Below, piece after piece: positions 1-64,000 of a DNA stretch of 64,000 bases. The DNA comes from an uncultured Acidobacteriota bacterium. GTDB taxonomy: Bacteria > Acidobacteriota > JAQAZP01. Within the stretch, counting starts at the first letter, position 1. The number at the start of each line of letters is the position of its first letter. Under the pieces are notes generated by a model that was not told the origin of the DNA, ran no database searches, and saw only the letters and a list, made by a program, of their open reading frames with translations. The stretch is taken from contig CAWIIB010000009.1 of the NCBI GenBank assembly GCA_963836075.1, positions 1,568,001-1,632,000 of the forward strand, written 5' to 3'. The position numbers were made by a program, and so were the translations under genes.

Positions 1-1880
1 TAGTGCACGGCACTCTGAAAGGTGCCGTCACCATTGCCCAGTGCAACCGAGATGTCGTGACCACCATTGTTCGCCGTCGCCAGGTCCGGATCGCCGTCAC
101 CATTGAGGTCACCGATTGCTATTTCCACGGGAACGATCCCGACTTCCACGGTCCCGGCCAACCGAAAGGACCCGTCACCCCGGCCCAGGCCCACCACGAT
201 GTAACCGCCTGCTTTAGACACGACCAGGTCGAGGTTCCCATCATTGTCCAGGTCGCCGGCGGCCATGCACAGGGGTTCGGTGAACGGGCCAAAATGTACA
301 GCGGACTGAAACGTCCCGTCGCCGTTGCCCTTGACGATTGAGATGTCGTCGCTGTCCCGGTTTGCGGTTGCCAGGTCCAGGTGACTGTCATTGTCGAAAT
401 CACCGATGACAAGGACCCTCGGGCCCTCACCGGCGCCAACAGGCAAAATGGATGCAAACGAACCGTTTCCGACGCCCAGAAAAATAGAGATGTCGTCACT
501 GTCCTTGTTTGCCACCGCCAGGTCCGGCTCATCGTCCTCATCGAGGTCGCCGCAGGCGACATAACGGGGGCCTTCTCCGGCGGCGTAGTCAGCGGATGAT
601 GCCAGGGTGCCGTCCCCGTTGCCCGGGTAAACCGAAATTGTATCTTCGTAGAGGTTTGTCACCACCAGGTCGAGTTTGTTGTCCTGGTTAAAATCACGTA
701 GCACCGCCGAATAGCTGTAGCCGATCGCCGTATATCGTGACTCTTGGGGGAAAGTGCCGTCACCCCTGCCGATCAGCACCGTGATGAAATCGTTGGAGGA
801 AAAGAAGGGATTGGTGTAATCGGTCACCACCAGGTCAGGGATACCGTCGTTATCCAGGTCCCCGGAGGTAACCGATGTCGGCTGCCAGGTGGTGTGGTAA
901 TGGACTGCTGCCTGAAAGTTCCCGGTGCCGCTGCCCATGATCACCGAAAGGGTGTCGCTGTCATGATTTGTCACCGCCAGGTCGGGGTTGCCGTCGCCGT
1001 CCAGGTCATCGATGGCAACCGATCCGGGATTTGCCTCCACCGCCTGTTGGTCGGTGATTTCAAAGGTCCCGTCTCCATTGCCCAGGGCCACCGCCACGTG
1101 GCTGATGAGCACCACGGCCAGGTCGCAACTACCGTTTCCGTTCAGGTCGTCAAGGGCCAGTGAACGCGGCTCCACGCCGATGTAGTGATGGACGGCGTTT
1201 TGGAATGTACCATCCCCGTTGCCGATCAGGATCGAGATGTTGTTGCTGTCGAAGTTCGTCACCGCCAGGTCCGGAATGTCGTCACCGTCCAGATCACCGA
1301 CAGCTATTGAAGAAGGGCTGGCGTCGGCGCCATATCGTACGGTTGCCTGGAAAGTGCCGTCCCCGATGCCCAGCAGAATCGAAACGTCGTTACTGCCGGC
1401 ATTGCCGACCACCAGGTCAGGGTTGCCATCTCCGTCCAGGTCACTGATGGCCAGCGAACTGGGATTCAGAGCGGACCCGTAGAGAACGCGGTCCTGGAAA
1501 GTTCCGTCGCCATGACCCAGAAAAACAGATACGCTGTGCCCCCACTCGTTCACTGCCGCCAGGTCCAGGTCGCCGTCAGCATCCAGGTCCCCGGTGACGA
1601 TGTCAGAGGTTCCGCCATCTGACTGATAGTTTACGGCGAGACTAAACGTTCCGTCGCCGTTGCCCATCAGAACGGAGATGTTGCCGGACTCATGGTTGGC
1701 CGAGGCCAGATCAGGATTGCCGTCGCCATCCAGATCGCCGATTGCGGTTGCACGGGGGGAAGTGCCGACCTCGAAGTTCATCCTTGTGTCGAAAAGCTGC
1801 GCCTCTGTTGTCGATGAAACAGCAAACAGCAGCAATAGAGCCAGGCCGAAATTCCTCGAGGTGCATGAATTCATGATCAT
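1..1880 (-). CDS. Secreted FG-GAP/VCBS-repeat (beta-propeller) protein, 3' end outside the window
   Basis: Manual translation from ATG 1880 (absent from the ORF track because there is no stop in the window): signal peptide MIMNSCTSRNFGLALLLLFAVSSTTEA, then 12 visible DxDxDG-type repeats of the form GDLDGDGNPDLAxxN...SxLLGNGDGTF. The frame stays open to base 1. Confidence 0.9.
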   Translation of the reverse strand, partial: MIMNSCTSRNFGLALLLLFAVSSTTEAQLFDTRMNFEVGTSPRATAIGDLDGDGNPDLASANHESGNISVLMGNGDGTFSLAVNYQSDGGTSDIVTGDLDADGDLDLAAVNEWGHSVSVFLGHGDGTFQDRVLYGSALNPSSLAISDLDGDGNPDLVVGNAGSNDVSILLGIGDGTFQATVRYGADASPSSIAVGDLDGDDIPDLAVTNFDSNNISILIGNGDGTFQNAVHHYIGVEPRSLALDDLNGNGSCDLAVVLISHVAVALGNGDGTFEITDQQAVEANPGSVAIDDLDGDGNPDLAVTNHDSDTLSVIMGSGTGNFQAAVHYHTTWQPTSVTSGDLDNDGIPDLVVTDYTNPFFSSNDFITVLIGRGDGTFPQESRYTAIGYSYSAVLRDFNQDNKLDLVVTNLYEDTISVYPGNGDGTLASSADYAAGEGPRYVACGDLDEDDEPDLAVANKDSDDISIFLGVGNGSFASILPVGAGEGPRVLVIGDFDNDSHLDLATANRDSDDISIVKGNGDGTFQSAVHFGPFTEPLCMAAGDLDNDGNLDLVVSKAGGYIVVGLGRGDGSFRLAGTVEVGIVPVEIAIGDLNGDGDPDLATANNGGHDISVALGNGDGTFQSAVH

Positions 1881-1997
1881 TCCTATTTCAGGATTGTGCC
1901 CGAATCTGGATCCAAATGGTTGGCGATAAAGATACGGAATCAGGGAATACTGTGAAGCGGCAGATCCCTCACCCGGAATATTCTTTACATTGACGTA

Positions 1998-2026
1998 ACA
2001 ATAGGTCCCAGGCCTTGGGAAGTCAA
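1998..2026 (-). promoter_or_regulatory. Putative sigma70 promoter for the FG-GAP gene
   Basis: TTGACT-N17-TATTGT on the minus strand, about 120 nt upstream of the start. Confidence 0.5.
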
Positions 2027-2047
2027 GAATGGCGGGGTATTTCGGGC

Positions 2048-2076
2048 AAAAAACGGCCCGGCTTTGGGGGCCGGGC
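2048..2076 (-). terminator. Intrinsic terminator of the efflux operon
   Basis: Minus strand GCCCGGC-CCCCAAA-GCCGGGC followed by CGTTTTTT, 34 nt after the RND stop. Confidence 0.8.
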
Positions 2077-2109
2077 TGCTGGGTTACGTTACAATTTTCT
2101 GTGCTTTGT

Positions 2110-5100
2110 TCAGGCCGCCTTTGTGCCGTTCTCCGCAGTGAAGATCTTGCCGCTGAGCCAGCGGAAGGGGGCGCTGGTGAAGAAGCCGTCCAGCAGTGAG
2201 TAGACCACCGGGATCACCACCAGGGTGAGGACCGTGGAGGTGACCATGCCGCCGATGACGCAGATGGCCATCGGCGCCCGGGTCTCGGCGCCGGAGCCGC
2301 CGAAGAAGGCCACCGGGATTGCGGCGGCCACGGTGGAAACGGCGGTCATCATGATCGGCCGGAAGCGGATGGGGCCGGCCTTCATCAGCGCGGCCTGGCG
2401 GTCCAGCCCTTCCCGGCGGCACTGGTTGGTGAAGTCCACCAGCAGAATGGCATTCTTGGTCACCAGCCCCATCAGCATGATGATGCCGATCATGGAGAAG
2501 ATGTTCATGGTCAGGCCGGAGAGGTAGAGCGCTCCCAGGGCGCCGACGATGGACAGGGGCAGAGAGAGCATGATGGTCAGCGGGTGGATGTAGCTCTCGT
2601 ACTGGCTGGCCAGGGTCATGTAGATCAGCAGCACGGCCAGCAGCAGGGCGAAGTTCATGCTGGCAAAGCTCTCCACCATGATCTCGGCCATGCCCACCAC
2701 CTTGGTGGTGTAACCTTCGGGCATCCCGATCTCCGAGTTCCAGCTTTCCACCAGCTTCAGCGCCTCGCCCAGCGGCAGCTCCTCGGTGAGGTTGGCCAGC
2801 ACCATCACCTGGCGCCGGCGGCTCAGGCGGTTGATCTCCACCGGGCCGGTCTCGCGGGTGGTGGTCACCACATTGTTCAGCTCCACCAGCCTGCCGTCGG
2901 CGGCGCGCACCTCCAGGCGGCCGATGTCGCCGGCGGCCAGCCGGTCGGCCTGCTGCAGGCGGATGCGCACCGCGTAGTCATTGCCCGACTCCTTGAAGCT
3001 GCCGGCCTCGCGGCCGCCGATCAGCGAGCCGATGGTGGAGGCGATGCTGATGGTGCTCACTCCCAGGTCGGCGGCCTTGTCCCGGTCGATGGTCACCGAG
3101 ACCTGAGGCTTGCCGGTCTCGAAGGTGGTGTCGATGTCGACGAAGTTGCCGTTGGCCCGCATGCGGGTGAGATACTCGTTGGCCAGTTCCTCCAGCTTCT
3201 CCAGCGAGGGGCCCTGGATCGAGGTACTGGAAGATCTGCGGCGCCCAGCCGCCGCTGCTCAGCCGCTGGGCCTCCACCACGTTGGTCTTCAGCCGCCCGG
3301 AGAATTTGCGCAGCCGGGTGCGCAGCTCGTTCATCGCCGTCAGCTGGTTGAACGACCGTTCCTCGGCGGGGATCAGCTTGACCAGCAGTTCGGCGCCGTT
3401 CTGCTTCTGCCGCTCGCCCTTGCCGATGGTGGTGTAGATGTCGGTGACCCAGCCGGTGGCGCGGATCTCCTCCTCCACCATCTCGGTCTGACGCAGGGTC
3501 TCGCGCAGCGATGCACCCTCCTGCAGCTCCACAAAGACGGTGAACTCGCCCTCGTCCTCCTGGGGCACGAACTCCGAGGGGATCCGGGAGGCGAGGAACA
3601 ACGATCCGAAGAAGATGATCGTGGCCACCGCCATGGTCAGCAGCCGCTGGCGGAGGCAGAATCCGAGAATGGACCGGTAGAGCTCGGTACCCCAGATGAT
3701 CAGCTTCTCCACGGCGTGGAACAGGGCGCCCAGACGCATCGCCCGCCAGTCCAGTATTCTGAGGAAGCGGGAACAGAGCATGGGGGTGAGGGTAAAACTG
3801 ATGAGCAGGGAGACCATCACGGCGAAGGCCACGGTGAGCCCGAACTCGTAGAAGAACTGCCCCACCATGCCGGTCATGAAGGCCACCGGGACGAAAACGG
3901 CGACGATGGAAATGGTGGTGGCGAAGACGGCCAGACCGATTTCGGCGGTGCCCTCGCGGGCCGCCTGCATGCGGGTCTTGCCCATCTCCATGTGCCGGTA
4001 GATGTTCTCCATCACCACTATGGCATCATCCACCAGCATCCCCACCGAGATGGTCAGCCCGAGCATGGTCAGGTTGTTGATGGTGAAGCCGAGGTAGTTC
4101 ATGAAGGAGAAGGTGGCGATCACCGAAACGGGGATGGCCAGGGTGGCGATGATCGTTGCCCGCAGGTTGCGCAGGAAGAAGAAAATCACCAGTGCGGCGA
4201 AGAAGGAGCCTTCGATGAGGTTTTTCTTCACCTCGGCGATGGACTTGGTGACGAAGAAGGAGTTGTCCATCACCACGGCCATCTCCAGGCCCTCGGGCAG
4301 CGACTCCTGCAGTTCGGCCACAGCCTCCTTGATCGCCTCGGCCACCCGCACGGTGTTGGTCCCCGACTGCTTCATACACTCCAGGGCCACCGCCCGCCGG
4401 TCGTTCCACTTGGCCAGCGAGCGCTCGTCCTCCTGGCCGTCCTCGGCATAGCCGATGTCGCGCAGACGCACCGGGGCCCCCTCGCGATAGGCCAGCACCA
4501 GGTTCTCGAAGGCCTCGACGCTCTCCAGCTGGCCCAGGGTCTTGACCACCAGCTCGCTGGCCCCCTGCTCGATGCGGCCGCCGGGGATCTCCACGTTCTC
4601 GGTGAGCAGCACCTGCTCCACCTCGGATACGGTGATGCCGTAGGCCTTGAGCAGGTCGGCGTCGAGCCAGATCCGCACCTCGCGCTCGCGGTTGCCGATG
4701 AGGTTCACCCGGCCCACGCCGCGGATGGTCTGCAGGCGGGTCTTGATGTTGTCCTTGGCGAACTCGGTGACCTCGCGGATCGACCCCTCACCGAAGAGGG
4801 CCACCGAGACCACCGGCATGGTGTCAAAGGCGAACTTTTCCACCAGCGGCGGCTCGGTGTCGCTGGGCAGGTCGCCGCGGATCGAGGCCACCCGGTCGCG
4901 CACCTCCTGGGCGCCCACGTCCACGTCCTTGTCCAGGACGAACTCGATCATCACCTGGCTGAAACCCTCGAAACTGGAGGAGCTGAGGGTCTTGATCCCC
5001 TCCAGGGTGCTCACCGCCTCCTCGATCTTGTCGGTGACCTCCAGCTCCACGGTCTCCGGGTCGGCGCCGGGGAGCACGGTGAGGATGGTGACGTAGGGGA

Positions 5101-5224
5101 AGTCCACCTCGGGGAAGAAGTCCATCCCGATCTGGTTATAGTTGATCAGGCCGAAGACCAGCAGCACGCTGATCACCATGGTGGCGAAGATCGGCCGCTT
5201 TACGGATATGTCTGCCAGGATCAT
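2110..5224 (-). CDS. RND efflux permease (AcrB/MdtC-like), one frameshift near 3223
   Basis: N-terminus [49 protein letters not shown]. Removing one C from TACCTCG joins ORFs 2978..5224 and 2110..3162 ([16 protein letters not shown]). Confidence 0.92.
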
Positions 5225-5234
5225 TGTCTGTCCC

Positions 5235-6341
5235 TCAGTGGTAGAGCACGGTGTCGCCGACCTTCAGATCGCCGGTGACCAGGTAGTGGCCGCCCTCGGT
5301 CCCGGCCACGGTGACCACGGCCGGCCTGGTGCCGTCGCCGTCGGCCAGGTCGACGTAGCTCTCCCCGACCTCGTTGCGCTTCAACGCGTCCCGTGGAATC
5401 TGCAGCACCTGCTCTCCCCGGGGGAGCCGCAGGCTCACCGAGGCGAAGAAGCCGCTCCTCAGCTTGCCGTCCCGGTTGTCGAACTTCGCTTCCACCGGGA
5501 TAGTGCGGGTTCGAATGGAGGCCGATGGGCTCACTGCGTGGATCGTGCCGCTGAACAGACGATCGCCAAAGGCAGCCACTTTTGCCTGTACCGGCTCACC
5601 GGTGGTGATGCGCGCCCCCAGTTTCTCCGGCACCTCGAAGACCAGCTTCATCGGCCGGTCCACCACCAGGCGGAACATCTCATAGCCCGAAGCCATGCTG
5701 AGGAACTCGCCCTCGGCCACCAGTTTCTGGCCCACATACCCGGACGCCGGGGCGGTGATCCGGGCCTTGGTCAACCGGTGGCGGGCCTGGGCCAGCACCG
5801 CTTCGGCCATCCTCAGGTTCGCCTCGGCCTGGGCCAGGCGCGTGGCGAAGCTGTCGAAGCTCGACTTGGGGATGGTGTTGTCCTTGTAGAGCAGCTCCTT
5901 CCGGTCGTAATCGTTTTTCGCATTGTCCCGGTCGGCCCGGGCCATGTCGAGGCCCGCCTCGGCCCGCTCCACGCCCAGTTTGAAATCGGTCTCCTCCAAC
6001 AGCGCCAGCAGGTCGCCTTTTTTTACCCGCTGTCCGATCTCCACCGGAATGCGGTCGATCTTGCCGTCCACTTCACAACTGACCGTGATCTCCTGCCAGC
6101 CCTGGAAGCTGCCCACCGCTTCGAAGACAATTTCCTCCGAAGCGGCGGTGACCGTGGCCGAAAGCCGCTGCTGGGAGACCGGCACCCCTTGCTGATCCCC
6201 GGCTGATGTCGCTTCAGCGGTACCGTTGTCGTTCAACCCGACCTTGTCGTTGCCGTTGCTGCAGGCGGGGAAGAGGGCCAGCAGTGGGACGAGGGTAACT
6301 AGCAGCAGTGCGGCGGCGATGCGCTCACTGTTCCAGGACAT
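5235..6341 (-). CDS. RND periplasmic adaptor (membrane fusion protein)
   Basis: Lipobox-like FPAC, biotinyl-lipoyl half motifs (GQRVKKGDLLALL, ITAPASGYV) and a coiled hairpin. Lies between TolC and the RND permease. Confidence 0.92.
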   Translation of the reverse strand: MSWNSERIAAALLLVTLVPLLALFPACSNGNDKVGLNDNGTAEATSAGDQQGVPVSQQRLSATVTAASEEIVFEAVGSFQGWQEITVSCEVDGKIDRIPVEIGQRVKKGDLLALLEETDFKLGVERAEAGLDMARADRDNAKNDYDRKELLYKDNTIPKSSFDSFATRLAQAEANLRMAEAVLAQARHRLTKARITAPASGYVGQKLVAEGEFLSMASGYEMFRLVVDRPMKLVFEVPEKLGARITTGEPVQAKVAAFGDRLFSGTIHAVSPSASIRTRTIPVEAKFDNRDGKLRSGFFASVSLRLPRGEQVLQIPRDALKRNEVGESYVDLADGDGTRPAVVTVAGTEGGHYLVTGDLKVGDTVLYH

Positions 6342-7722
6342 GATCCGGTTCTCCTTCAGCTGTGGCGGTGATCCCGCGACCCAGGGTACCCAGGCTGAGC
6401 TCCAGGGCGCAGGCCGCCAGCACCATATCGTTCTCCACGTCGTTCAGCATCCGTTCCGATTCGATCAGCGCTCTCCGGGATTCCAGCAGGTCGAGGTCGG
6501 TGGCCTCGCCCACGGCGTAGATCTTGTCGATGTCTTCGTAGGTCTGGTTGGCCAGTGACGCCTGCTCCTGGATCACCCGGTAGACCTTCTGCAGGTCGAG
6601 GGTGGTCAGCCGGGTCTGGATCACCTCGCTGCGCACCAGTTTCACCAGTTCGTCACGTTTCAACTCGGCCTGGATCTGGGTCTGCTCGGCCTCCCGCTTG
6701 TGCGAGAGGGCCAGGCCGCCGTCAAAGATCGGCAGCGAGAGGCTGAGCACGCCGCTCCACCACTGGTCGGTGGGGAAGGCGGCCTTCTGGTGGATGTAGT
6801 TCACGTCGGCGAAGAGGGTGGGCAGCCACTCGCCGCGGGCGATCTCCACCATCAGCTCGGCGTTCCTGATCTCCAGGTCCACGGCGCGGATCTCGGGCCG
6901 CGCGGCCAGCGCCTGGGTGATCATCTCCTCCTGGTCACCCAGGTCGGGGGAGGGGGCCGGCGGCTGGAGCAGGGTGAAGTCGCCGCTGATTCCGGTGAGC
7001 ACGGTGAAGTTCTCCCGGCTGCGCACCAGCCGGTTCTCCGCCTCGATGAGCCGGCGTTCGCCGCTGACCACCGCCAGCTCGGCCCGCAGCACGCTGGCCC
7101 GCACCGCCTCGCCGGCGTCGAACAGCGACTGGGCCACCTGGCGCTGGCGGGCGGCCAGCTCCATGTCGGTGTGGGCCAGCCGGATGTCGCTCTCCGCCTT
7201 GAGGATTTCGGTGTAGGCGGCAGCCACGGCCAGCAGCACCTGCTGCCGCACCTGCTCCAGGCCCTGCTGCGAGAGGTCGCGCAGGTTGTCGGTGTATTTC
7301 AGTGCCCGGCGGGGCCGGCCGCCGGCGTAGAGCACCTGGCGCAGGTTGAACATGTAGGACCAGTCGTTCTCGGGGATGATCTCGAAGGAGGTGGGGTTGC
7401 CCTCTTCGTCCTCGCCGAAGTCCAGTTCCTGGGCCTTGTCGTAGCGGGTCATGCTGCCGTTGAAGGTCAGGCTGGGGATCACCTGGGACCAGGCGCCCTT
7501 GTGTACGGCCTCGGCCTTGGCCACCTCGGCCCAGGCCCGGCCGATGGCCTCGTTGTCCGCCAGCACCTTGCCGAAGACCTGCTCCAGGGTGTAGGTGCCG
7601 CCGGCTGCGGTTTCCGCTTCCTGCTCCGCTGCACCGGCGGTGTCGTCGGCAGGCGCCGGCGGCGCGGCACTCAGTGGCAGGAGCAGGATCATCAATGCAA
7701 GTGCCCACCATGCCCGGTTCAT
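6325..7722 (-). CDS. TolC-family outer membrane efflux protein
   Basis: Signal peptide, two OEP-type repeats (LSLPIFDGG), operon context. Confidence 0.9.
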   Translation of the reverse strand: MNRAWWALALMILLLPLSAAPPAPADDTAGAAEQEAETAAGGTYTLEQVFGKVLADNEAIGRAWAEVAKAEAVHKGAWSQVIPSLTFNGSMTRYDKAQELDFGEDEEGNPTSFEIIPENDWSYMFNLRQVLYAGGRPRRALKYTDNLRDLSQQGLEQVRQQVLLAVAAAYTEILKAESDIRLAHTDMELAARQRQVAQSLFDAGEAVRASVLRAELAVVSGERRLIEAENRLVRSRENFTVLTGISGDFTLLQPPAPSPDLGDQEEMITQALAARPEIRAVDLEIRNAELMVEIARGEWLPTLFADVNYIHQKAAFPTDQWWSGVLSLSLPIFDGGLALSHKREAEQTQIQAELKRDELVKLVRSEVIQTRLTTLDLQKVYRVIQEQASLANQTYEDIDKIYAVGEATDLDLLESRRALIESERMLNDVENDMVLAACALELSLGTLGRGITATAEGEPDHVLEQ

Positions 7723-8351
7723 TCCGTATCTCCCTTTTTGTTGGCGATTCCGTGAAGGACCACGTCGAGAACGAACTCCACTTCCTCGTCGATCTTCAGT
7801 TCCTGTTCCGCGATGGCGTAATCGGCCAGCACCGAGTCCACAGTGCCGGCAAAGACCCGGGCCAGTTTTCGCGGTTCCAGACGTCTGATCTCTCCGGCGG
7901 CCATCGCTCTGGTGAAGTGGGTGGTCATCAGGTCGAGGAACTGGTCGTATTCCTCCCGCATCCGGCTCTGGAAATCTTTCCGCGCCGCATGCTCGCTTCC
8001 GCCCATCTGGGCCCGGTAGTAGAGGAAGATGTTGCGATTGGTCCTGATGAACTCGAACTGGTCGCCGATCATCTGTCGCATCCGTTCCAGCAGCGGCGCA
8101 TCCGTCCCCATCGCCGCCCTGGTTCTCTCCAGCAGCCGGCCGATGTCTTCCTTCAGAACCGTGAAGACCAGTTCGTCCTTGCTGGGGAAGTAGAGGTAGA
8201 GGGTCCCCTTGGCCACTCCCGCTGCCTCGGCCACCCGGTCGAGGGTGAACTCCGGGCCGAGCTCGGCGAAGATCTTCCGCGTGGCGGCGATGATCGCCTC
8301 GGTGCGGTAGCGGGCCACCACCTCCTGTTTCGATTCCCGTTTTTCGGCCAT
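7719..8351 (-). CDS. TetR/AcrR-family transcriptional regulator
   Basis: HTH motif FTLDRVAEAAGVAKGTLYLYFPSKDEL. ATG 8351 is preferred over 8402 because the operators lie between them. Confidence 0.92.
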   Translation of the reverse strand: MAEKRESKQEVVARYRTEAIIAATRKIFAELGPEFTLDRVAEAAGVAKGTLYLYFPSKDELVFTVLKEDIGRLLERTRAAMGTDAPLLERMRQMIGDQFEFIRTNRNIFLYYRAQMGGSEHAARKDFQSRMREEYDQFLDLMTTHFTRAMAAGEIRRLEPRKLARVFAGTVDSVLADYAIAEQELKIDEEVEFVLDVVLHGIANKKGDTE

Positions 8352-8374
8352 GTTCCGTGCCCTTTTCTGCCTGA

Positions 8375-8428
8375 TGACCGCATGGTCAATATAATGACTC
8401 ACCGGTCAGTCAACTGACCGATGGGTCA
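8375..8428. promoter_or_regulatory. Three 14-bp TGACY-N4-GGTCA palindromes at 20-bp period (probable TetR operators)
   Basis: TGACCgcatGGTCA 8375-8388, TGACTcaccGGTCA 8395-8408, TGACCgatgGGTCA 8415-8428. Confidence 0.8.
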
Positions 8429-8430
8429 GG

Positions 8431-8459
8431 ACTCTACCAATTACGTCTGTTGGAGTCAA
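8431..8459 (-). promoter_or_regulatory. sigma70 promoter of the tetR-efflux operon
   Basis: TTGACT-N17-TAGAGT with a TG extended -10, abutting the operator array. Confidence 0.65.
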
Positions 8460-8619
8460 GAGTTTCAGAGAATTTTCATGTATCGGTATCATCGCGAGCA
8501 ACTGACCCGTGGATCTCCTTGAAGCAGCGCTGTCCCTCGGGGGATTACAACCTTGCGGGCTTCGCCCACTCCTCGCCAAGACAAGAGGGGCCTGTTCCTT
8601 GAGCGGATTGTCACACTCC

Positions 8620-8648
8620 TTGCGCGGAGCGGTGGGCGACACTAGAAT
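8620..8648 (+). promoter_or_regulatory. Putative sigma70 promoter of glycan locus 1
   Basis: TTGCGC-N17-TAGAAT, about 45 nt upstream of the GTG at 8692. Confidence 0.55.
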
Positions 8649-8691
8649 CAGCTGTGGTGAATAACGCTTCAGCCGCGGAAAGACGCATAGA

Positions 8692-9640
8692 GTGATCCCC
8701 TTTCTCACAGCCCTTGTTCTCTGCTGCGCCGGCTGGCTCATCTACCGGCTCTGGCACTACTTCCGCACGCCCTGGGTCCCGGTCCTCTGCTACCACCATG
8801 TGGCCGAGCCGCAGGGCGACGATCCCGGCGGGCTCTTTGTCAGCCCGCGGCGATTCAACGATCAGCTGGGCTTCCTGCGCAAGACCGGCTGCAGCCCGGT
8901 GACCCTCGACCAGCTGTATGACCACGTGACCGGCGGGACTGAGCTGCCCGACAACCCGGTGGCGGTGACCTTTGACGACGGTTACCTCGACAACTGGAGC
9001 TACGCCTTTCCAATGCTGGTCCACTTCGAGGTACCGGCCACCATATTCATCATCACGTCGAAGGTGGGGGCGGGCGAGCCGCGGCCGAACCTCGACGCTG
9101 TGCGGGAGGAGAAGTTGACCAGGGAGGAGCTGGACCTGCACCACCGGGAGAGCGGTGGGAGCGGCGTCGCATATCTCAACTGGAACGAGCTGTCGAGGAT
9201 GCGGGCCACCGGCCTGGTCTCCCTGGCCGGCCACTCGCACACCCATCTCGACCTGAAGAGATCTGACCGGCAGACGGTACTGGAGGAACTGAGGCTCTCC
9301 CGGGCGATGCTCCAGGAAAAAGCGGGGGGCGAATGCCTCGACCTGGCCTGGCCCTTCGGCTTCCACAGCCCGGGCGCCCAGCGGGCGGTGCGGGTGGCCG
9401 GCTACCGGTCGGCCTACCGGGTGTCCACCCGCTTCTTCGGCGGGCGGGGCAACTGTCGCGGCGCCAACCCGCTGACCCTGCGGCGGCTGGCCGTGACATC
9501 GGATCTCGACCTGGAAAAGGCCCTGGAATTTTATCACCAGCCGTCATTTCCCGGCCGGCTCCGGGCAGTGCTCAACTTCATCCACTACCACCTGGGGCGT
9601 CATCTCCCACCGTTCGGTCAGAATGGGGGGATGCACATGA
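8692..9640 (+). CDS. Polysaccharide deacetylase (CE4, IcaB/PgaB-like), N-terminally anchored
   Basis: VPVLCYHHV, TFDDGY, HSHTH, AWPFG motifs. It is read in frame with the next gene (ORF 8692..10395), but one fewer G in the run at 9625-9630 gives a stop overlapping ATG 9637 (ATGA). Confidence 0.85.
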
Positions 9641-10395
9641 GCCGACCAACCGTTGACAGCGGAGTTCGCTGGAAGCTCCTCCTGCCCTTCCTGCTCTTCA
9701 TGGCCTTCAGCTACAGCTGCATGCTGATCCCCGCGGAGTCGGTGCGCAAGATCCTGCTCTGGGAAGACGGTGTGGTGGAGACGGCGGGGGCCCTCTTTCT
9801 CCTGCTGGCCGCGGTCTTCTTCCTGATCCTCTTTTTCCGCTCGGAAGGGGAGCAGGGCTGGCTCTGTTTCGGTACGCGGAAGAACTGGTTCTACCTCTTG
9901 CTCGCCTTCTTCTTTTTCTTTGGCGCGGGTGAAGAGATCAGCTGGGGCCAGCACTACCTGCACTACGAGACCCCGGAGTTCTGGAAGTCGCGCAACGTGC
10001 AGGAAGAGCTCACCGTGCACAACCTGATCTACCTCAACCAGCGGGAGTTTTCCGGCGAGATCAAGCCGGTCTGGCAGCGGCTGTTCAGCGTGGAGAACAT
10101 CTTCACCTACGGCACGCTGTTCTACGTCTTCCTCCTGCCGGTGGCCGCCTCCGCGGACCAGCGGGTCCGGCGGCTGGTGCGGCGGGCGGGTCTGCCCCTG
10201 GCCCCGCTGACCCTCTCCTGGGCCCTGCTGGGCTACTTCATCTGGGTCAAACTGCTCAAGTTCTTCGTCCTCCCCGACTACCTGATGCAGAACAACACCG
10301 AGATCATGGAATCCATGTGGGGGCTGCTCTACCTGCTGATCGCCCTCAGCTGGTACGGCGCACTGCGGCGCCGGACGGCCGGAGGAGGGGACTGA
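9637..10395 (+). CDS. Multi-pass membrane protein of unknown function
   Basis: About six hydrophobic helices with EDGVVE, GEEISWGQ and NVQEELTVHN motifs. Confidence 0.7.
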   Translation: MSRPTVDSGVRWKLLLPFLLFMAFSYSCMLIPAESVRKILLWEDGVVETAGALFLLLAAVFFLILFFRSEGEQGWLCFGTRKNWFYLLLAFFFFFGAGEEISWGQHYLHYETPEFWKSRNVQEELTVHNLIYLNQREFSGEIKPVWQRLFSVENIFTYGTLFYVFLLPVAASADQRVRRLVRRAGLPLAPLTLSWALLGYFIWVKLLKFFVLPDYLMQNNTEIMESMWGLLYLLIALSWYGALRRRTAGGGD

Positions 10396-12677
10396 TGACC
10401 GCCCCGGGAAAAAGCGGCATCGCCACCCCGGCCCTGGTCCTCGGCCTGCTGGCCGTCTTTTTCCTGCTCTTCGCCGCCACCGTGGGCAAGGACCGGCTCC
10501 CCGGCGGCTTCATCTGCGACGAGGCGGCCTACTTCATGATGACCCAGAGCCTCTGGGAGGACGGCGACCTGCGCTGGGAGGAGCGGGACGTGGTGACCGC
10601 CAACCGGCTCTTCGAGGGCGGGCCGCGCAACGTGATCCTGATGACCCCGGACGGCGGCGAGACGCTCTACTACGGCAAGCCGTATATCTACTCTTTGCTG
10701 GTCCTGCCCTTTTTTGCCCTGCTGGGGGTCAACGGGTTCGTCCTGGTCAATGCGCTGATGTTCATCACCATGGTCTGGCTGTCCTGGCGCTACCTGCGGG
10801 CCTGGAACGGGTCGGCGGTGGCGCTGCTGATGGCGGTGACCTTCTTCTTCCTTTCCGCCGCCTTCCCTTACGTCTTCTGGATGCACCCCGAGGTGTTCAA
10901 CATGTTCGTCATCTTCCTCGGCTGCTACTTCTGGATCCACCCCGGTCCGGGCAGCGGCGAGGAAGGAGGGGCGGGGGTGAAACCGGGGTTTTTCACCCGC
11001 CCGGTGGTCCGGGCCGCGCTGGCCGGGTTCTTCTTCGCCCTGGCCGCGTTTTCCAAGTTCCCCCACGCCGCCTTTGGCGGGTTTTTCGCCCTGCACGGCC
11101 TGGTCACCCGGCGCTGGAGCCGTCTGGTGGCCCTGGGTCTGGTCTTTGCCGCCTGTTTCGGCCTGCTGGTGGTCGGCCAGCTGGCGCTGAGCGACACGCC
11201 CTCGGTCTATCACGTGGCCCGCTGCGCCATCCCGCGGGCCGACTCGGTGGAGCGGTTGGCCGGGGTGAGCGACCTGCTGCTGGACGAGGACCCCCGGGGC
11301 GCCGGGGAATACGGCGGCGGCGGGCTGGGCCTGTTCAACATGGACGGCAAGTTCCCCTACAACATGGTCTACTACTTCATCGGGCGGCACACCGGGCTGG
11401 TGCCCTACTTTTTCCCCGCGGTGCTGGCCCTCTACTGGTTCTTCTTCCGCGGCGGCCGCAAGATGGGCCTCGACCGCTGGGCCCTGCTGGCCGCGGCAAC
11501 GGTGCTCATCGGCTTCTACGTCCTGGTGCTGCCCTTCAACTACCAGGGGGGCGGGGGATTCATCGGCAACCGCTACTTCGTCTCCTTCTACCCGGCGTTT
11601 CTCTTCCTCATCGGCCGTCTGCCCTCGCTCACCGGGGTGGCCGCCGGCTGGGTGGTGGCCGGGCTCTTTCTCTCCCAGTTGCTTTTCACCCCCTTCGGCG
11701 CCAACACCAGCCGCCAGTCGCTCCAGGCCCACGTGCGCAACCCGGTGTTCCGCGTGCTGCCCTTCGAGACCACCCTGCGCTGGATCCCGTCCTACATCGA
11801 CCAGGTGCGGGGGTTCGAGAAGGGGACGATCATGTACCGCAACCGCTTCCTCGACCTCAACGCGTACGTCGAGGGCGACTCCTTCTGGGTCCGGGGCAAG
11901 AGCCGCACCGCGGTGCTGCTGATGTCCCGCAAACCGCTGGAGCGGATCGTGTTCAGCAGTTCCAGCCGGGACCTGGAGGCCTGGTGCCGCGGGGCCAGAG
12001 GGGAGTTCCGCACGGTGCAGCTGCTCCGATTCCCTGAGGGTGGGCCGGCCGCAGGGGTGGAGGAGGAGCAGCTCCAGGTGGTGCTGGAAAACCCGCGGCC
12101 GCGGGCGGTGCACCCCTTTGGCAGCGAGGAGTTCACCAGCTGGTTTTACGTGGTGAAGTTCAGGACCGACCACGGCTTTATTCCGAAGTTCAGCGAGCCG
12201 GGGAGCAGTGACATCCGCTACCTCGGGGTGAGGCTGACCCTGCTGGGCGAGGGCGAGCCGTATCTCGGCGACGAGTTCTTCCGCTACCGGCTGCTGGAAA
12301 TACAGCTGCCCGAAACGGTGGCCCCGGGGGCGGAGTTCGAGGTGCCGCTGCGCCTGCAGTCCCGGAGCCCCTACACCTGGGACGAGAAGGTGCGGCTCTC
12401 CTACCACTGGATGACGCCGGCGTCGGACGGGGGAAAGCCCCGGCCCGTGATCTGGGACGGGCTGCACACCGCCATCCCCGGCGGCCGCCTGGACCCCGGC
12501 GGGACGATGGATGTGGCGATGAAGGTCAAGGCGCCCGATGACCCGGGACGCTACCTGCTGCAGGTGGACCTGCTCTGCGACGGCGTGGACTGGTTCGCCA
12601 ACCGCAACCGCTGGACCATGGCGGCCGAGGCCGAACTGCTGGTGGGGGAGACCACCGAGGACGGGACCGATGAGTGA
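10395..12677 (+). CDS. Putative GT-C-fold membrane glycosyltransferase with a C-terminal NBR1-like Ig domain
   Basis: TGATG overlap with the previous gene. DE motif after TM1 (CDEAAYFMMTQSL), many TM helices, C-terminal LSYHW...WDGLHT...PGRYLLQVDL. Confidence 0.7.
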   Translation: MTAPGKSGIATPALVLGLLAVFFLLFAATVGKDRLPGGFICDEAAYFMMTQSLWEDGDLRWEERDVVTANRLFEGGPRNVILMTPDGGETLYYGKPYIYSLLVLPFFALLGVNGFVLVNALMFITMVWLSWRYLRAWNGSAVALLMAVTFFFLSAAFPYVFWMHPEVFNMFVIFLGCYFWIHPGPGSGEEGGAGVKPGFFTRPVVRAALAGFFFALAAFSKFPHAAFGGFFALHGLVTRRWSRLVALGLVFAACFGLLVVGQLALSDTPSVYHVARCAIPRADSVERLAGVSDLLLDEDPRGAGEYGGGGLGLFNMDGKFPYNMVYYFIGRHTGLVPYFFPAVLALYWFFFRGGRKMGLDRWALLAAATVLIGFYVLVLPFNYQGGGGFIGNRYFVSFYPAFLFLIGRLPSLTGVAAGWVVAGLFLSQLLFTPFGANTSRQSLQAHVRNPVFRVLPFETTLRWIPSYIDQVRGFEKGTIMYRNRFLDLNAYVEGDSFWVRGKSRTAVLLMSRKPLERIVFSSSSRDLEAWCRGARGEFRTVQLLRFPEGGPAAGVEEEQLQVVLENPRPRAVHPFGSEEFTSWFYVVKFRTDHGFIPKFSEPGSSDIRYLGVRLTLLGEGEPYLGDEFFRYRLLEIQLPETVAPGAEFEVPLRLQSRSPYTWDEKVRLSYHWMTPASDGGKPRPVIWDGLHTAIPGGRLDPGGTMDVAMKVKAPDDPGRYLLQVDLLCDGVDWFANRNRWTMAAEAELLVGETTEDGTDE

Positions 12678-13578
12678 CGTGGTTGAAGCCGCGCCCCGGG
12701 TGGCGGTGATCCTGCTCAACTGGAACCAGAAGGAGATGACCCTGGCCTGTCTCCGGTCGCTGGCCGGGGTGGACTACCCCAACTTCGGCATGGTGCTGGT
12801 GGACAACGCTTCGGAGGACGGGTCGGCTGAGGCGGTGCAGCAGGCTTTCCCCGAGGTCACCGTGATCCGCAACCAGGAGAACCTCGGCGTGGCCGGCGGG
12901 CGGAACGTGGGTCTGAAGCACGTGCTGGAGCAGGAGGCCGCCGAGTATCTGCTGCTGCTGGACAACGACACCGAGGTGGACCCGGCCTTTCTCACCGCCC
13001 TGGTCCGCGCCGGGGAGCAGGAAGCCCGGGCGGGGATCCTCACCGGCAAGATCTACTTCCACGACCGGCCGGAGGTGATCTGGTGCGCCGGAGGGACGTG
13101 GGATCTCTACCGCTGCGACTTCCGGCTCGCCGGCCACGATGAGGCGGACCAGGGCCAGTACGACACGCTGCGCGACGTGGACCACGTGGCCGGCTGCTGC
13201 CAGATGATCACCCGGCCGGCGCTGGACGCCATCGGCCTGCTGGACGAACGCTTCTCCCCCTATTTCTGCGAGGACACCGACTGGTGCGCCCGGGCGGCCG
13301 AGGCCGGCTTCCGGGTGCTCTACGTCCCCCGGGCCCGGCTGTGGCACCACGTGGTGAAGAAAACCGAGGTCTCCGACCGCTACCTGTTCCTCAAGGGCCG
13401 CAACCTGCTGCTGTTCATGCGCAAGCACGCCAGACTGCGCCACTGGTTCGTCTTCTCCTTTGTGGCCGTGGGCCGGGGGCTGAAGGTGGCTTGGCGGGAG
13501 CTGCGGGCCGGCAACCTCAAGCACTTCTTCACCATGGCCCGGGGCGCGTTCAGCTCGCTGAAAATCCGGAATAAATAG
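12670..13578 (+). CDS. GT2 family glycosyltransferase (WbbL-like)
   Basis: ILLNWN, VDNASEDGS, NLGVAGGRNVG, LLDND, FCEDTDWC. Confidence 0.9.
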   Translation: MSDVVEAAPRVAVILLNWNQKEMTLACLRSLAGVDYPNFGMVLVDNASEDGSAEAVQQAFPEVTVIRNQENLGVAGGRNVGLKHVLEQEAAEYLLLLDNDTEVDPAFLTALVRAGEQEARAGILTGKIYFHDRPEVIWCAGGTWDLYRCDFRLAGHDEADQGQYDTLRDVDHVAGCCQMITRPALDAIGLLDERFSPYFCEDTDWCARAAEAGFRVLYVPRARLWHHVVKKTEVSDRYLFLKGRNLLLFMRKHARLRHWFVFSFVAVGRGLKVAWRELRAGNLKHFFTMARGAFSSLKIRNK

Positions 13579-13592
13579 ACAGACCCGGCAGG

Positions 13593-14198
13593 TTAAAAGA
13601 CCAGCACGATGGACCGGTTCCCCTCGCGGTCTTCGGTCTCGTGCTCGGCGATGATGGTGAAATTCGAGCGGATCAACTCCACCACCGCCGCCTGCTGCTC
13701 CTTGCTGTAGAGCTGCACGATCTGCACCCCGTCCGGGGCGAGAAAATCCTTGTAGCGGTTGAGCACCGGCACGATCTTCTGGTGATCGAAGTAGTAGATG
13801 ACCTCGCTCCAGAGGACCACGTCGTAACGGTGCTGGTCGGTGTAGCTGGCGATGTCGGCGGCGACGAAGAAGACGTTCTCCCGGCCGCGAAAATCCTCCC
13901 GGCCCTTGCCCACTGCCACCGTGGACACGTCGAGTCCGGTGTAGCGGGTGAAGGCGGAGAGGGCGTGGATGGTCTTGCCGGTGCCGCAGCCGAGGTCGAT
14001 GATCGATCCGCCCTTGAGGTGCTCCTCGATGATCCGGGCAAAATGCTCGGCCGGCGGGTAGTCGATGTAGTCCCAGTCACCGCTGCGGTATTCGTAGTCC
14101 CAGATGAGACGCTTGAACAGCGTGGTATTCCGCAGCACCAGTTTGCGCAGAAACGTCTTTTCCTTGAGCCAGGTGACGAGGTTTTTCATGTGTCCCAT
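13593..14198 (-). CDS. Class I SAM-dependent methyltransferase
   Basis: IIDLGCGTG motif I, YTGLDVS, YDVVLWSEVIYY. Confidence 0.88.
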   Translation of the reverse strand: MGHMKNLVTWLKEKTFLRKLVLRNTTLFKRLIWDYEYRSGDWDYIDYPPAEHFARIIEEHLKGGSIIDLGCGTGKTIHALSAFTRYTGLDVSTVAVGKGREDFRGRENVFFVAADIASYTDQHRYDVVLWSEVIYYFDHQKIVPVLNRYKDFLAPDGVQIVQLYSKEQQAAVVELIRSNFTIIAEHETEDREGNRSIVLVF

Positions 14199-14224
14199 TG
14201 GTGCCGAATTTCTCCAGAGAGCCG

Positions 14225-15592
14225 CTACTCTACCACAGCTCGGGGTTCCGGGGCCTCAGCCAATGAACCCGGCCCGCCGGTGAGGCCGCGCTGGTGGATC
14301 TGGTGGGCCAGGATCCGGGCCACCGCGCGGTGCCCCTCGGTGGTCAGGTGGTTGTCGTCGAGGAAATAGGCCGCGATACCCCGGTTTTGCTGCTCCATGT
14401 CCTGCCGCAGCAGGGGCAGCAGGTCCACGGTGTCGATCCCCTGCTCCGTGGCGTGGCGCGTCAGGGTTTTCTGGGGCCGGCCGTAGGCTGCGGGGTTCTG
14501 CAGCTGGAAGGCGTAGGGCAGGATCACCAGCATCGACGGGATGCCCTCCTCCCGGCAGCGCAGAAAGATCCGGTCCAGGTTTTCCAGGGTCAGGGCCCAG
14601 GCCTGGTCGGTCAGTTCCTTCTTCTCGTCGTAGAGCAGGTCCATCACCTGCAGGCGCTCGATCTCCCGCGCCGCTTCAGCCGGTTGGCCGCCGAAACGGA
14701 CCCGGTCCCGGAGGTACGACCCGAAGGCGAAGATGCTGCTCCACCCGGCCAGCCGGTCCCCCAGCCCTTCCACTGTGTGACGCAACTGGAAGCCCAGCTC
14801 GCTGCCGCCGAACTGCACCAGGCTGAATTTTTCGGTGACATCGTTGAGCACGAAGCAGACCAGCACCAGGTCGGGCTCGAGGTCCAGGCCGTAGCGGACC
14901 AGGAACTCGTATTCCTGCCACGGGGAAAAGCCGCCGGTTCCCGCGTTGAGCGGCACCACCATCCGCTCCGGGTTGCGGGCGTTGAGGTCCCGGCCGGTGA
15001 GCAGGGGGAACGGCTCGTCGTCGCGCACCCGGTAGCCGAAAGTCACCGAGTCGCCGAGGAAAAGGATGCGGAACTGCTCCAGCTGTCCCTCGGGCGGCAC
15101 GTCGGCCCCGCGCAGGCCGTGGGCGTTGATGGTGGCCGGCACCAGACCCCAGCTGCCCCGCACCCCCGGTTTGAGCCGCCAGCCGAGGTCCGGGTCGCGG
15201 GCGAAAATAGTGGTGCTGCGCGAACTGTCCCGGTAGAAGCGGATGGAGAGGACCTGCTCCAGGGTAAACACGGTGGTCAGCAGCATGGTGGCCAGCAGGA
15301 CCAGGTTGACCCGCAGGTTGCGCCGCGCCGCCCAGCGGAAGAACCCGGCCCGGCGCAGGAGGAAGCCCCCGGCCAGCAGGGCCAGACCGCCCAGGGCCAG
15401 CCGCAGCCGGGCGGCCGGGACCCGCTCCGCCACCCGGTCCAGCAGGCCGCCCCAGGGTCGGAAGACCCAGTCGATCAGGCTGCCGCTGAACAGCAGGGCC
15501 AGGCCCAGCAGCGCCAGGCCGAGGACCACCCAGAGAGCGAAGAGAATCCGCGCGTTCCCGACGTTGCCCTCGTTCTTCCCGTCCCCGGACAT
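14225..15592 (-). CDS. Membrane-anchored SGNH/GDSL hydrolase or acyltransferase
   Basis: LGDSVTFG, NAGTGG, VLND and DDNH blocks after three TM helices. GGAGG RBS before ATG 15592. Confidence 0.85.
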   Translation of the reverse strand: MSGDGKNEGNVGNARILFALWVVLGLALLGLALLFSGSLIDWVFRPWGGLLDRVAERVPAARLRLALGGLALLAGGFLLRRAGFFRWAARRNLRVNLVLLATMLLTTVFTLEQVLSIRFYRDSSRSTTIFARDPDLGWRLKPGVRGSWGLVPATINAHGLRGADVPPEGQLEQFRILFLGDSVTFGYRVRDDEPFPLLTGRDLNARNPERMVVPLNAGTGGFSPWQEYEFLVRYGLDLEPDLVLVCFVLNDVTEKFSLVQFGGSELGFQLRHTVEGLGDRLAGWSSIFAFGSYLRDRVRFGGQPAEAAREIERLQVMDLLYDEKKELTDQAWALTLENLDRIFLRCREEGIPSMLVILPYAFQLQNPAAYGRPQKTLTRHATEQGIDTVDLLPLLRQDMEQQNRGIAAYFLDDNHLTTEGHRAVARILAHQIHQRGLTGGPGSLAEAPEPRAVVE

Positions 15593-15958
15593 CGGTGAAT
15601 CCTCCATCCCCTGAACTGCCCTGTCCCGCCCTGCAACATGCCGGAAATGAAAAGTCCGGCCGGTCGTTATTGTAACGCGCATTTTTCGGCCCGTCATCCT
15701 GGGGGAGAAAAGGCCGGTTTTGCTCAAGAAAGACGGCCGGACCGCCGATAGAAAAAGAGAATAAAGGGGTTTCTGACGGCAGCCGTTCATCTACCCGTCG
15801 GCGCCGCAGATCTGATCGTCCAACACATGTCCGACTCTCTGTGGACAAAGGATGTATGAAAAGAGCTGAATCTCGAGTGGTTTTCGGTTTAGCAGCCGGT
15901 GAGATGCACTCAAGCGATACCAGAGAAGCTTCTATCGATACCTGGAGGGCCTTCGACA

Positions 15959-18892
15959 ATGTGTCGTCCTGAATCCCACCGCGGCAGCCGGTTCGCCCGC
16001 CGTGCCGCGGTCTGCGTGTTCCTGTTCTTGTTCTCCTGCACGTTCGCCCACCTGCGGGCCGACGACCTGGTCACCGGCGACGGCCTCACCGTCCAGGTGG
16101 ACGCGGCAGGCCAGGTGACCGGGGTCCAGGTGGCGGGCGACGAGCTGCTCACCACCGGCGTCACCGGCGGCTTCTCCCTCACCGATTACACCGGCATCAA
16201 CGGGGTGAACATCCTGGTCAACTCAGGGTTCGAGGGCGGGTTCACCCACGTCCTCGACAACATCCACATCCCGGACAACTGGAACCTGCTCACCGCCACC
16301 GGTTCGGCGGACAACATCTCTCTTCAGCAGGAGACCGGCGGGCCCCACGAGGGCCTTAACGCTATCCACTTCGTCACCACCCAGTCCGGCGACGAAGCCG
16401 ACCCGCTGGAACCGGACGTGATCGAAATCGCCAGCGACACCTTTACCGTGGTCGGCGGCGTGACCTACTACTGCAGTTCGGTGTGCCGCAGCGACTTCGG
16501 CTATTCCCGGGATATCAACGGCTGGCCCTATGAAGCCGCCGTCTACCTCGACTGGTATGACGGGGACCAGGCGCTGATCTCCAGCGACAAGGTTTTCGAG
16601 GCGAGCCAGACGTTCTACAGCTGGACCCGGTTCACCGGCTGGGCGGAATCGCCCGAAAACGCCGCCAGCGCTTCGGTGCGCATCTATGTCAGCGGCAACT
16701 CCATCGATTATTCCCAGCCCATGGATGTCCTCTTCGACAACTTCCGCTGTTTCCGCGAACCCGCCGGCATCCGGGACATCCCGGTGAGCGGCACGGTGAC
16801 CAATAACGCCGGCGTGCTGAACATGCAGGCGGTGAACGTGGGTGGCCGAGGTCTCGACATATCGGCCCGGATGGAGGCCTTGACCGACCGCATCGAGATC
16901 AGCGGCCAGGTGACTCCCAGCGAGGGGAACGAAGGCCTGGACCGGGCGCTGGACCTCTCCTTCGTCCTGCCGGTGGATACCTCGTCCATGGAATGGTGGT
17001 GGTACGACAACCTGCATAAGAACTACCGCATCCGCGACCAGTATGTCTACGACGAGAACGTGGCGGCCGACGCCATCTCGCCGAACCTGAGGCTGAACGT
17101 CTACAACCTCTCCTGCATCACCGACGGGGACCACGTGCTGAACATCGCCCGCGAACCGGATCTGGTGCGGCCGTACTACGTGCAATACGAAGCCGAGGAC
17201 GACCTTTACATCATCCGCTTCCAGCTGGGGCTGGCAGCCCAGCGGGATCATGCCAGTTTCGATTTCGTCCTCTACACCTCGCTGCCCAACTGGGACATGC
17301 GCGGCGCGCTGCAGAAGTATTACGACATCTACACCGGCTACGGCCGGCTGCGCTCGGTGGGCGGTGAGCCCATGGCCGGGGGGATCAACGGCGGCCGGCC
17401 GGAATCGATCATGGGCAACGCCTATGAGACCAACCCCGAGGACTATGCTGTCCGTTACTACTTCAACAACAGTGCGGACGAGGCCGCCTACATGACCGAT
17501 GACCTGGGACTGCAGATGCTCTACTACACGCAGCCCTGGATGGTGATGTTCGAATCACCCGAGGATGATCCGCTGCCGCCATACCCCGAGTTCCGCAACG
17601 CGGTGAACGACCTGCCCAGCGTGTTCACCGAGGCGGAGATTATCGAGTCCTTCCCCTCGGACATCCTGATCAACATCAACGACACAACCAACCAGGACTA
17701 CCTGCTCTACCGCATCACCCACTACCCCGACCAGGCAGCTTTCCAGTACATGGCCTCGGTCTACATCAACACCGAGGACCAGACGCCCAGTTTCGGCAAC
17801 CGCTACCTCGACCACGTGGAGGATTACTACGAGTACATGGTGGAGACCATGCTCAGCCAGGAGTATCTCTACGGGGTGATGATGGACCTGTCGAACATCG
17901 GCGGCGCGACCCTGGACGGTTCGCGCAGCCGTTTCGCCTCGGCGGGCTACGACCTGACCTACAGCCCCACCACGTTCACGCCGGCGCTCTGGAACCTCAA
18001 CGCCTTCCAGAACTTCATGGGCGGCCTGCAGGAGCGCCTGGAGGCGAACCAGCCCGACCGCGACATCATCAGCGCCAACATGATCGAATACGGCTACCTC
18101 TTCTCGGCGGCCAACCACCTCGACACCTTCGGTTTCGAGTGCTCGCCCATCTCCGGCTGGAACTGGGGAAACAAGCACCTCGACTACCGCAAGATCGTCG
18201 CCGGCAGCAAACCCTGGTCGCCGGTGATCACTTACGCCGAGGCGCTGGCCTTTGACGAGCCGAGCAACGAGTATTACAAGGGGATGTGCGACATGTACAA
18301 TGTCGCCCTGCTCTACGCCTTCTACCTCGCCCCCAAGAAATTCGTCGAGGTGAACAACAAGGACCTGGAGGAACTGCGGAACGTCTCCGCCGGAGTGGTG
18401 CCGTTCATCGACCGGTTCAACGAACTGGGCTGGTACCCCTGCCACAAGGTGCTGCAGGTGGACGAGTCGGACGAGCCGGCCCCGGACAAGTACGTCATGA
18501 TCGAGCGCTACGGGCCGAGCACCACCTTCGACTCGGGCGAGACGGCGTACGTGGTGCTGCACTACAACCACACCAGTCTCAAGTCGTTCGACACCCTCTT
18601 CCCCCGGCCCACCACGCTGGGCGAGACCCGGGACTTCCGGATCAAGATCGACCTGGTGGAGATCGGGATGACCGAACCGGTGACACTGGAAGAGATGACC
18701 GCCACCATGCACGATATGGCGCCGGTGACCCCGCCCGACCTCAACCTGACCAACAACGGGGACGGCACGGTGACCATCACCGGCACGCTGGACTGGCGCG
18801 ACACACTGGTGCTCAAGCTGCAGCAGTACACCCCGGACACCATACCTCCGGCGGTGCCCACCGGTGTGCAGGCCGAGGTTCTGCTACCCTGA
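15959..18892 (+). CDS. Large secreted acidic protein with a CBM4/9-like domain and a possible glycoside hydrolase core
   Basis: GGAGG RBS, signal peptide, NILVNSGFE...VLFDNF module, C-terminal DTIPPAVPTGV. The function is inferred. Confidence 0.7.
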   Translation: MCRPESHRGSRFARRAAVCVFLFLFSCTFAHLRADDLVTGDGLTVQVDAAGQVTGVQVAGDELLTTGVTGGFSLTDYTGINGVNILVNSGFEGGFTHVLDNIHIPDNWNLLTATGSADNISLQQETGGPHEGLNAIHFVTTQSGDEADPLEPDVIEIASDTFTVVGGVTYYCSSVCRSDFGYSRDINGWPYEAAVYLDWYDGDQALISSDKVFEASQTFYSWTRFTGWAESPENAASASVRIYVSGNSIDYSQPMDVLFDNFRCFREPAGIRDIPVSGTVTNNAGVLNMQAVNVGGRGLDISARMEALTDRIEISGQVTPSEGNEGLDRALDLSFVLPVDTSSMEWWWYDNLHKNYRIRDQYVYDENVAADAISPNLRLNVYNLSCITDGDHVLNIAREPDLVRPYYVQYEAEDDLYIIRFQLGLAAQRDHASFDFVLYTSLPNWDMRGALQKYYDIYTGYGRLRSVGGEPMAGGINGGRPESIMGNAYETNPEDYAVRYYFNNSADEAAYMTDDLGLQMLYYTQPWMVMFESPEDDPLPPYPEFRNAVNDLPSVFTEAEIIESFPSDILININDTTNQDYLLYRITHYPDQAAFQYMASVYINTEDQTPSFGNRYLDHVEDYYEYMVETMLSQEYLYGVMMDLSNIGGATLDGSRSRFASAGYDLTYSPTTFTPALWNLNAFQNFMGGLQERLEANQPDRDIISANMIEYGYLFSAANHLDTFGFECSPISGWNWGNKHLDYRKIVAGSKPWSPVITYAEALAFDEPSNEYYKGMCDMYNVALLYAFYLAPKKFVEVNNKDLEELRNVSAGVVPFIDRFNELGWYPCHKVLQVDESDEPAPDKYVMIERYGPSTTFDSGETAYVVLHYNHTSLKSFDTLFPRPTTLGETRDFRIKIDLVEIGMTEPVTLEEMTATMHDMAPVTPPDLNLTNNGDGTVTITGTLDWRDTLVLKLQQYTPDTIPPAVPTGVQAEVLLP

Positions 18893-18913
18893 GAAACTGA
18901 TTAAACAGGAATG

Positions 18914-18939
18914 AAAAAGCCCCCCTGAACGGGGGGCTT
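18914..18939 (-). terminator. Intrinsic terminator between convergent genes
   Basis: AAGCCCCCC-TGAAC-GGGGGGCTT with an A5 tract on the left (U tract for the minus-strand gene). Confidence 0.8.
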
Positions 18940-18976
18940 GCTCTGTACTGTCGGGTAAAGTTGAGGCAGGCCGGGT

Positions 18977-19991
18977 CTAGTATTCCCGCAGCAGCACGTC
19001 ACAGGCCAGGCGCACCTTGCGCAGCAGCCCGGCGAGGAAGCTGCCCTTGATCCCGGACCGCAGACCGACGATCAGTTTCCGCTGCAGGCGATACTTGTTC
19101 ATCTTCACCTTTTTCGGGCCGATATCGGTGAAGTTGGCCTCTTCCAGCGGTTTCCAGAGGGTTTCCGGGGGATATCCCCAGGTGCGCAGGTCATCGGGGT
19201 TCAGCTGGCCGATGATCTCTTCCATCAGCGAGAGCTTGGTCTGGTCGTAGGCCAGTTCCTCGGCCCACTTGTCGATGGAGCTGGTCACCGGCCGGGTGTG
19301 TTTCTTCACCCCCAGCGGGTCGCCCAGACCCTTGACCTCCGGCTGCCGCCGCCCGTATTCCACGCAGTTCTCCTCGAAGGGCAGGTCGAGGAAGTCGAGG
19401 ATCTCCTTGACCTTCTTCTCCGGATCCCGGGTGATGTCCTCGTAGCGCACGTGGATCATCGGCACCGGCTTCTCGCGGAGGAACCAGGCCATCACCGGCA
19501 CGTAGCGGTTGAGCAGCGGGTTGTACTCCTGGGCCAGCTGGTAATCGCCGTCGAAGAAGGAGTTGGCGAAGGAACTGAAGATGCCCAGCGGGTGCCGGGT
19601 GAGCACGATGAACCTGGCCCGGGGGTAGAGCTTGGCCAGGTAGGGCACCACCAGGCCGTAGGCCGGGGTCTTGTCCAGGAAGTAGCGCTTGCCGCTGGGC
19701 TCCAGCATCCGGCCGTACAGCGTGTCGGCATAGGCCCGGCAGGCGTCGTAGTAGTCGGTCTTCGGTGTTCGGCAGGTCGGCCACGAACTGCCTGGTCGAC
19801 TCGGCGGCCAGTACGTGGTCAAAGGGCGCCTTATCCACGTTGGCCCAGTAGCCCAGGTGGGCCAGCGGGGTCATCAGGTGCGGCTCCGGACGGCCGTAGA
19901 TCTCGGAATGGGACTCCAGCATCCGTTCCAGCATGGTGGACCCCGAGCGGGGGGTGCCGATGATGAAGAGCATCCTCTCTTGCATGGACAT
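18977..19991 (-). CDS. PAPS-dependent sulfotransferase, one frameshift near 19757
   Basis: 5'-PSB GTPRSGSTML, LDKTP, 3'-PB LTRHPLGIFSS, VRYED. Removing one C from GACCGAC joins the two ORFs. Confidence 0.9.
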
Positions 19992-20100
19992 CTATCGCCT
20001 CTCCTCGTAAAACCCGGCTTTTCCGTCGCCGGGCCCAGTGTCGGTGGCAAAAACACACTAAATTACTACAATTTATCCGCCCGGTGCAATAAAGGGCCGG

Positions 20101-21654
20101 TTACCGGGAGCCGGCCGGCCGCCGCTGCCGGGCAGCGGGATTGATGTGCAGGGAGACAGTGATCGCCTCGTTGACCGCGGAAAAGGTCCGCTGACCGCCG
20201 GCCGGCCGCATGGTCCTGCCCATGGCGGCGCCGTAGCTGGGCAGCGGGCCGAAGGTCGCCCCGCGGTATTCCACCAGCCAGACCCGGCGGTGGCGGAGGA
20301 GTTCGCCCCGCAGCTCGTCGAAACGGCTGGGGTAGACGATGATCTTGGGCAGTGCCGGTCCGGGTTCGTAGCGTTCGAATGATGGTGAGGCAAAGGCGGG
20401 GTTGAAGAGCACGGCGTCACCGGGACGGGCCGAGGCGGCGATGGCGGCAGTGCAGTCGCGCACCGCGGTCTTGCGATAGCCGGGATCGTAGTAGAGCCGC
20501 AGCGAGAAGATGTTCAGGACGAGGAAGCCTATGGCCAGCATGATGGCGGCCCATCGCGGCCGGAGCACGGTGAGCAGGCGGGCCAGCAGGATGAAGAAGA
20601 CCGGGCTGAGATAGGCCAGGTGCCGCGGCTGGAACAGTTCGGGCTTGAAGGGCGAGGCGAGGACCGCAACCAGCGGCAGGGCCAGCAGCAGGACAACCAG
20701 CAGCAGCTGCCGGCGGTCCCGCTTGCGGAAGATCAGCAGGGCCGCGGCCAGCTGGGCCAGCACCAGGACGGCCAGGCCCCAGTTGAGCCAGCCCGCCGAA
20801 AACTTCAGCGGGAAGACGTAGAGAGCCCGGAAGAAATCCGCCACGGCCAGCGGACCGTAGTTCACCGTCTCCCTGGCCGAGGCCATTTCACTGAAGCGGA
20901 GCAGCGATTCCCGGACCCAGAGCGCCCAGGGAAGCAGCAGCAGGCAGCCGGCAACGCCGGCCAGCGCCACCGGCCAGCGGAAGCTGCGGGAAAAGGAGCT
21001 GCCCCGGGCGTCCAGCGCTCCGTGAACCAGCAGGAAGAGCAGCTGGGCCGCCACCAGGTAGACGGCGTAGTAGTAGGTGTGCAGGGCCAGGGCCACCAGC
21101 AGTCCGTAGAGGATTGCGGCCCACAGGGCGCCTCGGTCCCGTTTTCCGAAGACCGCGCGGTGAAAGGCGAGGGTGGAGGCCAGCAGCAGGAAGGTGGCCA
21201 GGGCTGCCGGGCGTCCCTCCTGGGCGACGGCCACCTCGAAGGAACTGCAGGCGGCAAGGGCCGCCGCGGCCAGGCCGGCACTCCGGCCGAACATCCTCCA
21301 GGCCAGCAGAGCGGTGAACAGCACGCTGAGGGTCGAGGCCAGCGCCGGCAGCAGCCGCACCGCGGCGTCACCGTGGCCCGGGCGGAGGAGGGGAGCGGAG
21401 AGGAGGTGAAAGAGCGGCGGGTGCCGCTCGTGGGTCTTGATCCGCTCCATGATCTCCGCCGGGCCGGCCTGCTGGGTGCGGACCAGGGTGAAGACCTCGT
21501 CGAGCCAGAGGGCCTTTTCACCCAGGTGGTAATAACGGAGGCCGGCCCCGGCCAGAACCAGCAGGCAGAGCACCAGCGGGACGATCCAGAGCCGTCTTCC
21601 GCCGTTTTGTCCTGAATCCGGAGTCTTTTCCATGGCCTGTCTATTGTCCACCAT
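20101..21654 (-). CDS. GT-C (GT39/ArnT/PMT_2-like) membrane glycosyltransferase
   Basis: LWLDE, HPPLFH, VRLLPA, AQEGRPAAL, THYY-like HTYYY, many TM helices. Confidence 0.85.
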   Translation of the reverse strand: MVDNRQAMEKTPDSGQNGGRRLWIVPLVLCLLVLAGAGLRYYHLGEKALWLDEVFTLVRTQQAGPAEIMERIKTHERHPPLFHLLSAPLLRPGHGDAAVRLLPALASTLSVLFTALLAWRMFGRSAGLAAAALAACSSFEVAVAQEGRPAALATFLLLASTLAFHRAVFGKRDRGALWAAILYGLLVALALHTYYYAVYLVAAQLLFLLVHGALDARGSSFSRSFRWPVALAGVAGCLLLLPWALWVRESLLRFSEMASARETVNYGPLAVADFFRALYVFPLKFSAGWLNWGLAVLVLAQLAAALLIFRKRDRRQLLLVVLLLALPLVAVLASPFKPELFQPRHLAYLSPVFFILLARLLTVLRPRWAAIMLAIGFLVLNIFSLRLYYDPGYRKTAVRDCTAAIAASARPGDAVLFNPAFASPSFERYEPGPALPKIIVYPSRFDELRGELLRHRRVWLVEYRGATFGPLPSYGAAMGRTMRPAGGQRTFSAVNEAITVSLHINPAARQRRPAGSR

Positions 21655-21684
21655 GGGGATGGGACAGGCAAGGATTCGGGGGCA

Positions 21685-22041
21685 TCACCCGGTGAAAATC
21701 GGTTCCACCTCGGGGTTGATCAGCACCCAGAGGGTGTAGATCCCCAGGGCGGTGCCCAGGGGGAAACTGATCAGGTTGAGACAGCCGAGCACCAGGACCA
21801 GAACCCTGGCCCAGGGCTTCCGCTGGAGCAGGCCGATGCCGCAGATCACGCCGGGAAAGGAGATCAGGCTGAGAATTCCGGCGATCACCGTGCCCACGAT
21901 GGAGGTGGCGGCCATCGCTTCGCCGTCGCCGGAGATCAGGCCGGCCCCCACCATGAAGATAAAGAAGAAGGCCGCGGCCAGCAGGCCCAGGATCCCCAGG
22001 CCGATGTAGAACGCCCCCAGCAGTTTGACATGTGTTTCCAT
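21685..22041 (-). CDS. Small membrane protein of unknown function
   Basis: AGGAGG RBS, METHVKLLG start, three to four TM helices, FPLGTALGIYTLWVL. Confidence 0.75.
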   Translation of the reverse strand: METHVKLLGAFYIGLGILGLLAAAFFFIFMVGAGLISGDGEAMAATSIVGTVIAGILSLISFPGVICGIGLLQRKPWARVLVLVLGCLNLISFPLGTALGIYTLWVLINPEVEPIFTG

Positions 22042-22139
22042 GTTGGTCCTCCTTTTCCCGCGGCCGCCGCCCGGCCGGTCATTTTCGGTTTCTTCTTCAG
22101 TATACGGCCAATTCAGCGTCAAAGATCCCGCAGGCGGTC

Positions 22140-22880
22140 TCAGAGCAGGTCGGCCAGCGAGTCGACCCGGCTGCTGAGCAGCAGGGGTCCGGCCCCCGGC
22201 GGGTGGTTCACCGCCACGGCCAGGGTGTGGTGCGGGCCGGGCCGGAAGCGGAAAAAGCTCCAGCGGTTAGCCAGGTCGCCCAGGGGCGGTGAGAAGAGGA
22301 TCGCGCCCTGGTCATCCTCCGGGAGGGTGAAGCCGAAGGAGCGGAGGGGCAGGGAGACCCCGATCCCCCGGCCCTTGACGTACGATTCCTTGAGGGTCCA
22401 GATGTCGAAGAATGCCCGCTGCCTCGCCTCCCCGGAGATCCCCTCCAGCTGGGCCCGTTCCACCGGCGAAAAGAAGCGATGGGCCAGCCCGGGGTCGGTC
22501 TTGCGGTCGAGGTGCTCGGCGTCCAGGCCCACTTCGAATGTTGGTGATACAACGCAAGCGGCCAGCCCGGCGGTGTGGGTCAGGTTGAAACGGAACGGGG
22601 GATTGCCGTTGTCCGGAACCAGGTGCGGCTTCCCGTAGCGGTTGGTGTGGAAGGACCACTCCCGGGGAGTCACGCTGCCGTACTGCGAGAGGGTGGCCCG
22701 CAGCAGGGTGTGGGCCGCCAGGTAGAGCCGGCGGTCCCGGTCATAACGGAACCGGCCGTACCGCGACCGCTCGTCCGGCGAGAGGGTCTCCAGGCAGCGG
22801 GCGTCGAGACTCCGGTCTTCGGTCTGCTCCACGGCCAGCCAGCGGAGGTGGACCGGGTCCGGTTGAGGCCTGTTTTCCAT
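22140..22880 (-). CDS. Sfp-type 4'-phosphopantetheinyl transferase
   Basis: YGKP, FNLTHT, VGLDAE, WTLKESYVKG motifs. Confidence 0.92.
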   Translation of the reverse strand: MENRPQPDPVHLRWLAVEQTEDRSLDARCLETLSPDERSRYGRFRYDRDRRLYLAAHTLLRATLSQYGSVTPREWSFHTNRYGKPHLVPDNGNPPFRFNLTHTAGLAACVVSPTFEVGLDAEHLDRKTDPGLAHRFFSPVERAQLEGISGEARQRAFFDIWTLKESYVKGRGIGVSLPLRSFGFTLPEDDQGAILFSPPLGDLANRWSFFRFRPGPHHTLAVAVNHPPGAGPLLLSSRVDSLADLL

Positions 22881-22971
22881 CAGCACACCATCGGTTTCTG
22901 GTACGATCCATCATACACCTGCCATTTTAACGATATACTTGGCATTAGACGAGAGCACTGGCATTTCCTGC

Positions 22972-22997
22972 TGAACGGAAGAGACCTCCGATTGTTA
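22972..22997 (+). promoter_or_regulatory. Possible ECF-type promoter of the sigma operon
   Basis: GAAC-N17-GTTA about 60 nt upstream of the ECF gene. Weak evidence. Confidence 0.3.
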
Positions 22998-23055
22998 TAC
23001 ATGGTGACAGTGGTTCGCGAACAGTTCTCAAAACGGAAACGAATCGGATGATGCC

Positions 23056-23592
23056 ATGAACCAGCAATCACGGAACACGAAAGCGGAGTGGATACAACAG
23101 GCGCTGGACCGCTACGAAGGCCCGCTGCTCAGGTATGCGGCCCGGATCACCGGAAGCGCCGAGACGGCCCGCGACGTGGTGCAGGAGACCTTCCTGCGCC
23201 TCTGCGCAGCCAAGCGGGACAAGGTGGACGACCACCTGGCCGCCTGGTTGTACACGGTGGCCCGCAACCACGCGCTCAATGTCCGGAAGAAGGAGGCTCG
23301 CATGCACGGCATACCCCAGGATCGGGCCGAGGCGCGCGCCGACAGCAGCGCCGGGCCGGGTGCGGCAGTCCTGCAGAGCGAGGCCCACGAGCGCGTGAAC
23401 AACGCGCTGCAGGGCCTCCCCGACCGACAGCAGGAAGCCTGCCGCCTCAAGTTTCAGGATGACCTGACCTACCGCGAAATCTCCCAGGTGATGGGTGTTT
23501 CGCTGGGCACGGTGAGCACCCTGATCACCTCTGCTCTCGACAGCATTCGACAGCAGCTTCGGGCCGGGGACAACCTGGCCCAGGAGGCTTGA
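23056..23592 (+). CDS. ECF sigma-70 factor
   Basis: Region 2 ARDVVQETFL...AWLYTVARN and region 4 LTYREISQVMGVSLGTV. Confidence 0.93.
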   Translation: MNQQSRNTKAEWIQQALDRYEGPLLRYAARITGSAETARDVVQETFLRLCAAKRDKVDDHLAAWLYTVARNHALNVRKKEARMHGIPQDRAEARADSSAGPGAAVLQSEAHERVNNALQGLPDRQQEACRLKFQDDLTYREISQVMGVSLGTVSTLITSALDSIRQQLRAGDNLAQEA

Positions 23593-23595
23593 ACC

Positions 23596-25897
23596 ATGAA
23601 TATCAATCTTAACAAGGAGAAACTCACCGCTTACGTGCTCGGCGAACTGGACGGGCCCGAGCTGGCCGCCGTGGAACAGGCGCTGGCCGATGACGAAAAG
23701 GCCCGGGAGCAGGTGGAAGAGATCCGCGCCGCCGCGGAGATCACCCGGGAGCTCTTTGCCGGGGCCCCGGAGTTGACGCTGAGCAGCGGTCAGCGGGAGA
23801 CCATCGCCAGCCGGGCAGCGGAGGCCGAGGAGGATGAGGGCGCCGAGGTGGTGTCGCTCCATCCGGAGCGGTCCCGCTGGTCCCACTGGCCATGCTGCGC
23901 GCCGCCGCCGTCTTCCTGATGGTCATCGGCACCGGCGCCATTGTCTTCTACCCCATGTATGAGCACGGGCGGGAGCCTGAACCGCTGTCGGCCAAGAGTC
24001 AACCCGCTATGGTGAAGGCCTTGGGGCCGCGTAGCAAGTCCCCCACTCCGCAAAAGAGCGATCGAAGGGAAGCCGGGAACATCGCCCGGCAGGACCCTGA
24101 TGCCGGTTCACCGGCTGACAATGAACAGCCTTCAGTTGCGGAAGAGATGATCGCTGAGGCGAGGAGCAGGAGCAAGGAGCAGAAGGACAAGAAGCAGGCC
24201 CCGGTCAGTGCCGGCATCCGGAAAAGCCGCAGATGGACCAGGCAACCCGGAACCGTCTCCAGGCTCTCGGCTACGTGGGCGATAACTACGCCGCTTCGGC
24301 TCCGCCGGCATCGAAGGCCGGCATGGTGGCGCATGGCGGCGCAACGGCTCCCCTGGCCGCCGGGGATGCGGAGTACGGCCGGGCCTCGGGGGCATTGGAG
24401 AAGCGGGAGATGTTCGGCTACGAGCTGGAGCAGGACGACTCTTCCATCGACGACCCGAACCTCAACCACTGGCCGGGCCACAACACCGAAGCCTACGACC
24501 GGATCGAGGACAACCCTTTCAAGGCGGTGGGCGAGAACCCGCTCTCCACCTTCTCCATCGACGTGGACACCGCGGCCTATGCCAACATGCGCCGCTTCAT
24601 CAACCAGGGCCAGCTGCCGCCGCCGGACTCGGTGCGCATCGAGGAACTGGTCAACTACTTCGACTATGACTATCAGTCGCCCGGCGACGACAGTCCGTTC
24701 TCAGCCGACGTGACCGTGGCCGGCTGCCCCTGGAACGCTGATCACCGGCTGGCCCGGGTGGGCCTCAAGGGCTGGGAGATGCCCGTCGGCCGCCGTCCGG
24801 CATCGAACCTGGTCTTCCTGCTCGACGTCTCCGGCTCGATGAACTCGCAGAACAAACTGCCGCTGCTCAAGGAGGCCATGAGCCTGCTGGTGCAGCAGCT
24901 GGGCGAGAAGGACAGCGTGGCCATCGCGGTCTATGCCGGCGCTTCGGGCCTGGTGCTGCCGCCCACTTCGGGAAACAACCGGCAGGCGATCCTCGGTGCT
25001 CTCAACAATCTGCGGGCCGGCGGTTCCACCAACGGCGGCGCCGGCATCGAGCTGGCCTACGACCTGGCCGTCCGCAACTTCATCAAGGGCGGGGTCAACC
25101 GGGTCATCCTGGCCACCGACGGCGACTTCAACGTGGGCACCACCAACCGTGGTGACCTGACCCGGATGATCGAAGACAAGGCCAAGAGCGGCGTCTTCCT
25201 CACTGTGCTGGGCTTCGGCATGGGCAACCTCAAGGATGCCACCATGGAGAACCTGGCCGACAAGGGCAACGGGAACTACGCCTACATCGACACCATCCGC
25301 GAGGCGAAGAAGGTGCTGGTGGACGAGATCGGCTCCACCATGATCACCATCGCCAAGGACGTGAAGATCCAGGTGGAGTTCAACCCGGCCGAGGTGTCGG
25401 CCTACCGGCTGATCGGTTACGAGAACCGTATCCTGGCCGCCGAGGACTTCAACGACGACACCAAGGACGCCGGTGAGATCGGCGCCGGCCACACGGTCAC
25501 CGCGCTCTACGAGCTGGTGCCCGCCGGTGTGGAGATCGAGCTGCCCAACGTGGACCCGCTGAAATATCAGCAGTCCACCACGCCCAGCCGCGAGGCGGGC
25601 AGCGGTGAACTGTTCACCATCAAACTGCGTTTCAAGAGGCCGGACGGTGAGAAGAGCAGTCTGCTCTCCTTCCCGGTGACCGACCAGGGCACGGGCTACG
25701 CCGCGGCACCGCCGGACTTCAAGTTTGCCGCCGCGGTGGCCTCCTTCGGCATGATCCTTCGCGATTCGCCGCACAAGGGGAGCGCCACCGTCGATTCGGT
25801 GATCGAACTGGCCGGAGAGGGGCTGGGACGCGACGCCAACGGTTATCGAGCCGAGTTCATCGAACTGGTGAAAAAGGCCAGGTCGCTGAAGAGATAG
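23596..25897 (+). CDS. yfbK: Anti-sigma-like N-terminus + TM + vWA (YfbK-like) protein, two frameshifts near 23883 and 24223
   Basis: [10 protein letters not shown] anti-sigma-type start and a TM helix, then [48 protein letters not shown]...[15 protein letters not shown]. Confidence 0.85.
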
Positions 25898-25917
25898 CCG
25901 ACAGGAGTTTGACAACA

Positions 25918-27984
25918 CTACGCGGGCGGATGGCCGGTCGGGCCTCCGCCCGCTGTTTTGTCTTCAGGAGTCTCCAGGTCCACCCGGTGAAGCTCACCGG
26001 CGGGGAGGGTCTCGTTGTAGATCTGGCGGCGGCCCTCATCCATGATCAGCACATTGATCCCGCCGTCCACGCGCTGAACCTCCATGTCCCAGGTGGCACC
26101 AAAAGCCCTGACCCGGCTCAGGGCCATCCAGTCCCAGCTTGCGGGCAGCCGGGGGATGCAGTGGAACGAGCTCAGCCCGGTGGGCCGGATGCCGAACAGG
26201 CCTTCGGTGATGATCCGGCAGTAGAGCCCGCTCTCCGCCGAGAGGTGGCTCTGGTTGAACTCGGGGAAGGCCTCGATCACGTAGGGCACGTGGTCCCCCA
26301 GCAGCCGCCAGCGGGAAAAGGCGGCAAGTTTCTCCAGCGCCTGTTCGGTACCGCCGCTGGCGAATACGCCGCGCAGGGCGTAGAGGGTGGCGCGGTCCCA
26401 GACCGTTTCGGTGCCCGCCTCGGTGAGCAGCCCGGCCCGGGTCCAGAGGCGGGGCGAGAAGAGCGCATTGATTGTTCCCTCGGCCCGGTCAAAGATGCCC
26501 ACGGTGAGCGGGATGCAGATCCAGCTGCGCAGGATCTCGTTGCCCGCGAAATAACGATAGGTTGAATATCCTTCCACTTCGGCGGCAAACTGGTCTTCGA
26601 TTGCCGTCCGCAGCGTGGCGGCCCGGTTCCGAAACTCGCCGGCATCGTCCTTCCCCAGTTCCTCGGCCAGCCAGGCGGCGGAGAGCAGGGCGTCATAGCA
26701 GAGGCAGGAGGTGCAGAGGTTGGCCTCGCCGGCGGGGAAGCGGCCCTCCAGTTCGTCGGTGTCCGAGGCGATGATGCCTTCGGTGGTGGTCTGCCGACGG
26801 CAATACTCCAGGCACCAGCTGATCAGCGGCCACAATTCCTCGGCCCAGGCCCGGTTCCCCGAAGCCAGGGCGAAACGGCCGGCGCCGTAGGCGATCATTG
26901 CCGCGTCGCCGCGGTCCCCGGCGCCGTTCCAGAACCCGCGGCCCTCGGCGATGATCGAGCTGGGAAGCGGTTTGTACTCCGGGTTCATATACGCGGCGAA
27001 GTGGCGAAAGGCGTTCATCGCGCTCTCGTTGCCCGCGGTATTGCCGAGAAAGGGGAAGAAGGGGTTGATGTATTCGGCCTGGTCGTTGGCCCAGATGGCG
27101 GCCAGATACTTGTTGTATCCCCCCGGCCCGTGCATCAGCCCCCCGCGGGTGGCGAAGATGCTCTCCGTCCCCCGCAGCTTGGAAAAGGCGAACAGCCGGT
27201 TGATCACTCTGTCCGGTGTCTTCAGCTCCAGATCGATCTCGATACTGCGCACGAACTGTTCCCTGGCGGCCAGTTCGGCATCCGCGTCACAGGAGAAGGG
27301 TGCATCGTCTTTTTTTCGCGCCGATCGGACGATGGCCCAGCGGATGCTCTCTCCCGGGGCCACCCGGCGGCTCGCTTCCCCCACCAGGAACTGGTCCACG
27401 ATATAGGAGCCGAACAGCCCCGCCTCGGCTGTGGTGCTGTGGGAGACCCTCCAGCCGGGGACGGTGATCTGCAGGGTCCGGGTGCCGGTGTTTTCCAGAA
27501 CCCAGTGATCGATGACTGCCGGAGAGTGCGGGCTGGGGAAGATGGTCTGCTCGGTCCACACGCCCTCCCGGTGATCGCTGGAGACGGTCATCAGGCCGTG
27601 AATCAGCACTTGCTGGACCGCACCGCCGGAGAGGGGCTGCCCATCCACCAGTGGCCGGGGATCCATCCCGTCGTTCAGTTCCCTGGACAGGCTGGCGTGG
27701 GTGTCGTCGGGCAGGGTGCGCAGCATGGGCCAGCGAACCACCCTGGTGGCCTGAAAACTGCCCCCGGCGTCCACCTCCCACTCCAGGATCAGGTCCACGC
27801 TGCGGCCGGACATGGCCATGTGGTCCTGGTGGGGCAGTGTTTCGTCCGGTTCGATATCCCAGTGAATTCTCCCTAGATGGTCGGTGTGCCAGCGGTGGGA
27901 CGATTCTGCTCCATCCGCGGAGCCGGCATGGACGGGCAGGGAGAGCAGGAGGAAGGCCAGTATTGCCGTGGTCAGCTTTCTCAT
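25918..27984 (-). CDS. Secreted six-hairpin (alpha/alpha)6 glycosidase-like protein
   Basis: Signal peptide, AAIWANDQAEY, GDRGDAAM, SDTDELEGRFP, LSAESGLY. A TATAAT lies at 28034-28029 upstream. The exact GH family is not assignable by eye. Confidence 0.75.
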   Translation of the reverse strand: MRKLTTAILAFLLLSLPVHAGSADGAESSHRWHTDHLGRIHWDIEPDETLPHQDHMAMSGRSVDLILEWEVDAGGSFQATRVVRWPMLRTLPDDTHASLSRELNDGMDPRPLVDGQPLSGGAVQQVLIHGLMTVSSDHREGVWTEQTIFPSPHSPAVIDHWVLENTGTRTLQITVPGWRVSHSTTAEAGLFGSYIVDQFLVGEASRRVAPGESIRWAIVRSARKKDDAPFSCDADAELAAREQFVRSIEIDLELKTPDRVINRLFAFSKLRGTESIFATRGGLMHGPGGYNKYLAAIWANDQAEYINPFFPFLGNTAGNESAMNAFRHFAAYMNPEYKPLPSSIIAEGRGFWNGAGDRGDAAMIAYGAGRFALASGNRAWAEELWPLISWCLEYCRRQTTTEGIIASDTDELEGRFPAGEANLCTSCLCYDALLSAAWLAEELGKDDAGEFRNRAATLRTAIEDQFAAEVEGYSTYRYFAGNEILRSWICIPLTVGIFDRAEGTINALFSPRLWTRAGLLTEAGTETVWDRATLYALRGVFASGGTEQALEKLAAFSRWRLLGDHVPYVIEAFPEFNQSHLSAESGLYCRIITEGLFGIRPTGLSSFHCIPRLPASWDWMALSRVRAFGATWDMEVQRVDGGINVLIMDEGRRQIYNETLPAGELHRVDLETPEDKTAGGGPTGHPPA
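25922..25959 (+). terminator. Intrinsic terminator after the vWA gene
   Basis: GCGGGCGGA...TCCGCCCGC stem followed by TGTTTT. It overlaps the 3' end of the convergent gene. Confidence 0.65.
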
Positions 27985-28173
27985 GGTCAACTACCTCGAT
28001 GTGGATGGTGAGCTGTTGTCACTCCCCCATTATACGGCCTCAATGGCGTATGGCAGGAATGTGCGACTAAACAGCTCCTGTCCCTCAGGTAGCTTGTCCC
28101 TTTTTGCGGTCATGCATTTTTCACACTGTATCGGGCTTCACCCGGATTGCCGGTGATCCTGCCTGTTGCGGAG

Positions 28174-28190
28174 TTGGCAAACGGATTGCA
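28174..28190 (+). promoter_or_regulatory. sigma54 -24/-12 promoter
   Basis: TTGGCAAACGGATTGCA matches TGGCAnn-N4-TTGCW with exact GG-N10-GC spacing, 57 nt before ATG 28248. Confidence 0.7.
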
Positions 28191-28247
28191 ATACCTCAGG
28201 TCCGGACGTCCAATCATTCTGCATAGCGAACCGAAAGGAGGTGCGAG

Positions 28248-28724
28248 ATGTCCGATTCAGGATTCGAGCGTATCGCGTCCGGGGCCGGCAGTCTCTTCTT
28301 CCTGGCCGCCATTGCTCTGTTCGTCACGCTGATTCTCTTGGCAACTGGAATGGTCAGGGCCCAGGAGGTTTTTTTGATTGCCGACTCCCTGGAGCCGGAC
28401 GCTCTGGAGGAGGACGCCCTGGAGCCGGATGCCCTGGGCGAAGATGCGCTGGGCCTCGAACGCGTCGATCCCGCTCTGATCCGGCAACTGGCGGCGCAGC
28501 CCAACGCGTTGCCCATTGCCCAGATCCCGCCCCGTCCGCGGCAGGCTATTACCATGTACTTCTGCTGGCGCTGCTGGTCGTGGCACCGGGGTCACCGAGG
28601 GGGGCTCGGTGACGAATATCAATGGATCAACGGGTTTATATACCCGGCGGTGCCCGGAGAGCGGGCTTCCGATCTTCCAGTCGCGCCGGTAAAAAAATTA
28701 GCAAATGAGGGGAATAAGAAGTAA
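28248..28724 (+). CDS. Secreted hypothetical protein with acidic pentapeptide repeats
   Basis: AAGGAGGT RBS, signal peptide ending VRA-Q, DALEx repeats, CWRCW motif. Confidence 0.7.
   Translation: MSDSGFERIASGAGSLFFLAAIALFVTLILLATGMVRAQEVFLIADSLEPDALEEDALEPDALGEDALGLERVDPALIRQLAAQPNALPIAQIPPRPRQAITMYFCWRCWSWHRGHRGGLGDEYQWINGFIYPAVPGERASDLPVAPVKKLANEGNKK
28383..28457 (+). repeat. Five 15-bp in-frame tandem repeats
   Basis: Encodes DSLEP DALEE DALEP DALGE DALGL. Confidence 0.8.
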
Positions 28725-28757
28725 ACTGGATCAGAGATGATCAAAGGGAGGTGCGAG

Positions 28758-29337
28758 ATGTTCAAATCACGACTGTTTCTCGTTGCGGCGGCCCTGCTTT
28801 TCATGCTGGTCCTCTGCGGGACGCAGGAGGCCCAGGCCCAGAAGATGCCCGGCGCGTTCTCCTCGGGCGAGTGGTTCGGATCGATCAATCCAAATGCTCA
28901 TACGGCGTACTATCTACCCGTACTATGACCAGTTTCGGTTTCCTTGGGATTATTTCTATCCACGCTTCGGTCCCCGTGTCCATGGCCGCCGCTACGCCGG
29001 GGGATACTGGTACCCCTGGACCTACCGCTGGGGCCGCTATGATGTTCCCAATTACACCTGGTGGAGCTTTGGTGAGGGCTTTGTCGATGAATACGGGACC
29101 GGCGGGATCTGGACGGCCAGTGATCCGCGGAAGACAACGGAACTGAAAGCCATCCAGACCGTCGAGCGGGAGATACAGACGAGGCGGGTGACCAGAGAGG
29201 CCACGCGGATCACACAGCGGCGGGGCATGGGATCGTCCGGTATATCGATGGGCCGGGGGTCATCCAGCGGGTCGTCGGGCGGCGGAAGTTCAATCGGGTC
29301 GTCGGGCGGTGGCGGCGGCCGCAGCGGCAAGAAGTAG
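28758..29337 (+). CDS. Secreted Tyr/Trp-rich hypothetical protein with a Gly/Ser tail, one frameshift near 28914
   Basis: GGAGGT RBS and signal peptide ending AQA-Q. Removing one base in TATCTAC joins it to YPYYDQFRFPWDYFYP...SSGGGGGRSGKK. Confidence 0.65.
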
Positions 29338-29347
29338 TCCAGACGCG

Positions 29348-29396
29348 AAAAACGGCGCGGGAGTAGGGCCAATACGGCCTCCACCCGCGCCTTGTT
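29348..29396. terminator. Probable bidirectional terminator
   Basis: GGCGCGGG...CCCGCGCC stem with an A tract on the left and TTGTT on the right, between convergent genes. Confidence 0.65.
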
Positions 29397-29407
29397 GTGT
29401 ACCCCAT

Positions 29408-30712
29408 TCAACCCACCGCGTCGAGGATCTGCTGCTGCAGGGCGATGTTGTCCCGGTGGCCGGAGAAGCGGGCGGTGACCTTGCCCCGCACCGGGAAGCC
29501 GAGGAGGTAGAAGTCGCCGATGATGTCGAGGATCTTGTGCCGCACGAACTCGTCGGGGAAGCGGAGCTCGGTGTTGATCACGTTGTCTTCGCCGACGAGG
29601 ATGAAGTTGTCCAGCCGGCCGCCGGAGCCCAGGCCCAGTTCGTTCATCATCTTCAGGTCGCGCATGAAACCGAAGGTGCGGGCCGGCGCGATCTGTTCGC
29701 GGTAGGCTTCGGCGTTCTCCATCCGAAACTCGCAGAACTGGTCGCCCACCGGCGGCGGGTAGCTCAGCTGGTAGGAGACGGAGAAACCGTCATCCGGCTC
29801 GATGGCCAGCATCTTCTTCCCGTCGTCCTCGCCCACCTGGTAGCGTTTGTCGATAACCAGTTCCATCCGGGGGATACCCTGGTCCTCGATGCCCACCTTT
29901 TCCAGCTCGTGGCAGAACTCCAGGGCCGAGCCGTCGAGCACCGGGATCTCGCCGTGGACCTTGATCAGCAGGTTGGTGATTCCGCAGGCGTGGAGCGCCG
30001 AGAGCAGGTGCTCCACGGTGCGGATGCCCTCGCCGTGGCCGGTGAGGGTCGTGGCATATTCGGTGTTGCCGGCGGCGGAGATGTGGGCCGGGATCACCGT
30101 CCCGCCGGGCAGGGTGATGAAGTGGATGCCGCTGTCCGGGGGCAGCGGCTGGATCACCATGCCGGTGCGGCTGCCCGAGTGGAGGCCAAGGCCGTAGATC
30201 GCCTTGCTGGTGCTGATGGTCCGCTGCGGAACGTCGGTCTGTTGCAGCAGGGGGAGTCGCGGCGGCGGGCTCACCCGCACCTCGTCGTCGGTGCGGGCCT
30301 TGGCCAGTTCCAGCACCGGGTTCGACCGCAGGCTGGCCCGGTCCGGTTTGTCCCGCAGCGCGCCCACCACCGCGTCCATCACCTGGTCGTAGGAGAGCGG
30401 TTTCTCCAGGTAGTCGCAGGCGCCCATCTTGATTGCCCGCACCGCGGTGGGGGTGGTGCCGTGGCCCGACATCATGATCACCGCCGCCCCGGCGTCCAGT
30501 TCCAGCAGGGCGCGCAGGGTTTCCAGCCCGTCCCGGTCGGGGAGCCAGATGTCGAGGAAGACCACGTCGGGCAGGTGCTGCTGGTAGAGGGTCAGCGCCT
30601 CCTCGCCGCGGCCGGTGGTCACCGTACGGTATCCCTCGTCCTTGAGAATGTTGGACAGCGAAACAAGGATTCCCGGCTCGTCGTCCACGATGAGAACCAG
30701 TTTCTTTTTCAT
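29408..30712 (-). CDS. lpxC: Response-regulator receiver domain fused to UDP-3-O-acyl-GlcNAc deacetylase
   Basis: REC: LIVDDE, FLDIWLP, MMSGHG, YLEKP. LpxC: QRTI...GLGLHSG, TVEHLLSAL, EIPVLDGSA, IAPARTFGF, LRFPDEFVRHKILDIIGD, SGH. One uninterrupted frame. Confidence 0.93.
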   Translation of the reverse strand: MKKKLVLIVDDEPGILVSLSNILKDEGYRTVTTGRGEEALTLYQQHLPDVVFLDIWLPDRDGLETLRALLELDAGAAVIMMSGHGTTPTAVRAIKMGACDYLEKPLSYDQVMDAVVGALRDKPDRASLRSNPVLELAKARTDDEVRVSPPPRLPLLQQTDVPQRTISTSKAIYGLGLHSGSRTGMVIQPLPPDSGIHFITLPGGTVIPAHISAAGNTEYATTLTGHGEGIRTVEHLLSALHACGITNLLIKVHGEIPVLDGSALEFCHELEKVGIEDQGIPRMELVIDKRYQVGEDDGKKMLAIEPDDGFSVSYQLSYPPPVGDQFCEFRMENAEAYREQIAPARTFGFMRDLKMMNELGLGSGGRLDNFILVGEDNVINTELRFPDEFVRHKILDIIGDFYLLGFPVRGKVTARFSGHRDNIALQQQILDAVG

Positions 30713-30880
30713 GAACACAGTTTGCTACTTTGGGCCGCGCCGGTCAAGGGGGCTGCTGTCGGGGCCTGGTTTCCGCCACACCCGCCGTCCGTTGTATGAT
30801 GAGCCGTGTCAGCGGATCCCAGTCCGGCCTTCCGGAAACCAACCGTTCCCGGCCGGCCCAACCCCAGCGGAGAGCCTCCA

Positions 30881-33055
30881 ATGCGCAAGCCAACGTCACT
30901 TCTCCTCCTTGTCCTGTCGGGTATTCTCGCGATCCCCGTCCCCGCGGTTTTCGCCGGTGACCGGCCGGCCTATCCGGAAACCGACCGGGTGGACCAGGTG
31001 GAGATCTACCACGGCACCGAGGTGGCCGATCCCTACCGCTGGCTGGAGGACGACGTGCGCACCAGCGATGCCGTGGCCGGGTGGGTGGAAGCGCAGAACA
31101 GGCTCACCTTCTCCTGGCTGGAGGCGATCCCCCAGCGGCCGGCCATCCGCTCCCGGCTCACCGAACTGTGGAACTACGAGCGGTTCGGTCTGCCGGCGCG
31201 GCACGGCGGTGTCTACTACTTCGAGAAGAACGACGGCCTGCAGAACCAGGACGTACTCTATGCCGTGGACAGACTCGACGGGAAGCCGCGGGTGCTCATC
31301 GACCCCAATGCCTGGTCCGGCGACGGCACGGTCACCCTGGGCAGCACCTCCTTCTCCGACGACGGCCGCTACATGGCCTGGTCGGTGGCCGAGGCCGGTT
31401 CGGACTGGAACCGCTGGCGCATCCGCGATCTGCGGACCGGCAAGGACCTGCCCGAGGAACTGACCTGGATCAAGTGGTCCGCGGTTTCCTGGACCCTGGA
31501 CGGTCTGGGCTTTTTCTACAGCCGCTTCGACGAGCCGGCCGAGGGGGCAACCTTCCAGCAGTCAAACCTCAATCAGAAGATCTTCTACCACCGGCTGGGC
31601 ACGTCCCAGGCCGACGACACTCTGGTCTACCAGCGGCCCGACCAGCCGCAGTGGACCTTCTGGGCCACGGTGACCGAGGACGGCCGCTACCTGGTGATCA
31701 CTGTCTGGGAGGCTGGGGAGAAGAACCTGGTCTTTGTCCGGGACCTGGCCCGGCCCTACGCCATGCCGCAACCGTTGATCGGCGGCTGGGACGCCAGCTA
31801 CGGCTTTCTGGGCAACGATGGCCCTCTGCTCTACTTCCGCACCGACCTGGACGCGCCGCGGGGCCGGGTGGTGGCGGTGGACTTGCGGCACCCCGAGCGC
31901 AGCGCCTGGAAAACGCTGATTCCCCAGACCGAGGACACGCTCCAGCGGGTGGGTCTGGTGGGCAACTTATTCTTTGCCCGCTACCTGCGCCACGCGTCGA
32001 GCCGGGTGCGGCTCTTCAGCACCGCCGGCGAGCACGTGCGTGACGTGGAGCTGCCCGGCCTGGGGTCGGTTGGCGGGTTTTTCGGCCGGCGGAGTGATAC
32101 CGAAACCTTCTACCGCTTCTCCAGCTTCAATATGCCGCCGACCATTTACCGTTACGACCTGGCCAGCGGCAAGAGCGCGCTGTTCCGCCGGGCCCAGACC
32201 TCCTTTGACCCCGCTCAGTTCGAAGTGAGCCAGGTGTTCTACGCCTCCAAGGACGGCACCAGGGTGCCGATGTTCCTGGCCCACAGGAAGGGGCTGAAGA
32301 AGGACGGGTCGAACCCCGTGCTGCTATACGGCTACGGCGGTTTCAACGCATCCATGACTCCGTCGTTCTCGGCCGCGAAAATCGCCTGGATGGAGATGGG
32401 CGGCATTTTCGCCCTGGCCAACATCCGCGGCGGCGGCGAGTATGGCCGGGAGTGGCACGAGGGGGCCACCAAGCTGAAGCGGCAGAACGCCTTCGACGAT
32501 TTCATCGCCGCTGCGGAGTGGCTGATCGATGAGCGCTACACCCGTACGGAAAAACTGGCGGTGATGGGCGGCAGCAACGGGGGGCTGCTGGTGGGGGCGG
32601 TGATGACCCAGCGGCCGGACCTCTTCGGCGCCTGCCTGCCCGAGGTGGGGGTGATGGACATGCTCCGTTTCCACAAGTTCACCGCCGGGCGCTACTGGAC
32701 CGACGATTTCGGGTCGTCAGACGACCCGGAGCAGTTCAAGGCGCTGCTGGCCTACTCCCCCTATCACAACATCAAGGACGGCACCGCCTACCCGCCCACC
32801 CTGGTCACCACCGCCGACACCGACGACCGGGTGGTGCCGGGGCACTCGTTCAAATTCACCGCCGCCATGCAGCGGGCCCAGGACGGCCCGGCGCCGGTGC
32901 TGATCCGCATCGAGACCCGGGCCGGCCACGGCGGGGGCAAGCCCACGGACAAGGCCATCGAGGAGGTGACCGACCAGTGGTCCTTCCTCGCGGCCATCCT
33001 GGGGATGGAGGTGCCGCCGGCCTGGGGCAAACATGTCATCCGCGTCCAGGAGTAG
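30881..33055 (+). CDS. Prolyl oligopeptidase (S9A), secreted
   Basis: Signal peptide, DPYRWLE, YGYGGF, GGSNGG, DDRV, AGHG. Confidence 0.95.
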   Translation: MRKPTSLLLLVLSGILAIPVPAVFAGDRPAYPETDRVDQVEIYHGTEVADPYRWLEDDVRTSDAVAGWVEAQNRLTFSWLEAIPQRPAIRSRLTELWNYERFGLPARHGGVYYFEKNDGLQNQDVLYAVDRLDGKPRVLIDPNAWSGDGTVTLGSTSFSDDGRYMAWSVAEAGSDWNRWRIRDLRTGKDLPEELTWIKWSAVSWTLDGLGFFYSRFDEPAEGATFQQSNLNQKIFYHRLGTSQADDTLVYQRPDQPQWTFWATVTEDGRYLVITVWEAGEKNLVFVRDLARPYAMPQPLIGGWDASYGFLGNDGPLLYFRTDLDAPRGRVVAVDLRHPERSAWKTLIPQTEDTLQRVGLVGNLFFARYLRHASSRVRLFSTAGEHVRDVELPGLGSVGGFFGRRSDTETFYRFSSFNMPPTIYRYDLASGKSALFRRAQTSFDPAQFEVSQVFYASKDGTRVPMFLAHRKGLKKDGSNPVLLYGYGGFNASMTPSFSAAKIAWMEMGGIFALANIRGGGEYGREWHEGATKLKRQNAFDDFIAAAEWLIDERYTRTEKLAVMGGSNGGLLVGAVMTQRPDLFGACLPEVGVMDMLRFHKFTAGRYWTDDFGSSDDPEQFKALLAYSPYHNIKDGTAYPPTLVTTADTDDRVVPGHSFKFTAAMQRAQDGPAPVLIRIETRAGHGGGKPTDKAIEEVTDQWSFLAAILGMEVPPAWGKHVIRVQE

Positions 33056-33061
33056 AGGTCG

Positions 33062-33985
33062 ATGGCGAGGCGGGCAGCACCACTGCTGGTGATTCTGGCC
33101 GCGGGCCGCGGCAGTCGCTTCGGGGGCCTGAAGCAGCTGGAACCGGTGGGCCCCGCGGGCGAGGCCATCCTGGACTACACGGTGTACGATGCCCTGCGGG
33201 CCGGGTTCGGCGGGGCAGTCCTGGTGGTGAGCGAGGAAGCGGAGGATCGCCTGCGGGCAGCCGCCGGCGAGCGGTTCGGGCGGCACCTGCCGGTGGATTT
33301 CGTCCGCCAGGGGCTCGACGACCTGCCTGGGGGTTGTACGCTGTCCCCCGGCAGGGTCAAGCCCTGGGGCACCGGCCAGGCGGTGCTGGCGTCCCGGGAA
33401 CTGGTGGACCGGCCCTTCGCGGTGGTCAATGCCGACGACTTTTACGGCGCGGGAGCCCTGGAATCGCTGGGCCGATTTCTCGCCGGCCCCCTGCCTGCCG
33501 GGCCGCCGGTCTACGCCATGGTGGGCTACGCCCTGGGATCCACGCTGCCCGACGGCGGAGGCAGCGTCTCCCGGGCACTGTGCCGCTGCGCTGACAACGG
33601 CCTGCTGGAGGAGATCGAGGAGATTCCTGCAATTGCCAGGTCGGGTGACGGCGGGGTGTACCAAGACGCCGGGGGACGCCGGTGCCTGGTGGGTGGAGAA
33701 GAGCTGGTGTCGATGAACATCTGGGGTTTCACCCCCGAGGTCTTCCCCCAGTTGAACGGAGCGTTCGCCCGTTTTCTGGAGACCAGCGGAGACTCCGCCG
33801 GGGACGAGTTCTATCTCTCCAACGAGGTCAGCGGACTGATCGCCGAAGGTGCGGCACGGGTGAAAATCCTCGGGGGCGCCGGCCGCTGGTGCGGGATCAC
33901 CAATCCTGAGGACCGGGACCGGGTGGCCGGGATCCTGGGCCGCCTGACCGATCAGGGGGCGTACCCCCGGGAGCTCTGGAGATGA
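33062..33985 (+). CDS. Sugar-1-phosphate nucleotidyltransferase
   Basis: LAAGRGSRFGGLKQ, KPWGTGQA, NADDFYG, VSMNIWGF. Confidence 0.88.
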   Translation: MARRAAPLLVILAAGRGSRFGGLKQLEPVGPAGEAILDYTVYDALRAGFGGAVLVVSEEAEDRLRAAAGERFGRHLPVDFVRQGLDDLPGGCTLSPGRVKPWGTGQAVLASRELVDRPFAVVNADDFYGAGALESLGRFLAGPLPAGPPVYAMVGYALGSTLPDGGGSVSRALCRCADNGLLEEIEEIPAIARSGDGGVYQDAGGRRCLVGGEELVSMNIWGFTPEVFPQLNGAFARFLETSGDSAGDEFYLSNEVSGLIAEGAARVKILGGAGRWCGITNPEDRDRVAGILGRLTDQGAYPRELWR

Positions 33986-35085
33986 ACATGGAGTCGGATG
34001 TCCGGGAGATCGCCGCCCGCTTCGCCCTGCAAGGCGAGATCGAAACCGTGGAGCCGCATGCCGGCGGGCACATCAACGACTCTTTCCGGCTCACCGTGCG
34101 CCGCCCGGACGGAACGTCGCGCTACCTGCTGCAGCGGCTCAACAGCAGCGTTTTTGCCGACCAGGCACTGGTGATGGACAATATCCGCCGGGTCACCACC
34201 CACCTGGCCCGGTCTCTGGAAGCGGAAGAAGCGGCCGATGCCGGCCGTCGTGTGCTGTCCCTGGTCCAGGCACGGGACGGGGCGCCGTTCATCCGCGATG
34301 GAGAGGGGGATTGCTGGCGGCTTTACTCCTTTATCCCGGGAACCCGTACCATCCTTGCGGTCACCATGCCGGCCGAGGCGGAAGCAGGGGGCCGGGCCTT
34401 CGGCGAGTTCCAGCGGCGTTTGGCCGATCTGCCCGGGCCGCGGCTGGGGGAGACCATCGCCGGCTTCCACGACACCCCCCGGCGATTCGCCGACCTCCAG
34501 CGGGCCGTGGAAGCTGATCTCTGTGGCCGTGCCGGGGAAACCCGGGCGGAGCTCGACTATGCCATGGGGCAGCGTGCCGCGGCACCGGTACTGCTGGAGG
34601 CGCTGCGGACGGACCTCCTCCCCGAGCGCGCGGTACACAACGACGCCAAGATCAGCAACGTGCTCCTCGACCGCTGGAGCGGTGCGGGGATCTGCGTGGT
34701 GGACCTGGACACGGTGATGCCCGGGACGGCGCTGTTTGATTTCGGTGACATGGTGCGCACCATGACCAGCTACGCGGCTGAAGACGAGGCCGATCCGGCC
34801 GGGGGTGGGGTGGACCTCGAACTGTTCGAGTCGCTCGCCGGCGGGTACCTGGCGGAAATGGGCCCGTTGCTGACGACTGAAGAACGGGCGCTGCTGGTCA
34901 CTTCCGGCCGGCTGATCACGCTGGAGATCGGTATCCGCTTCCTCACCGACTACCTCTGTGGCGACACCTACTTCCGCACAAACCGGCCGGACCACAACCT
35001 GCTGCGCTGCCGGGCCCAGTTCGCCCACCACCGCTCGCTGGTCCGCGCCGCCCCGGAGTTGGAGCGCATCGTCAGCCGCTGTTGA
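33982..35085 (+). CDS. APH-fold sugar kinase (N-acetylhexosamine 1-kinase, NahK-like)
   Basis: GHIND, LQRLN, HNDAKISN, DLDTVMPG, DFGDMVR, RFLTDYL. ATGA overlap with the nucleotidyltransferase. Confidence 0.85.
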   Translation: MNMESDVREIAARFALQGEIETVEPHAGGHINDSFRLTVRRPDGTSRYLLQRLNSSVFADQALVMDNIRRVTTHLARSLEAEEAADAGRRVLSLVQARDGAPFIRDGEGDCWRLYSFIPGTRTILAVTMPAEAEAGGRAFGEFQRRLADLPGPRLGETIAGFHDTPRRFADLQRAVEADLCGRAGETRAELDYAMGQRAAAPVLLEALRTDLLPERAVHNDAKISNVLLDRWSGAGICVVDLDTVMPGTALFDFGDMVRTMTSYAAEDEADPAGGGVDLELFESLAGGYLAEMGPLLTTEERALLVTSGRLITLEIGIRFLTDYLCGDTYFRTNRPDHNLLRCRAQFAHHRSLVRAAPELERIVSRC

Positions 35086-35091
35086 TCCCCT

Positions 35092-35115
35092 TGTCATTGC
35101 GAAGCGAAGCAATCT
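35092..35115. repeat. Truncated REP/RPE-like palindromic element
   Basis: TGTCATTGCG-AAG-CGAAGCAATCT just after a stop codon resembles the widespread GTCATTGCGAG...GAAGCAATC repeat family. Single copy here. Confidence 0.5.
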
Positions 35116-35237
35116 CCCTGCTGCAACAAAATGGGGTCACCAAAAGTTGCATATTGCCGCGTTCAGCACATACTGTATGTAGTACAGAGGGAATACAAAT
35201 TTTCCAATTGACCGGAAAGATAGAAGGAGGGGCGGTC

Positions 35238-35441
35238 ATGGCCGGGAAATCGGTGCGGGAAGAGCGGGTATTCGAGTGCCAGGACGAGGGGCGCACGGCA
35301 AAACTGCTCATCGAGTGGCAGGAAAAAGACGGCAAACGGGTGCTCCGGAGCGTGAGCTGCGATCACCCGCGGCTCAGTGACATCGACAACTGGGATTGTC
35401 ACTGGACCTGCTGGGAGGCCGTGCAGAAGAGTGGCGAGTGA
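35238..35441 (+). CDS. 67-aa protein with four Cys (possible metal binding)
   Basis: AAGGAGG RBS. MAGKSVREERVFECQDEG...SCDHPRL...DCHWTCWEAV. Confidence 0.75.
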   Translation: MAGKSVREERVFECQDEGRTAKLLIEWQEKDGKRVLRSVSCDHPRLSDIDNWDCHWTCWEAVQKSGE

Positions 35442-35465
35442 CAGACCTGACCCCCATATTGTGCA

Positions 35466-37775
35466 CTAGTGGCTGAAGGCCGAAGCGGGGACCGGTTGCC
35501 GGCGGATGCCCGGACCCGCGTAGTCCAGCTGCAGGTCCTGGAAGCCCCGCCCCTGAAAATACTCGATGCGGATGGGGTGCCGGCCGGCCCGCAGGATGAT
35601 CTGGCCCCGCACCTCCGCCGTGCCGTGACGACCGTCGTTGTCCACCACCTCCAGATCCCCGATGAACAGGCGGCTGCCGTCGTCCGAGGTGAGGAAGAAG
35701 GTGTAGGTGCCGTCCTCGGGCACGCCGAGAAAACCGTCGAAGATCAGGGCGTAGTGCTGGTCCCGCGGCCGGATGTCGAGGCCCAGGTCGTCGGTTGTGC
35801 CGTTGGCTGTCGGCTGCTCTCCGGACAGGCTGTCCAACTCCTCGCGCTCACCGGTGTAACTGCTGAAGGTCAACCCCTCCTCGGCCTCTGCCGGCTCGAC
35901 CGCTTCCAGCGGCTGCTGGCGGGTGAAGCGGAACTGCGTAGCGGCGCCGGCGGTTCCATCGTCGGTGAAGGTGCGGGCGTTGACCACGGTGGTTTGGGTG
36001 AGCCGCAGCGGCGTGCTGTAGACCGGCGCTTCCAGTCCCGGGTCGCTGCCGTCCAGCGTGTAGCGCACATGCCCCTTCTCCAGCGGGCTGTCCAGCGCCA
36101 CTTGCAGCTCGTCGGTGAACACGGTTACCGCAGTGAGCGAACGGGGCGGGGGGATAAAGTAGTCGACACCCATGGCGTCCAGACGGGTGAAGTGGGTTTT
36201 CAGGCGGCGGGAGAAATCGTCCCAGTCCCGGCGGTGGGCCGGGGACCAGGTCACCTCGGCCAGGGCGGCCAGCCGCGGAAAGAGCATCTGTTCCACCCGT
36301 TCCTGGGGGATGCGCTCGGTCCAGACGTTGCCCTCGGCGCCGAGGACATGGCGTGCCTCCTCGCTGGTCAGTTCGGCCGGGGTGGGTTCGAAGCCGTAGG
36401 TCCGCCGGCAGTCGATGACCCCCATCCATCTCGGCATGCCGGGGTCGGCCAGCTGGGGGTAGTCGAAGTAGCAGTGGGTGATCGGCGAGGAGATCACGTC
36501 GTGCCCTGCCGTGGCCGCGGCCACGGCGCCCTCCATGCCGCGCCAGGACTGGACCGTGGCGTTGGGGGCCAGCCCGCCCTCCAGTATCTCGTCCCAGCCG
36601 ATGAGCCGGCGGCCCTTGCTGTTGAGAAAGGCCTCGATACGCCGGATGAACCAGCTCTGCAGCTGGTCCTCGTCGGCCAGGCCCTCGGCTTTGATCCGCG
36701 CCTGGCACTTGGGGCAGTGGCGCCAGCGCTCCTTGGGGCACTCGTCCCCGCCGATGTGGATGTACTCCGAGGGGAAGAGCTCCAGGCACTCGCCCAGCAC
36801 ATCCTCGAGAAAGCGGAACACCTCGTCGTTGCCGGCGCAGTAGACGTCCTCGTAAACGCCCCAGCGGGTGCCTACCTCGAAGGGACCGCCGGTGCAGGAG
36901 AGCTCGGGGTAGGCGGCCAGGGCGGCCAGGGCATGGCCGGGCATCTCGATCTCCGGCACCACGGTGACGTGACGGCTGCGGGCATACTCCACGATGTCCC
37001 GGATCTGCTCCCGGGTGTAGAAACCGCCGTAGCGCTCTTCGCCCTTCCCGCGCCAGGCGCCCACCGCGGTGAGCCGGGGATACTTCTCGATCTCGATGCG
37101 CCAGCCCTGGTCCTCGGTGAGGTGCCAGTGCAGCACGTTCATCTTGTGGTAGGCCAGCAGGTCGATGCAGCGCTTGACGAACTCCGGCTCCATGAAGTGG
37201 CGGCAGCAGTCGAGCAGCATGCCCCGCCAGCGGTAGCGCGGCTGATCGACGATGCGCAGGCAGGGCAGGCGCTGGCCCATCCGCACCACCAGCGAGTCCT
37301 CTCCATCAGCGGCCTCGGCCTCCAGTGGGCCCTCGGCCGGCAACAGCTGCCGGATGGTCTGCACGCCATGGAACAGGCCGTGGGCGGTGAGGGCGCGGAG
37401 GCGCACTCCCCGGGGGGTGATCTCCAGTTCGTACCCCTCCTCGCCCAGGGTGGCCGCTGCGCCGTTGGTGGTGAGCAGGATGGCGCCGTGTGTCATGTCG
37501 GGGCCCCGGGCTTCGACGATGAAGGGCCGGGGGAGGCCGTGCTCCTCCAGGCGTCCGGCGAGATAGAGAGCCGTTTCGCGCACCCCGCGGTGGCCCGGCT
37601 CCACCAGCAGGGTGGTGCCCACGGTGACGGAGAAGGACCCGGCAGCGCTCTCCACCAGGACCGGGGCGGGGACCACCGTGGGATCGGCCGGTCCCCCGGC
37701 CGAGGCGGAGACAGTGGCCAGCAGCTGGACAGTGACGATGGCGACGATAAGAAACCGGGTGATCCGTCTGTTCAT
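35466..37775 (-). CDS. Beta-N-acetylhexosaminidase GH20 with Fn3-associated and PA14 domains
   Basis: RGMLLD, HWHLTEDQGWR, EIEMPGH, HIGGDE, YTLDGSDP, SDDGSRL...NDGRHG. Confidence 0.95.
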   Translation of the reverse strand: MNRRITRFLIVAIVTVQLLATVSASAGGPADPTVVPAPVLVESAAGSFSVTVGTTLLVEPGHRGVRETALYLAGRLEEHGLPRPFIVEARGPDMTHGAILLTTNGAAATLGEEGYELEITPRGVRLRALTAHGLFHGVQTIRQLLPAEGPLEAEAADGEDSLVVRMGQRLPCLRIVDQPRYRWRGMLLDCCRHFMEPEFVKRCIDLLAYHKMNVLHWHLTEDQGWRIEIEKYPRLTAVGAWRGKGEERYGGFYTREQIRDIVEYARSRHVTVVPEIEMPGHALAALAAYPELSCTGGPFEVGTRWGVYEDVYCAGNDEVFRFLEDVLGECLELFPSEYIHIGGDECPKERWRHCPKCQARIKAEGLADEDQLQSWFIRRIEAFLNSKGRRLIGWDEILEGGLAPNATVQSWRGMEGAVAAATAGHDVISSPITHCYFDYPQLADPGMPRWMGVIDCRRTYGFEPTPAELTSEEARHVLGAEGNVWTERIPQERVEQMLFPRLAALAEVTWSPAHRRDWDDFSRRLKTHFTRLDAMGVDYFIPPPRSLTAVTVFTDELQVALDSPLEKGHVRYTLDGSDPGLEAPVYSTPLRLTQTTVVNARTFTDDGTAGAATQFRFTRQQPLEAVEPAEAEEGLTFSSYTGEREELDSLSGEQPTANGTTDDLGLDIRPRDQHYALIFDGFLGVPEDGTYTFFLTSDDGSRLFIGDLEVVDNDGRHGTAEVRGQIILRAGRHPIRIEYFQGRGFQDLQLDYAGPGIRRQPVPASAFSH

Positions 37776-37790
37776 GACACTCCTCGAAAG

Positions 37791-39557
37791 TCAGGGCTGT
37801 TCATTCCACATCGATGACAGTAGCCGCCAGAGGCCGGCGGCGCTCGTCGCGGCCAGTGCCGCGCAGCACCATCCCTGGATTGGGCGGCCGTAGAGAAAGC
37901 TCCCCGTGCCGAAGAGAGCGGCATACACCATCAGGCAACCGAGGCTCCAGCCGAGGAAGGCCTGGGGCAGGCTGTCCGGCGATCCCTCCACCCCGGCCCC
38001 GCGGCGGACTTCACGCCAGCCCGGACCGGCAGGACGCACCAGGCGGCAGAAGCGGACCAGGGTTTCCCGACCTGCCGGCCGGGTGAGGAAAGTAACCGTA
38101 ATCCAGATGATGGTGGTGACGGCCACATTGCCGACGAGGGCCAGGTGGGACGGGATGTCCGCTCCCAGTTTTTTGGCCACGAGCAGGCCCACGGCGATGA
38201 GAAAGGAAGAGCCCATGGCCGCGATCTCGCTCCAGGCATTGATCCGCCACCAGAACCAGCGCAGCAGGTAGAGCAGCCCGGTGCCCGCACCGATGGAGAG
38301 CAGCAGCTGGAAAGCCTCCCCGGCGGTGGTGAGGAGGTAGACGCCCCCGGCGGCTACCAGCATCAGCCCGGCGGTGACCAGCCGGGAGACGCGGATGTAG
38401 TGCCGCTCGGTGGCCCGGGGCTGGATGAACCGGCGGTAGAAGTCGTGCACCAGGTAGGAGGCGCCCCAGTTGAGGTGGGTGGACATGGTGGAGACGTAGG
38501 CGGCCAGCAACGAGGCCACCAGCAGGCCCAGCAGGCCGTGGGGCAGCAGGGTGAGCATGGCCGGGTAGGCGATGTCGTTGCCCAGCAGCTGGTCGTCGAT
38601 CCCGGGCAGCGCGGCCTTGATGTCCCCCAGGGTGGGGAAGACCAGCAGCGAGGCCAGGGCGACGATGATCCAGGGCCAGGGGCGCAGCGCGTAGTGGGCG
38701 ATGTTGAACCAGAGGGTGGCGGCCATGGCGTGCCGCTCGTCCCGGGCGGCCAGCATGCGCTGGGCGATGTAGCTGCCGCCGCCCGGCTCGGAGCCGGGAT
38801 ACCAGACCGACCACCACTGGACAGCCAGCGGGATCACCAGCAGGGTGACCAGCAGCTCGGTGTTGCCGAAGTCGGGGAGCAGGCTCAGTGTTGCCGGGTC
38901 GAGACGGGTGACCAACCCGTCCAGGCCGCCCACCTCCGGCTGGCGCAGTGCATAGAAGGCCGCGGCGAACACCCCGGCCATGGCGATGGCGAACTGGATG
39001 ATGTCGGTGGCCAGCACGCCCCAGAGCCCGGAGAGGGTGGAGAAGACAATGCAGATCGCCGCACAGACCAGCACGGTCTGCCAGCGCTCCCAGCCCAGCA
39101 TCACGTTGGCGATCTTCACCGCGGCCAGGGTCACCGTGGCCATGATCACGCAGTTGAAGAGCAGGCCGAGGTAGACGGCCCGGAAGCCGCGGACAAAGGC
39201 CGCCGGCCGGCCGGAGTAGCGCAGTTCGTAGAACTCGAGGTCGGTGAGCACGCCGCAGCGTCGCCACAGACGGGCAAAGAAGAAGACCGTCATCATCCCG
39301 GTGAGCAGAAAGGCCCACCAGCTCCAGTTGGCGGCCACGCCCTGGCGGCGCACCAGGTCGGTGACCAGGTTGGGAGTGTCGGTGCTGAAGGTGGTGGCCA
39401 CCATGGAGGTGCCGATGAGCCACCAGGGGGCGGCGCGGCCGGAGACAAAGAACTCGGCCGTCCCGCGGCCGGCGCGGCGGGCAAAGAAGAGCGCCGGCGA
39501 GAAGGCGGCCACGAGGCAGACGGTGATGACGATCCAGTCCAGGGCGTTCAGTTGCAT
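37791..39557 (-). CDS. Sodium:solute symporter (SSS family)
   Basis: FFVSGRAAPWW, SMVATTFSTDTP, AQRML, AAYVST, about 14 TM helices. Confidence 0.92.
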   Translation of the reverse strand: MQLNALDWIVITVCLVAAFSPALFFARRAGRGTAEFFVSGRAAPWWLIGTSMVATTFSTDTPNLVTDLVRRQGVAANWSWWAFLLTGMMTVFFFARLWRRCGVLTDLEFYELRYSGRPAAFVRGFRAVYLGLLFNCVIMATVTLAAVKIANVMLGWERWQTVLVCAAICIVFSTLSGLWGVLATDIIQFAIAMAGVFAAAFYALRQPEVGGLDGLVTRLDPATLSLLPDFGNTELLVTLLVIPLAVQWWSVWYPGSEPGGGSYIAQRMLAARDERHAMAATLWFNIAHYALRPWPWIIVALASLLVFPTLGDIKAALPGIDDQLLGNDIAYPAMLTLLPHGLLGLLVASLLAAYVSTMSTHLNWGASYLVHDFYRRFIQPRATERHYIRVSRLVTAGLMLVAAGGVYLLTTAGEAFQLLLSIGAGTGLLYLLRWFWWRINAWSEIAAMGSSFLIAVGLLVAKKLGADIPSHLALVGNVAVTTIIWITVTFLTRPAGRETLVRFCRLVRPAGPGWREVRRGAGVEGSPDSLPQAFLGWSLGCLMVYAALFGTGSFLYGRPIQGWCCAALAATSAAGLWRLLSSMWNEQP

Positions 39558-39718
39558 GTTCCGTACTTTCTCACGAGGTTCGTGCTTCACGCAATCTACT
39601 CCGAGGCCGGTGGAGGATCAAGCCGCCGGTATCGCCGGTTGATCCCCGTCCGGGTTGGGGCTATCCTCGATCCAGAAACGGACCGGATTCTTCGACCTCA
39701 ACCGGGGAGGGATGATCA

Positions 39719-42460
39719 TTGATCCAGCGACTGATGATATCTGTTCTGCTACTGCTGCTGGCGGCCTCCGCGGCTCCCGCTGTCCGGGGTGCCGCCGTCA
39801 CCTGTGAAGAGGTTGAACTGGAAGGTGTGCACAGCTTTCGTCTGGACAATGGCCGTCTGACCTGCACGGTGTCGCTGGACGCTGATCGTTTGTTCCTTGA
39901 GCGGCTGTCGCTGGGGGATCAGGCCTTCATCGAGACCAACGGCGGTTTCGCCGTCGACCTCTTCTGGACCGGCTGGCGGGCTCCGGGCATGGTGAACAAC
40001 GCCGAGAACCCGGTCACCCTCACTGCCGGTGATTTCCGGCTGGTCAGCCACGACACCGCCGATCTCCCCGGCGGCGGCCGCCAGCTGACCCTGTTGCTCC
40101 AGCTGCCGGAGAGCGGCCTGCAGGCGCGCCTGAGTTACCGTCTCGACCCGGACGACTTTTTTATCCGTCGCCGGCTGTCCCTGGCCGATGCCGATGACCG
40201 GGGGCACTTCCTGCACCAGGTCTGGCCGCTGGCTTGCACGGTGCGTTCCCCGGGGGGCGTCACCGTGGTCAAACCGGGCGGGTTCGGACAGCCGGCGGCC
40301 CTGGGCTGCGGGAGATCAGGGGGCGCCTTCTTCGGCCTGGAATACCCTGCAGCGCAGAACAGTGCCGAGCAGGACGGGAAGGACGCCCGGGTCAGCTGCG
40401 GCCAGTTGATGGGGCAGAGGATCGGTCCCGGCGGGGTGGAGAGTGAGTGGGCGGTGCAGGGGCTGACCCCCGATCCGCACCTCAGGATCTGGTTCCACCG
40501 CTATCTCGATTCGGTTCGCGTTGCTCCGCTGCGACCTTACACGCTCTACAACAGCTGGTATGACCTGCGGGCCCCGGAGATGGTGGAGGACGAGGCCAAC
40601 GTGATGAACGGGCCCAACATCGAGCGGATCATGTCCTCGTTCCGCCGGCAGCTTCTTCAACCCTATGGCGTGGGCCTGGACGCCTTTGTCCTCGATGACG
40701 GCTGGGATGTCTACCGCAGTGACTGGGTGCTGCGGGACGAGCAGTTCCCCCACGGGCTGGGACCGGTGTCCCGGGCCCTGGCCGCTGACGACACCGATCT
40801 GGGAATCTGGTTCGGTCCCACCGGCGGCTATTCCCACCGTGACTGGCGGCTGGAGTACATGCGCGCCAACGATTACGAGCTGGTGGGTGACCAGCTCTGC
40901 CTCGCCGGGGAAAAATACCGGCAGCTGTTCAAGGAGCGGGTGGTGGAGATGGTGGCCGGCCACGGCGTGGGCTATTTCAAGTGGGACGGCATCCAGTTCT
41001 CCTGCAGCGAGCCGGATCATGGTCACGCCACCGGGCTCTATTCCCGGCGGGCGGTGCTGGAATCGGTGATCGACATCTGTCAATCGGTGCGGGTAGAGAA
41101 CCCGGAGATCTTCCTCAACGTCACCTCGGGCACCTGGCTCAGCCCCTGGTGGACCCGTTACGCCGACACCATCTGGATGCAGGGCTACGACTACGGCTAT
41201 TCCGACGTGCCCTCGATCAGCCGCCGCGACCGGGCCATCACCTACCGCGATTACGTGCTGTATGACGGCCTGGTTAAAAACGACTTCTGGTTTCCCATCG
41301 CCAACCTGATGACCCACGGTATCATCAAGGGCGACCTGCAGAAACTGGGCGGGGAAGCCGAGCCTCTGGACAAGTTCACCGACAATGCCCTGCTCTACGT
41401 CGCCCGAGGCGTGGCGATGTACGAACTCTACGTCTCGCCCGACCTGCTGAGCGACGGGGAGTGGGAGGTCATCGCCCAGTCGATCCTCTGGGCCAGAGAC
41501 CGCTTCCCGATCCTCGACTCCACGGTGATGATCGGTGGCGACCCCGGGAAACGCGAGGCCTACGGTTACGCCCATTTCGAAGGGGACCGCGGCATTCTCG
41601 CCCTGCGCAACCCTTTTGCCGAAACCCGGACTCTGGAGGTGACCATCTCGCCCGAGCTGGGTCTGGATGCTGAGGCGAGGGATCTGGTGCTGGACCGGGT
41701 CTACCCCACCCGGCTGATCCAGCCGGCGCTCTACCAGAGCGGGCTGACCCTGCTCCTGGAGCTGCAGGGATACGAAACCGCGGTATACGAGATGTACCCG
41801 CTGGCTGAGGCCGCCGGCCCGCTGCTGGCCGGGGCGGTCCACGAGGTGGTGCAGCAGACCGACGAGCGGCTGACTGTGCGCTGTCTCGATTCAGCTGTGG
41901 CCACACTGCTCAATCCCGAAACGGTCAGCGCCGTGATCCACGAGGGCCGACAGGTGGATCCGGCCACCTTCCGCCTCCCGCTCCAGGAGCATTCCCCCAG
42001 CGGGGAGTATTTTGGCGCAGCGGTGGAAGGCGGCCCGGAAACTTGGGAGGTGGTGTGGGACATACCGCAGGGGACCGATATTGACGGGGACACCGTGGCC
42101 CTGCTCTGGGAGCCGGAGGAGGGTGCCGGGCCCGTTGAGTCCGGGCCGGCGGTCACCGCCTTTGTGGACGGGGAGCCGGCGGAACTGTCCGTTGAAGAGC
42201 AGACCGGCCGCTGGTCGTGGCACAAGCTGGAACTGGATGGTGAATGCTCCCGGGTGGAATTCCGTCTCGCTCCCGGTGATGGAGAAGGCCCGGTGACCGG
42301 GAAGGTGATGAACTGCATCCACCACGTGTATCGTCCGGAGGGGCGGGAGATCACCTTGATTCTCAAAGAGCCGCCGGCACACCGGCCCATGCCGCCCAGC
42401 CCCCGGCCCGCCGGTGAGTTGTGGTATTGGGTGGATCTCGGCTGGCAACATCTGCGCTGA
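39719..42460 (+). CDS. Secreted clan GH-D (GH36-like) glycosidase
   Basis: TTG start with GGAGG, signal peptide, YNSWYD, LDDGWD, GIWFGP, GYFKWDG. Confidence 0.78.
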   Translation: MIQRLMISVLLLLLAASAAPAVRGAAVTCEEVELEGVHSFRLDNGRLTCTVSLDADRLFLERLSLGDQAFIETNGGFAVDLFWTGWRAPGMVNNAENPVTLTAGDFRLVSHDTADLPGGGRQLTLLLQLPESGLQARLSYRLDPDDFFIRRRLSLADADDRGHFLHQVWPLACTVRSPGGVTVVKPGGFGQPAALGCGRSGGAFFGLEYPAAQNSAEQDGKDARVSCGQLMGQRIGPGGVESEWAVQGLTPDPHLRIWFHRYLDSVRVAPLRPYTLYNSWYDLRAPEMVEDEANVMNGPNIERIMSSFRRQLLQPYGVGLDAFVLDDGWDVYRSDWVLRDEQFPHGLGPVSRALAADDTDLGIWFGPTGGYSHRDWRLEYMRANDYELVGDQLCLAGEKYRQLFKERVVEMVAGHGVGYFKWDGIQFSCSEPDHGHATGLYSRRAVLESVIDICQSVRVENPEIFLNVTSGTWLSPWWTRYADTIWMQGYDYGYSDVPSISRRDRAITYRDYVLYDGLVKNDFWFPIANLMTHGIIKGDLQKLGGEAEPLDKFTDNALLYVARGVAMYELYVSPDLLSDGEWEVIAQSILWARDRFPILDSTVMIGGDPGKREAYGYAHFEGDRGILALRNPFAETRTLEVTISPELGLDAEARDLVLDRVYPTRLIQPALYQSGLTLLLELQGYETAVYEMYPLAEAAGPLLAGAVHEVVQQTDERLTVRCLDSAVATLLNPETVSAVIHEGRQVDPATFRLPLQEHSPSGEYFGAAVEGGPETWEVVWDIPQGTDIDGDTVALLWEPEEGAGPVESGPAVTAFVDGEPAELSVEEQTGRWSWHKLELDGECSRVEFRLAPGDGEGPVTGKVMNCIHHVYRPEGREITLILKEPPAHRPMPPSPRPAGELWYWVDLGWQHLR

Positions 42461-42486
42461 GACCTGCCGGCGGCACCAGTTCGCTT

Positions 42487-42515
42487 TTGACAACCTGTCG
42501 GGGATAACCTATATT
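42487..42515 (+). promoter_or_regulatory. sigma70 promoter of the mltF-kinase unit
   Basis: TTGACA-N17-TATATT. Confidence 0.75.
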
Positions 42516-42526
42516 TTTTTAAGAAC

Positions 42527-44206
42527 ATGTCTTGCCTATGGCTTTTCAGAGCGAAAGTGTGCCCGGATTTCGTCCATGGCCGGGGGGGCGGTGTCCTGCG
42601 GCGGGGTTTGCCCGCGGTTCTCCTGTTCCTCGCGGTCCTTTTGTCACACGTCGGCTGCCGGCCGCCGGCAGAAGAGAACCCGGCCCCGGCCAGCCCGGTG
42701 GCCGACCTGGAAGAGATCATAGCCCGGGGCAAGCTGGTGGCCGCCACGGGGTACGGAGCCACCAGCTACTTCATCTACAAGGGCCGCCCCATGGGGTTCG
42801 AGTACGAGCTGCTGGAGCGCCTGGCCCGCCACCTGGATGTGGACCTGGAAATCCTGATCCTGCGCGACATGGACCGGATGTTCGAGATTCTTGAGCAGGG
42901 CGAGGCGGACATCATCGGTCTCGGGCTGACGGTGACCAAGGCGCGGGCGGAGAAGATCTCCTTCACCACCCACCACAACGAAATCCGACAGGTGCTGGTG
43001 CAGCGCAAGCCGTCCAACTGGCACCAGTTGAAACTGCACGTTATCGACGACACCCTGGTGCGCAGCCCGGTGCAGCTGCTGGGCAAGAGCGTTCACGTAT
43101 GGGGCGGGTCTTCCTACTACGCGCGGCTCCAGAACCTGGCCGAGGAACTTGGCGGTGACATCCAGATCGTCGAGATGCCGGGCAGCCTTTCCACTGAGGA
43201 CCTGATTGCCATGGTGGCCAATGGTGAAATCGACTACACGGTGGCCGACGAGAATATCGCCCTCATCGCCCAGGCCCACCACCCCAACATCGACGTGCGC
43301 ACCGCGGTGAGCCTGTCCCAGCGCATAGCCTGGGCGGTGCGCCAGCGTTCGCCGCTGCTCCTCTCGGCGGTGAACCTCTGGATGGAGGAGGAGAAGAAGA
43401 GCCAAGCCTTCAACGTCATCTACAACAAGTATTACCGCAACCGTTCGGCCTACCGGGCCCGGGCGGAGAGCCCATACTACAGTGCCGCCGGGGGCAAGAT
43501 CTCCCGCTGGGACGACCTGGTCCAGGCCCGGGCCGACGAGATCGGCTGGGACTGGCGCCTGCTCTCTTCCATGATCTACCAGGAATCGCGCTTCGATCCC
43601 GCGGAGCAGTCCTGGGCCGGGGCGGCGGGCCTGATGCAGCTGCTCCCCGAAACCGCGGCCCGGTTCGGCATCCACAATCTCTACGATCCGGAGGCCAACG
43701 TCGAGGCCGGCACCCGCTACCTTGCCTGGTTGGAGAAGATCTGGGAGGAACTGGTCCCGGAGGCGGGGGAACGGACAAAGTTCATTCTCGCGTCGTATAA
43801 TGCCGGGACAGGCCACGTGCTGGACGCCCGGCGGCTGGCCCTGAAATACGGCCGCGACCCCAGCCTCTGGGACGGGCACACGGCCGAGTTCCTGCTCCGC
43901 AAATCGCAGCGGCAGTATTTCAACGATCCGGCGGTGCAGCACGGCTACTGCCGGGGCCAGGAACCGTTCGACTACGTGGTGGAGGTTCTGGAGCGGTACG
44001 AACATTACAAACGGCACTGGCCGGCCCGGCCCGGCGCCGCCGACGGCGTGGTGGGCGCGCCGGGGCAGCCGGTGCTGCCCGACCCGCTGACCACGGTGGT
44101 TCCCGAACCGGCTGGTCCTGCAGGAGAGGCAGAACCGGCCGATAAGAATGGTGCGGACCACGGCAACCCCAGTCACCCGATTGAAAGCGGACACGCAGAC
44201 CGATGA
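42527..44206 (+). CDS. mltF: Membrane-bound lytic murein transglycosylase F (start uncertain, probably downstream)
   Basis: SBP_bac_3 domain (GFEYEL) plus SLT domain (YQESRF, GLMQL, SYNAG). Lipobox-like HVGC. Confidence 0.9.
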   Translation: MSCLWLFRAKVCPDFVHGRGGGVLRRGLPAVLLFLAVLLSHVGCRPPAEENPAPASPVADLEEIIARGKLVAATGYGATSYFIYKGRPMGFEYELLERLARHLDVDLEILILRDMDRMFEILEQGEADIIGLGLTVTKARAEKISFTTHHNEIRQVLVQRKPSNWHQLKLHVIDDTLVRSPVQLLGKSVHVWGGSSYYARLQNLAEELGGDIQIVEMPGSLSTEDLIAMVANGEIDYTVADENIALIAQAHHPNIDVRTAVSLSQRIAWAVRQRSPLLLSAVNLWMEEEKKSQAFNVIYNKYYRNRSAYRARAESPYYSAAGGKISRWDDLVQARADEIGWDWRLLSSMIYQESRFDPAEQSWAGAAGLMQLLPETAARFGIHNLYDPEANVEAGTRYLAWLEKIWEELVPEAGERTKFILASYNAGTGHVLDARRLALKYGRDPSLWDGHTAEFLLRKSQRQYFNDPAVQHGYCRGQEPFDYVVEVLERYEHYKRHWPARPGAADGVVGAPGQPVLPDPLTTVVPEPAGPAGEAEPADKNGADHGNPSHPIESGHADR

Positions 44207-47200
44207 AAGACGGTAAAAAAACAGAGAACACACGAGGCGCCGAAGCCGCTCTGCGGGAAGGGGAGCGTGCCGCCCGGGCCTTGATCGACGCCCAGCACGA
44301 ATCGGCATTCCTGCTGGAGCTGGACGGCACCCTGGTCACGATCAACGAGACGGCGGCTCGGCGGATGGGCGGCAGCCCGGAGGAACTGGTGGGCCGGAAT
44401 ATCGCCGAACTCATGCCCCCCGACGTCCAGGAGCAGCGGATGGCCGTGGCCCGGGAGGTGGCGCGCACCGGCAAAGCGGTGCGTACAGTGGATTTTCGTG
44501 ACGGTATCTGGTTTGATTCCACCATCTACCCCGTGTTTGACGAAAAAGGCCAGGTGGTGCGCTGGGCCGTTTTTGCCCGTGATGTCACCGTACGCAAAAC
44601 CGCCGAACTCAACCTGAAGCGGAGAGAGGCGGTGCTCCAGGCCATCAGTTTTACCGCCAAGAGCCTGCTGGAACCCGGCGCAATAGAGGACCGTCTTCCG
44701 GAAATTCTCCGCCTGCTGGGTGAGGCCCAGCAGGTGAGCCGGGCCTGGGTGATCAGGATCCGGCCCGGGGCCGACGGTGAGATCTTCGCCCGGCTGACGC
44801 ACCAGTGGTGTGCGCCAGGTATCGAATCGACACTGGGCCGACCTGATTACCAGGAGTTCCCGCAGATCGCGTCGGGCTATGGGCGCTGGGTGGATTTGTT
44901 CTCTGCGGGGGAGGCGGTTCACGGGCTGGTGAGCGAGTTTCCGGAGAACGAACAGCCGTTGCTGACGCGGATCAACATCAAGTCCCTGGCCGCCTTCCCC
45001 ATCATGGTGGGCGGATCCTGGTGGGGCGCCATCGGATTTGACGAGGATGTGCAGGACCGGACGTTCACCGCGGCCGAGCTGGATACCCTGGCCACGGCGG
45101 CCGAGATCCTCGGTGCCGCCATCAACCGGCGGGAGACGGAGCAGCTCCTCTGGCTCCAGCGGGACGTGGCCTTTATCCTGGCCTCCGCCGGGGGCATGGG
45201 GCAGACCATGGGCCGCGTACTGGACATCCTGGCCGCCTTCGACTGGGTGGACGCCGCCGGCCTCTACCTGGCAGACGAGGAGACGGGCGTGCTCCAGCTG
45301 GTGGTCCACCAGGGCGTCGGGCCGGACTTCGTGAAAGCGGCTTCTCCGGTCAACCCCGGAACCGAAGAGTATGACCTGATGTCCCCGTCCGAGCCGCGCT
45401 ATCTCACCATCGAAAATCTTCCTCCTTCCGAGCCGATAACGCCCCTGCAGCAGAGCGGTCTCAAGGCCATGGCCTACCTGCCGGCCTGGTCGGACGGCAA
45501 GCTCGCCGCGGTGATGGTGCTGGGATCCAGGCAGCAAGAGGTGGTCCCCCCGGCGCTGATGGACAGCCTCGATATCGTTTGCTCCCAGGTGGGGGATCAC
45601 ATCGGCCGTCTGCGGGCCGAGGATGCCATGCGGCGGTCGGAGGAGAAGTTCCGCGCGCTGGCCGAGGAGTCGATCCTCGGTATCGCCCTCTTCCGGGATC
45701 TCCGCTTTGTTTTTGCCAACATCGCTTTTGCACGGATTTTCGGGTACACCGCGGAAGAGTTGATGGCCATGGAGCCGAAAAAAATCCGCAAGCACATCCA
45801 CCCCGAGGACCGCAAGATGGTCTTCGATCGGATGGCGGCCCGCCAGGCGGGGGAGGACGTACCCCAGCAATACGAGTTCAGGATAATCCGGCGGGACGGT
45901 TCCGAGGGTTGCGTGGAGACGTCGGCCAACCGGGTTCTTCACGGTGGCCGACCGGCGGTGCAGTCGATGATTACCGACATCACCGAGCGGAAAATGGCCG
46001 AGCGCGCCCTGAGGCAGTCGGAGAGCAAGTTCCGCACCCTGATCGAAAAATCGATCCAGGGGCTGATGGTGATCCAGGACGCGAAGATAGTGCTGACCAA
46101 CGAGGCGTTCGCACGGATGATCGGCTACACCGTGGATGAACTGCTCGCCCTGCCGCCGGGAGCCATTGACTGCACCATTCACCCGGATGACCGGGACGAG
46201 ATCATGGCCCGGTTGCGCAAGAGGCTGGAGGGCGGGGAAGAACCGAGGCACTACAAGGCCCGGGCACTGCACAAGGACGGTCACACGGTCTGGGTGGACG
46301 TGGTGAGTGACATCACCGACTATGGCGGGCGGCAGGCCACCCAGGTGCTGACCGTGGACATCACCGAACAGAAAAAACTGGAGGACCGTATCCTCCAGGC
46401 GCACAAGATGGAAGCGGTGGGCCGGCTGGCCGGCGGAGTGGCCCACGACTTCAACAACCTGCTCACCGCCATCCGCGGCTATGGCAAATCGCTGGCCCGC
46501 AAGGTCGAGCAGGCGAACCCGCTGCGCGAGGAGGTTGACGAGATCTGTTTCGCCGCCGACCGTGCCGCCTCGCTGACCCGGCAGCTGCTCTCCTTCAGCC
46601 GCAAACAGGTGACCCGGCCCGAACTTGTGCATCTGAACCAGGTGGTGATCGACATGGAGGGTCTGCTGCGCCGCCTGATCGGCCGGCGGATCGAGGTGGC
46701 GACCAGCCTGGGCAAGGGGCTGGGAGCGGTGAGGGCCGACCGCAGCCAGGTGGAACAGGTCCTGATGAACCTGGTGGTCAACGCCCGGGACGCCATGGAC
46801 GGCCGCGGCCGGCTGGAGCTCAGAACCGAGCAGGTGGAACTGGATCGCTACGCGGTGGCCGAGGCGCCGGGGGCCGCGGCCGGGCCCCATGTCCGGCTGT
46901 CGGTCACCGACAGCGGGGTGGGGTTGAACAAAGACGACCTGCCCCATCTCTTCGAGCCGTTTTTCAGCACCAAGGGGCCGGGCCGGGGTACCGGTCTGGG
47001 CCTGTCGGTGGTCTACGGGATCGTGCAGCAGCACCACGGCCTGGTGGAAGTGGAGAGTGAGCCGGGCCGGGGCACACGCTTTGACATCTACCTGCCGGTG
47101 GCGCTGGACCAAGACGCGGGGGACGTGGCCGCCACCCCGGCGGCCCGGCTGGAAGGACGGGGAGAGAGACTGCTCCTGGTGGAGGATGAGGAAGCCGTCC

Positions 47201-47535
47201 GCAAACTCGTTGTGTCCACCCTCTCGGATGCCAACTACAAGGTGGTCAGCGCGGGGAGTGCCGAGGAGGCCCTGGCCATCTATGAAGGCCGCCGGGAACC
47301 CTTCGACATGCTGCTCAGCGACGTGATTCTCCCCGGCCTCAGCGGCGTCCAGCTGGTGGGCGAACTTCGTGACCGCGGGTCCGACATCAGGGTGGCGTTG
47401 ATCAGCGGCTTCACCCTCGACGAGGAGCACCAGCAGTATATCGAGGAGCACCAGCTCAACCTGCTGCCCAAGCCCTTCAACGGCGAGGAGCTGCTCGCTT
47501 TCCTCAGGCCCCTGCTGCCGGACAAACAGCCTTGA
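44203..47535 (+). CDS. Cytoplasmic hybrid sensor kinase (PAS-GAF-GAF-PAS-PAS-HisKA-HATPase-REC)
   Basis: [32 protein letters not shown]...SDVILP...KP. No TM helix seen. Confidence 0.93.
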
Positions 47536-47539
47536 CCTC

Positions 47540-50169
47540 TCAGGAGACGTTTACCGCCACCCGCTTCAGCGGAGCGCCGCTGACCTCGGCGAACCAGTTG
47601 ACCCCCTCGCAGAGCAGGTCCAGCTCCAGGGTGTAGGCCCCGGGTTCGGCGGGGCAGCCGATGCGCATCTCGATGTCCGCGGTCTCCCCCGGGCCGAGGG
47701 CCCCGGGCAGGGCGGTGTGCAACCCGTCGTGGACCACCACCTGCCCCGCCGGGTCGAGCCAGTGGTAGGAGAGGCGCACCGAGGGCAGCCCCCCGGTGGC
47801 CCAGGTGGCCGGGCCGCGGTTCTCCAGGGTCACCGTGACCACGGTTTCCTCTCCGGCAGGGAAGCCGGCCGGCAGCCGGGTGCCGGTGACCGCTGCCCGG
47901 TAGTAGTCTTCGCTCATCCACTCCTTGCCCGCGCCCGGTGCGGATTCGGCCACCGTAACCCGGTAGCGGGGGAAGCGGTCACCGGCCCAGGTGGAGAACC
48001 AGGAGGCCCCCGGGCAGACCAGGTCGGGTTGGAAGAGATAGTCGCCCGGATCGTCCGGCAGACGCACGGCCATCTCCAGGTCGATGAGCCCGCCGCCGGC
48101 GGTGACTTCCCGGAGCGGCGTGCGCAGCCCGTCCCAGACCACCCGCTCTCCGGTATCGTCAAACCAGTGGTAGGAGAGCTGTACTGGGGTTCATGTCCTC
48201 TTCCCGCCAGCGGTACGGCGAGGCATTGACCACGCGGACCGGCAGGCTGGTCATCCCGCCGGCCCCGGCCGCAGCCAGCCGGCTCGGGACGTCCTCACCC
48301 GGTTCCACGGAACCGCGGTAGAACCGGGGATTGTCCTCCCGCGTCCCGTTGCCCAGATACTCCACCCGGCAGCCGAGGTAGCGCTTGTCCCGGCTCTCCG
48401 GGTCCTCCAGCCAGGGCAGGGTCCCCACCCGGGTGCTGAAGGTCAGGGTGTAGAACCAGTATGGCTCGTAGCGGTAGGCCAGCGGCACCTTGACCAGCGT
48501 TCCCCGGGGTTTGAAGACACGGAAGTGCGGGTCGTTGTCCGGGTTCAGTTCGGGGTCTTCCAGGACCGTCGACCCGTCGGCCCAGCCGCCACTGATCTCC
48601 ACCTCCGGGTCGGAGACGTGAAAGACCATCCGCTCCAGGGGTACCGGCGAGGCGTAGAGCACCCGGGTGGTCGATTCCCCGCGCATCCAGAACCAGGGAT
48701 CACCGTCTTCGTAGTAGGCGTTGTCGTCCATCAGCCGCACCCGGGTCCCGCCGTGCCAGTAGACCCGGTACCCCGGGATGTAGCGCAGGGTGACCTCGTA
48801 GGGCAGCAGTCGGAACACCGGGTTCCTGGTGTGCGCCTGCAGGGTGGGCCGGTGGGTCACCGCCCCGAAGGGGGTGAAGATCAGCTGGGAAAGGAAGAGA
48901 CCGGCCACGGCCCAGCTGGCGACCAGCCAGCCGCGCCCGGGCGGCAGGCGGCGGAGGAAGAAGAAGGCCGGGTAGGAGAAGACAAAGTAGCGGTTGCCGA
49001 TGAAACCGCCGCCCCCCTGGTAGTTGTGGGGCATGAGGATGAAAAAGAAGAGGGCGTGCCCGACGATGGCCAGCAGCAGCCAGAGCCGCCAGGGGTCGCG
49101 CCGCCGGCGCTCGGCCAGCAGACCGGCGAGGCAGACCAGCGAGGGGAAGAAGTAGACGAAGATTCCGGTGTGCCGCCCCACCAGGTAATAGATCGAATTG
49201 TAGAACAGCTTGGCCGGGTCGAGGTGGTAGCGGAGATTTCTTCCGGCAAGGGTCCAGCCCTGGAACTGCTCCTTTTTGCCGGTTTTACCCACCCGGGTCC
49301 AGAGCGCTTCGGCGTGGATGCTGGCCGGGATAGCCGCTCTGGTGGTCAAAGGAGCGGCGGTCGCCGACGTAGGGCGACCAGCCTCCGCCGGCGATCCGGG
49401 AGATCCCGTGGTACGCGCCGGCGGCCAGCAGGATGAAGACGGCGGCCACCACCAGCTTCCGGGCGCTGCCCCGGCCCCGCGGCCGCACTCCGGCCAGCAG
49501 CAGAGGCAGAAACAGGATGCTGATCGGCTTCAGCGATGCGGCCAGGGCCAGGAACCCGGCGGCCAGCGCGATGCGCCAGACCGGGTTTCCGCTGGTCTTG
49601 TCGCCCGCTCCCGTGCTCATGCCGGTGATGGGGTGCAGCGGCGGGAAGGCGAAGTAGCAGCCGCAGAAGACGATGAAGATATTCAGCACTTCGGGCTGCA
49701 GCCAGAAGGCGTAACAGAACGAGGCGCTGAGCAGAAAAAAGGTCAGGGCAAAGGCCAGGGCGCGGTTCCGGTCGCTCTCGTCCGCGGCGCCCCGGGCCAG
49801 GTAGCGGTACCCCAGGGCGGACATGATCAGCAGCAGCAGCAGATTGAGAAAGACGAACCCCCGCACGCCCAATACGAGATAGAAGGGCACGGCCAGCAGG
49901 GAGTAGAGATACGGTTTGCCGTAGTAGACCGTCTCCCCGCCGTCGACGGTCTTGAGGATCACCCCCTCCGGCCCGTTGGGCCAGTCCTGCCAGGTGCGCT
50001 CCAGGTCCTGGAGGGTGAAGCGCAGGTCGCCGTCCCGGGCCAGGCTCTCGGTCATCATGTAGTAGCCGGCCTCGTCGGCGATGAAATACCCGGGGAGCTT
50101 CCCCTTGCTGGCGGTGGCCCCCAGCAGCAGCAGAAAGAGGGAGAGGCAGATGAAAACGGTTTTGCGCAT
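47540..50169 (-). CDS. GT-C-like paralogue of 10395..12677 with two NBR1-like Ig domains, frameshifts near 49328 and 48187
   Basis: Shared motifs DEAGYYMMTESL, GGETVYYGKPY, GRHTG, NYQGGGGFIGNRYF, LQAHTRNPVFR. Removing one C at each site joins three ORFs. Confidence 0.75.
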
Positions 50170-50191
50170 GATTCTGTTTCCTCGTGGGGTG

Positions 50192-50220
50192 ATGATATAG
50201 AACGGCTTTTCGTTTGGCAA
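50192..50220 (-). promoter_or_regulatory. Putative sigma70 promoter
   Basis: TTGCCA-N17-TATCAT, 22 nt before ATG 50169. Confidence 0.6.
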
Positions 50221-50265
50221 CGAGGGGGATTCCGGCTGGACGGTTCACTGTGATATGTTTGCCAC

Positions 50266-51151
50266 ATGATTTCCGTCATCATTCCCAGCTACAACTCGCC
50301 CGGCACCATTGCCGCCTGCCTGGAGTCCCTCCTGGCGCAGGAGACCGCCGTAGAATTCGAGATCGTGGTGGTGAACAGCTCGGACGACGACACCGCGGAA
50401 CTGGTCCGCAGCCGGTTCCCGGCGGTGCAGGCGGTCCAGTTGCCCGGGCGGGTTTTTGCCGGCACCGCCCGGAACAGGGGGGTGGAGCATTCCCGGGGGC
50501 GAACTGCTGGCCTTCATCGATGCCGACTGCACCGTTTCCCCACACTGGCTGGAGCAAATCGCATCCCGTTTTCGCGAGGGGCGCCAGGCGCTGGGCGGGG
50601 CCATCGTCGACGGCAGCCCCACCATCTGCAGCCGGGCCGAGTATCCCCTGGAGACCATCGACTTCGCCCCGGGCAACGCCATGCGGGAGGTGGGCTTCGT
50701 CTCTTCGGCCAACTGCGCCTTCTCCCGGGACCTGTTCACCGCCCATGGCGGGTTCCCGGATATCCGGGCCGGGGAGGACATGGTCTTCTGCAGCCGCCTG
50801 GCCGCCGCCGGGGTGCCCCTGCTCTTCGATCCGGAGATCCGGACATCACACCACAACCCGGTGCGTTTCAAGGCCTTTGTCCGCAAGCAGCTGATGCACG
50901 GCGAGCACAGTTACCGGGTGCGCCGGGAAGCGGACCTGCCCGGCTCGTTTCTCAACAACCGTCTGCTGCTTCCCTTCCTCCTGCCCTTCTTTCCCCTGAT
51001 CCGGGCAGTGCGGGTGGCCGGGCGGTCGCTGACCCTCCGTAACGGTTTGATTCGTGATATCATTCTCACCTTCCCCCTCTTTTTTCTTGGCTGTCTCTGC
51101 TGGAGCGCCGGGTATGCCAGGGGATACATCGGCGACCTGTTTTTGGACTGA
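50266..51151 (+). CDS. GT2 glycosyltransferase, one frameshift near 50497
   Basis: ISVIIPSYN, ARNRG, FIDADC, GEDM. Removing one G from GGGGG restores SRGELLAFIDAD. Confidence 0.88.
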
Positions 51152-51165
51152 GTAGAGAGTCGATC

Positions 51166-52023
51166 ATGTGGCTTGGGACCCAGGCATTTATCTGGCGACG
51201 GCGGATCACCGGCTTTCTGCGCAGAAAGGTCACCAGACTGTGGCATCCGGTGCTGATTCAGAGCGCTGAAGGCCCGGTCCCGGCCGGCGGATCAAAGATC
51301 ATCTGGTCCACCCTGGTGGTGGCCGGCCGGACTGACGAGCTGGAGATCGTCCGCGGCAACCTGGAGCGGCTCCGTCCGGTGCTCGCCTGGGCCAGTCTCA
51401 CCGTGGACGGCTGTTCCGCCGACCTGGCCCGGTTCGTGGAGGAAAAGCACAGCGCGGGTTTCCAGAACGTGCTGTGGTACAGCTGGCCCGAAGTGGTGAG
51501 CCACCGCGGCCACGGGGAGGGTTTGGGCCACTTCAACCGGATCAGCCTCAACTACCTGCGGGGCTGGTTGAGCAACCTCGAGCCGGGGGCCGAGTGTTCG
51601 GCCGATCTCTTTTGCCACAGCGACGGCGACTGGGAGGTCACCATCCGCCCGGAGAGCCTTGAGCCGCTGGCCCGCTTCTTTCACCGCTACCCCCAGGTGG
51701 TGGCGATCACCCGCAATATCGACCGTTTCCTGGCCGACGAGCCCGGGATGTGGTGCGACGAGGAGTCGGACGGGAAAATCTGGTTCGGCCGCGGAATGCT
51801 TTCCACCAACCTGATCATTTCGCCCATCGACCGGTTCCGGCCGCTGGTGCACAAGACCTGGGACGTCTTTTCCCGGACGAGGGGCGATTTCCTCGAAGAG
51901 ACCATGCGCGGGCTGGTGGCGGAGAGCGGCATGGTGGTGGCCTATCCGACGATGGACTATTTCCGGGACCACTTTTTTATCGACCTGGTGGAAAAACGGA
52001 AACCCTTTGAGCCACCCACCTGA
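51166..52023 (+). CDS. Hypothetical protein, possibly a divergent GT-A fold
   Basis: GC3-biased ORF inside the glycan operon, with a DxD-like HSDGDW. Confidence 0.6.
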   Translation: MWLGTQAFIWRRRITGFLRRKVTRLWHPVLIQSAEGPVPAGGSKIIWSTLVVAGRTDELEIVRGNLERLRPVLAWASLTVDGCSADLARFVEEKHSAGFQNVLWYSWPEVVSHRGHGEGLGHFNRISLNYLRGWLSNLEPGAECSADLFCHSDGDWEVTIRPESLEPLARFFHRYPQVVAITRNIDRFLADEPGMWCDEESDGKIWFGRGMLSTNLIISPIDRFRPLVHKTWDVFSRTRGDFLEETMRGLVAESGMVVAYPTMDYFRDHFFIDLVEKRKPFEPPT

Positions 52024-52056
52024 GCCGGACCAGTTTTCGGCCGCTTCCAGGTGAGC

Positions 52057-53514
52057 ATGAGCGCCTCTCCATCCCAGCCAACAGCGAAAAGCGACCCGAT
52101 GCAGGGGCTGTGGTCCCGTCTGGCGGGAAATGCCTGGTGGCTGTTCACCGGGGCGGCGGGCCGGTCCGTGCTCGGGTTTGCCGTTGCGGTCTACCTGGCA
52201 CGGGTCCTCGGCCCCGACAGCTTCGGCCAGGTGGGCTATGCCCTGGCGGTTCTGGCCTACTTCATCCTGCTCACCGACGGCGGACTGCAGACCCTGGGAA
52301 CCCGGGAAGTGGCCGCGGAGCGGGGATCTGTGGCCGAACTGGCCGGGCGGGTACTGATCATTCGCGGCGCCCTCACCGCGCTGTCCCTGCTGGTGATCGT
52401 CTCCTGTGCGTCTCTGTTCACCCGCTCGGCGGCAACCGACCCCCTCCTGTTGATCATCTTCGGTCTCGCCCTGGTGCCCATGGCGGCCAACCTTGCCTGG
52501 GTCTTCCGGGGCAAGGAGCGGATGAAGATGGTGGGATTCTCAGAGCTGCTGCAGGTCGGCTCCTATCTGCTGCTGTTGCTGCTGCTGGTGCGTGGGCCGG
52601 AGCAACTGATCCTCGTCCCGGTGGTTTTTGTCGCCGGGTATGGCCTGTCCGCCCTGCTGCTCTGGGTCGGCCACCTGCGGAACTGGGGCCGGCCGCGGTT
52701 TGCCGGTTCAGTCACCGGGCACGTTTCCATGCTCCGCACTGCATTCCCCCTGGTGCTGACCCTCTTCCTGCACCAGATCTACTTCAATTTCGACACCCTG
52801 ATGCTCGGCAACATGCGCAGTGTGAAGGAAGTGGGGTTGTACAACGCCACCTACCGCATCATCTTCGCCGTTATTTCGGTGAACACGGTGCTGATGGAAG
52901 CGATATACCCCACCTTTTCCAGGCTTTTTCGCGAAAGCACGACGGCCCTCAAGCAGCTGCTGGAGAAGTCGCTCTCCATTTCTTTCATCCTCGCCCTCCC
53001 CATAGGGATCGGCGGGACGGTGCTGGCCCGGCCGCTGATCCTTGCCCTTTACGGCCCGGACTACGAGGGGAGCATTCTGGCCCTGCAGTTGCTGGTCTGG
53101 AGCGCGGTGCTGGCCTTTCTCGGCGCCAACTACGGGTACTGCCTGGTGGCCTGTGGCCGGCAAAAGGTTCTGGCCTGGTCGGCCGGCATCGGGGCCACGG
53201 TCAACGTGCTGCTCAACCTCTGGCTGATCCCCCGCCACGGCATCCCCGGCGCCTGTCTGGCCACGGTGATCTCCCAGGCGCTGATGCTCTGTTGCGAGAG
53301 TTCGGCCTTTTTCTGGAAGGTGACCCGGGCCCTGCCCCTGCCCGGTTTGGTGGTCAAGGCGGTGTTGTCCGGCCTGGCCATGGGCCTGGTGCTCCTCCTG
53401 CTCAGGGAACGGTCGCCGGTCTGGCTGGTCGTGGCGGCCGGGGCTGCTGTATATGCGGGCTTCTTCTGGATGCTGGCCCGGCGGGAGATCCGGGACCTCT
53501 TCGACCTCGGTTGA
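52057..53514 (+). CDS. wzx: Oligosaccharide flippase (Wzx/MOP superfamily)
   Basis: LARVLGPDSFG, DTLMLG...VGLYNA, LNLWLIPRHGIPGA, about 14 TM helices. Confidence 0.9.
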   Translation: MSASPSQPTAKSDPMQGLWSRLAGNAWWLFTGAAGRSVLGFAVAVYLARVLGPDSFGQVGYALAVLAYFILLTDGGLQTLGTREVAAERGSVAELAGRVLIIRGALTALSLLVIVSCASLFTRSAATDPLLLIIFGLALVPMAANLAWVFRGKERMKMVGFSELLQVGSYLLLLLLLVRGPEQLILVPVVFVAGYGLSALLLWVGHLRNWGRPRFAGSVTGHVSMLRTAFPLVLTLFLHQIYFNFDTLMLGNMRSVKEVGLYNATYRIIFAVISVNTVLMEAIYPTFSRLFRESTTALKQLLEKSLSISFILALPIGIGGTVLARPLILALYGPDYEGSILALQLLVWSAVLAFLGANYGYCLVACGRQKVLAWSAGIGATVNVLLNLWLIPRHGIPGACLATVISQALMLCCESSAFFWKVTRALPLPGLVVKAVLSGLAMGLVLLLLRERSPVWLVVAAGAAVYAGFFWMLARREIRDLFDLG

Positions 53515-53615
53515 CCGGCCTTACTATTCAGCCCGGCTTGAACTACAATACCCGGCGCCGGCGGGTAAGTGGCGTCTCTGCGCGGCCCGGGCCGGTGTCG
53601 GAGGGTGATCGGGTG

Positions 53616-54416
53616 ATGGACGGCGGGACGAGAGATCTGGACCTCAGCGTGGTGGTTCCCTGCTACAACGAGGAAGGCAACCTGCGCGAGCTGGTGGGCC
53701 GGACTGTGCGGGCCGCCACGGACGAGGGGGTCGGCGCCTTCGAGATCCTGCTGGTGGATGACGGCAGCACCGATGGCACCGGGCCGCTGATCGGCGAACT
53801 GGCCGCCGAGTTTCCGCAGGTGGTGCCGGTGGGCCACCAGGAGAACCGCGGCATCGTGGCCGGCTGGCGCAGCGGCTTCGAGCGGTCAAAGGGCCGTGTG
53901 GTGCTCACCACCGACGCTGACCTGCAGTATGCCCCGGAAGACATTCCCCTGCTTTTCCGCGAGTGCGACAGCGGCCCCTGGGACCTGGTGCAGGGCTGGC
54001 GCAAGAACTACCGCGAGAAAAGCCTGCTGCGCAAGCTTCTCAGCACCGGTTTCAGCGGGATTCTCCGCTTGCTCTTCTTCCTGCCGCTCCACGACGTGAA
54101 GTCGGGTTTCATTGCCTACCGCCGGGACGTGCTGGAGGATATCCTCGATTACCGGTTCCACTACTTCTCCTTCCAGAGCCTGCCCACCGTGGCCGGTTAC
54201 TTCAAGGGCTACCGGATCAAGCAGGTGCCGATCACCTTTCACCAGCGGTTCGCCGGGGCGTCTTCCATCGAGAGGCCGATCATCTTCTCCATCCGCACCG
54301 CCCTCGACCTGCCCAAGGCCCTGGTGGAATACCGTTTTCTCAAGCCGCGGCGGAAGACCCGGCCCCGGTCCGATTCCGGGAAATCGGCCGGCGGCATTCT
54401 CCGGGCCGTGCACTGA
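53616..54416 (+). CDS. Polyprenol-phosphate glycosyltransferase (DPM1/ArnC-like GT2)
   Basis: VVPCYNEE, VDDGSTDGT, DADLQY, DVKSGF, RFAGAS. Confidence 0.88.
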   Translation: MDGGTRDLDLSVVVPCYNEEGNLRELVGRTVRAATDEGVGAFEILLVDDGSTDGTGPLIGELAAEFPQVVPVGHQENRGIVAGWRSGFERSKGRVVLTTDADLQYAPEDIPLLFRECDSGPWDLVQGWRKNYREKSLLRKLLSTGFSGILRLLFFLPLHDVKSGFIAYRRDVLEDILDYRFHYFSFQSLPTVAGYFKGYRIKQVPITFHQRFAGASSIERPIIFSIRTALDLPKALVEYRFLKPRRKTRPRSDSGKSAGGILRAVH

Positions 54417-54489
54417 ATGACAACTGATCCGCCGTCTCACCGGGCTGACGACACCGAGAGGGATGAGGAACAGGAGGGGGATCGATTTG

Positions 54490-56592
54490 ATGACAGCAGA
54501 CCAGAGCCAGAGCGCGGCGGGGCCGTGGGCGTTGAGGGTCCGGCGAATCAGCACCGTGCTCCTGATTCTCGCCGGGTTGTACTTCCTCCGGTCCCTGCTG
54601 GCCGGCACCGGTGTCCTTGTCATCGGCGGCTACGAGCTGGGTCCGGAAAGCACCGCTGACACGCTCTGGATCTTTCTCTTCCTGCTGGTCGTCCGGCTGT
54701 CCATCGGCCACCGTGAGCTGGCCGGCTTCTTCCGCCGGCTGGGGCTCCGCCGGGTGATCATCGTCCTGAATATACTCTTCGGCCTGGGGCTGGCCAACTA
54801 CGTGGCGGTGGCGCTGTTTCACGGCCACACCTTTTCGGTCTTCGGGGTGGACCTGGGGGTGCAGAAGATCTCCACCGCCTTCTGGATCGTCCTCGCTCTC
54901 GCTCTTTTGCGGCTGGTCGTTGGATACCGGCAACTGGGCCGGCTGGTCCGCTCGCCGGTTTTCTGGCTGCTGGTCCTGATCCTGCTGGTGGCCGCGGTGG
55001 CCCGGATCCACGAGATCGATTTCGGCCTGCCGCTCAACGACCACCCCGACGAATCGGTGATCATCGCCAAGCCGCTGCGAATGATGGCCACCGACCTGCA
55101 CCCCCACTACTTCGTCTACCCCTCGGTCTACTTCTATTCGCTGATCGTGACCTTCGAGACCGCCTTCCAGTGGCCGGCGGCGGTGGACTGGTTCCTGCCG
55201 GCTGACGTGGACGACGCCGCGGAGAAGACCCGTCTCTACATTCTGGGCCGGCTGACCACCGCTTTCTACGGCATCTTCACCGTGCTGCTGCTCTACCCGG
55301 TGGGCCGCCGGCTCTACGGCAGGGCCCGCACCGGACTGCTGGCCGCGCTGTTCCTGGCCCTCAACGTCCAGCACATTCACAACTCGATGTATATCACCAC
55401 CGACGTACCGGTGGCCTTCTACACCCTGCTCTGTTTCTACTTCGCGGTGAAAGCCTTTGACCGCGGGCGCTTCTCTTACTGGGACCTGCTTGCCGGCCTG
55501 GCTGCCGGGCTCACCGCCTCCACCAAGTACAACGGGGCCTCGATCCTCGTTGCCCCGGCGCTGGTGGTCTTCTTTTTCTTTGTCAACGAACTGCGGGTTC
55601 CGGCGGCTGAACGGAAGATCTGGCCGGCCCTCTGGCGGCTCAGCTGGCGCTGGATCCTGCTCTGGGTGGTCTTCTTTGTCGGGTTCGCCGTGGGTACGCC
55701 CTTTGCCGTGATCGACTGGCAGGGCTTCTCCACCGACTTCGTCTGGAACCTCGACCACTACTCCGAGGGGCACGCCGGCGCCATGGGCAGCGGCAACTGG
55801 TGGTTCTACATCTCCTATCTCGCCCGCCAGGGCATGGGCTTCGGCCAGTTCGGCCTGGCCCTGCTGGGGATCGGGGCGCTGCTCTGGGGCCGCCGCCAGA
55901 AGGACGTGCTCTACCTCGTCTTTCTCGTGCTCTACTTCTACGAGATCTCGGCTTTCACCGTCCGCTTCACCCGCAACCTGCTGCCCATCGTCCCGTTGCT
56001 GGCGCTGTACGCCGCGGTGGGCCTGGAACTGATCATTGGCTGGGTCGGCGGGCGGGAAGAGGTGCGGTCCGGCCGCCGCCGGCTGGCCGCGGCCGTGGGA
56101 CTGCTGCTGCTGGCCGCGGTGATGTACTACCCGGTGCATGACCGGGTGTGGGAGGAGATCAAGGGGCGCCGGCCGTACTCCGGCCAGCTGATCGCCCAGT
56201 GGGTTCCGGCCAATATCCCCGACGGCGCCACGGTGGCCGCCGAACTCTACACGCCGAGGATCGAGTGGGGGGACCGGCTGCTGGTCTACCAGCGGTTCCT
56301 GCACCGCAAGCCGATCGAGTGGTATCTGGACCACGGGGTCAAATACTTCATCTTCAACAGCTACTCCTACCAGCGGTTCTACGACTATCCCAAGGAGTAT
56401 GGTGACGAGATCGCCGGCTACGAGGCCCTGTTCAACAACCCGGAGATGGTCCCGCTGGTGACGATCAACGAGAAGGACGACCACCGCGGACCGATCTACA
56501 GGGTCTACCGCTACGGCGATGAATGGGTGCCCCCCGCGGAACCGGAGGTCGAACTGGAGACAACGGCGTCTGCCGGGGGGGCCGGCATCTGA
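54490..56592 (+). CDS. GT-C (ArnT/GT39-like) membrane glycosyltransferase
   Basis: HPDE motif, GRLTTA, STKYNG, RNLLP, many TM helices. Directly follows the polyprenol-P GT2. Confidence 0.85.
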   Translation: MTADQSQSAAGPWALRVRRISTVLLILAGLYFLRSLLAGTGVLVIGGYELGPESTADTLWIFLFLLVVRLSIGHRELAGFFRRLGLRRVIIVLNILFGLGLANYVAVALFHGHTFSVFGVDLGVQKISTAFWIVLALALLRLVVGYRQLGRLVRSPVFWLLVLILLVAAVARIHEIDFGLPLNDHPDESVIIAKPLRMMATDLHPHYFVYPSVYFYSLIVTFETAFQWPAAVDWFLPADVDDAAEKTRLYILGRLTTAFYGIFTVLLLYPVGRRLYGRARTGLLAALFLALNVQHIHNSMYITTDVPVAFYTLLCFYFAVKAFDRGRFSYWDLLAGLAAGLTASTKYNGASILVAPALVVFFFFVNELRVPAAERKIWPALWRLSWRWILLWVVFFVGFAVGTPFAVIDWQGFSTDFVWNLDHYSEGHAGAMGSGNWWFYISYLARQGMGFGQFGLALLGIGALLWGRRQKDVLYLVFLVLYFYEISAFTVRFTRNLLPIVPLLALYAAVGLELIIGWVGGREEVRSGRRRLAAAVGLLLLAAVMYYPVHDRVWEEIKGRRPYSGQLIAQWVPANIPDGATVAAELYTPRIEWGDRLLVYQRFLHRKPIEWYLDHGVKYFIFNSYSYQRFYDYPKEYGDEIAGYEALFNNPEMVPLVTINEKDDHRGPIYRVYRYGDEWVPPAEPEVELETTASAGGAGI

Positions 56593-56685
56593 CCCTTTCC
56601 ACAGAAAACCTGCGGCCTCCGCCCAATCGATGATATTCCCTGGTTCGGCATCTTCTCGGTACGGTCCGGGTAGATGGGTAACAGT

Positions 56686-57192
56686 TTATCTGGACCTATG
56701 TGCTTCCAGCTCTATTTCGATCATAAACTCGGGAAGAGCGAGCCCTTTGACCTCAAGCCACGATCCGGTCGGAAACTGTTTCGTGTAGATCGAATTTCGA
56801 TACCCCGCAACCTCGAGAAAATTCGCCATATCGGTCGTAAAAACATTCTCAACGATCACATCATCAAAGGTAAAGCCAAAGTGTTTCAGGACCTTGTCCA
56901 GATCCGAGTAAGCGTTCTTCATCTGCTGTTCCAGATCGCCGGTGGCTGTGGGGTTGCCCTCATCATCCATACTCACGGCGCCCGAGATATTCAGGTCATC
57001 GCCAATCCTCACTGCATGCGTGTACCCGTAAGCCTTTTCGACCTCCGGTCGCAATAGAAAATACTCTGGCACTTCCGCCACGTTTGGCACTTCTTGCGCA
57101 ACAATATCCGTCTCACCTGGCCCAGATGGGGCACAACCGGCCAGGAATGCCACAAATAGTGTTGCAAGGGCTAGCAGAGAATTCGTTTTCAT
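56686..57192 (-). CDS. Rid (YjgF/YER057c/UK114) family lipoprotein
   Basis: Lipobox LAGC, YTHAV...ISG, IEIE C-terminus. PTGS replaces the PAR(S) motif. Confidence 0.85.
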   Translation of the reverse strand: MKTNSLLALATLFVAFLAGCAPSGPGETDIVAQEVPNVAEVPEYFLLRPEVEKAYGYTHAVRIGDDLNISGAVSMDDEGNPTATGDLEQQMKNAYSDLDKVLKHFGFTFDDVIVENVFTTDMANFLEVAGYRNSIYTKQFPTGSWLEVKGLALPEFMIEIELEAHRSR

Positions 57193-57338
57193 GGTTGATC
57201 TCCTCGAAAGTTTCCAGCTGTCGCCAAACGTCACCCATCACCGTCGGGCAGCTGGCACGGCCGTTGCCAACAGGAAAACGGCCGGCAGTTCAGCAAGGGC
57301 CGTGACACCTGGCTGACCGGTGAATGGGATGGTTAGAT

Positions 57339-57373
57339 TGCTTTACGGAGTCTCCATGCTTTACGGAATCTCC
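57339..57373. repeat. 17-bp direct repeat at 18-bp period
   Basis: TGCTTTACGGAGTCTCC (57339-57355) and TGCTTTACGGAATCTCC (57357-57373). Confidence 0.7.
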
Positions 57374-57526
57374 TTAAATCTTCGCTCCCAAAATATCGAT
57401 GTCCGATGCAAGGGAGATAGCCGTGTCGCCGATCTTGCCCACGATGGCCGCGGTGTTGTCATGGGTCAGCAGGTGTTCCAGCCCGGCATTGCGGGCCAGG
57501 GCCTTTTCCGCGAATGTCATTCCCAT
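57374..57526 (-). pseudogene. Remnant of a second LeuC/homoaconitase-type large subunit
   Basis: Manual translation MGMTFAEKALARNAGLEHLLTHDNTAAIVGKIGD-TAISLASDIDILGAKI* begins like the family N-terminus (MTxAEKxLA...xTHD). It starts 17 nt after the preceding stop. Confidence 0.7.
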
Positions 57527-57543
57527 CTACAGGTATCCGGCTG

Positions 57544-59341
57544 CTACCTGAGCAGGCCACCTTTCTTGTAGATCGCCATCTGCACGTCGGAGAAGGCGCC
57601 CTGCACCTCCTGGCCACCGGGCAGGGTGATGGTCCCGCTCTCCAGGTCCACCTCGATCCGGTCACCGGTCTTCAGGCCTTCGGCGATCAGTTTTGCGGTG
57701 ACGATGGGGAAGCCCTTGTTGATCGCGTTCCGCTCGTAGATCGCGCCGAACGATTCGGCGATGACGCAGGAGACGCCGAGGCTCTCGAAGCAGTCCACCG
57801 CCTGCTGGCGGGAGGAGCCGGCGCCGAAGTTCTTCGGCACCACCACCATGTCGCCGGGCTGCGCCTTTTTGGCGAAGTCTTCGTACCCTTCGAGGTTGTC
57901 GAAGGTGTACTGGCCCATCTCCGCCACGTCGGTGATCGCCAGGTAGCGGTTGTGGTAGATCATGTCGGTGTCGATGTTGTCCCGGTCGATGACCCAGGCC
58001 CGGCCGGTGAACCGCGTAGGGTGCTGCTTGTCCTCGTGATGATGGGCTTCAGCTCGTGGTGCGCTGTATTCGCGGCGGGGCGCCGTCAGCGGTACGTCGG
58101 GTATATGGTCCGGCAGGGCGATGGCCCCGGCCACCGCCGAGGCGGCCACCACTGCCGGCGAGGCGAGGAAGACCTCGCCCCGGCCCTGCTTGCCGGCGAA
58201 GTTGCGGTTGCCGGTGCTGATGGTCACCTCGCCGGGGCCGTTCTGGCCGATCTGGCCGGCGGCGCAGCCGCCGCAGCCGGCGTTGCCCACCAGGGCGCCC
58301 GGCCTCCTTGAAAATCTCCAGCATCCCCTCCTTGAGGCAGAGCTGCCAGACGGCGTCGGTGGCCGGGACGATCTTCAGCACCACGTCCGGGGCCACCTTG
58401 CGGCCCTTGAGGATCTCCGCCGCGGCCTTGAGGTCTTCGTAGCGGCCGTTGGTGCAGGAGCCGATGAAGGCCGAGTCGATCCTCGTGCCGGCCACCGCCC
58501 TGACTTCGGTCACGTCCTCGGGGTGGCCGGGACGGGAGACCAGCGGCTCCAGGCCGTCGATGTCGATCTCGATGACCTTCTCGTACTCGGCGTCGGGGTC
58601 GGCATAGACCGGCTGCACCTCATGGCCGGAGGCTTTGGCGCAGAACTCCAGCACCTCGTCATTGGGCGGGAAGAAGGCGATGATGCCGGCCATCTCGGTG
58701 GCCATGGAGGCCATGGTTACCCGGCCGGCCAGGCCCAGGCGGTCCGCCGCTTCTCCGTAGAACTCGGCGGCGTAGCCCAGCAGGGTGTTGGCCCCCAGCT
58801 CGCGCAGGACGGCCAGCACCATGTCCTTGGGCGTGGCCCAGGGCGAGGGCGTGCCGTTGAGCACCACCTTCACCGAGGGCGGCACCTTGAACCAGACCTT
58901 GCCGTGGGCCCAGGCGTGGGCGATGTCCACGTCCCCCATCCCCTGGCCAAAGGCGCCGATGGCACCCATGATGTTGGCGTGGGAGTCGGTGGAGACAAAG
59001 GTGGAACCGGGAACCGCCAGCCCCTCGTCGATGGCCACGTGGGTGCCGATGCCCTGGTTGATGTCGAATACCTTGACCCCGTGGTCCCGGGCGAACATCC
59101 GGCAGATCTGCTGGTTGGTGGCGTACTTCTGGTCCGAGCCGCCGGGGTTGCAGTCGAAGGTGAAGAAGGTCTTATCCGGGTCGTCGATCCCGAGGCCGTT
59201 CTCCTCGAGGTTCTTCACCACGTTGGCCCCGCCGAAATCGCGGGCCACCCGGGCGTCGATGTAGATGTCGACGATCTCCCCGGGCCGCACCGCACGGTCG
59301 GCATGGTTGGCCAGGATCTTCTCGATGATTGGCTTGCCCAT
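57544..59341 (-). CDS. Fused large+small subunit aconitase-family dehydratase (LeuC-LeuD/HacA-HacB type), frameshift near 58299
   Basis: TDSH, IGSCTNGR, CGGC, STGNRNF, then DNIDTD, NFGAGSSRQ, SFGAIYERN. Removing one G from GCCGGGCGCC joins the ORFs. Confidence 0.9.
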
Positions 59342-59354
59342 TCTCAGTCCTCGA

Positions 59355-60540
59355 TCAAAGCCGTGCGATCATGGCGTCGGTGAGCTGGTCGGTGGTGGCC
59401 GCGCCCTTGTCGAAGACGTCGGGGCCGCCGCGGAGCATCAGCATGTCGTAGGTCAGCGACTTCCCGTCCAGCACCACTTCGCCGATGGCGGTGCGGATCC
59501 GCTCGGCCTTTTCGGTCTCGCCGAGGTGGTCGAGCATCATGCAGGCGCTCATGAACATGGCGATGGGGTTGACGATGGGCGGGTCGAGCTTCTCGTACTT
59601 CGGCGCCGAGCCGTGGGTCGGCTCGAAAACCGCCACGTCCTCGCCGATGTTGGCGCTGCAGGCGAACCCGAGGCCGCCCACCAGGCCGGCAAAGCCGTCG
59701 GAGACGATGTCGCCGAACATGTTGCCGGCCACGATCACGCCGTAGTTCTCGGGGTTCTTGGTCAGCCACATCATCTGGGCGTCGATGTTGGTGTTCCACA
59801 GTTCGATCCCCGGGAAGTCCTTCTGGATCCGCAGACCGATCTCCAGCATCATCCCCGAGGTCTCGCGGATCACGTTGGGCTTCTCGCAGATGGTCACCGA
59901 TTTGTAGCCGAACTTTTTGGCGTAGTTGAAGGCCTCACCCACGATCCGCTCGCAGGCCTGGCGGGTGAAGATCCGGGTGGAAACGGCCAGGTCCTCGCGG
60001 GGGGCGTCGGCGAACTTTTTGAACTTGGGGTGGCTGTTCAGGGCATCCCAGACCTGCTGGGGCGGGTTGGTCCACTCCACACCGCCGTAGAGTCCCTCGG
60101 TGTTCTGGCGGAAGATCACCACGTCCACCTCGGGTTCCTCGACCGTGCCGCCGGGGCCGCGGCGGATGAAGTTCAGCGGGTTGCCCTTGAACGAGCGGCA
60201 GGGCCGGACGCAGATGTCGAGGTTGAACAGCTGGCGCATGCCGACGATGGGGCTGAAGTAGGTGTGGCCCTTGTCGCGCAGCTCGGGGGCCAGTTCCTCG
60301 GCCGCTTCGCCCTTGGGCTTGGAAGTGATGGCGCCGAACAGGCCAACCTTGTGCTCGCGCGAGCAGGTCGATGGTGCGGTCGGGAAGAGGGTTCCCCTCG
60401 GTGCACCAGAATTCCCAGCCGATGTCGGCGTGCACGTAGTCAGCTTCGAAACCGACCTTGTCAAGGACACGAATGGCGGCGGGCAGCACGACCTTGCCGA
60501 TGCCGTCGCCGGGCATGGAGACGATGGTTCTCTTGGACAA
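59355..60540 (-). CDS. Isocitrate/isopropylmalate/homoisocitrate dehydrogenase family, frameshift near 60359
   Basis: TTG start with GGAGG, PGDGIG, RQNTEGLY, KPNV, NMFGDIVSD, FEPTHGSAP. Confidence 0.92.
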
Positions 60541-60751
60541 CGTGAAACCTCCAGGTCTGTCCGGGGCGTTCCGTGAGGAAGTGTCGCCCGGGCAGCCAAA
60601 AATGGATGATCCTAAACATTTAAGTGATGAGGTCCCGCCGGGGCCGCATCACCATTTTTCCCTTCCCGCGTACGTGCCGAGGGGGCCGGCTCCAAACAGC
60701 TGACCGCCCCCCGACAGACCCAGCGAAAACGGCAAGACAATAGCACGAAGA

Positions 60752-60769
60752 GAGGTGAATATCCACCTC
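60752..60769. promoter_or_regulatory. 18-bp near-perfect palindrome upstream of the dehydrogenase operon
   Basis: GAGGTGaATATcCACCTC. Confidence 0.4.
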
Positions 60770-60775
60770 AAAAGT

Positions 60776-60927
60776 GTTGACAGACACCTATTTTTACACC
60801 TGTCGTGCCGGGCAAAATTCCTCGTGAAAATGCGCGACAGTCGCCAGTTTTCCAACGGGTGGCTGTCACCGGATATTTGAGTGGTAAAAAGGGCCTGGTT
60901 ATTGGCCGGAAACAGGTGGCTGTCACC
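60776..60927. repeat. Four GGTGnCTGTCACC-type palindromic motifs in mirror arrangement (REP-like)
   Basis: Minus-oriented copies at 60776-60788 and 60833-60845, plus-oriented copies at 60858-60870 and 60915-60927. Confidence 0.6.
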
Positions 60928-62167
60928 TTTTTTCAGCGTCGATCCAGTCACCGAGGAGAGCCGGGTCGATCCGCTGCACCTCGAGCAGGGTGGCGATGAG
61001 TGACTGGTCGGCGGCGGCCCGGGAAGAGTTGTAGAACTCCCAGACCATTTCCCCGGTGGGGGTGACCTCGAAGGCCCGGCCGTTCACCGAATCGGTGATC
61101 AGGGTGTTGCCGTTGGGCAGCCGTGAGTTCGAGCCGAGCACCGGGGAGTCAAAGCCGTTTTCCTCGTTCCCCTCGAACGACCAGTGGGTCTCCCCGGTGA
61201 GCGGGTCGATCTCGACAACCTTTGATCCGTCCGGATGGCCGCAGTTGTCGAAGAGCAGCATCCGGCCGTTGTCCAGCAGGGTGGGCTGGTGCTGCTCGCG
61301 CCAGTCGCCGGTTCTGGCCCAGACTACCTGTCCCAGCTCGAGATCGACGATGGCGATGGCGTCGAGGTTGCGCATGGAGACCAGCACCTTCCCCCTGCCA
61401 AAAAGGGGGGAGCGGTGGGCCTGGGAGCCGTCGAAGACCTCGATGGTGTTGGTGTGCAGCAGATGGCTGGAGCGGGGCATCGGTTCGAGATAGTCACGGT
61501 AGGGGGAGTTTTCGAAGGCCACCAGCAGCGATTGCCGGCGCAGCTGCTTGCCCTCCGCGTCAAAGACGGTGATGAAATCCTCCCGGACCTGCTTTTTTGC
61601 GTGAATTCGGCGCAGAATCCCCTTGCGCCAGGTGAGGGTGTAGATCAACCCCTCTTCGGTGACGAAGAGGTCGTGGTGCACCGGAGTGGGCGTGGCCCAG
61701 ATCAGCCGGGAGTCCTTGTCCAGCTTGAGCAGGCCGTACCCGGTGACCACGGCCAGCAGGTCACCGTTGGGGAAGAGGTGCACCCGGCGCCAGAAGAGCG
61801 CTTTTTCGTCTTTCGCCGGTTTTCGCGAGCCGGACTCCAGCGGTATGGTTTTGAAATCGTAGCTCCAGTTGTGGAGGATTTGCCCTTCCATGTCGGTGAG
61901 AAATGCCGACTGGCCGTGGCCGCCGTTGCAGAGATTCAGCCCGGGCCACGTTTTTTCCGGGAGGTGGCGGGTGACGTTTTCTTTCTCCGTGGCCGGCTTG
62001 TACCCGGTGAGGTAGCCGAGGGCGTTCAGTTGCCTGTTTCTCCTCTCATCCGCCGGCGGTGTTTTCTCCGGTACGCTTTCCACACTGTTGCAAGCCCAGA
62101 GCCAGACCGGGGCGGCGAGGAGAGTGAGCAGCAGAATGCGCAGGATCGGGGATGCTGGGAGAGTCAT
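60923..62167 (-). CDS. Arylsulfotransferase (ASST)-like beta-propeller lipoprotein
   Basis: Lipobox-like LWAC, HHD, HTNT, QHQP, LFDN, RLPNGNTLI. Confidence 0.8.
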   Translation of the reverse strand: MTLPASPILRILLLTLLAAPVWLWACNSVESVPEKTPPADERRNRQLNALGYLTGYKPATEKENVTRHLPEKTWPGLNLCNGGHGQSAFLTDMEGQILHNWSYDFKTIPLESGSRKPAKDEKALFWRRVHLFPNGDLLAVVTGYGLLKLDKDSRLIWATPTPVHHDLFVTEEGLIYTLTWRKGILRRIHAKKQVREDFITVFDAEGKQLRRQSLLVAFENSPYRDYLEPMPRSSHLLHTNTIEVFDGSQAHRSPLFGRGKVLVSMRNLDAIAIVDLELGQVVWARTGDWREQHQPTLLDNGRMLLFDNCGHPDGSKVVEIDPLTGETHWSFEGNEENGFDSPVLGSNSRLPNGNTLITDSVNGRAFEVTPTGEMVWEFYNSSRAAADQSLIATLLEVQRIDPALLGDWIDAEKR

Positions 62168-62387
62168 GGGGTATCCTCGTCATGTCCGGCCGGTCGGATG
62201 CCTGTCAAACGCCCCGTAATCTAGTGCGTTACATCGCCGGTTGCAAGCAGGGCCGGTTTTTCATTCGGACAAATGACCGCTGGAATTTTCCGAACAAAGG
62301 ACCTACTATACATAGTAAGTGCCAAGGTGCCCGCGGCCGCCCAACAGTTTTTCTCACGGTTTACATATCGGCAAGAGGAGAAGCCCC

Positions 62388-63938
62388 ATGCGCCAGTGCT
62401 GCCTGATTTTCTTCCTCGCCCTCTTCCTGGTTCCCGCCGCCCAGGCCGTGGTGATTTACGTTCCCGCGGAACAGCCCACCATCCAGGCCGGCATCGACGC
62501 CGCCCATGACGGTGACATCATCAACGTGGTGGACGGGGTTTACTTCGGGCCGGGAAACGTGGACCTCGATTTCCAGGGCAAGGCGATTACCGTCCGGTCG
62601 GGCAACGGGCCGGATTATTGTGTCATCGAGCCGCAGTATGCCGGTCGGGCGGTCCGTTTTCGTAACGGCGAAGGCCGGGATTCTGTGCTCCAGGGGTTCA
62701 CCATCCGCCAGGGGATCACCAGCGGTGAGGGTGCGGCGGTGCTCGTGGATTCGGGCTGTTCTCCCACCATCGCCGGCAATGTGTTCAGTGACAACATCAG
62801 TTTTGGCCGGGGAGGAGCCGTCCACTGCCGTTACGGGTCCGAGCCGCTGATCACCGGCAACACCTTTCTGGGGAACCAGGCGGTGAACGGGGGTGCAATC
62901 TCAGCGTTCAACTGCGAACCGGTCATCACCGCCAACCGGTTCCAGAACAACCATGCGCGCGGTGACGGCGGGGGCGTCCACCTCGATCTCTCCCGGGCTG
63001 AGCTGGTGAACAACCTCTTCTACCTCAACAGCGCCGACCGTGACGGCGGTGGGCTTTTCTGTATTGACGGCCGGATGACCGTGCGCTGTGCAACCATTGA
63101 TCACAATACGGCCGGCACTTCCGGCGGCGGCATCCGCGGAGTGCACAGCGTGGTGGAGGTGCACGACACGATCCTGTCCAATGACGACGCTCCCCTGGGC
63201 CGGGAAATCTGCAGCGGTGACGACGGTCTCCCCTCCCACCTGGCCATCAGCTTCAGCTGCGTCAGGGGCGGCTATTCGATGGTGGATGTGGCTGCGGGGA
63301 GCACCCTGACCTATGGGGACGGTGTGATCTTTGATTGGCCGCACTATGTCTATGGAGTTTACGGCAGACACTACCTGTCCAACACCCTTGCCGGCCAGAC
63401 CTCGACCAGCGCCTGCGTGGACGCGGGGAGCGGCGCTTCGGTGGACGTGACGTACCCGGGTGCCGGCGGCATGGTGGGGATGAACCAGACGATTACCCGG
63501 AGCGACGAGTGGCCTGACGACGGCCAGCTGGACATGGGGTTCCACTACCAGCCGTACCGCCGTCTCTGGCGTACCGTGGAGGCCGCCATCGCCTGCATCC
63601 CGGACAGCGGCACCCTGCCCCTGCCGCTGCAGTTCTGGGTCAGTCTGCGCAACATCTCACCGGTGGTCGGCCTGCGCCAGTTCGCGGTGCGGGTCAACCT
63701 GGTGATGCCGGACGGCCGGGTGACCCGGCAGTGGAAGGCGGGGTACACCAATGTGGCCGAAGAGGGGTTCTTCGACGTGTGGCAGCAGATCATCCCGGTC
63801 TCCGGAGGCATGGTGGGTGACATCAAATTCATCATGGTGGCCGAGGACGTGACCTCGCCGCCATACAACCTGCCGCCCTACCCCCCGGCGGGCAGCACCG
63901 ACACTTCGACCTTCACCGTCACCACGTTCGCGCCCTGA
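62388..63938 (+). CDS. Secreted right-handed beta-helix protein with a C-terminal Ig-like domain
   Basis: Signal peptide, VPAEQPTIQAGIDAA, GGAI/FxxN repeats, DMGFHY, C-terminal EDVTSPPYNLPPYPPAG. Confidence 0.85.
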   Translation: MRQCCLIFFLALFLVPAAQAVVIYVPAEQPTIQAGIDAAHDGDIINVVDGVYFGPGNVDLDFQGKAITVRSGNGPDYCVIEPQYAGRAVRFRNGEGRDSVLQGFTIRQGITSGEGAAVLVDSGCSPTIAGNVFSDNISFGRGGAVHCRYGSEPLITGNTFLGNQAVNGGAISAFNCEPVITANRFQNNHARGDGGGVHLDLSRAELVNNLFYLNSADRDGGGLFCIDGRMTVRCATIDHNTAGTSGGGIRGVHSVVEVHDTILSNDDAPLGREICSGDDGLPSHLAISFSCVRGGYSMVDVAAGSTLTYGDGVIFDWPHYVYGVYGRHYLSNTLAGQTSTSACVDAGSGASVDVTYPGAGGMVGMNQTITRSDEWPDDGQLDMGFHYQPYRRLWRTVEAAIACIPDSGTLPLPLQFWVSLRNISPVVGLRQFAVRVNLVMPDGRVTRQWKAGYTNVAEEGFFDVWQQIIPVSGGMVGDIKFIMVAEDVTSPPYNLPPYPPAGSTDTSTFTVTTFAP

Positions 63939-63943
63939 CGAAC

Positions 63944-63986
63944 AAAACCCCGGGGAGGCGGCTCACTGTGCCGCCCCCGCCGGGGT
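63944..63986. terminator. GC-rich hairpin after the last gene
   Basis: ACCCCGG-GGAGGCGGC...GCCGCCCCC-G-CCGGGGT with a left A tract. Confidence 0.55.
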
Positions 63987-64000
63987 GGTTGATCATTTTC

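Follow-up and report, generated by a model that had tools for sequence, protein, structure and literature searches.

An NtrX-lineage receiver domain fused to LpxC in uncultured Acidobacteriota: a putative phospho-switch on lipid A synthesis

LpxC, a Zn-dependent deacetylase, carries out the step by which UDP-3-O-acyl-GlcNAc is committed to lipid A, and it sets the lipid A flux. It is controlled by proteolysis (FtsH/LapB/YejM, Lon) and by transcription, the E. coli enzyme being degraded by FtsH/LapB. Neither FtsH/LapB/YejM proteolysis nor transcriptional control involves a switch attached covalently to the enzyme, unlike the protein described here, REC-LpxC, in which a receiver domain (REC) and LpxC form one chain. 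Receivers joined to enzymes are known from the CheB methylesterase, the PleD and WspR diguanylate cyclases, and the RpfG phosphodiesterase. In these regulators, as in REC-LpxC, one chain begins with the receiver and ends with the enzyme, a flexible linker joining the two; their enzymes serve signalling, whereas that of REC-LpxC is a biosynthetic lipid A deacetylase. In the excerpted text of a review of LpxC control, the terms 'fusion', 'fused', and 'response regulator' do not occur (PMC12444477).

The NtrY/NtrX systems, including PlrS/PlrR with the DUF4390 protein PlrP, resemble the locus studied here in the receiver lineage, the receiver signature, and the DUF4390–NtrY operon. They differ from it in that the output of REC-LpxC is an enzyme and not an AAA+/HTH module, and in that the kinase gene is unlinked. 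The NtrX proteins of alphaproteobacteria are not known to carry a GAFTGA motif. According to excerpts of the published accounts, NtrYX affects the lpxC mRNA (8.8-fold) and LPS levels of R. sphaeroides (PMC7240162; review PMC12444477), and DUF4390/PlrP is the third component of NtrYX-family systems (PMC13001219). In the excerpted part of another study, lpxC is the single mapped target of the D. vulgaris regulator DVU2934, orthologues are noted in Acidobacterium capsulatum, and in S. fumaroxidans the orthologous operon is immediately preceded by an lpxC (PMC3333781). A two-component regulator dedicated to lpxC matches the lpxC–ntrY–ntrX clusters and sigma54-type elements reported below, whereas in D. 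vulgaris the control is transcriptional and the regulator and the enzyme are separate proteins. DVU2931 and DVU2934 may be orthologous to NtrY and the NtrY-adjacent regulators.

The gene lies in a 64,000-nt stretch (the window) of an Acidobacteriota draft genome of 10 contigs that is 94.7% complete. The preliminary description had reported one frame joining an intact REC to an intact LpxC with no internal stop, and the present analysis bears this out. If begun at the alternative GTG, the frame is open without interruption over 29408..30718 of the minus strand and encodes 436 aa; the linker of approximately 47 aa is free of stops, both domains score above the Pfam and NCBIfam cut-offs, and every motif named was found. 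The coordinates are collected in Table 1. The nearby genes are a divergent prolyl oligopeptidase gene (30806-33055) and small ORFs without a Pfam match. No lpxA, fabZ, or ftsZ was found near the REC-LpxC gene in the window, as had been noted from the sequence at the outset, and a scan of 29150-31000 for consensus sigma70 promoters and terminators returned none of either.

Table 1. Features of the REC-LpxC gene. Coordinates are positions in the 64,000-nt stretch; residues are numbered on the 434-aa form unless stated otherwise.
Feature	Position	Strand	Details	Basis
REC-LpxC gene	29408..30712	-	434 codons and TGA stop (29408-29410)	ORF list, codon check, homologue lengths
Likely start ATG	30710-30712	-	434 aa	agrees with close homologues of ~430 aa
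Alternative in-frame GTG	30716-30718	-	two codons upstream of ATG	
REC domain	30368..30697	-	residues 6-115	Pfam PF00072, AlphaFold2 secondary structure
Asp54 codon, predicted phospho-acceptor	30551..30553	-	within LDIWLP, signature common to NtrY-adjacent regulators	
Linker	30227..30367	-	residues ~116-162, ~47 aa	conservation profile, AlphaFold2, Pfam
LpxC domain	29423..30226	-	residues 163-430	Pfam PF03331, TIGR00325

In the 436-aa form, the Pfam Response_reg profile matched residues 8-117 with an E-value of 1.5e-28 and a score of 99.6 bits (cut-off 30.2), and the predicted fold consists of five strand–helix repeats, with helix alpha5 extending to residue 127. By codon check the receiver active site is complete: D10 and D11 stand in VDD, D54 in FLDIW, S82 in MSGHG, and K104 in EKP. 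The likeness to NtrX/NtrC-type receivers pointed out in the preliminary description was recovered, since the top receiver-type NCBIfam match was NtrX (REC part only, 94.1 bits). Asp54 would be phosphorylated by a histidine kinase, for which NtrY is the candidate by descent and context. The linker is weakly conserved. Helix alpha5 ends within it, and a short helix (132-141) and an extended segment make up the rest; the pLDDT of the AlphaFold2 model falls below 50 at residues 136-140. No AAA+ or HTH remnant was detectable in the linker, and the Pfam search between REC and LpxC gave no match. The window protein has neither the central sigma54-interaction AAA+ domain nor the C-terminal HTH_8 of the NtrC/NtrX family.

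In the other half of the protein, PF03331 matched residues 165-432 of the 436-aa form over positions 1-267 of its 268 (E-value 1.1e-81; score 274.7 bits, cut-off 27), and the lpxC equivalog TIGR00325 scored 232.1 bits against a cut-off of 187.25. The Zn ligands H235, H392, and D396 and the catalytic residues E234 and H419 are present, as are T346, K393, and D400; these roles are assigned by analogy with the enzymes of E. coli and P. aeruginosa. The codon check placed E234/H235 in TVEH, H392, K393, D396, and D400 in HKILDIIGD, and H419 in GH, and all eight residues, T346 included, line up in the alignment to P. aeruginosa LpxC (E 7.9e-48). The AlphaFold2 model of the whole protein reached a pLDDT of 91.0 and a pTM of 0.86. 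When compared by Foldseek, the LpxC half agreed with solved LpxC structures at a target-normalised TM of 0.85-0.95 and an rmsd of 1.5-2.3 Å, and no solved chain spanned both REC and LpxC (best query-normalised TM 0.60). A homodimer prediction (two copies, alignment A1, run without controls) scored 0.01 against a mark of 0.42, a figure from which no conclusion is drawn.

The window protein thus matches the stand-alone LpxC of E. coli, P. aeruginosa, and Aquifex aeolicus (35-36% identity) in its full catalytic domain, its fold, its Zn ligands, and its general acid and base. It differs from them in having an N-terminal receiver and a linker, and its LpxC domain falls in a separate REC-bearing clade. 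Another natural LpxC fusion, LpxC-FabZ (NCBIfam NF009667), also turned up in the analysis (P0210, P0217, P0235, and P0268). Its partner, in contrast, is a C-terminal pathway enzyme, and in the tree its LpxC domains group with the stand-alone ones; the window protein scored 194 bits against the NF009667 cut-off of 465. A single-polypeptide response regulator with LpxC as its output domain is the best explanation of this domain order. PF03331 matched only the fused gene in the source genome, and lpxA and lpxB are encoded elsewhere in it, so REC-LpxC is the putative deacetylase acting on UDP-3-O-acyl-GlcNAc there.

An error of assembly or gene calling could in principle have merged a response-regulator gene with lpxC. 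The source genome is a draft, and at some related loci taken from long-read MAGs (L046, L076, L077, and L078) the frame of the gene is broken. This reading is nevertheless next to impossible, for contigs of three independent studies run across the linker with no indel (X1 over 30216-30419; X2 over 30180-30289 and 30260-30800; X3 over 30155-30485), the only listed indels in these contigs (29346-29378) lying downstream of the stop codon. Moreover, the architecture recurs in 120 of the 120 best database matches, which come from several sources, and in 81 distinct full-length sequences; 26 of the phylum's 401 genomes have it in full length. The window's class comprises only three genomes, all of them fused, and adds nothing to what the genus level gives. 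Three checks called for in the preliminary description thereby came out in favour of the fusion: relatives carry it, the independent assemblies have no stop or indel in the linker, and the nearly complete genome has no second stand-alone lpxC. Ten other fused genomes were tested as well, and in each of them the fused gene alone matched LpxC. The suspicion that such fusions already sit in MAG annotations was well founded, as the homologue records are labelled simply LpxC.

Conservation was assessed over the 81 full-length homologues, which share 42-92% identity. D10, D11, D54, S82, and K104 are kept in every one of them, and so are W56, G83, H84, G85, and P105 as well as the Zn and catalytic residues of LpxC together with T346, K393, and D400. 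In a set of 77 short-form sequences that includes distant representatives, the acceptor Asp is kept in 76; the remaining one, P0149, has Asn at this position, which indicates that phosphorylation is dispensable in at least one lineage.

The descent of the receiver was traced through longer relatives of the protein. Fifteen long-form representatives (650-736 aa), which lie in other phyla, have the architecture REC, Sigma54_activat, AAA_lid, and LpxC, and five of them have HTH_8 in addition; they amount to entire NtrX-like regulators joined to LpxC. Their AAA+ module is decayed: Walker A is kept in 13 of the 15, and GAFTGA and the Walker B 'DE' in none. In the LpxC-domain tree, a branch with 100% SH-aLRT support has all 60 REC-bearing rows on one side, joined by 7 N-truncated rows and 4 short ones, and 68 rows of the stand-alone or LpxC-FabZ kind on the other; the short forms are nested within the long forms, likewise with 100% support. 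In a tree of REC domains, the six NtrY-adjacent regulators included all fall together with the LpxC-linked receivers (27 short, 15 long, and 3 intermediate forms), and a split with 95% support sets this group apart from 19 of the 22 other receivers of the source genome. The signature LD[IV]WLP...SGHG...KPLS is common to the LpxC-linked receivers and these six regulators, and the six-frame translation of the source genome contains it a single time, on LpxC. The tree grouping and the signature show at the sequence level that the LpxC-linked receiver belongs to the NtrX lineage. The window protein is, as the architecture of the long forms indicates, a descendant of NtrC/NtrX-family members and not itself a member.

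The unfused relatives show what may have preceded the fusion. In an even sample of 71 genomes (65 unfused and 6 fused), lpxC lay immediately upstream of ntrY on the same strand in 19 of the 65 unfused genomes (13 families) and in none of the six fused ones; an earlier, biased count based on the best 150 matches (31 of 66) is superseded by this sample. Such clusters usually have DUF4390 between lpxC and ntrY, and ntrX after them. Of 28 unfused genomes, 16 have a sigma54-type -24/-12 element at a distance of 36-73 nt ahead of lpxC and 12 have none, against a background of 0.02 per region, the scanned loci having been chosen and not drawn at random. Where lpxC adjoins ntrY, 12 of 16 unfused genomes had the element; among fused loci it was present in 1 of 89, and in the window there was none. 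The NtrY-adjacent regulators carry GAFTGA or GSFTGA in five of six cases, which marks them as true sigma54 activators, in contrast to alphaproteobacterial NtrX. The fused genomes thus lack the lpxC–ntrY cluster and the sigma54 element, and they have no ntrX behind ntrY, while DUF4390–NtrY persists in them.

No kinase gene adjoining REC-LpxC was found in the window, nor was there a recurring kinase cluster among the neighbours of 93 fused loci. As no kinase adjoins or recurs, the pairing with NtrY rests on descent and not on linkage. Nor does the presence of NtrY separate fused from unfused genomes, because it is near-universal in the phylum (NtrY-like matches in 388 of 401 genomes). The source genome encodes one full-length NtrY orthologue (E 3e-142; G000:C9:1523160-1525565), located 72 kb from REC-LpxC and outside the window, and its DUF4390–NtrY operon has no regulator behind NtrY. 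An orphan DUF4390–NtrY of this kind was present in seven of seven fused genomes examined, whereas ntrX follows ntrY at six of eight unfused loci. A 207-aa ORF behind the NtrY of the source genome was considered as an NtrX remnant and rejected, as it has neither a Pfam match nor similarity to a long-form protein. Among four long-form loci examined, two (L108 and L109) have the fused gene directly behind DUF4390–NtrY: it starts 14 bp after a kinase of the architecture NtrY_N-HAMP-PAS-HisKA-HATPase_c, which DUF4390 precedes. A fused gene in the place of the ntrY-adjacent regulator was seen at these two loci only, and not at the window.

A receiver whose gene has no linked kinase could also be a relic without signalling function, serving as a structural or solubility module or responding to acetyl phosphate with no dedicated kinase. 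The lost acceptor of P0149 fits this reading, as does the decay or loss of the AAA+/HTH modules in the longer relatives, which suggests that the lineage tolerates the loss of regulator parts. We consider it improbable, since the five active-site residues and their five invariant companions hold down to 42% identity as the linker drifts, a pattern for which selection on the phosphorylation chemistry is hard to avoid, and the intact, regulator-less DUF4390–NtrY operon persists in every fused genome examined.

The source genome also encodes a full-length NtrX-like sigma54 activator (C1:909070-910443), which is 52-53% identical to the NtrY-adjacent regulators and could be the partner of NtrY instead of, or beside, REC-LpxC. 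Its REC scores 121 bits, against 119 bits for the REC on LpxC, and it reads LDIKMP and KPLE where the signature has LDIWLP and KPLS; identities in alpha1 (of 17) were 5.7 for this activator against 8.3. An HtrA/DegP-type protease gene adjoins it. Phosphate-sink receivers being a known device, the flow of information might even be reversed, with the occupancy of LpxC by substrate or product reported to a receiver that acts as a sink and tunes the signalling from NtrY to this activator, the transcriptional arm of a branched pathway. Such an arrangement appears more improbable still than a relic, because the activator has no signature residues of the NtrY-adjacent regulators and LpxC-linked receivers, and because the fused gene is the only LpxC and keeps all catalytic residues, which points to catalysis as its primary role.

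Two-component gating at the level of the enzyme is strengthened, though computationally unproven, by the NtrX-lineage receiver, the unfused lpxC–ntrY–ntrX clusters with sigma54 elements, and the orphan NtrY. The reading that we favour, and hold to be probable, is that control of lpxC moved from transcription by NtrX and sigma54 to phosphorylation of the enzyme by NtrY, so that the receiver state sets LpxC activity. The periplasmic DUF4390 protein would tune NtrY, NtrY would phosphorylate Asp54 of the LpxC-linked receiver, and the phosphorylation state of the receiver would set LpxC activity, so that envelope signals could act on the lipid A flux at the enzyme itself. This route would replace the sigma54-dependent transcription of the relatives and would contrast with the FtsH/LapB proteolysis of E. 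coli. By analogy, gating of catalysis as in CheB-type regulators is the likely model. The sign of the control is a guess that leans only slightly to one side: the unphosphorylated receiver may repress LpxC and phosphorylation may free it, as suggested by the ancestral sigma54 regulator, whose logic is activating, and by the CheB-type receiver–enzyme fusions. According to excerpts of the published accounts, alphaproteobacterial NtrYX lowers lpxC expression, indirectly (PMC7240162, PMC12444477), which means that the sign is not conserved and cannot be read from sequence.

The receiver might instead control the amount of LpxC and not its catalysis: phosphorylation would uncover or mask a degradation signal, or bring in a protease, as a phospho-dependent counterpart of the proteolysis that controls E. 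coli LpxC. The excerpted review describes proteolysis as the main regulation of LpxC in the organisms studied (PMC12444477). The LpxC domain has no counterpart of the E. coli C-terminal tail and would need another turnover handle; its alignment to the 312-residue P. aeruginosa LpxC chain stops near residue 284 of that chain. The conservation of the phospho-acceptor residues is equally compatible with either role. Against this, the sequence gives no pointer to a degron or adaptor, a protease gene is linked to the fused gene at none of the 93 loci compared, and the predicted two-domain placement (pTM 0.86) is more typical of an intramolecular regulatory contact, so that we regard control of amount as unlikely. 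The LapB zinc-ribbon family PF18073 had no match in the source genome, a result of little information as the family also matches Gram-positive controls.

On a wider view, DUF4390–NtrY may be an ancient cross-phylum monitor of outer-membrane or LPS status with LpxC as its dedicated target, and fusion of the regulator with subsequent trimming to the receiver would have made a phospho-switched LpxC; we rate the chance of this history as slightly short of even. In many Acidobacteriota, DUF4390–NtrY would act through an NtrX-type sigma54 activator on the lpxC promoter within one operon, and in several lineages the regulator would have been joined to the enzyme that its target gene encodes and later reduced to its receiver. 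Living genomes would then display the stepwise fusion of a regulator to the product of its target and its later reduction. If the proposal holds, REC-LpxC would be the first committed lipid A enzyme that is itself a response regulator, and a receiver on the only LpxC of the cell would constitute a third control, a reversible, kinase-driven switch of the enzyme. The family would serve as a natural 'Rosetta stone' that gives the little-understood NtrY/NtrX (PlrSR) envelope system and DUF4390 a direct tie to lipid A synthesis, at a great distance from the alphaproteobacteria, in which the connection seen was indirect. A search for publications on a REC-LpxC fusion found none, and the data point to direct signal-to-enzyme control of outer-membrane synthesis, undescribed in print, in several uncultured lineages.

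In one metatranscriptome run, a sole 250-base contig covered 29435-29684 with 9 differences, which is not proof of the transcription of the REC-LpxC gene. The best-matching DNA runs share at most 0.44 of the sampled words; hence, no habitat is named from them. The commonest cluster among the neighbours of the 93 fused loci is an E1 dehydrogenase/transketolase-type gene (18 loci), and ApbE, GNAT, GH20, and glycogen synthase genes recur beside them as well.

The fused gene was found to be a single unbroken ORF of 436 aa when read from a GTG. An ATG two codons inside this start gives a protein of 434 aa, the same length class as its closest homologues, and residues are numbered here in the 434-aa form. 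The Pfam analysis of the 436-aa product revealed two complete domains and no Pfam match between them: a receiver (REC; E 1.5e-28) and LpxC (E 1.1e-81, covering profile positions 1-267 of 268). The NCBIfam lpxC equivalog model was exceeded (232 bits vs a cut-off of 187), and the top receiver-type NCBIfam model was NtrX, matching the REC part only, in agreement with the NtrX/NtrC-type likeness suggested in the preliminary description. All the receiver and LpxC motifs listed there were present in the one ORF when the codons were checked. The linker, where a stop or an indel had been considered, is bridged without any indel by contigs of three independent studies, and the indels reported in those contigs lie only past the stop codon. 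We conclude that the REC-LpxC fusion gene is real and that an artefact is excluded.

Positions of the fused gene and of the other features discussed (window coordinates unless a contig or locus is named)
Feature	Position	Strand	Remark
REC-LpxC ORF	29408..30718	-	read from GTG
Inner ATG	30710-30712	-	
Linker	~30227-30367	-	
Histidine-kinase core	~46396-47103	+	G000:C9:1614396-1615103
NtrY orthologue	G000:C9:1523160-1525565		72 kb from fused gene, outside window
NtrX-like sigma54 activator	C1:909070-910443		
Cluster L161	G000:C1:909070-917307		outside window
Long-form cluster L111	8039-10799		Nitrospirae MAG
Putative ORF, 997 aa	15899-18892	+	
Putative ORF, 690 aa	25918-27990	-	
Split sulfotransferase, both ORFs	18977-19991	-	
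Sulfotransferase profile, N-terminal part	19191-19991	-	Sulfotransfer_3
Sulfotransferase profile, C-terminal part	18977-19822	-	Sulfotransfer_3

The AlphaFold2 model obtained with the homologue alignment (pLDDT 91.0, pTM 0.86) predicts a canonical five-fold strand-helix receiver, the helix alpha5 of which would continue to residue 127 and be followed by a short helix and a low-confidence stretch at 136-140. The modelled LpxC half superposes on solved LpxC structures (TM 0.85-0.95), and structure comparison of the model found no solved chain spanning both receiver and LpxC.

Both domains were present in 120/120 best matches from a collection of 5.8 billion proteins, at 67-92% identity. The named records among them are labelled plain LpxC and belong to MAGs of Acidobacteriota or Thermoanaerobaculia, which bears out the earlier supposition that such fusions may sit unstudied in MAG annotations. 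The relatives share the fusion as well: all 401 sampled genomes of the phylum gave an LpxC match, which is a full-length fusion in 26 genomes from 11 coded families and covers the LpxC part alone in the rest (the unpublished genome G151, not fused, enters these 401-genome tallies only). The window's class comprises three genomes in all, and all three are fused. Named fusion records are MAGs labelled Thermoanaerobaculia, Candidatus Multivoradales, Holophagae or Acidobacteriota; a divergent group at 44-46% identity bears the label Candidatus Aminicenantes, together with several plainly mislabelled bins. No cultured organism occurred among the full-length matches of the two record scans covering the close and the 44-46% identity groups. 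Twelve loci (L182-L184, L193, L201, L214, L217-L219, L225, L205 and L200) are titled 'uncultured Clostridia', 'Patescibacteria group' or 'Omnitrophota' and carry an Aminicenantes-type REC-lpxC that is 63-100% identical to a genome of Acidobacteriota in the GTDB set; these labels look wrong. In four long-read MAG records (L046, L076, L077 and L078), the fused gene was matched just partly per frame; these look like frameshifts and are probably sequencing errors, not true breaks.

The alignment of 81 distinct full-length homologues (42-92% identity) showed that D10, D11, D54, S82 and K104 of the receiver and E234, H235, H392, K393, D396, D400, H419 and T346 of LpxC are invariant, and the linker is weakly conserved. 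When distant representatives were added, D54 was kept in 76/77, P0149 having Asn. Three very distant REC-LpxC proteins (P0183, P0187 and P0189; 31-33% identical to the window protein) have Glu at the position of the first acidic Asp. P0183 and P0187 have receivers that cluster with other receiver types, outside the NtrX lineage, and these distant proteins may represent an independent receiver-LpxC fusion.

The genome of the window (6.23 Mb, 10 contigs, 94.7% complete) contains one LpxC family match, the fused gene, so that the second stand-alone lpxC considered earlier was not found in it; lpxA and lpxB lie on another contig. The fused gene was also the sole LpxC match in 10/10 other fused genomes tested, and each of 71 genomes sampled evenly across the phylum (6 fused, 65 unfused) gave exactly one match.

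When 1.84 billion cluster representatives were searched exhaustively, 1,589 matched at E <= 1e-30. The best 150 of these 1,589 include many REC-LpxC proteins of ~420-460 aa (short forms), intermediates (REC-HTH_8-LpxC of 491 aa and REC-LpxC of 483-505 aa) and 15 long forms of 650-736 aa, composed according to Pfam of REC, sigma54-interaction AAA+, AAA lid and LpxC, with HTH_8 too in five. The AAA+ modules of the long forms look decayed, as judged from their motifs: GAFTGA and the Walker B Asp-Glu were seen in 0/15 and Walker A in 13/15. The MAGs carrying long forms are labelled Deltaproteobacteria, Thermodesulfobacteriota or Nitrospirae. In a midpoint-rooted tree built quickly and without bootstraps from 139 LpxC domains (representatives picked by likeness to the fused query), a branch with 100% SH-aLRT splits off 68 domains (62 stand-alone, 5 LpxC-FabZ, 1 other) from a side holding 42/42 short, 15/15 long and 3/3 intermediate forms, 7 N-truncated and 4 short sequences of ~285 aa. 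In at least two places of this tree, short forms are nested inside long ones, with 100% support.

In L108 and L109, two of four long-form loci, the gene lies 14 bp behind that of a 744-aa kinase (NtrY_N, HAMP, PAS, HisKA and HATPase_c), which is preceded by a DUF4390 gene; no adjacent kinase was found in the other two. In locus L111, the long-form REC-AAA-LpxC gene is followed by purN, a 2-thiouracil desulfurase-like gene, lolA and an RseP-type M50 protease gene, the last two being envelope-related.

One full-length orthologue of the long-form kinase (802 aa, E 3e-142; NtrY_N match barely above the cut-off) was found in the genome of the window, in a DUF4390-NtrY operon. The next gene was rejected as a regulator, being an unrelated 207-aa ORF. 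The only kinase match within the window itself is a histidine-kinase core in a 1116-aa open frame, weakly NtrY-like (E 2.5e-19).

In the even sample, lpxC immediately precedes ntrY on the same strand in 19/65 unfused genomes from 13 coded families (18/63 without the unpublished, unfused G024, adjacent, and G048, not adjacent). The two genes are on separate contigs in 30/65, distant or on opposite strands in 10/65, and an NtrY match at E <= 1e-65 is absent in 6/65; adjacency was found in 0/6 fused genomes. Among eight unfused loci picked for adjacency, five show the order lpxC-(DUF4390)-ntrY-ntrX, a sixth has ntrY-ntrX with lpxC 77 bp upstream according to the 401-genome scan, and two have no ntrX behind ntrY. 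The NtrY locus of 7/7 fused genomes has no lpxC ahead and no ntrX after. BLAST with the DUF4390 protein of the window's genome detected this gene in 4/8 unfused and 3/7 fused NtrY loci. Since GAFTGA or GSFTGA is present in 5/6 NtrY-adjacent regulators, these are sigma54 activators.

A sigma54-type -24/-12 element (GG[CT]A[CT]-N5-6-TGC[AT]; background 0.02 per region, in loci chosen by hand and not a random sample) was found 36-73 nt ahead of the start of the LpxC domain in 16/28 unfused genomes, namely 12/16 with lpxC adjoining ntrY and 4/12 without adjacency. It precedes the fused gene in 1/89 loci and was not found before that of the window.

The tree of 75 receivers, a short alignment with many unresolved inner forks, contains a 95% split uniting 27/29 short, 15/15 long and 3/3 intermediate forms, 6/6 NtrY-adjacent regulators and three receivers of the window's genome; on the other side are 19 further receivers of this genome and the two remaining short forms, the very distant P0183 and P0187. 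The second candidate partner in the genome is a full-length NtrX-like sigma54 activator on contig C1, beside an HtrA/DegP-type protease gene. In likeness to the NtrY-adjacent receivers, its receiver scored 121 bits, the LpxC-linked receiver 119 and the next match 97. LD[IV]WLP and KPLS are common to the LpxC-linked receivers and 6/6 NtrY-adjacent regulators; at these positions, LDIKMP and KPLE are present in the C1 activator. The alpha1 helix identity to the NtrY-adjacent regulators is 8.3/17 for the LpxC-linked receivers vs 5.7/17 for the C1 activator, and the six-frame translation of the genome contains the full signature once, on LpxC. As the LpxC-linked REC groups with the NtrY-adjacent regulators and shares a signature unique in this genome, we take REC-LpxC as the putative heir of NtrY's partner regulator. 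A branched pathway, in which NtrY acts with both REC-LpxC and the C1 activator, is possible. The activator, its GSFTGA intact, belongs to a cluster (L161) with genes for a sCache/HisKA kinase, ligA, another sigma54 activator and the protease; the cluster may be a module for envelope stress and possibly a second arm of NtrY signalling.

The only LpxC of these cells is an intact, conserved receiver-LpxC chain, the receiver of which descends from the NtrY partner regulator; the fused genomes keep an orphan DUF4390-NtrY sensor and have lost the sigma54 element and the operon linkage. In the phospho-switch proposed for this protein, NtrY would phosphorylate D54 of the receiver, which would set LpxC activity; in rival explanations, the receiver would control LpxC stability, not catalysis, or would be a relic, or the roles would be reversed and the LpxC domain would be sensor-like. 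We lean with low confidence to phosphorylation relieving an inhibition of LpxC, because the ancestral sigma54 regulator activates and because of CheB-type fusions; the confidence is low because in alphaproteobacteria NtrYX has a negative effect on lpxC. In R. sphaeroides and C. crescentus, lpxC transcription is lowered by NtrYX, according to a lipid A regulation review in which a term search found none of 'fusion', 'fused' and 'response regulator' (2025 JBC, PMC12444477). Without NtrYX, lpxC mRNA rises 8.8-fold and LPS increases, and an NtrX site is reported to be absent upstream of lpxC (Lemmer et al. 2020, PMC7240162). The single mapped target of D. vulgaris DVU2934 is lpxC; orthologues were noted in Acidobacterium capsulatum, and in S. 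fumaroxidans the orthologous operon has an lpxC immediately ahead of it (Rajeev et al. 2011, PMC3333781). Genetic evidence indicates that the NtrYX-family system PlrSR has a third, periplasmic component, the DUF4390 protein PlrP; the paper makes no mention of LpxC or Acidobacteria (2026 J Bacteriol, PMC13001219). No description of a receiver-LpxC or NtrX-LpxC protein was found in the accessible full-text literature.

Elsewhere in the window, two putative ORFs of 997 and 690 aa, in high-GC DNA, gave no Pfam match at E <= 0.001. A Sulfotransfer_3 sulfotransferase is split over two overlapping ORFs, which suggests a frameshift, a pseudogene or an assembly error.
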